NCBI GenBank assembly: GCA_051117555.1
Contig: JBNPEG010000134.1
Span: forward strand, 1 to 23,945
Source of the DNA: Elainellaceae cyanobacterium
GTDB taxonomy: Bacteria; Cyanobacteriota; Cyanobacteriia; CAZCXK01
Length of the DNA stretch: 23,945 nt
Direction of reading: 5' to 3'
Shown here: positions 1-23,945 of the stretch, one piece after another
Numbering within the stretch: the stretch's first letter is position 1
How the letters are laid out: the number at the start of each line of letters is the position of its first letter
Notes under the pieces: generated by a model
Told to the model about the DNA's origin: nothing
The model's database searches: none
Seen by the model: only the letters and a program-made list of their open reading frames with translations
Position numbers and translations under genes: made by a program

Positions 1-29
1 CCTGTCCAACAGTTGGTAAATTAGCTCTT

Positions 30-86
30 GGGCGTGGGCAAGGATCTTCATGAGACTTGCAATTTATTGGTTCCACGCCCTTTTTT
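30..86 (+). terminator. Putative intrinsic terminator of an upstream transcript
   Basis: GGGCGTGG (30-37) pairs with CCACGCCC (73-80), enclosing an inner GCAAG/CTTGC stem, followed by T6 (81-86). Confidence 0.5.
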
Positions 87-409
87 CTCATTCCTGCTGC
101 CTAGGTGCAAGATATGAGTATATTCAATGAACAACCAAAACATTTTTGATGCCTCACTTTTGAGGAGCTACGGCCTATCAGAAATGCTCTAACTATCTAA
201 AAAGTGTCAGCAAAGTTGCCAGTCTCACCCGTGGATTCAACAGATTTAGAGAATGGATTCTGAATTATCTTCCAGAATTATGATTTACTATCAATATTGC
301 TGGTTGGCTCAGATTACGTCTTGACACAGCTAGCATAGTAGGGATTATGATGATCACCGTTTGGAACCTCAGGTTCTTTCAGCTGAGAAATGCAGGATGT
401 TAACGGCGT

Positions 410-1105
410 ATGCAAGAGCTCGCAACTATACCAGAATTTGACTTCGAGAGTGCGGCGTATAAGGACGCTTATAGTCGTATCAATGCCATTGTAATTGAGG
501 GTGAGCAACAGGCTCATGATAATTACATTCACCTTGTCGAGCTGTTGCCGGAGCATAAACAGCATTTAGAAAGCCTTTCTAAGATGGAGAATCGCCACAA
601 GAAAGGGTTTCAGGCTTGCGGTAAGAACTTGAACGTTACTCCAGATATGGAGTTTGCTCGCGACTATTTCGCTGCCCTACACGGCAATTTCCAAAGCGCC
701 TACGCAGAGGGTAAGGTTGTGCCGTGTCTGCTGATTCAATCGCTGATTATCGAGGCGTTTGCGATCGCAGCTTACAATATCTACATCCCCGTTGCAGATC
801 CGTTTGCTCGCAAAATCACTGAGCGTGTTGTTAAAGATGAATACATGCATCTCAACTTTGGTGAAGTTTGGCTAGGTGAGCACTTTGAAGAGTCTAAAGC
901 AGATCTAGAAGCAGCAAATCGTCAGAACCTGCCGATCGTGTGGAAAATGTTGAGCCAGGTTGAAGACGATGCGCGGGTGTTGGGTATGGAAAAGGAAGCA
1001 CTCGTCGAAGACTTCATGATCAGTTATGGGGAAGCATTGGGTAACATCGGTTTTACCACTCGCGAAATTATGCGGATGTCTTCCCACGGTCTTGCTGCTG
1101 CTTAG
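410..1105 (+). CDS. ado: Aldehyde-deformylating oxygenase (alkane biosynthesis)
   Basis: 231 aa with [23 protein letters not shown], di-iron ExxH motifs (ENRH, EYMH) and [18 protein letters not shown]; adjacent to aar. Confidence 0.97.
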
Positions 1106-1154
1106 TAGCTTTTCGGGCTCATTGTTACGAAAGATACCAATGACCTCTTGAAGC

Positions 1155-1182
1155 AGCCGCTCGTCCAGAGCGGTTATTTTTT
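1155..1182 (+). terminator. Intrinsic terminator between ado and aar
   Basis: AGCCGCTC-gtcca-GAGCGGTT hairpin followed by ATTTTTT. Confidence 0.7.
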
Positions 1183-1248
1183 ATTATGAGATTTCGGTAT
1201 TCTGTTTCTTCTCTACGTGTTTGAATGTTTTCTTAAAGCGAGTTATTT

Positions 1249-2280
1249 ATGTTTGGTCTCATTGGTCATCTGACTAGCTTGGAACATGCTCAAGAGGTCG
1301 CTCATGAGCTAGGCTACCCGGAATATGCCGATCAGGGATTAGATTTCTGGTGTTCTGCCCCTCCCCAGATTATCGACAAAATCACCGTTACGAGCATTAC
1401 AGGACAACAAATCGAAGGGCATTACGTCGAGTCATGTTTTTTGCCTGAAATGTTGACAAATCGTCGGATTAAGGCGGCCATTCGCAAAATCTTGAATGCT
1501 ATGGCTCATGCCCAAAAACATGGGCTTGATATCACGGCGTTGGGTGGGTTTTCTTCAATTATTTTTGAAAATTTCAACCTCGATCAGCACCGTCGCGTTA
1601 GAAATATCGAGCTAGAGTTTAACCGATTTACGACGGGCAATACTCATACGGCATATGTTATTTGTCGGCAGGTTGAGCAAGCCGCCGCCAAACTCGGCAT
1701 TGATTTGAGCAAATCAAATGTCGCCGTCTTTGGTGCAACCGGCGATATCGGCAGTGCCGTATGTCGGTGGCTTAATGTTCACGCCGATGTGGATGAGCTG
1801 TTTTTGATTGCTCGTAATCAAGAACGATTGCAAAACCTGCGAGATGAGTTAGGTCGTGGCAAGATTATGGGGTTGGAAGAGGCCCTTTGCCAAGCGGATG
1901 TCATTGTGTGGGTAGCGAGTACGCCACGAGGCGTTGACATCGATCCGCTATTGCTGAGAAAACCCTGTTTGCTCATTGATGGCGGATATCCTAAGAACCT
2001 TAAAACGAAGGTGCAGCACCCTGATATTTACGTTCTAGAAGGCGGCATTGTCGAGCATTCTCTCGATATTGACTGGAAGATCATGAAAATCGTCAAAATG
2101 GATATTCCAGGTCGCCAATTGTTTGCCTGCTTTGCAGAATCGATGTTGCTTGAGTTTGAAAAGTGGCACACCAACTTTTCATGGGGGCGGAATCAAATCA
2201 CCGTTGAAAAAATGGAGCAAATTGGTCATGCCTCTGTAAAACATGGATTTAAGCCCCATTTAGGATTTTTGGGAACGTAA
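1249..2280 (+). CDS. aar: Long-chain acyl-ACP reductase
   Basis: 343 aa; N-terminus [15 protein letters not shown], Rossmann motif GATGDIG, FACFAE catalytic Cys, FSWGRNQIT. Confidence 0.97.
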
Positions 2281-2281
2281 G

Positions 2282-2317
2282 CTGACGTAAGCGCTGACGA
2301 GTAATCTGACGAGCAAT
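2282..2317 (+). repeat. Three degenerate 12-bp tandem units filling the aar-PPTase spacer
   Basis: CTGACGtaagcg / CTGACGagtaat / CTGACGagcaat. Confidence 0.7.
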
Positions 2318-2320
2318 CTA

Positions 2321-3100
2321 ATGGGTATCTGGCGATCGCCTATCGAATATCCGCCACTATTAGAGGGTGAGGTGCATGTTTGGCGATCGCATTTTTCGTC
2401 TCATGTGTTGTCTGACGCCAATCTCAGCCAATTTGCTCAGGTTCTTGCAGCCGATGAGCAGGAGCGTGCACAGCGGTTTCGTAGCGATCCTCATCGCCAG
2501 CAGTTTATTGCAGCACGAGGGCTGTTGCGAATCTTGCTTGGCGATTATTTAGATATAGATCCAGCCCAGATTCAGTTTGTCTACGGAGATTACGGCAAAC
2601 CGCTCCTAAATGCCTCTAGCATGTCCCAAGCTTTGCACTTTAATCTGTCCCATTCTCATGAAATGGTGCTGTATGCCGTGACGCGCGATCGCCCCGTCGG
2701 CATTGACATTGAATATCTTCGTCGGGTGCAAAACGTAGAGCAGCTTGCCCATCGATTTTTCTCACCGATAGAGGCCGCGGCAATTTCAGCGCTTTCGCCC
2801 GATCAACAACAGACCGCCTTTTTTAATGGATGGACTCGGAAGGAAGCCTATCTTAAAGCGACCGGACGCGGATTAGCCGATTTAAGTGAAGTTGAGGTTA
2901 CGCTGTTGCCTAATGATCCGCCTCGTTTGATTACCCTTCCTGCACACTCTCCAGACTACTCAGACGTGTCCGAATCGCTAGGATCGGAATGGACGCTCCA
3001 TCATCTCAATCCTGGAGAGAGCTATGTAGGAGCGTTGGCGGTGCAGCAGTGCCCCCAGGTTCAGTGCTTGCACTGGTCGGCATCGCAGTTGAGATGGTGA
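2321..3100 (+). CDS. Sfp/HetI-type 4'-phosphopantetheinyl transferase
   Basis: Motifs YGKP, FNLSHS, VGIDIE and WTRKEAYLKATGRGL. Confidence 0.93.
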   Translation: MGIWRSPIEYPPLLEGEVHVWRSHFSSHVLSDANLSQFAQVLAADEQERAQRFRSDPHRQQFIAARGLLRILLGDYLDIDPAQIQFVYGDYGKPLLNASSMSQALHFNLSHSHEMVLYAVTRDRPVGIDIEYLRRVQNVEQLAHRFFSPIEAAAISALSPDQQQTAFFNGWTRKEAYLKATGRGLADLSEVEVTLLPNDPPRLITLPAHSPDYSDVSESLGSEWTLHHLNPGESYVGALAVQQCPQVQCLHWSASQLRW

Positions 3101-3120
3101 ATCTAAAGGTTTTAAGGTCT

Positions 3121-3738
3121 TTATAAGACATCTCGAAGGGCGACCCCAGCAAATATTAAAAACAACACTCCGCCGATTGCGGTTAGCGTTTTTTCTGAGA
3201 TTTTGCCACAGGCAAGTCGTCCACATGTGACTGCGATCGCCGCACAAATCGCATGCCCCAAAATCGCCCCGAGGGTAACTCCGATCGGGTCTTGAGCTGC
3301 TGCTAAGGTGATAGTTGCAATTTGCGTGCGATCGCCCCATTCTGCCAAAAACGTAAGCCCGAATGTCTCGGTCAAAATAATTGGAAATGTTTGATGATAA
3401 GATTGCCGTTTCTCGACGCGATCGATCGCTTCTTCAGCCTCATTACACTCATCAAACCCCGGTTGGCTCGTCATTTGATATGCGTCGTATAGAAGCTTTA
3501 ATCCAAACAGTGTAAAGAGTCCAATTTCGACATAGTCTACGTAGCGACCCGGAATAAATGACGCGACCTGCCCCACCAACACTGACAAAATGGTCATTAC
3601 AGCAAGTGCTGCAACAGCGCCTATAAACACCAGGCGGCGCGGATGGCGCATAGCAAGAATCGCTGCGATAAAAAATGTTTTGTCGCCCAGTTCTGAGACA
3701 GTAATTAATAATAAACCTGCTGTGAAGGCGGTCAACAT
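3121..3738 (-). CDS. TMEM165/GDT1 (UPF0016) family Mn2+/Ca2+ transporter
   Basis: Two E-x-G-D-(K/R)-T motifs (SELGDKT, AEWGDRT), hydrophobic helices and an upstream yybP-ykoY riboswitch. Confidence 0.93.
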   Translation of the reverse strand: MLTAFTAGLLLITVSELGDKTFFIAAILAMRHPRRLVFIGAVAALAVMTILSVLVGQVASFIPGRYVDYVEIGLFTLFGLKLLYDAYQMTSQPGFDECNEAEEAIDRVEKRQSYHQTFPIILTETFGLTFLAEWGDRTQIATITLAAAQDPIGVTLGAILGHAICAAIAVTCGRLACGKISEKTLTAIGGVLFLIFAGVALRDVL

Positions 3739-3825
3739 GCTCTCAAGCTCCTCATGAATCGGTGATTAAGTGAGCTTGATGAATGGACCAGCGCTTCACC
3801 AAGCTCACACATTATGTGAACTTAG

Positions 3826-3933
3826 TGAAGGTCTCGCTTACAAATTCGTTAAATACGCTTTGCCGCTTGAACCAGGCTCATCACCAGTATGTTGATTCAA
3901 GCGAGCTGGCACGCCAGCAGCTACTCCCCTTCA
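3826..3933 (-). ncRNA. yybP-ykoY manganese riboswitch aptamer
   Basis: Minus strand reads TGAAGGGGAGTAGC...TCAACATACTGG...GCGAGACCTTCA, matching the family hallmarks; lies 5' of a TMEM165/GDT1 gene, with TATAAT just upstream. Confidence 0.9.
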
Positions 3934-3944
3934 AATCTTGCCTC

Positions 3945-3950
3945 ATTATA
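3945..3950 (-). promoter_or_regulatory. -10 box of the riboswitch-TMEM165 transcript
   Basis: Perfect TATAAT on the minus strand ~11 nt upstream of the aptamer. Confidence 0.65.
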
Positions 3951-4005
3951 CCGGGTCATAGCTCCACACCCGATGACTTACTTTACGATTTCCTGACAAT
4001 GCCCG

Positions 4006-5295
4006 TCAGCGGTATACATCGAAAATGAGTTCTAGCCGCGTCTGAGCGGTGTTTAGGGCATGTTGAGGCGTATCTTGGCCGAGTAAGGCCGCTTCGATCG
4101 CCCGTCCAAGCTGCTCAGAGAGACGATTGTAACCCGGTAAAATCGGGCGCGATCGCCCATAGGAAGCTTGGTCAAGAAACACGCGAATGGCGGGCTGGTG
4201 GTCTACAAACTGTCGATAAGGTTCACTCTGACGAGCACGAAGATTCACCGGAAGATAGCCTGTTTCCATCGCCCATTGGGTTTGAAAGTCTTCGCTCAAC
4301 ACATACTCAGCAAAGGTTAGGGCAGCGTGTTCGGCGTCGGGATTGGTCTTAAAGATAAATAAATTTTCTCCACCCACAGCTGTAGCCTGTTGAGTGTTGG
4401 GTGGAATCGGCATCACGGCAAAGTCGACCCCCGTGTCTCGGAGTTGGCGGAGTGTCCACGGTCCGGTCAACTGCATGGCGACCCGACCCGCCAAAAAATC
4501 GTCTAGTTCATAGCCTCTCTCTGGCTGAGACAGGGTTGCGGAGCCATCTTTAACCAAATTTTGCCAAAACTCTAGAGCCGCGATCGCTTCTGGGGCAGCC
4601 AAATTGGGCTGTCCGGTGTTGGGGTCAATTAGATTACCTCCGGCGCTCCATAAAAACGATAGCCACATGAAGACCGTCCATTCGCCTTTTCCAAGCGGGA
4701 GGAGGATGCCGTATTGGGGCGAACTGCCCTCCGGTCGGCTAAGCTGCTGGGCGATCGCTCGAACGTCGCTCCACGATGAGGGAAGTTGGGTAATACCCGC
4801 GGCTTCGAAGAGACTCGGGCGATAAAAAATCCCGACATTGTTGACCCCAAATGGCACTGACCAAATGTGCCCATCCCACGTCATTGAGTCGAGTAGGGTT
4901 GGGTCAAGCTCGTTTGCGTTGGGCGATGTGGCAAACCAATCCTCCAAGGGACGAATGGCGTCGAGTTCAACCAACTGCCCCGTAATCATCGGAGCATACC
5001 AAAGCATCGAAGGTGGCACATCTCCAACCACGGCAGACAAAATCTTAGGCATTTGCTGGTCGCCCTGACCGATGTAGAGTGCGTCTACCTGAATAGACGG
5101 ATGGGTCTGGTTGAACTGCCCGACAAGCCGATTTAGCACGTCTCGATTAGGAGGCGGGTTTACCCCATGCCATAGCTTCAGGTGCGTCACACCCAGTTCT
5201 TGAGACATGCCTGCCTGGCATCCCGAAAGCATCAGACTCAAGTAGCCGATGATTGCCAGACTGACCACTCGTGCGATCGCTGCCCGTCGGGTCAA
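4006..5295 (-). CDS. Sugar ABC transporter substrate-binding lipoprotein (SBP family 1)
   Basis: Signal peptide with lipobox LSGC and SBP_bac_1-like motifs (FYRPSLFEAAGI, FLAGRVAMQLTGPW, GGENLFIF). Likely start is the TTG at 5295 overlapping the cupB stop (TTGA), or the ATG at 5340; the 5463 start is unlikely. Confidence 0.85.
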   Translation of the reverse strand: MTRRAAIARVVSLAIIGYLSLMLSGCQAGMSQELGVTHLKLWHGVNPPPNRDVLNRLVGQFNQTHPSIQVDALYIGQGDQQMPKILSAVVGDVPPSMLWYAPMITGQLVELDAIRPLEDWFATSPNANELDPTLLDSMTWDGHIWSVPFGVNNVGIFYRPSLFEAAGITQLPSSWSDVRAIAQQLSRPEGSSPQYGILLPLGKGEWTVFMWLSFLWSAGGNLIDPNTGQPNLAAPEAIAALEFWQNLVKDGSATLSQPERGYELDDFLAGRVAMQLTGPWTLRQLRDTGVDFAVMPIPPNTQQATAVGGENLFIFKTNPDAEHAALTFAEYVLSEDFQTQWAMETGYLPVNLRARQSEPYRQFVDHQPAIRVFLDQASYGRSRPILPGYNRLSEQLGRAIEAALLGQDTPQHALNTAQTRLELIFDVYR

Positions 5296-6425
5296 CCCTG
5301 GGCGTCTTGAATGCGTGATGATTGAAATCGATTCATCCATGTTTCGAGATAGGCTCGATTTTCGTGTTGCTGATCGGGGTCTGTTGTCGTTAGAGGATGA
5401 GGCGCAAGCCCTTGAAGTGCCGCCGTTGTCACGCAAAACATAGATTTCTGAAAGCTGATACAAATTTGCACCAGCAGGTCGTCCTCACCTCGAGTTGTCT
5501 GGCGATAGACCTCATGCAAATAGTCTGGGATGAAGTGGCGCATATCCTGCATCAGCAGAGTGGGCGGAATACCTGAGCCGCCTGTGGGTAGCGGATCGGC
5601 AAACAGCGCCCCGTATTGAAAATCACCCTGATACAGAGGGATTTGATATGCTTGAGCGTTGTAGGAGATCGTGCCTGGGAATGGCGTTCCTCTAAAGAAA
5701 ATCGCCTCCACGTATGGCACTGCTGTGTCTTTCAAAAAAGTTAACCCGGCTGATTCAGGAATGATGGGATAGAGGCGATCGCCAATTTCAACGTGATAGG
5801 TAATTGGCTGGGATGCAGCATTGACTAATCCATTCAAAATATGCTCAACAACCTCGGCAATGGATTGAATGTCTCCGCGATCATAGCGATCTGATAGATC
5901 CAAAAAAATATCACTCATGACCCGCCAAAATTGGCCTAGCCCGCTGTAATAGCACAGTTGACGCACCTGCTCCAGCAAGAAGTTAGGGAAGGCACGATTC
6001 ATGCCCAGCATCAGCCAGTTGTTCTTCACTTTGGCTTGAATAGCAGCCACGGCATCTCGCTCAAACTGCGGTGTATCGAGATAGGCATCGAGTCCTCCCC
6101 CGCCATGCCACAGCATCGTTTTCATGCAATATTCAGCGTATTCATAATTCAGCCGATCGTGCCACCAATGGCGCAATAGCTGCTGAATCGAAACCTTGCC
6201 GTTGAAATATTTAAAGAACGGAAATAAGACAAGAAACTGATGATTAGCAATGTAGATCAGATTGTTGGAATAGGCATCTAGGACGACTCCATAGCTTTTT
6301 AAGATGCCAACCACTTCTATCAAGTTTTGTGGAGTATCCACTAGCAACGCATCTCCAGTTTCGAGCCGATAGACATATTCGGCCAAAGGATGCCGGGAGG
6401 GTCCGATTTGGTTAGTGCTGACCAT
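5292..6425 (-). CDS. cupB: CO2 hydration protein CupB (ChpX)
   Basis: 377 aa (CupB size), LNYEYAEYCMKTMLWHGGGG and FFRGTPFPGTISYNAQAYQIP; follows ndhF4-ndhD4. Confidence 0.93.
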   Translation of the reverse strand: MVSTNQIGPSRHPLAEYVYRLETGDALLVDTPQNLIEVVGILKSYGVVLDAYSNNLIYIANHQFLVLFPFFKYFNGKVSIQQLLRHWWHDRLNYEYAEYCMKTMLWHGGGGLDAYLDTPQFERDAVAAIQAKVKNNWLMLGMNRAFPNFLLEQVRQLCYYSGLGQFWRVMSDIFLDLSDRYDRGDIQSIAEVVEHILNGLVNAASQPITYHVEIGDRLYPIIPESAGLTFLKDTAVPYVEAIFFRGTPFPGTISYNAQAYQIPLYQGDFQYGALFADPLPTGGSGIPPTLLMQDMRHFIPDYLHEVYRQTTRGEDDLLVQICISFQKSMFCVTTAALQGLAPHPLTTTDPDQQHENRAYLETWMNRFQSSRIQDAQG

Positions 6426-8004
6426 AACAAGCAGTGATTATCGAGCGTCTATAGAGTAGGGGGGCGACTTGAGAAATGGGCAGTTGGGGAGCGTTGATGG
6501 GGGGCGCGGCGATCGCCGGAACTGACGCATCAGGCTTTTTGACATCCCACTGTCCTGTCAGCAAGAAGGCCACCTGGGGTTCTGTCCATCGCACCAGCCA
6601 CGAGGGTTGAAGCCCCAATCCTAGGATAAATAATGCTAAGACAATTGCGGGTAGCCGATCAGACCACTTCACACGAGGCATATCTGCTAAATAGTCAGGC
6701 AGGCGACCAAAAAAAACTTTGTTGACCATCAGCAAAAAATAAACAGCCGTTAAGCCAGTGCCGATCATACAAAGCAGGGTTTGGACGGGGAAGATTGCAA
6801 AACTGCCTCTGAAGACGAGAAACTCTGCGATAAAGCCAACCATACCAGGAATCCCAGCGCTTGCCATCACCCCCATGATTAATAGGCTTCCGATGATTGG
6901 TAATCCCCTTTCTGGATTCAAGAGTCCTTTTAAGTAATTCACATCTCGACTGCCTGTCTTTTTGGCAACAACGCCGACCAATAAAAACAGCATGGCAGAA
7001 ATCAAGCCGTGACTAACCATTTGGGAGACTGCGGCAATGACGCTCAAGCGGGTGGATGCAGCCGTTGCTAGCAAGATGAATGCCATGTGGGCAATAGATG
7101 AATAGGCGACAACGTTTTTCATGTCTTGCTGGGCGATCGCGCAGGAAGCTCCATATAAGGCGCTAATCACTGCCCAGATTGCCAACCACGGCGCTAAGTA
7201 AGCCCAGGCATCGAGAAACAGCCCTAAACCGAATCGAAGCAATCCGTAGGTGCCCAGCTTGAGCAACACACCCGCTAACAGCACTGAGACGGGTGTTGAG
7301 GCTTCTACGTGTGCGTCAGGGAGCCAGGTATGGAACGGGAAAAACGGAATTTTGATACCGAAGCCGATGAGCAATCCGCTTAGCAACACAATCTGAGTGC
7401 CGAGGGGCATCGCTTGCGATCGCAACGTTTCATAATCAAAGCTCGATACCCCTGTGATCCAGGCAATTCCCAAGAAAGATGCCAACACAAAAATGCCTGA
7501 TATGGCGGTGTAGATCAGAAATTTTGTTGCAGCATAGCCGCGTTTGGCTCCGCCCCAGATGGCAATTAATAAATAGAGAGGAATCAGTTCAATTTCGTAG
7601 AAAAGAAAGAATAACAGCAAATCTTGAGCTAAAAATGCCCCAGCGACTCCAGCATTCAGCAATAGTATCAGAATGTAATAAAACTGAGGTCGTTGAATGG
7701 TGCGATCGGTGCTCCAGATAGCGATGATCGTTAATAGCGCATTTAAGAAAACTAGCGGAAATGACAAACCGTCTAGCCCAAGATGGTAACTAAGCCCAAT
7801 GGTGTTAACCCATAGCAGATATTCGGAAAAATGCATCGAAGGCATTCCCGGATTAAATTGAACCCCCAAAATAATCGTCCACACCCAGAGCGCGATCGCA
7901 ACTACTAGGGCGATCGCCCGATACGTACCAGGTTGAGACGTTTTGGGCATAATCCCGATGAGGACTGCTCCTAAAACGGGCGTTAAAATCAAAGCAGTGA
8001 GCAT
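6412..8004 (-). CDS. ndhD4: NDH-1 subunit NdhD4 (CO2 uptake, NDH-1(4))
   Basis: NuoM-like membrane protein (FHTWLPDAHVEASTP, LLKLGTYG, GLLNPERGLP) in an operon with cupB. Confidence 0.9.
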   Translation of the reverse strand: MLTALILTPVLGAVLIGIMPKTSQPGTYRAIALVVAIALWVWTIILGVQFNPGMPSMHFSEYLLWVNTIGLSYHLGLDGLSFPLVFLNALLTIIAIWSTDRTIQRPQFYYILILLLNAGVAGAFLAQDLLLFFLFYEIELIPLYLLIAIWGGAKRGYAATKFLIYTAISGIFVLASFLGIAWITGVSSFDYETLRSQAMPLGTQIVLLSGLLIGFGIKIPFFPFHTWLPDAHVEASTPVSVLLAGVLLKLGTYGLLRFGLGLFLDAWAYLAPWLAIWAVISALYGASCAIAQQDMKNVVAYSSIAHMAFILLATAASTRLSVIAAVSQMVSHGLISAMLFLLVGVVAKKTGSRDVNYLKGLLNPERGLPIIGSLLIMGVMASAGIPGMVGFIAEFLVFRGSFAIFPVQTLLCMIGTGLTAVYFLLMVNKVFFGRLPDYLADMPRVKWSDRLPAIVLALFILGLGLQPSWLVRWTEPQVAFLLTGQWDVKKPDASVPAIAAPPINAPQLPISQVAPLLYRRSIITACYGQH

Positions 8005-8038
8005 TCTATCGAATCTCCTTTGGTACCATTTCCCGCTA

Positions 8039-9907
8039 TCACAACCAGCCCGTCGTCCATCCCATGGTCAACACAAAAATAATGCTAAGACCAATTAAGA
8101 TGGTCAGAACATAGGCTTGAGATTGGCCCGATGCGCTATATCGGAGGGCTTGTCCGCTGAGCACCGTCGCCAATCCGACCAGGTTTACGGCGCCATCTAC
8201 GACATATCGGTCAAACCAGGACGTCAATTTAGCAGACGTGTTGACCAGCCATACCACCGTGAGGTTATAAAGGCGATCGATATAAAAGTCATACGCTAAT
8301 AAATCTTGCAGGAAACGCAATGAAACTCGGGTTGAACGGGCCCACGCTCGCCGCAGTTCGATGAACATTCCCAAGACAAACCCAATCAAACCTGACGCAA
8401 TCAGCAACGGTAACGCAACTTGAATAATTAGCTGATTTGCGTTTTGCAAGGGCGTGGTTGGGCTGAGCCAAAGCGTCCATCGCAACGGAATCAAGGGTGA
8501 AAGCAGTACGATAATGGTCAATGTCACCATTGGCACTGCCATAGGCCAAGCAATTTCCGGCGCCCGGCGCGTCTTTTCTTGAGGTGCTCCACAAAAGACC
8601 AGGCGAAAGACGCGAGTTAGGTTCAGCGCATTGAAGAAATTTACAAACACTAATACGCCGAGCAACCACCCCGGAACATGCCACACTCCACTCACCCATT
8701 GCTGCATGGTCCAAAATGTGCCCAGCGGAAACAGCACCACTAAGCTGGTAGCTCCCACTACAAACGCAGATGTCGTCGCAGGCATGCGAGACCAAAGCCC
8801 ACCCATGACGGTGATATTTTGATCATTTGTGGTTGAAATAATAGAGCCAACGCTCATAAACAACAGAGCTTTGGCGATCGCATGGGTGAGCAGCAGCAGC
8901 AGGGCAATATCAACTTGACCTAGGCCAACTGCAATGAATACCAAGCCCAGATATGCACTCGTTGAATGAGATAACGCCCGTTTTAGGTCAATCTGGGCGA
9001 TCGCCATCAATGACGTGCCAATTGCCGTAACCATTCCAATTAAAATCAGCGCATCTGCCGATACCGGTGATAGCGTAAACACAGGCTGTAGCTTAATTAG
9101 AACGTACGCCCCTGCAGAGACGACAATCGTATTCCTCATAATACTGGCAGGATTAGGACCTTCCATTGCCTCATCTAGCCAAAGATTCAGCGGAAACTGA
9201 GCACATTTGCCAGTCGGCCCTGCAATTAATGCCAATCCTAAGAGCGCGGCAGTTAGAGGAGTTAGCGACGATGTTTCTGCCCAATCTTGCAATTCTGAGA
9301 ACGACAATCCTTCCCCATAGCTGGATAGCGCCACAACCCCCATCAGCAAGATAATGTCACCCACTCGCTTAGTCAAAAAAGCATCTCTAGCCGCAGTGAT
9401 GACTAAAGGCTGAGCATACCAAAACCCGACCAATAGATAGGTCGATAAGGTCAGAATTTCAAGAAGCGCATAGCTGAGAAATAGCGAATCGCTAATTGCA
9501 ATACCGCTGAGGGACGCCTCGAAAAAGCCCATCAAGCCAAAAAACCGAGCCAGCGACCAATCTTTTTCCATATAGCCCAGCGCAAACACCTGAGCGAGAA
9601 GACTAATCCCTGTAACGAGTTCCATAGCTCCCAAGCTAATTGGTGAAATCTCAATTGCCAAAAACAGGTTGAGATCAGCAACTTTCAGCCACGGATAAAT
9701 TAACTGTTGAGGTTCCTGCTGCCAGATCAAGAAAAATGCTAACGAACCGTGCAAAAACGCCAAAAACGACAAAGCCAAGTTAATATATGCAGCCGGTCGA
9801 GGCCCAGTCCGTTTCACCGCTCCTACTGACCATGGCAGAGTTAAAAGGGCACCTAGCAAACTATAGAGAGGAATCAACCAACAGCTTTGCAGCAGAAACT
9901 GCGTCAT
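8039..9907 (-). CDS. ndhF4: NDH-1 subunit NdhF4
   Basis: NuoL-like (RTGPRPAAYINL, GKCAQFPLNLWLDEAMEGPNPAS, YDFYIDRLY) in an operon with ndhD4-cupB. Confidence 0.9.
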   Translation of the reverse strand: MTQFLLQSCWLIPLYSLLGALLTLPWSVGAVKRTGPRPAAYINLALSFLAFLHGSLAFFLIWQQEPQQLIYPWLKVADLNLFLAIEISPISLGAMELVTGISLLAQVFALGYMEKDWSLARFFGLMGFFEASLSGIAISDSLFLSYALLEILTLSTYLLVGFWYAQPLVITAARDAFLTKRVGDIILLMGVVALSSYGEGLSFSELQDWAETSSLTPLTAALLGLALIAGPTGKCAQFPLNLWLDEAMEGPNPASIMRNTIVVSAGAYVLIKLQPVFTLSPVSADALILIGMVTAIGTSLMAIAQIDLKRALSHSTSAYLGLVFIAVGLGQVDIALLLLLTHAIAKALLFMSVGSIISTTNDQNITVMGGLWSRMPATTSAFVVGATSLVVLFPLGTFWTMQQWVSGVWHVPGWLLGVLVFVNFFNALNLTRVFRLVFCGAPQEKTRRAPEIAWPMAVPMVTLTIIVLLSPLIPLRWTLWLSPTTPLQNANQLIIQVALPLLIASGLIGFVLGMFIELRRAWARSTRVSLRFLQDLLAYDFYIDRLYNLTVVWLVNTSAKLTSWFDRYVVDGAVNLVGLATVLSGQALRYSASGQSQAYVLTILIGLSIIFVLTMGWTTGWL

Positions 9908-10596
9908 TTATCGTCATCCCCAAATGTATCAGAGCAAGAATTAGACCGAAGCCATAAGGTGCTGATAATCACCCCAAGCAATCCCAAGAATATAGGGGGA
10001 CCGACAAACTGCTTTAGATAATAAACAGCAACCACTTGAGAAAAAAGTAAACAAGTGTAACGAATAATTTCAGCCGATCCTCAGCCTATTGCCTAGATTA
10101 CTAAAGAATGACCCCCGGCGCACTGAGCAGGCATAAAACCCTTTAGATGCCTACGTATCCAAAAGAAATGCTTAGAATGCAACTCCAACCCATCTGCGTA
10201 TGGGGATTGCAACTCAAAGCAATCGCAGCTTCACTATTCGCAGTCTCGCCATTTATGCCACCGCCAACTTCACAATTAGCAGTATTTTGAAATCAAACGT
10301 TTAATAGTGTTGCTTTATTTGACGCATTTAAACATATTTAGATTTGTTTAACAGTTTTGAATTAATGTTTCTAAAAATCATGAAAAATGTCGATAAATCT
10401 AATGCCATAACTCAGACCATTAATTGGCTTCAAACTATTCGATTCAAGGTCACATGTCGGTGATATAATCAAAAATTATCAATTCAATGTTGTATGAATG
10501 CCCAATTGATTGTGTGAATGCCCATAAAGAGTTCTATCCGATTTTCTTTGCGCTAAATCTCAGCTTTTTGGGGTGGAGTAACGCGCTAGTAACGCG

Positions 10597-10730
10597 CTAG
10601 TTCAAGACGGCAGAAGTTTCATAACCATAGTGTGAGCGTCTCGCTCACGTCGCGGGCAAGATGCTCGCACTCAAATCGGGCAAGATGCCCGCACTTAAAT
10701 GGTTGGCTTATGGCTGCCAAACGGTACTAG
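10597..10730 (+). mobile_element. MITE-like dispersed repeat, copy 1 (134 bp, with an internal 24-bp duplication)
   Basis: Bounded by CTAG at both ends, with imperfect TIR YTAGTWC-N5-GGC and internal REP-like hairpins. Matches the reverse complement of 18818-18927 at 95/110 nt by manual alignment after removing the duplication. Confidence 0.8.
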
Positions 10731-11053
10731 TCTGTTGCAAGCTAAATTTACTTGCATCTTTCTATGAACTATGTCTGTGTCAGCTCCGCTGTGCAAGCTG
10801 ATCCGACTTAATTGTCAGATCCCCTGAATATAGAGCTTTCATGCAGATTTCTACGCAAGTTTCTGCTAGTGAATAGCGTTCCCAAACGAGCAATCGGTTG
10901 AGCAGTGATTGGTAGGCCGTGTCGTATATAGGCAAATAGGTAAGCAAAGGAATCGATGTCCTCATATCTAACTGGAGTTCCCATGGAGTCAGGATGTCGG
11001 CGTTCATTAGAGAATCTTATAAATATTATTTGAGATAATCATTTCGGTTTATA

Positions 11054-11083
11054 TTGTCAAAGGTAAGAGCAGCCCTGTATGCT
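11054..11083 (+). promoter_or_regulatory. Possible sigma70-type promoter of the ccm operon
   Basis: TTGTCA-N18-TATGCT about 115 nt upstream of ccmK2. Confidence 0.35.
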
Positions 11084-11197
11084 TAAAATTGGGAATTTTA
11101 AGGTGCTTTTCTGAAAAATTATCATCGGCTTTCCCGTCGAAATTTTCAGATTTTATCCCCGCTATTTTTGACTATTTTCTAGTTAGGAGATTGACTG

Positions 11198-11506
11198 ATG
11201 CCGATTGCTGTTGGAATGGTAGAAACGTTAGGGTTTCCTGCAGTTGTTGAAGCAGCTGATGCAATGGTGAAAGCTGCTCGTGTAACGCTGGTTGGCTACG
11301 AAAAAATTGGAAGTGGCCGTGTTACTGTTATTGTCCGTGGCGATGTGTCAGAAGTTCAGGCGTCTGTTGCTGCCGGCGTTGACAATGCAAAGCGTGTGAA
11401 TGGTGGGGAAGTGTTATCCACCCACATTATCGCGCGTCCCCACGAAAACTTAGAATACGTTCTGCCGATTCGATACACAGAGGCTGTAGAACAGTTTCGA
11501 AGTTAG
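11198..11506 (+). CDS. ccmK2: Beta-carboxysome shell hexamer CcmK2
   Basis: 102-aa BMC domain with GYEKIGSG pore motif and short C-terminus; SD AGGAG. Confidence 0.93.
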
Positions 11507-11555
11507 ATAGGTCTGTGCTGTTTCTAATACATTTATTTAAGGAAGGGAGAAAACA

Positions 11556-11897
11556 ATGGCAATTGCTGTTGGGATGGTAGAAACATTAGGGTTTCCTGCA
11601 GTTGTTGAAGCAGCTGATGCAATGGTGAAAGCTGCTCGTGTAACGCTGGTTGGCTACGAGAAAATAGGAAGTGGCCGCGTTACTGTTATTGTCCGTGGCG
11701 ACGTATCCGAGGTTCAGGCATCTGTTGCCGCAGGGGTTGATAACGTAAAGCGAGTCAATGGAGGGCAGGTTCTTTCAACTCACATTATTGCGCGTCCTCA
11801 TGAAAACCTTGAGTATGTTCTGCCGATTCGCTATACCGAGGCTGTCGAGGCATTCCGCGAGAGTGTAACTGGAATTCGTCCCATTAGCCGATCTTAG
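11556..11897 (+). CDS. ccmK1: Beta-carboxysome shell hexamer CcmK1
   Basis: 113-aa BMC domain with the C-terminal extension ([12 protein letters not shown]) typical of K1. Confidence 0.92.
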
Positions 11898-11903
11898 AGT
11901 CTG

Positions 11904-12206
11904 ATGCAAATTGCCAGAGTTTGTGGAACCGTTGTTAGCACTCAGAAAGAGTCTAGCTTAACCGGTGTCAAGTTCTTGTTAGTTCAGTTACTGGATGAAG
12001 ATGGAAATCCTCTACCGGAGTATGAAGTAGCAGCCGATAATGTAGGGGCGGGTGTCGACGAATGGGTTTTGATTAGTCGTGGAAGCGCTGCTCGTCAAAC
12101 CCCTGGAGGCGAAACTCGTCCACTTGATGCGTTGGTGGTCGGAATTATTGACACGGTGAGTGTTAGTAAAGGATTCATGTATAGCAAGCGAGAGCAAGAT
12201 CGCTAG
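11904..12206 (+). CDS. ccmL: Carboxysome vertex pentamer CcmL
   Basis: EutN/CcmL motifs (GTVVSTQK, VAADNVGAGVDEWVLISRGSAAR). Confidence 0.95.
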   Translation: MQIARVCGTVVSTQKESSLTGVKFLLVQLLDEDGNPLPEYEVAADNVGAGVDEWVLISRGSAARQTPGGETRPLDALVVGIIDTVSVSKGFMYSKREQDR

Positions 12207-12489
12207 AGCAGTTACTATCTGCCATTGATGGCTTGCTTTGTAGGCTGGGCTTTGGTAGCGAATTAGGCATGTGTGACAGCACACCTGTCGGGCGCAGAGG
12301 GAACCCGCAGAGAACTTCAGCATCGGGAAGTAACTGGTTAATGGGTAAGGTCGGTGGATTGGCTCGACTACTAGGTAAGTTTTGTCTGGCATATCGGCTT
12401 ATCAGCAATGCTTGAAAGCGGATTAACTCTCTCCGACGATATTTTGTTGATTTTGAGTATCGCGTGTTTCAGTCAGGAGATGATTGTCA

Positions 12490-14607
12490 ATGGTTGCCCG
12501 TAGCTCTGCTGCTCCCCCTACCCCATGGTCTAAAAACCTAGCTCAACCCAAAATTCATGAGACCGCTTACGTCCATTCGTTTTCCAATATTATTGGAGAC
12601 GTTTATGTAGGGGCTGATGTCCTTGTTGCGCCGGGGACATCAATTCGAGCCGATGAGGGAGCTCCTTTTCATATTGGGGAAGGTTCAAATATTCAGGATG
12701 GAGTCGTTGTTCACGGTCTTGAGCAAGGTCGAGTCGTTGGCGATGACCGGAAGCAGTATTCTGTATGGATTGGCAAGGATACGTCCATTACCCATTTGGT
12801 CTTAATCCACGGACCTGCTTACATTGGCAGTAACTGTTTTATTGGTTTTCGCTCAACGATTTTCAATGCGCGTGTGGGTGATGGTTGCATTGTGATGATG
12901 CATGCTCTCGTCCAAGATGTGGAGATTCCTCCTGGAAAGTATGTTCCTTCGGGATCGGTGATTACTATGCAGCAGCAGGCTGATCGTCTTCCCGATGTTC
13001 AGTCTTTGGATGTCAAATTTGCCAATCATGTGATCGATGTCAATGATGCTTTACGCTCTGGGTATCGTTGTTCTGAAGATATTGCCTGCGTTGCTGCAAT
13101 TCGTGATGAACTGGGACAAGGTCAGCAATCAATTATGGAATACAACTACAAATCAACTAACGCTAGTCAATCCAGCAATGGCTCTGGTGGAGGGCGCAGC
13201 GATCGCCTGAGTCCAGACGTCGTCAATCAGGTTCGTCAATTGCTAGCTCAAGGTCATCGGATTGGTGCAGAACACGCGGATGCGCGTCGATTTCAAACGA
13301 GTTCCTGGAAGAGCTGTGCGCCTATCTCATCAACTCGTGATTCTGATGTGTTCGCAGCTCTAGAAGCCTGTATGGCGGATCATGCCGGAGAATATGTCCG
13401 GTTGATTGGCATCGACCCGAGTGCGAAGCGGCGTGTCCTTGAGACGATTATTCAACGTCCGGGAGAAGCGCCTAAATCCGCTACCAATGGGGGGCGTTCC
13501 TCGCGCAGCTCTGCGACGTCCTCATCATCGAGCGGAAATGGCCAGCGAGACTCGTCACAAACGGGGGGCGATCGCCTGGCCCCTGACCTGATTCAGCAGG
13601 TGCGTCAACTCCTTTCGCAGGGATACCGAATCGGTATGGAGCATGCAGATGCGCGTCGCTTCCAGACCAGTTCTTGGAAGAGTTGTTCACCCATTTCGTC
13701 GACTCGCGAATCTGAAGTGATGGCGGCTTTGAACGCATGTTTAGCCGAACATAGCGGTGAATATGTTCGCTTGCTTGGCATTGATCCAAATGCGAAACGG
13801 CGTGTCCTTGAGACCATTATTCAACGTCCCGGAGATAAGTCCACGGCTGCTTCATCTCGAACGTCTGGAGCCGCTGCATATTCGTCTTCCTCTAGTGTCT
13901 CCTCAAATAATGTCTCCTCAAATAATGTCTCCTCAAATCGAGGCAGTCATTCATCCGATCAATCTAGATCCTCACACGTTGACTCCGATGTGGCTCGCCA
14001 AATTGACCAGCTTCTCAGTCAGGGGTATCGGTTTGGTATGGAGTATGCGGATGCGCGGCGTTTTCAGACAAGTTCTTGGAAGAGTTGTGGATCTATTCAG
14101 TCAACCCGCACCTCAGACGTGATTCAAGCGCTAGAAAATTGTTTGGCTGAGCATCAAGGTGAGTACGTGCGACTCATTGGTATCGACCCAAACGCGAAGC
14201 GGCGTGTTGTCGAAACAATTGTTCAGCGTCCTGGAGAACAGCCGAGGCGCGCATCTGCGAGTAGGAGTCACGAATCAAGCCATGCATCCTCCTCTACGCC
14301 AGCCCAGCCCTCTCGTAATGGCTATTCCCAATCGGTTAAGAGCGCAAACTTAGATTCAGATACGGTACAAACCATTAACCAATTGTTGAATCAGGGGTAT
14401 CGTATTGGTACAGAACATGCCGATGCGCGTCGCTTCCAAACGAGCTCTTGGCGGAGTTGTGCGCCTATCGAGTCCAAGCATACGTCTGATGTAGTGCATG
14501 CGCTAGAAGCGTGTCTGGCAGAGCATGAGGGGGAATATGTTCGACTGATTGGCATTGATCCAAATGCCAAACGTCGCGTGATGGAGACGATTATTCAACG
14601 TCCATAA
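12490..14607 (+). CDS. ccmM: Carboxysome assembly protein CcmM (gamma-CA domain plus 4 RbcS-like domains)
   Basis: N-terminal AAPPTPWS and hexapeptide gamma-CA repeats, then four E(H/Y)[11 protein letters not shown]...ETI(I/V)QRP domains. ATG 12490 follows SD AGGAG (12475-12479). Confidence 0.96.
13896..13938 (+). repeat. In-frame 15-bp tandem repeat in a CcmM linker
   Basis: TGTCTCCTCAAATAA x2 plus TGTCTCCTCAAAT, encoding [14 protein letters not shown]. Confidence 0.9.
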
Positions 14608-14647
14608 CCTAGGCAAATTCAGCTAGTGATTGAGCATATTGAGCATA

Positions 14648-15220
14648 ATGCCTGTTCCTGAGGTGCAATGTCCGACTGATGTGCTATTTTATGTTGCGGG
14701 TGATGTAACCATTCATCCATCTGCGGCGATCGCCTCTGAGGTATTATTACAGGCTAATGTAGGTAGCCAGATTATCATTGGAGAGGGAGTATGCATTGGG
14801 GCAGGTTCGATTATTCATGCTTATCAAGGTATCTTAGAGATAAGATCGGGTGTAACTCTAGGAACTAAAGTCTTGATTGTCGGCAGCGGATACATCGGCG
14901 CAAATGCATGCGTAGGGTCACATACCACTATCTTTGACTGCTCAGTTGAAGAGGGTGAATGTGTTCCGTCTCAGTCATTGATCGTAGATGAAAGTCTTCA
15001 GCATAGGGCTATTGAAGAGCCTGCCAATGATTTTGTCAGAGATTCCGTCGGAGATTTTAACGGCAGTTCCTCGCAAACATCTGAGTCGCAATCAGCTTCA
15101 AACCCTATCAAACGCCAAGATTCTCAGGTTTACGGTTTAGCTTCAGTAAAGCGGCTGACGCGAATGATGTTTCCTCATCGTTTAAATTCTCAAGGCGATC
15201 CAACGGATTCATCGAGCTAA
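14648..15220 (+). CDS. ccmN: Carboxysome assembly protein CcmN
   Basis: Hexapeptide-repeat N-domain and C-terminal encapsulation-like peptide VYGLASVKRLTRMMFPH. Lies between ccmM and ccmO; ATG 14648 preferred over TTG 14630. Confidence 0.9.
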   Translation: MPVPEVQCPTDVLFYVAGDVTIHPSAAIASEVLLQANVGSQIIIGEGVCIGAGSIIHAYQGILEIRSGVTLGTKVLIVGSGYIGANACVGSHTTIFDCSVEEGECVPSQSLIVDESLQHRAIEEPANDFVRDSVGDFNGSSSQTSESQSASNPIKRQDSQVYGLASVKRLTRMMFPHRLNSQGDPTDSSS

Positions 15221-15269
15221 GCCAACCGGGCACTATCCCATACATACCAGGTTTAATTGGAGGTCGGAG

Positions 15270-16049
15270 ATGGAGTGGCAAAACAAGGGATTGGTCCCGG
15301 CGAAGCCATCGAAACCGCCTAATAGCTTTTCTGACCAATCACTGGGGCTGGTATCGACGCGAAGTTTTCCTGCCATTGTTGGAACTGCCGACATGATGTT
15401 GAAGTCAGCGGGCGTTCATCTTGTTGGCTACGAGAAAATCGGAAGCGGATATTGCACTGCGGTTATCCGAGGACGGCTAGCAGATGTTCGCATCGCGGTC
15501 GAAGTTGGATCTGATACCGCTCAACAATTTGGGCAATTTGTCTCGAAAGCAATTTTGCCGCGGCCTCTCCCCAATCTAGACGCAGTATTGCCCATCGGAA
15601 GTCTGCTCGCTAAAATCGCCGAAGATCGAGAGTATAGCCGCCTCAGCAATCAAGCCGTCGGGCTGTTAGAAACCCGTGGATTCCCGGCGATGGTGGGAGC
15701 AGCAGACGCCATGCTTAAATCTGCCGAGGTGCAGCTTGCGTCCTATGAAATGATCGGTTCGGGACTGTGTACTGCAATCATTCGGGGGCGAGTCGCGGAT
15801 GTCACAATGGCCATTGAAGCAGGGATGCACGAAGCGGAACGTATCGGTGAGCTTCACGCAGTTATGGTAATTCCAAGACCACTGGAGGATTTGGAACAAA
15901 CTCTGCCCGTTGCCAGTTGTTGGATTGACAAACCGAAACCTCTATCTCTTCCTCTAGATCTCAAGCAACCCCAGAAAGAACTGGTCGAATTGCCCGACCT
16001 TCAAGACGTCGGCGAGTCAACCCCATCAACGGAGTCTTTAGAGTCCTAA
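15270..16049 (+). CDS. ccmO: Tandem-BMC carboxysome shell protein CcmO
   Basis: Two BMC domains (GLVSTRSFPAIVGTADMMLKS; GLLETRGFPAMVGAADAMLKS). Confidence 0.95.
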   Translation: MEWQNKGLVPAKPSKPPNSFSDQSLGLVSTRSFPAIVGTADMMLKSAGVHLVGYEKIGSGYCTAVIRGRLADVRIAVEVGSDTAQQFGQFVSKAILPRPLPNLDAVLPIGSLLAKIAEDREYSRLSNQAVGLLETRGFPAMVGAADAMLKSAEVQLASYEMIGSGLCTAIIRGRVADVTMAIEAGMHEAERIGELHAVMVIPRPLEDLEQTLPVASCWIDKPKPLSLPLDLKQPQKELVELPDLQDVGESTPSTESLES

Positions 16050-16192
16050 TCGCCACGCATAAACCTGATTTGGCTCCAAAGGACGCAGTATGGTGCTTCG
16101 TGAAATGGCCTCGTGAAATAGCAACGTCGAAATCCAACCTTCGATGCCAGACTTTTGGTTGCCAGGGCAATACTTGGGAGAAGCTTAGCGTA

Positions 16193-18022
16193 TTAAAGAA
16201 TCGGAGCCTCCACCTTCTCCGTCGAGAAAGGGGAGGATGGTAGAGTCATCCCCTTTTGAAGCTTTTTTAGCATTCGCTGACGTCCATCGAGTGCCGCCTG
16301 AAAATCAGGCTTGATTTGAATTGCCTTGTCGTAGGAAATCATCGCGTCTTCATAGTGGTGGAGCGTTTCCAAAACGCGTCCTCGATCGTGCCATGCCCAC
16401 GAGTTTTGTGGTTGAATCTCAGCGGCCTTCTCATACGATTGAATCGCTTCTTCGTATCGTCCTAGCTTTTCCAGCACAGCACCTCGCTTAAACCAAGCAA
16501 GATGATCGTCAGGTTGGAGAGTGACGACTTTTTCGTAGGACTCGACTGCCTCTCGATACTGGTTTGAATTTTCGAGCGCCATACCCCGCATTAGCCACGC
16601 CAGAGCATCATCCGGCTTATCACTAATTGCCTTATCGCATGAGGCGATCGCCTCTTCATAATGTTGAAGATGATAAAGCTGATCGACTCGCTTAAGCTGC
16701 CTAAGCACTCGCTTGCGGCTCTCAACTGCAAGCTGGAAATCAGGCTTAAGCTGAACGGCTCGATTATAGGCCGTTACAGCCTCTTCATAGCGATTCAACC
16801 CTTCTAGTACTTGTCCTCGGTCATGCCATGCCCAGTAGTTATCTGGCTGAAGCTCAATCACCTGATCGTACGAAGCGATCGCCTGATCATACTGCTGAAT
16901 CTGTTCGAGTGCTTTACCCCGCTTAAACCACGCTAAATAGTCCTGGGGTTGAATTTCGATCACCTTATCAAATGAGCTCACCGCTTCTTGATATTGCTGG
17001 CAGTTTTCTAAGGCAATTCCCCGCTTGAACCAGATCATGTAGTCATTCGGGACGATTTGTAACACCTTTTCATAGCAGGCAACAGCTTCTGGATAGCGTT
17101 GTTGCTGAAAAAGCTCATCGGCTCGTTCACACCAAATTAAATGCCCATCCGAGTCTGATGACTTTGCGATTGGCAAGATGATTGTCGTATGATTCGGTGC
17201 CCCTGCGAGACTATTCAGCGCGGAGAGCGCCTCCATAGCGGATTGATAGCGCTGGCGAAAATCGTAGCGAGTCATCGTGTCGATGATTGCGCTGAGGTCG
17301 TCGCTAACATCGACTTGATCGCGCCAGATAAGTTCACCCGTTCTCACATCTTCTCGCAACTGCGCTGGATAGCACCCCGTCAGCGCTTGAATGCCAATCA
17401 TCCCAACTGCATAAATATCGCTGCTGTATCGAGGCTTGCCCGCCAACTGCTCATTGGGCATATATCCTGTCGAACCAATGGCGATCGTAATGCTGGTTTC
17501 GCCTTGATTACCCGTTGCTTCGACGCCAATCTGCTTAACAATGCCAAAGTCAATGAGAACAATTCGCTGGTCTCGCTTTCGGCGAATCAAATTGGACGGT
17601 TTGATATCTCGATGAATAACCTGCTGCTCATGAACGAAAGCAAGCGTTTTGAGGACGTCTTGCAGGAGGGCAATCACTTGAGATTCGTTAAATTGAACGT
17701 TCGATCGCAGCTCCTGACTTAGGATATCGCCTTCGACAAATTCTTGAACTAAATAAAATTCCTGATTTTCTTCAAAGTGAGCGAATAATTGAGGAATCTG
17801 ATCGTGACTTCCAAGGGTGTAAAGAACATTTGCCTCTTGATCGAAAAATCGTCTTGCGGTTTGCAACGCTCTCGGATCATCAAGCTTGGGTTTTAGCTGC
17901 TTGACGACACAGTGGGGACTTCCAGGCAGGTGCAAATCTTCAGATAAGTAGGTTTGGCCAAACCCTCCTCCACCCAGATAGCGGATGATTTGGTAGCGCC
18001 CACCAAGTGTTGTTCCCAACAT
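16193..18022 (-). CDS. Hanks-type Ser/Thr protein kinase with C-terminal TPR repeats
   Basis: GGGGFG P-loop, VVK, HRDIKPSN and DFG, plus about 8 TPR repeats (AWFKRG/AWHDRG) in two blocks. Start at ATG 18022 or TTG 18028. Confidence 0.93.
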   Translation of the reverse strand: MLGTTLGGRYQIIRYLGGGGFGQTYLSEDLHLPGSPHCVVKQLKPKLDDPRALQTARRFFDQEANVLYTLGSHDQIPQLFAHFEENQEFYLVQEFVEGDILSQELRSNVQFNESQVIALLQDVLKTLAFVHEQQVIHRDIKPSNLIRRKRDQRIVLIDFGIVKQIGVEATGNQGETSITIAIGSTGYMPNEQLAGKPRYSSDIYAVGMIGIQALTGCYPAQLREDVRTGELIWRDQVDVSDDLSAIIDTMTRYDFRQRYQSAMEALSALNSLAGAPNHTTIILPIAKSSDSDGHLIWCERADELFQQQRYPEAVACYEKVLQIVPNDYMIWFKRGIALENCQQYQEAVSSFDKVIEIQPQDYLAWFKRGKALEQIQQYDQAIASYDQVIELQPDNYWAWHDRGQVLEGLNRYEEAVTAYNRAVQLKPDFQLAVESRKRVLRQLKRVDQLYHLQHYEEAIASCDKAISDKPDDALAWLMRGMALENSNQYREAVESYEKVVTLQPDDHLAWFKRGAVLEKLGRYEEAIQSYEKAAEIQPQNSWAWHDRGRVLETLHHYEDAMISYDKAIQIKPDFQAALDGRQRMLKKLQKGMTLPSSPFSTEKVEAPIL

Positions 18023-18817
18023 AAGCAATACATGTGCAGAGATTAGCTTTAAATGCTCCCAAGAAAGTCACTAAACTTTTGGGGTTAATGCTCTCATATA
18101 GTTTACGAGAGCTGATTTCACAACTCCTTCGGCGAATTCACTGTAAGTTACTTAATTTGACTCAAATAACAATAATTTAAATCAGGAGAAGTGTGGACAG
18201 TATGCACCGCTTAATCGTCAGCCAGACTCATATTCAACCGATCAGAACAGAGAGATCCAAGAAAAGATGCTTAATTTTTCCGTCGCTGGCTGGGCTGGCT
18301 GATAGATTTACTTAGCATCAGCATTGGCTCGATACGGTATGGAACGTTGACTGCGTTGGATAAACAAATCCCGATACAGGGAAAATACTGGGGCTCGTGT
18401 AGGATTTTGAACTGCACTGACATAATTCTGTTGATGCAATTCCTAGTATTCCTCAGGTTCCGCCTAGAATGCTGCCGATTTTGGTCAAGATTGGATGAAC
18501 TTTCTCAGATGGATTTTGATTATTCTGTAATTCCGTCGTTAAATCTGACACTCCAAAACTAGCAATTTTGATTGGGTACTAGTCAGTCTCTTAGACGTCT
18601 AAATGGCTTTGTGAAGTCGTTTCAGCATGAAATGCGAAGGATTAAAATACTGAACGTCATCAAGAAATTTTGGCAAGGCTGACTCTTAAAACTCGTATTG
18701 AAAGAATAAAAAAATATCCTATTTTGAAGTTTTTGAATACCATTTAAATGTTAAAAACTCCCGTTTAAATGAAGCACTTAATGACATAACGTTCCTAAGT
18801 GAATAGATCTGTTCTAG

Positions 18818-18927
18818 TTAGTACTGCTTGGCAAAAATAAGCCAACCATTTAAGTGCGGGCATCTTGCCCGCGACGTGAGCGTCTCGCTCACACTACGGG
18901 TATGAAACTTTCGCCATCTTGTACTAG
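18818..18927 (-). mobile_element. MITE-like dispersed repeat, copy 2 (110 bp, inverted relative to copy 1)
   Basis: TTAGTAC-N5-GGC ... GCC-N5-GTACTAG ends; same internal sequence as 10597-10730 on the opposite strand. Confidence 0.8.
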
Positions 18928-19094
18928 TTGCCCAATGTGTCGCTCTTCGAACAGATTTTTTTGCGCCTTCGATGGGGTTTGATATCGGAGTGTCGACACC
19001 GGCTAAATTGCCTTGAGTCAAGGGGCAATATTTGAGGTGTGCGTACATATCATGAGTTTTAAGCGAGATGTCGCTCGGTTTAAGCAGAGGAGGT

Positions 19095-19103
19095 TGTTAT
19101 ACT
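19095..19103 (+). promoter_or_regulatory. Extended -10 promoter of clpB
   Basis: TGt-TATACT 45 nt upstream of the clpB ATG. Confidence 0.5.
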
Positions 19104-19148
19104 TAGAATCACTGAGATGATGGTTTTTGGAAACACGTTGTTTAGAAC

Positions 19149-21818
19149 ATGCAACCAACTGACCCTAGCAAGTTTACTGACAAAGCTTGGGAGGCTATTG
19201 TCAGCTCCCAAGATGTGGCTCGTCGCTTCAGACATCAGCAGCTAGAGGTCGAGCATTTGGCGATCGCTCTATTAGAGCAAGAGGGGCTTGCCAACACCAT
19301 TTTAGACAAGGCAGGTGTTTCCCAATCTCGACTCAAGCAACAGCTAGAAACGTTTGCTCAACGTCAGCCCAAAGTTTCAGACAGCGATCAGCTTTATCTG
19401 GGGCGGGGTCTAGATATCATGCTCGATCGGGCGGAAACGGCTCGGCAGTCGTGGCAAGACAGCTATATCTCAATCGAACATTTGCTCATAGCATTTGCAG
19501 ATGATGAGCGGGCAGGGCGTCGCATTTGCCGCGTTGTCGATTTGGATAAGGCTCAGCTTGAGCTTGCTATTAAGGCAGTTCGCGGGAGCCAAAAAGTGAC
19601 GGATCAAAGCCCTGAATCGCGCTATGACGCGTTAGACAAATATGGTCGCGATCTCACCGAGCAAGCCAGGGTTGGCAAGTTAGACCCCGTCATTGGGCGA
19701 GATGAAGAGATTCGTCGGGTGATTCAAGTGCTGTCGCGGCGCACCAAAAATAATCCGGTATTAATTGGTGAACCTGGAGTTGGCAAAACGGCGATCGCTG
19801 AAGGATTAGCTCAACGAATTATCAACGGCGATGTTCCCGAATCTTTGAAAAATCGTCGCCTTATTTCTCTCGATATGGGGTCTTTGATTGCGGGCGCAAA
19901 ATATCGGGGTGAATTTGAAGATCGCCTCCGGTCGGTCTTAAAAGAAGTGACCGAATCAGAGGGGCAAATTGTCCTATTCATCGACGAACTGCATACGGTC
20001 GTCGGGGCGGGGGCGGGTCAAGGCAATATGGATGCAAGTAACTTGCTCAAACCCATGCTTGCCCGTGGAGAGCTTCGCTGTATCGGGGCAACAACGTTAG
20101 ACGAATACCGAAAACATATCGAAAAAGATGCCGCGTTAGAACGTCGATTTCAACAAGTCTATGTGGGGCAGCCCAGCGTCGACGATACGATTTCGATTTT
20201 GCGCGGGCTCAAAGATCGCTATCAAACGCATCACAACGTCACCATCACAGACAGCGCGCTCGTAGCAGCCGCAACCCTATCTGATCGCTATATCAGTGAT
20301 CGCTTTTTGCCAGACAAAGCCATTGACCTGGTTGATGAGGCGGCTGCCAAGCTCAAGATGGAGAACACTTCAAAGCCAGAAGAGCTTGAAACCGTCGAAC
20401 GTCGCTTGATGCAGCTTGAAATGGAAAAGCGATCGCTCGAAGCTGAAGGATACAGCGCCGGTTTGACAACTACCTATCACTCATCGCAAGAAAATCTTGA
20501 GCGCATCGAAAAAGAAGTCGTGCAGCTCAGAACAGAGCGCGATCGCCTCAACTCGCAATGGGAATCTGAAAAGCAGATGCGAGATACGATCAAAGAGTTG
20601 CGGGAAGAAGAAGAAAAACTTCAGCGACTCATTGAAAAAGCCGAGCGAGACTATGACCTGAATACGGCTGCTCAGCTTAAGTATGGTCGCCTCGAAGCCG
20701 TTCATCGAGAATTGGAAGCCAAGGAAGCTAATTTGGTGGATGTGCAATCAAGGGGAGCAGCCCTGCTACGCCAGCAGGTGACTGAAGCCGACATTGCCGA
20801 AATCGTTGCTAAATGGACAGGCATCCCAGTCAATCGCTTGCTAGAGTCTGAACGACAAAAACTCTTGCAGCTAGAAAGCTATCTACATCAGCGCGTCATT
20901 GGTCAAGAAGAACCTGTCGAGGCGGTTGCAGCAGCGATTCGTCGTGCGCGAGCAGGTATGAAAGACCCCGGTCGCCCGATTGGCTCATTTTTGTTCATGG
21001 GGCCTACGGGGGTTGGCAAAACCGAGCTTGCCCGAACCCTTGCCGAATGCCTGTTTGACACCGACGAAGCCCTCGTGCGAATCGACATGTCTGAATACAT
21101 GGAGAAGCATTCGGTTTCGCGGCTCGTGGGTGCTCCCCCCGGCTATGTTGGCTATGAAGAGGGCGGGCAGCTCTCTGAAACGATTCGTCGTCGTCCCTAT
21201 TCAGTGCTTCTATTAGATGAAGTTGAAAAGGCACATCCCGACGTCTTTAACATTCTGCTGCAAGTTCTTGATGATGGACGGGTGACTGATTCTCAAGGAC
21301 GCGTGGTCGATTTTCGCAACACCATCGTGGTGATGACCAGCAACATCGGCAGCGATCATATTTTAGATGTGTCAGGCGATGATTCTAAGTATGAAGAGAT
21401 GCGATCGCGCGTACTCAATGCCTTGCGATCGCACTTCCGCCCAGAATTTCTCAACCGAGTCGATGACATTATCCTGTTCCACCCGCTCAGCCTCAACGAA
21501 CTCCGTCAGATTGTCGGCATTCAGCTCCAGCGCATTCATCGCCTGCTGAGTGAGCAGAAGCTGTTTATGGAGGTTACTCAGCCTGCCAAGAATCGCATCG
21601 CCGAAGTCGGGTATGACCCCGTCTATGGCGCACGTCCGCTCAAGCGAGCCATTCAGCGCGAACTAGAAAACCCGCTCGCAACGAAAATTTTAGAAAACGC
21701 GTTTGCTGAAGGCGACACAATTCTAGTTGATGTCCAGGACGGGAAGATGTCATTTAAAAAGAAGCAGCCGCTCGTTAACTCGGAGCCTGTTACCGTGTCG
21801 TTAGGAACAGACGCTTAA
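19149..21818 (+). CDS. clpB: ATP-dependent chaperone ClpB (probably the cyanobacterial ClpB2-type paralog)
   Basis: Two AAA+ modules ([16 protein letters not shown]), coiled-coil middle domain, and cyanobacterial [11 protein letters not shown]-terminus. Confidence 0.96.
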
Positions 21819-21943
21819 TGAGTGTTGAATGACGTCGGGCGATTGACACCATTGACACCGACACCCCAAAAGACGGCATCACTGTCTAGTGCATTGGGCG
21901 AGGAAATCTCGCCCCTACGGAATTTCGGACATCGCACTATGTC

Positions 21944-22297
21944 TCATACGACGCTCTCTTTGCGGGCAGGGCGCTTGCGCTCACTCTTACGGGTGCCGCC
22001 TGCCATTTCATATTCATTGCTGTCTTTGCCATATCGGGTCGCAACGCCAAGCAACATGCGCTCAGAGAGTGTATTCACCTGGATTTCGAGGGTTTTGACG
22101 AGGTTGGCAGCACGATCAGCCGAGGAAAGAATCGTGTTGTAAGCATTGATTTGATTGCGGAGGTCTTCGATTTGCTGTTTGTATGTCCCGAGAGTGAGTC
22201 CTTCACCGAGATTAAGCTGCTCGTCGATTGACTGGAGGCTGGCATAGCGTTGTTCAGCCCGCTCTAGAGTCCGGGAACTGCGTTTTGTTCGTGGCAT
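21944..22297 (-). CDS. Hypothetical 117-aa alpha-helical protein with basic termini
   Basis: ATG with AGGAG SD (22307-22311), coiled-coil-like core and C-terminal YGKDSNEYEMAGGTRKSERKR motif. I recall this motif from a cyanobacterial family of unknown function (not verified). Confidence 0.8.
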   Translation of the reverse strand: MPRTKRSSRTLERAEQRYASLQSIDEQLNLGEGLTLGTYKQQIEDLRNQINAYNTILSSADRAANLVKTLEIQVNTLSERMLLGVATRYGKDSNEYEMAGGTRKSERKRPARKESVV

Positions 22298-22517
22298 GGA
22301 AGTATGCTCCTGAAAGATCTATTCAAATCAAAGATGGCATCTTGCAACGGCGGTGGCTCTAGAGCTTTTACGGAATTTTAATTCCCCCATCAGTGCGGCT
22401 TAAATCCGCAGCTTTGCGGAGGCTTTAGAGAGATGATTGGCATAAAAGAAGACGTGCATGATTCGATCAGACGCGCATGAACTTAATTCACGTTCGTGAT
22501 TTATTGATTCTGATGGG

Positions 22518-22706
22518 CGTGTTTCAAAAACAACTTATCGTGAATCAAATTCAACCCAAGCGTTACTTATAAATCACGGACATGAATCAAAAACAGCTTA
22601 TACTGAATCGAGTTTGACCCAAGCATTACTTATCAATCACGCACTTGAATTAAGTAACGCGCTAGCTGAATCGAATTTGACTGAAGCGTTATCGATTCAA
22701 ACTGTG
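22518..22706 (+). repeat. Degenerate tandem array: 3 x 63 nt built from 9 x 21-nt subunits
   Basis: Units start at 22518, 22581 and 22644; units 1 and 2 share 50/63 nt; TGAAT recurs at 22541, 22583, 22604, 22646 and 22667. Confidence 0.85.
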
Positions 22707-22720
22707 TAATCGAGAAATGG

Positions 22721-22764
22721 GCGATCGCCCCTCCCGCTGAGATTCTCAGGGAACGGGCGATCGC
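22721..22764. terminator. HIP1-capped hairpin, possible bidirectional terminator
   Basis: GCGATCGCCC (22721-30) pairs with GGGCGATCGC (22755-64), with an inner CTGAGA-t-TCTCAG stem. Lies between the converging repeat frame and the 78-aa gene. Confidence 0.5.
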
Positions 22765-22794
22765 ACCTTTAACATTCGGCGTCACCGCCTTGGA

Positions 22795-23031
22795 TTAATC
22801 GCTTAAGCCCATGATGCGTTTTGTGAGAATTTGCATCACCTCGTTGGGATTCACGGTGGGAATGGGTTTTGACCATTCATAGGGCTGAGCGTAGCCGAGT
22901 TGATACATTTGCATGATGTGATGGTTTACTGCTTTGAGCGAACCGACGGCAATCACGCGCAGTACTTCTCGGTCGTCGTTGTTGCATGAGGATGGGTCAA
23001 ACCGCTCAGGCGGTTCGTTGGGATTTACCAT
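22795..23031 (-). CDS. Hypothetical 78-aa protein (candidate regulated effector/toxin)
   Basis: ATG preceded by AGGAG with 9-nt spacing. Motif GS...V...I..(M/L)...GYA...EWS.P.P...EVM.IL, recalled as an uncharacterised cyanobacterial family (not verified). Elaborate structured leader. Confidence 0.75.
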   Translation of the reverse strand: MVNPNEPPERFDPSSCNNDDREVLRVIAVGSLKAVNHHIMQMYQLGYAQPYEWSKPIPTVNPNEVMQILTKRIMGLSD

Positions 23032-23114
23032 GATGAAACACTCCTGTGTTTGAGAGGTATAGGAGCGCTCAAACGAGAAGCCACCCCGCTATAAGGCATC
23101 GCGAATTGGGATGG

Positions 23115-23141
23115 CTACAGGAGTGTGGTAAAACAATCCAT
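23115..23141 (-). CDS. Putative 8-aa leader peptide (MDCFTTLL*)
   Basis: GGAGG-ct-ATG GAT TGT TTT ACC ACA CTC CTG TAG; its last codons contain the anti-SD of the downstream 78-aa gene. Confidence 0.45.
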   Translation of the reverse strand: MDCFTTLL

Positions 23142-23213
23142 AGCCTCCGATTCTGCTTCTTCAGAGTTCGGGGGTTAGTCTCCCGGCACGTGTTGTGACC
23201 ACTGCTGGGGGAC
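23140..23213 (+). ncRNA. Predicted ~75-nt cis-antisense RNA (SymR-like architecture)
   Basis: Promoter-like TTGGGA-N17-TAAAAC with TGn (23106-23134). Two adjacent hairpins (23141-23177, 23178-23213) contain five G.U pairs that form only on the + strand. Confidence 0.6.
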
Positions 23214-23242
23214 GCTGCTCATGTTTGAGCGCTTGATAGCCG

Positions 23243-23271
23243 AGAATACCGCACGTTGCTAGTAAAAACAA
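23243..23271 (-). promoter_or_regulatory. Putative promoter of the leader + 78-aa gene transcript
   Basis: Minus strand TTGTTT-N17-TATTCT, placing +1 near 23236, just before the long-range stem arm 23223-23233. Confidence 0.55.
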
Positions 23272-23304
23272 CCGTATTAATGAATTTCTCTGTGGGGGGG
23301 CAAC

Positions 23305-23557
23305 CTAAATTTCGGGATGCCGTAACGGTTTGCGGGAATGGGCATGAATCCAGACACATAGGGGCGTAGGGCGTAGGGGCGTACGGGCGTAGGGGCAGGT
23401 TTTGACAGTATCGTCCTGCTGTGCAATTAACGTATTGCCTAAACCTGCCCCTACGCGACCCGTCCGTACGAATCCCGATCGTACAAACCCATCATCCAAC
23501 ATCAAAATCCTGCGAACATGATTTGGAAATACCACGGCATTTGGGGGGGTAATGATT
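23305..23557 (-). pseudogene. Internal remnant of a REP-associated tyrosine transposase (RAYT/TnpA-REP, Y1 HUH)
   Basis: Minus strand encodes NHYP, then after a frameshift AVVFPNHVRRILMLDD (cf. FVVMPNHxHGI), then a REP-doublet insert (VGAGL...TCPY) and frameshifted NRYGIP/EI. Both ends are missing. Confidence 0.65.
23387..23456. repeat. GTAG-type REP doublet (REPIN-like)
   Basis: 16-bp perfect IR GCGTAGGGGCAGGTTT / AAACCTGCCCCTACGC with a 38-nt spacer, preceded by stuttered GGGCGTA copies from 23362. Confidence 0.8.
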
Positions 23558-23573
23558 GACCCGACACGTTGAA

Positions 23574-23639
23574 GGGGCGAAGCATTTCGTTGGCACGTTC
23601 CGGTGGTGCGTTCAACATATCGACGAAATGCTTCGCCCC
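23574..23639. repeat. Second REP-like doublet
   Basis: 17-bp perfect IR GGGGCGAAGCATTTCGT / ACGAAATGCTTCGCCCC with a 32-nt spacer; ends degenerate (GAAG...CAAC). Confidence 0.75.
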
Positions 23640-23785
23640 AACGGGGTTCATCATGGGCAAGCTAGCAGGACTGAAGATTAAGAAGAAATCTCAGAAGACC
23701 AGCTCTGGACAAATGAATCTGTGGGAGCAGTGCGATCGCAGGTATGGAAAAGCAGAACGTGAAAAATCACCCGTTGTCCTCACGA

Positions 23786-23823
23786 GCTTGCTTGATTTGG
23801 GCGATCGCCCAAATCAAGCAAGC
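23786..23823. repeat. 38-bp perfect palindrome centred on HIP1
   Basis: GCTTGCTTGATTTGGGCGA|TCGCCCAAATCAAGCAAGC with no spacer. Confidence 0.95.
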
Positions 23824-23945
23824 ATATTCAGTCGTATACAAAGGCGTACGTCGAGCGCTAGTACGTTGATTTCCTTACAGTATCTTTTATTTGATTGAGC
23901 AAGATGTAGTCATTGTCCTGGCATGTTTCCACGCAAAGCGCAATC

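Follow-up and report, generated by a model that had tools for sequence, protein, structure and literature searches.

The window analysed here, a stretch of 23,945 nucleotides that constitutes the entire contig of a cyanobacterial assembly (G000:C203), contains a self-contained cassette of ~580 bp in which two structured RNAs appear to be encoded on opposite strands of the same DNA, the antisense RNA probably lowering the output of a small gene for a protein of 78 amino acids (aa). We assign this reading a probability of roughly 0.6. Comparison among the copies of the cassette supports RNA structure on both strands, a conserved -10 hexamer on the antisense strand, loops that are specific to each copy and purifying selection on the open reading frame (ORF). 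A sequence-only reading of the window had proposed a module of this general kind; the promoters and ORFs that it listed were all found in place, and a transcription start near 23236 yields the 205-nt leader that it had claimed (Table 1).

Table 1. Features of the cassette in the window, with the evidence for each. Counts of G.U and A.C pairs refer to the mRNA strand and to 68 aligned copies.
Feature	Coordinates	Strand	Evidence
Whole cassette (promoter, leader, ORF, terminator hairpin)	22718-23296 (~580 bp); blastn similarity 22717-23296	-	Similarity ends shared by copies
Sense promoter: -35 TTGTTT 23266-23271, 17-nt spacer, -10 TATTCT 23243-23248; inferred start near 23236	23243-23271	-	Conserved hexamers
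mRNA 5' leader, 205 nt; conserved structured element 23061-23235	23032-23236	-	Covariance model R1, 185.8 bits
Leader helix P1, 5' strand AGCGCUCAAAC, pairs with 23064-23074	23223-23233	-	Alignment; G.U 49 vs A.C 30
Leader helix P1, 3' strand GUUUGAGCGCU	23064-23074	-	Alignment; G.U 49 vs A.C 30
Leader helix P1b		mRNA strand	G.U 24 vs A.C 5
Leader helix P2		mRNA strand	G.U 1 vs A.C 116
Leader helix P3a		mRNA strand	G.U 2 vs A.C 71
Leader helix P4; anti-SD ACUCCUG (23118-23124) in 3' strand and loop	23115-23143	-	G.U 49 vs A.C 11
Leader helix P5 (GCCAUCCC ... GGGGUGGC)	23081-23114	-	G.U 38 vs A.C 16
8-codon uORF (MDCFTTLL)	23115-23141	-	Present in 12/68 copies
Shine-Dalgarno (SD) AGGAG, 10 nt upstream of ATG	23042-23046	-	Sequence, alignment
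78-aa ORF, unnamed cyanobacterial small-protein family	22795-23031 (ATG 23029-23031)	-	Homologs, dN/dS
Long hairpin 3' of stop codon with two flanking GCGATCGC sites; probable terminator and downstream cassette end	22720-22765	-	Alignment of cassette ends
Inferred antisense promoter: TGG-TAAAAC (or overlapping AACAAT), extended -10 in loop of P4	23126-23137	+	-10 census
Inferred antisense RNA, ~75 nt; 3' end uncertain, may extend towards 23235	23140-23213	+	Predicted folds
Hairpin P3' of inferred antisense RNA, complement of leader P3	23144-23174	+	A.C bias, covariation, loop variability
Hairpin P2' of inferred antisense RNA, complement of leader P2	23178-23213	+	A.C bias, loop variability, fold

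The cassette reaches from ~25 nt upstream of the -35 hexamer to the long hairpin past the stop codon, which is absent from the output of a generic terminator scan. Its ends were placed by blastn and by alignment of the cassette ends: copies in the source genome and in genomes G002 and G003, which are 92-95% identical, lose similarity at these points and are flanked by unrelated DNA. The source genome contains 18 tblastn matches of the 78-aa protein, three of which are identical at the protein level, and a sister genome contains up to 27 copies. With the covariance model, 17 RNA matches were identified in the source genome, of which 16 immediately precede a gene copy and the other sits at the end of a contig; the two leftover gene fragments lack the RNA element. 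No gene recurs in the neighbourhood of the 18 source-genome copies, including any transposase or integrase.

Alignment of the regions upstream of the gene copies revealed a conserved leader stretch of about 170 nt, in which the closing helix P1 (AGCGCUCAAAC with GUUUGAGCGCU) links the 5' end of the mRNA to the stretch just upstream of the SD sequence and encloses the hairpins P2, P3, P4 and P5. When the 48 pairs of a structure drawn by hand were scored across 15 copies, 91.3% of the cells were paired, compared with 34-42% for slid partners; at 15 pairs both bases change, a number reached by none of 500 shuffles. The sequence-only reading had proposed a search of Rfam, and a cmscan of both strands against Rfam 15 matched no described family at E <= 10; the four weak rows returned are unrelated and none overlaps 23061-23235. 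SymR, Sok and any other Rfam family were therefore rejected as the identity of the RNA element, and the proposed likeness to SymR could not be upheld on either strand. Neither the RNA element nor the 78-aa protein family appeared among the papers that literature searches listed.

The strand on which each helix is maintained was read from its mismatches. For this count, 68 copies from about 16 genomes were aligned to the covariance model and every stacked position was scored; as the copies are related, and as the alignment was fitted to that same model, the cell counts are not independent events. P2 and P3a together show 187 A.C and only three G.U pairs on the mRNA strand, and P1, P1b, P4 and P5 are biased in the opposite direction (Table 1). 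Because A.C becomes G.U when read from the complementary strand, P2 and P3a are kept as plus-strand helices and the remaining helices as helices of the mRNA strand. An earlier count, which left out mismatched P2/P3 positions, had given 44 G.U vs 15 A.C pairs on the mRNA strand. Folding energies, for which the alignment supplies the segment limits only, point the same way for P2-P3: the antisense strand is the more stable one in all 68 copies, with a mean of -35.9 vs -24.6 kcal/mol, and the P4-P5 segment shows no strand preference (sense strand more stable in 32/68). In addition, the P3 pair 62/92 covaries from C-G to U-A. The proposal of the sequence-only reading that the hairpins had been selected on the antisense strand is thus borne out by mismatch counts and energies alike, and the locus appears to be an unusually clear case, as judged by sequence comparison, of selection for RNA structure on both strands.

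Leader variation falls mainly in two places, the apical loops of P2 and P3: among the 12 closest copies these loops carry 4.29 (P2) and 3.67 (P3) minor alleles per column, compared with at most 0.3 in most other leader segments and 0.18 in the P4 loop. The pair of loops is unique in each of the 17 source-genome copies and in each of the 22 examined copies of genome G050. Such copy-specific, hypervariable loops look like address codes, and they offer a direct test of how cross-talk is avoided among many paralogous antisense pairs.

A cis-acting leader that operates without any antisense RNA, either riboswitch-like or protein-binding, would share several of these properties: closure by P1, a multi-helix junction, an anti-SD and the occurrence upstream of several gene families are all as in riboswitches, the conserved loop of P4 could serve in a tertiary contact or in binding, and the A.C oppositions of P2 and P3 would then be non-canonical pairs of the mRNA. 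We consider this improbable, because the A.C positions alternate with Watson-Crick pairs and almost never with G.U (187 vs 3) while other helices within 50 nt are biased oppositely, because the apical loops are hypervariable and copy-specific whereas conservation would be expected of a site for a ligand or protein, and because no Rfam family is matched. A riboswitch-like leader without a conserved antisense promoter or RNA, the reading first suggested by the alignments, was overturned by the per-helix strand counts, the energy test and the census of antisense -10 hexamers described below.

The preferred reading, antisense control of the mRNA, places a structured RNA opposite part of the leader. 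For the plus strand of 23140-23213, a pair of neighbouring hairpins is predicted, with a folding energy of -41.2 kcal/mol (z = -6.16; 0/200 shuffles as stable), and the minus strand of the same segment reaches -27.2 kcal/mol (z = -3.24). The two plus-strand hairpins, which occupy 23144-23213, contain five G.U pairs when counted by hand, as the sequence-only reading had described. The predicted antisense RNAs of 16 diverse copies all consist of two adjacent, nearly perfect hairpins. Many relatives carry a U-run 7-10 nt past P2', and no clear antisense terminator was recognized in the window copy. A cis-antisense RNA of ~75 nt, as initially claimed, is the reading that best fits the family data, namely the strand bias of the hairpins and the conserved -10 hexamer.

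The two promoters differ in how far they are conserved. Both sense hexamers are conserved among paralogs and the spacer is variable; the pattern TTGTNN-N16-18-TANNNT occurs in 32 of the 67 copies that have upstream sequence, and the more distant copies carry other upstream sequences. On the opposite strand, the window contains TTGGGA (23106-23111), a 17-nt spacer and TAAAAC (23129-23134), preceded by TGG (23126-23128). In 63/68 copies, P3' is preceded at a distance of 6-10 nt by a -10-like hexamer, for which at least 4/6 matches with A2 and T6 were required; 37 copies have TAAAAT at this place, and 35 have a TGn in front of the hexamer. In the majority of the distant copies, the P4 loop is GAUUUUAAC on the mRNA, which corresponds to TAAAAT on the opposite strand. 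The TAAAAC of the window copy lacks the usual final T, and the alternative AACAAT matches at 4/6 positions. The -35 hexamer TTGGGA is not conserved in the alignment, which leaves the -10 as the part of the proposed antisense promoter that stands; of the leader features whose conservation and covariation the sequence-only reading had suggested examining, the hairpins and this -10 held up, and the upstream ORF (uORF) and the -35 did not. A generic promoter scan listed neither promoter and returned one site in the region, compared with 2.1 expected from shuffles. As single-copy promoters both are weak and no better than chance, and their support therefore comes solely from conservation among relatives.

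That the cassette ends sharply and is flanked by unrelated DNA, even where two copies share 92% identity, points to duplicative movement by whatever route. The same observations would suit plus-strand hairpins whose active form is single-stranded DNA instead of RNA, for instance a signal for recombination or replication by which the cassette spreads, and G.T pairs are tolerated in DNA hairpins. We nevertheless regard this explanation as very improbable, given that the hairpins are internal and away from the cassette ends, that a conserved extended -10 lies at a fixed distance upstream of them and that neither a transposase nor an integrase is found repeatedly beside the 18 copies. The cassette also differs from integron attC sites and other single-stranded DNA recombination sites in its internal hairpins, its solitary and dispersed copies and the lack of a recurring neighbour gene.

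With the antisense RNA as the favoured regulator, the sequence suggests the following course of events. The mRNA would start near 23236 and its 205-nt leader would fold with P1 at the 5' end, followed by P4 and P5, P4 holding the anti-SD. An antisense RNA of ~75-95 nt would start near 23140, directed by an extended -10 inside the P4 loop, and would form the two very stable hairpins P3' and P2'. Its recognition of the cognate mRNA would rely on the two apical loops, whose sequence differs in each copy, and loop pairing would spread to a duplex of ~75 bp in the leader, resulting in less 78-aa protein. Repression might then proceed through RNase III cleavage of the duplex, or alternatively the duplex could reach the 5' strand of P4 and open this helix, releasing the anti-SD to close the SD. 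We infer from sequence comparison that both RNAs are made, that they pair and that pairing represses the ORF, potentially by one of these routes.

The duplex region falls 110-185 nt upstream of the start codon and leaves the SD uncovered, which counts against the antisense reading. The base beside CUCC agrees with the base beside GGAG (A with U, or G with C) in all 15 source-genome copies compared. Blocking the duplex region in silico lowered the mean SD accessibility from 0.26 to 0.15, with about 8/20 copies unchanged, and the modelled effect of antisense pairing on SD accessibility is weak. A different mechanism had been put forward by the sequence-only reading, in which an 8-codon leader peptide controls the gene. 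This part of the proposal is not supported, because the uORF is limited to 12/68 copies, all of them from the closest clade, and 40/68 copies contain no ATG in the segment.

The 78-aa ORF is a real, functional gene under purifying selection, as indicated by a median dN/dS of 0.14 among 13 full-length paralogs. All 23 close clusters of the protein are unnamed or annotated as 'hypothetical', and a homolog collection of the kind previously advised retrieved 349 representative clusters at E <= 0.001 from a large library. The protein belongs to no described family: its matches in Pfam and NCBIfam all stay below cut-offs, and PADLOC and PHROGs yielded nothing. Pfam gathering cut-offs were reached by 0/116 family members, with two single weak matches at E about 0.006-0.008, and SymE and Hok gave no Pfam match to the protein at E <= 1. 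These searches agree with the earlier suggestion that the protein is unlike SymE and Hok and could represent a new family.

An AlphaFold model built with 116 sequences reached a pLDDT of 84.5 and shows a beta-alpha-beta-beta core at residues 21-74; with 23 close sequences the model was poor (pLDDT 54). The structural comparison that had been recommended hence delivered a confident core, but no neighbour in the PDB by Foldseek at E <= 0.001. A wide VIA-align structure search gave a best Z of 3.9, and the modelled core loosely resembles small ferredoxin- or ACT-like domains, with no fold assigned. The sequence contains no hydrophobic stretch and is modelled as a soluble domain. Type I toxins are small, usually hydrophobic or membrane-active proteins that are typically shorter than 60 aa; the 78-aa protein is longer and predicted to be soluble. 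By analogy with type I toxin-antitoxin pairs, a role as a toxin or in growth arrest is possible. If the proteins were growth inhibitors, they would widen the range of type I effectors. The cassettes might also be used as orthogonal RNA switches in cyanobacterial engineering.

The RNA module is portable and precedes at least two other ORF families that are unrelated to the 78-aa family. At 47 loci of other genomes, the ORF following the RNA belongs to the 78-aa family in 21 cases, encodes a protein of ~115-212 aa with a helix-turn-helix (HTH)-like motif in 15 and an HTH_36-like protein in four; one locus has another ORF and six are unresolved. The ORF families downstream of the module have no Pfam match above cut-offs; weak matches to HTH_36, KorB and a phage replication initiator were obtained, the HTH matches lying below the curated cut-offs. 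Distant relatives of the 78-aa protein were identified on 13 cyanobacterial plasmids, and one on plasmid D of Trichormus variabilis has parG on one side and a replication-related gene together with a primase gene on the other. On two plasmid loci with distant protein relatives, the RNA model returned chance-level rows only.

These observations bear on a reading in which the gene is antisense-controlled, but the protein, instead of being a toxin, would derive from a plasmid or mobile element and act as a regulator or as a factor that binds DNA or RNA, the module then being akin in kind to CopA/CopT-RepA and to asRNA1/ssr7036 of plasmid pSYSA. The other ORF families behind the RNA module, with their HTH-like (15/47) and HTH_36-like (4/47) members, the weak HTH_36, KorB and phage replication initiator matches, the plasmid D relative between parG and replication genes and the predicted solubility of the protein would all fit. 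We nonetheless hold it to be rather unlikely: the HTH matches stay below curated cut-offs, a replication controller would not be expected in 17 to 32 copies scattered over the chromosome of each genome, no copy of the RNA was detected on the examined plasmids and no kinship with Ssr7036 was found. Ssr7036 (64 aa), tried as a relative of the 78-aa family, was rejected at an hhalign probability of 0.1%.

In its layout, the proposed antisense-controlled cassette can be compared with several known systems. CopA of plasmid R1 has two stem-loops and targets a leader well upstream of repA, with specificity set by the loops; it blocks the leader peptide tap, to which repA is coupled. The cassette resembles CopA/CopT in its two-stem-loop antisense RNA, its leader target well upstream of the ORF and its probably loop-set specificity. 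It differs in that the uORF occurs in 12/68 copies where the R1 system has tap, and in being a chromosomal multicopy element and not a replication control. The Escherichia coli systems symE/symR and hok/sok each pair a small gene with a divergently transcribed cis-antisense RNA that overlaps the 5' portion of its mRNA; SymE is not a membrane protein, SymR covers the start codon and hok requires the mok reading frame. The cassette shares with symE/symR a putative cis-antisense RNA over the 5' part of a small-gene mRNA and a predicted non-membrane protein, but SymR lies over the start codon and no SymR or SymE match exists here. Likewise, mok has no conserved counterpart (uORF 12/68) and neither Hok nor Sok is matched. 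As in type I systems generally, the putative RNA is encoded opposite to and complementary to the mRNA of a small gene, which is indicated here by comparative evidence, namely strand-selected hairpins and a conserved -10.

In aapA1/IsoA1 of Helicobacter pylori, each antisense RNA represses only its own mRNA, owing to loop-loop contacts of two complementary stem-loops (PMC5416894). The likeness to the cassette extends to a cis-encoded antisense RNA opposite the 5' untranslated region, putative in the cassette, two complementary stem-loops and several copies per genome, and also to kissing-loop specificity among paralogs, a duplex of ~76 bp and an mRNA fold that limits translation, properties which for the cassette are deduced from sequence (PMC5416894). 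The aapA1/IsoA1 duplex covers the ribosome binding site and AapA1 is a toxic peptide of 30 aa (PMC5416894); for the cassette, a duplex is predicted 110-185 nt upstream of the start codon, and the product is a predicted soluble domain of 78 aa. The match to the aapA/IsoA type accordingly concerns two complementary stem-loops with variable loops, that is, structure and loop variability only; masking of the ribosome binding site is not found, as the duplex spans 23140-23213 and the SD 23042-23046. No sequence or Rfam relation links aapA1/IsoA1 to the cassette.

Two cyanobacterial systems come close in part. The gene ssr7036 of Synechocystis plasmid pSYSA is opposed by asRNA1, an abundant cis-antisense RNA of ~150 nt with three stem-loops that overlaps the coding part and controls copy number (PMC9978351). 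It is comparable as a cyanobacterial small protein gene whose mRNA is opposed by a structured cis-antisense RNA; it differs in controlling plasmid copy number and in its ~150-nt RNA with three stem-loops overlapping the coding part (PMC9978351). MsoT1 of Microcystis aeruginosa is described as a basic membrane-helix protein of 63 aa, and MsoA1 as pairing with the 3' end and 3' untranslated region of its mRNA (PMC12390103). The msoT1/msoA1 pair is likewise a candidate cyanobacterial type I pair with a two-hairpin cis-antisense RNA, but with another protein and another layout (PMC12390103). By analogy, the layout of the cassette appears closest to aapA/IsoA and CopA/CopT, and it falls in no described family.

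Small genes guarded by antisense RNAs are well known in proteobacteria and firmicutes. Antisense-RNA control of a small gene is almost undescribed in cyanobacteria, and a paper of 2025 notes that no type I system was known there before its own single candidate (PMC12390103). A wider interpretation, which we offer as tentative, is that the cassettes form a widespread cyanobacterial superfamily of portable antisense 'locks', in which mRNA helices P1, P4 and P5 are interleaved with the antisense hairpins P2' and P3', the antisense promoter sits in a hairpin loop of the mRNA, kissing-loop address codes prevent cross-talk among up to 32 paralogs, and at least three unrelated small soluble proteins, harmful if left unchecked, are guarded. 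If true, cyanobacteria would thereby gain their first large superfamily of type I toxin-antitoxin-like systems, and one with non-membrane effectors.

The family as a whole, with 17 copies in the source genome and up to 32 elsewhere, combines an RNA and proteins that are unmatched in Rfam, Pfam, NCBIfam, PADLOC and PHROGs. Among 61 related genomes, the 78-aa protein family is present in 24 and the RNA element in 16, two of which contain 23 and 32 RNA matches, the latter being the maximum. A pattern scan pointed to further candidate carriers, among them genomes of Oculatella, Phormidium tenue and Leptolyngbya strains. The covariance model additionally identified the RNA element in 7 of 151 genomes sampled evenly across the phylum.

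In two cassette copies of this genome (loci L039 and L040 on contigs C95 and C219), an insertion of ~100 nt separates the RNA element, the conserved structured part of the cassette's 5' leader, from the ORF start, and the two parts are therefore separable. Alignment of the upstream regions showed that this insertion contains AAGGCA repeats. In another genome (G050), the RNA element is separated from the downstream ORF by a conserved GC-rich hairpin (GGTAAGGGCGAGG..CCTCGCCCCTACC), which is located 40-200 nt ahead of the start codon (loci L057, L070 and L077-L096) and could represent an attenuator or another repeat.

Repeats and other features flanking the cassette in the window
Feature	Position	Strand	Remarks
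42-nt repeated sequence	21890-21931		directly downstream of the clpB-like ORF (19149-21818)
117-aa ORF	21944-22297	-	
Tandem repeat, 63-nt unit	22524-22681		~2.5 copies, 79-82% match; directly downstream of the cassette
8-nt tandem repeat TAGGGGCG and adjoining stretch	23359-23470		~4.9 copies of the 8-nt unit
ParE/RelE-type toxin gene remnant	23744-23945	+	runs off the contig end
Perfect 38-nt palindrome, centre GCGATCGC	23786-23823		inside the toxin gene remnant
In-frame TGA	23867-23869		in the toxin gene remnant

Small repeats of various kinds seem to collect at the upstream boundary of the cassette. In the window copy, the TAGGGGCG tandem repeat and its adjoining stretch jointly form an inverted repeat, most of which (23387-23470) was found again by blastn of the region on contigs C187, C152, C256 and C28 of the same genome with 87-91% identity. 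This region resembles a small palindromic element that is dispersed in the genome and located upstream of some cassette copies. Alignment of the cassette ends showed a second, different small palindromic element (GATCCCCGGC ... GCCGGGGATC) that directly borders several cassette copies on their upstream side, namely on contig C240 of this genome and in the genomes G003 (L048) and G002 (L001 and L026).

The ParE/RelE-type remnant at the contig end matched the Pfam ParE_toxin model with an E-value of 0.001 and 20 bits, which is below the 23-bit cut-off and was obtained with the in-frame stop read as X.

On the downstream side of the cassette, blastn of the region identified copies of the 42-nt sequence with 90-100% identity on ~12 further contigs of this genome. 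The 117-aa ORF yielded just weak sub-threshold rows against Pfam, and a paralog is encoded on contig C208 near another cassette copy, at a different distance and in a different orientation.

Follow-up and report, generated by a model that had tools for sequence, protein, structure and literature searches.

A conserved five-helix leader RNA that probably gates translation of a multi-copy small-protein gene in cyanobacteria

SAM-II and preQ1-II are translational riboswitches whose ribosome-binding site forms a pseudoknot with the aptamer, while hok, tisB and aapA3 are type I toxin mRNAs that carry structured leaders. In E. coli, the SymR RNA (RF01809) overlaps the ribosome-binding site of symE, and in the autoregulatory leaders of ribosomal protein genes a structured RNA is linked to one protein family and the site of initiation is entrapped or occluded. 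The RNA described here is the leader of a gene for a 78-aa protein on the minus strand of a 23,945-nucleotide stretch of DNA, which makes up an entire contig of a cyanobacterial assembly (hereafter the window). It is a conserved RNA of about 170 nt with five helices, P1 to P5. Like SAM-II and preQ1-II, it is a conserved and covarying 5'-UTR domain directly upstream of an ORF, whose SD can reach across the closing helix to pair with an internal strand, and this strand has an alternative partner. It differs from these riboswitches in being a five-helix junction that has no match in Rfam 15 and suggests no ligand, and in being tied to one small-protein family with up to 27 copies per genome.

With hok, tisB and aapA3 the locus shares the organization as small, multi-copy, self-contained modules, a 5' end predicted to be locked in a long-range helix, and an SD that would be occluded by an upstream anti-SD, so that activation by processing or refolding is conceivable. 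In contrast to these toxin mRNAs, the protein is predicted to be a soluble beta-alpha-beta-beta domain rather than a membrane peptide, an antisense RNA is hypothetical, and the long-range helix closes a 5' domain instead of bringing the two ends of the mRNA together. The likeness to symE/SymR concerns the strand opposite P3 and P2, which forms two hairpins that align to the entire SymR model (1-77) and include an identical GUGUUGGCGCAC; however, the matching stretch lies upstream of the ribosome-binding site and scores 29.5 bits (gathering score 61), and the organisms and proteins are unrelated. By analogy with the ribosomal-protein leaders, the conserved junction could be a protein-binding site, although the 78-aa protein has no recognised RNA-binding fold.

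A leader that sequesters the SD is a known kind of element; what is uncatalogued is this RNA family, with its architecture and copy number. No Rfam 15 family reached its gathering threshold in the window (best score between 21800 and 23945: 22.2 bits, from an unrelated miRNA model) or in 20 diverse loci, and full-text literature searches returned no description of the leader RNA. PMC12873609 presents a screen of 202 cyanobacterial genomes that was anchored on KEGG orthology groups; a screen so described would not use the 78-aa gene as an anchor, because this gene has no annotation.

The gene and its leader of about 200 nt form a module of about 500 bp that is present in 17-18 copies in its own genome. 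As delimited with blastn, the conserved DNA unit runs from about 22720 to 23295 and holds a promoter-like block of about 40 nt, the leader, the ORF and a GC-rich hairpin past the stop codon; similarity to the copies on contigs C187 and C240 stops at 22717-22720. Matches to the protein were found at 18 places in the own genome, and the other three genomes of the order had 27, 13 and 9. Conservation of the leader equalled that of the coding region, even among paralogs with 65-70% protein identity. There was no recurring neighbour gene, with no neighbour family on more than two contigs among the 17 contigs that carry a copy, and the module is therefore self-contained. The protein family is also present on 13 cyanobacterial plasmid records.

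The 78-aa protein belongs to a small-protein family for which a profile search returned 352 cluster representatives at E <= 0.001. The source names of the 10 clusters that were examined all read 'hypothetical protein' and came from diverse cyanobacteria, and the family was found in 95 of the 301 genomes of the class, often in many copies; a close homolog carries the label Elainellaceae. AlphaFold2 with 93 sequences predicted a soluble beta-alpha-beta-beta core (pLDDT 94-98 at residues 21-70; about 55 conserved residues), whereas with 18 sequences only the pLDDT was 53. The protein could not be assigned to any Pfam, NCBIfam, PADLOC or PHROGs family and had no match of note among PDB sequences. 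Structure searches gave no clear fold relative in the PDB (Foldseek E of at least 0.29, VIA Z of at most 3.8) and no RNA-binding relative above noise, and the matches in the ESM Atlas were cyanobacterial hypothetical proteins only. A phage origin was considered and rejected, as tblastn gave no match in a phage collection. The gene context held no hint of a ligand or binding protein, the sole associated gene being that of the uncharacterised family itself.

The minus strand from 23240 to 23020 folds with -78 kcal/mol (z = -4.5), and none of 200 shuffles was as stable. A repeat search recovered the three perfect inverted repeats, each 100% complementary, on which the original prediction of a translational switch at this locus had been built. 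One of these, the long stem of 11 nt between 23064-23074 and 23223-23233, is the closing helix P1 of the conserved domain and shows the strongest covariation of all its helices. Duplex folding reproduced the extension proposed for this stem, in which 6 of 7 further pairs follow a bulge of 2 nt, and gave 11+3+3 pairs and -24 kcal/mol. The features of the module are collected in Table 1.

Table 1. Coordinates of the leader RNA, the 78-aa gene and their flanks in the window. In the RNA numbering the A at 23234 is position 1, and RNA position n lies at window position 23235 - n.
Feature	Window position	Strand	RNA position	Remarks
Promoter-like block	23243..23276	-		conserved among paralogs of only 65-70% identity
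TACGGTTGT box and TATTCT	23276-23268 and 23248-23243	-		TTGTTT at 23271-23266; 17-nt spacer
P1 5' arm, AGCGCUCAAAC	23223..23233	-	2-12	helix 1; 10/11 pairs change on both sides
P2 hairpin	23178..23213	-	22-57	helix 2; variable 7-nt loop; 11/12 pairs change on both sides
P3 hairpin	23144..23174	-	61-91	helices 3-5; variable loop
P4 hairpin	23115..23143	-	92-120	helix 6; -11.9 kcal/mol in the window
Anti-SD ACACUCCUGU	23126-23117	-		in P4 loop and 3' strand; CUCC at 23123-23120
P5 hairpin, CCAUCCC / GGGGUGG	23081..23114	-	122-153	helix 7; 97.3% of cells paired
P1 3' arm, GUUUGAGCGCU	23064..23074	-	161-171	
Linker between P1 and SD, ~16 nt	23048..23063	-		holds the window-specific CUCAAAC (23054-23048)
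SD segment ACAGGAGUGU	23038..23047	-		pairs with the P4 anti-SD; 10-bp duplex, -15.7 kcal/mol
Start region of the 78-aa gene	ATG 23031; AGGAG 23045-23041	-		
78-aa ORF	22795..23031	-		uncharacterised cyanobacterial small-protein family
GC-rich hairpin after the stop codon	22720..22766	-		read from the sequence; downstream limit of the repeated unit

Within the domain, P3 has an outer stem CCCCCGA / UCGGAGG and an inner stem UCUG / CAGA, and the apical region of P5 carries a conserved UUUG..AUG. P3, P4 and P5 abut without linkers, and the junction holds the nucleotides with the highest conservation (CG at the base of P2, CUAAC, GGCUA, UAGCCAUCC and GGGUGGC). Loop diversity was 0.50-0.54 for P2 and 0.42-0.61 overall for the loops of P2 and P3, and 0.00-0.03 within subgroups for the P4 loop. 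We do not claim diversifying selection on the P2 and P3 loops, as values of 0.42-0.61 against 0.28-0.29 at third codon positions fit unconstrained sites.

Support for the fold came from 43 distinct leaders of the own order, 34 of the leaders in full length, and an alignment of 75 sequences from many families (A4). RNAalifold on the 34 full leaders found P1, P2 and P3, with 10 of 26 pairs compensatory, and at the 44 pairs of the layout most sequences in a plain MAFFT alignment had standard base pairs. In A4, 88.7% of the cells were paired as against 71.7% after shuffling, and 39 of the 44 pairs changed on both sides; because A4 was fitted to a covariance model, the modelled pairs are favoured in these figures. 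The covariation score was 0.458 as against 0.178 for shuffled alignments, with none of 500 shuffles reaching 0.458 and slid controls at no more than 0.095, although such shuffle and permutation controls overstate the significance because paralogs and kin are not independent. Independent single-sequence folds of several paralogs also recovered the layout of four hairpins. The leader is thus a multi-helix domain with covariation, as is typical of riboswitches.

An alternative, Fold B, combines an extended P4 (GGAGGCUAUGGA / UCCUGUAGCCAUCC) with a long-range CCCCCG/CGGGG pairing; folded singly, the window and roughly half of the paralogs adopt it as their minimum-energy structure. It was rejected as the conserved fold, since the compensatory changes keep P3 and P5 and, judged by eye, the U-A replacements in P3 would break it. 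When all alignment columns were screened against each other for additional pseudoknots, phylogenetic noise prevailed, and the sole lead was A119-U156 (RNA 119-121 with 154-156; window 23115-23122 with 23079-23082; AU in 57 and CG in 6 of the 75 sequences), which suggests a possible extension of P5 that would compete with the basal pairs of P4.

To follow the RNA beyond the own genome we used two covariance models, R1, built from the hand-made P1-P5 layout, and the broader R2. R1 matched 17 places in the own genome, which adjoin copies or fragments of the 78-aa gene wherever one is assembled; the match on contig C152 lies 67 bases from the contig end, and no gene is assembled there. The same model matched 11 of 26 loci from other cyanobacterial families and 48 of the 80 protein-positive genomes tested, with up to 27 matches per genome and hundreds of RNA copies overall, versus 3 of 80 protein-negative genomes. 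Even in these three, the family ORF followed 3 of 6 matches once a broader profile was used. The family ORF followed 69 of 75 diverse RNA matches, and in most of the 66 ORF-linked matches its ATG lay ~20-40 nt past the end of the model. The linkage of RNA to ORF is near-obligate, and the RNA has the position directly upstream of the controlled ORF that is expected of a riboswitch-type 5' UTR, the 5' end itself being a predicted one. Even R2 found no RNA upstream of 15 of the 26 protein loci that were the best of their genomes, nor upstream of two Nostocales plasmid copies, and the fold of one of these RNA-less upstream regions was unremarkable (z = -1.8).

The ribosome-binding site of the 78-aa gene has its complement in P4, in the loop and the 3' strand. 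As had been predicted, 23038-23047 and 23117-23126 are perfect 10-nt reverse complements; the 10-mer ACACTCCTGT is present at two places in the window, one on each strand, versus 0.04 occurrences expected, and none of 100 shuffles contained it twice. We also found an additional 7-nt pair that was absent from that prediction, in which UGGUAAA at 23030-23024, in the start-codon region, is complementary to the P4 loop at 23132-23126. The CUCC of the anti-SD was invariant in the 43 copies of the own order. Since any CUCC complements any SD, selection for an SD helix can be read only from covariation of the flanks. In the own order, the nucleotide 5' of CUCC and that 3' of GGAG formed AU in 16, GC in 12, GU in 2 and other combinations in 4 of 34 cases, which mostly reflects one A-U to G-C switch between two subgroups; locus L011 and the chimeric copy on contig C219 are exceptions that break the flank pair. 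Over 48 distinct flank sets, a mean of 4.08 bp formed beyond the core, versus 2.41 for non-cognate combinations, and none of 5000 permutations reached the observed value.

P4 and its cognate site paired with a mean of -13.6 kcal/mol, non-cognate combinations with -9.5, and the site with P2, P3 or P5 with -7.2 to -9.8. Several Nostocales-like copies had duplexes of -25 to -30 kcal/mol, with 11-19 bp that reach the start codon. Among 60 leaders, 13 duplexes were at -20 kcal/mol or below and 14 were weak (above -8 kcal/mol); the duplex covered an SD-like sequence in 47 and used at least 4 nt of the P4 3' strand in 42. The complementarity between SD and anti-SD is therefore preserved in homologous loci and covaries beyond the CUCC:GGAG core, as it should if the original prediction was right on this point, and the predicted alternative pairing that occludes the SD would correspond to the expression platform of a riboswitch. 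What found no support is the proposed mutual exclusion of the long stem and the SD helix. These two helices cross in a pseudoknot topology with a linker of 16 nt between them, and this topology alone need not make P1 and the SD helix exclusive. In the computed structures, the competition is between the ribosome-binding site and the P4 5' strand, for the P4 3' strand.

Several variants of this arrangement were seen. In 9 of the 43 copies of the own order (G000 C95 and C219; L019, L038, L041, L043, L045, L047 and L050), an insertion of ~100 nt that starts with GGCA(A/G)AAGGCA repeats separates P1 from the SD. The copy on C219 is a chimera that joins a group-A RNA core to a group-B-like SD and N-terminus. 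A subfamily made up of L095, L096, L100, L111, L118, L122 and L124 has no CUCC in P4 and carries UUUCCUCC directly after P1; its SD lies in a local hairpin (GGAGAccagaUCUC) that abuts the AUG, which looks like a different route to occluding the same site. A CCCA within 25 nt after P1 was present in 29 of 75 linkers, as against 10.5 +/- 2.7 after shuffling. It complements the GGGU of the P5 3' strand and could form a further competing pairing.

Upstream of the RNA, a simple scan called no sigma-70 promoter between 22600 and 23450. Among 74 upstream regions, 22 had a TA...T motif that starts at -14 and 21 had one that starts at -42, which corresponds to TACGGT within the upstream box. From the conserved promoter-like block we infer a promoter with a start site at about 23235-23234, and this block is what places the predicted 5' end of the RNA next to the 5' arm of P1. 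The TACGGTTGT box lies at -42 in the own order and at other distances in distant families, including Nostocales-like copies; it may be a promoter or regulator site shared by the entire paralog family.

Altogether, we propose the following mechanism. Transcription probably starts next to the P1 5' arm, and the first ~170 nt would fold such that P1 (11 bp, extendable) closes a domain from which P2, P3, P4 and P5 radiate. The ribosome-binding site would emerge ~16 nt past P1 and could pair with the P4 loop and 3' strand, in many relatives through the start codon; because of this complementarity, the P4 3' strand has two possible partners. In one state it would pair with its own 5' strand, so that the P4 hairpin is formed and the ribosome-binding site is free. 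In the other state it would pair with the ribosome-binding site in a helix that crosses P1 as a pseudoknot, and translation would be blocked. Our preferred guess for the trigger is an effector that would bind at the conserved junction and stabilise P4 and that could be a small molecule or the encoded protein; a kinetic window on the nascent transcript is a possible alternative.

We consider it fairly likely that the leader is such a cis-acting two-state translational control element with the conserved junction as its likely effector site, and the leader RNA probably gates production of the small protein by hiding the ribosome-binding site. The more specific proposal that the five-helix domain is a new effector-sensing class, acting as a riboswitch or as a site at which the encoded protein binds, is put forward tentatively, as something possible that we would not expect. 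The leader offers a testable regulatory element for a widespread and uncharacterised small-protein family, and if an effector exists it would define a new class of sensor. If a new effector-sensing class is indeed present, one signal would gate translation of an entire paralogous family in filamentous cyanobacteria with 10-27 copies per genome, and this regulon would be wired wholly via a repeated RNA sensor.

The main rival to two-state control is a type I toxin-antitoxin-like module, with a role in addiction or stress, in which the leader would keep the mRNA of a harmful small protein inert and a cis antisense RNA would be the antidote. This antisense RNA would start from a promoter in the P4 loop and cover P3 and P2. 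Such a function would agree with a dispersed, self-contained module in many copies, some of them on plasmids, and with an occluding leader that buries the ribosome-binding site in predicted long-range structure. It would also agree with the ANNNUA that 66 of 75 sequences carry in the P4 loop, as against 24.1 +/- 3.8 after shuffling, and that reads TANNNT on the other strand; however, the loop in the window itself reads GUUUUA, which gives TAAAAC and so misses the final T, no -35 element or terminator for an antisense RNA was found, and the simple promoter scan called nothing. On the opposite strand of P3 and P2, SymR was matched below threshold in 3 of 20 loci with 25.5-29.5 bits, but the best of these scores reaches half of the 61 bits needed for gathering, and the three loci are mutually homologous. 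The loops of P2 and P3 are the most variable sites, as expected for discrimination loops, yet their diversity is not far above that of third codon positions and may be neutral. In addition, the protein is predicted to be a soluble domain and not a hydrophobic peptide, and PADLOC returned no match. We regard a toxin-antitoxin function as unlikely. If it did apply, it would be of interest because such systems are still almost unknown in cyanobacteria, for which PMC12390103 reports a first candidate.

Two observations on the opposite strand are added here. At the P4 loop (23123-23135; loci L079-L138), ANNNUA is mostly AUUUUA or AGUUUA, the opposite TANNNT amounts to a minimal -10 box, and a transcript from this box is predicted to start near the border of P3 and P4. 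In the sub-threshold matches to SymR (L079:557-629:+, L134:552-623:+ and L105:98-170:-), 12 consecutive nt of loop and stem within the aligned block are identical.

A constitutive structural leader would need no switching at all, and its fold would protect the 5' end and keep translation permanently low through fixed weak initiation. This would be in line with a 5' end that is predicted to be buried in P1, with computed energies that favour the site duplex over the P4 hairpin in 45 of 60 leaders, and with the lack of any indication of an effector. A fixed occluding hairpin, however, needs neither a five-helix junction with conserved nucleotides nor a P4 5' strand that covaries with the site-pairing 3' strand (helix 6), and we find this reading improbable. 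That the RNA is an independent non-coding RNA, either trans-acting or belonging to a mobile element, which merely travels beside the ORF is very improbable: such an RNA could tolerate the ~100-nt insertion between P1 and SD that 9 of the 43 copies carry, and 5 of 75 matches do lack a family ORF within 470 nt, but neither the sequence nor a scan gave a U-tract terminator after P1, the ATG keeps its short distance from the end of the model, the ribosome-binding site covaries with P4, no Rfam family matches and the protein has no phage match.

Equally little credence can be given to the switch as it was originally conceived, in which translation of a uORF, or a local hairpin that competes with the long stem, toggles access to the SD: the window does contain a uORF of 8 codons (AUG 23141, UAG 23117-23115) that lies within P4, has a GGAGG upstream and terminates inside the anti-SD, as well as an exact 7-nt hairpin GUUUGAG/CUCAAAC (23048-23054 with 23068-23074), but in the alignments of other subgroups the AUG of the uORF is displaced or absent, and the hairpin is worth only -6.4 kcal/mol and was confined to the window, the perfect complement of the P1 3' arm in the linker being present in 1 of 43 copies. 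The original prediction also named 5'-end processing and antisense binding as ways to toggle the SD, and either is conceivable.

The surroundings of the two-state leader proposed here hold further repeats. Just upstream of the module, 23360-23470 contains runs of GGGGCGTA-like heptamers and an inverted repeat (23386-23457); these recur with 87-91% identity on contigs C187, C152, C256 and C28 and form a separate dispersed repeat. In three loci of one genome (L120, L121 and L133), the RNA is followed by a palindromic GGGGCGAG...CTCGCCCC, with no family ORF within 470 nt, and these may be modules that were disrupted by a small inserted repeat. Finally, a 42-nt sequence at 21890-21931, just downstream of an 889-aa ORF (19149-21818), is present on 12 other contigs with 90-100% identity.
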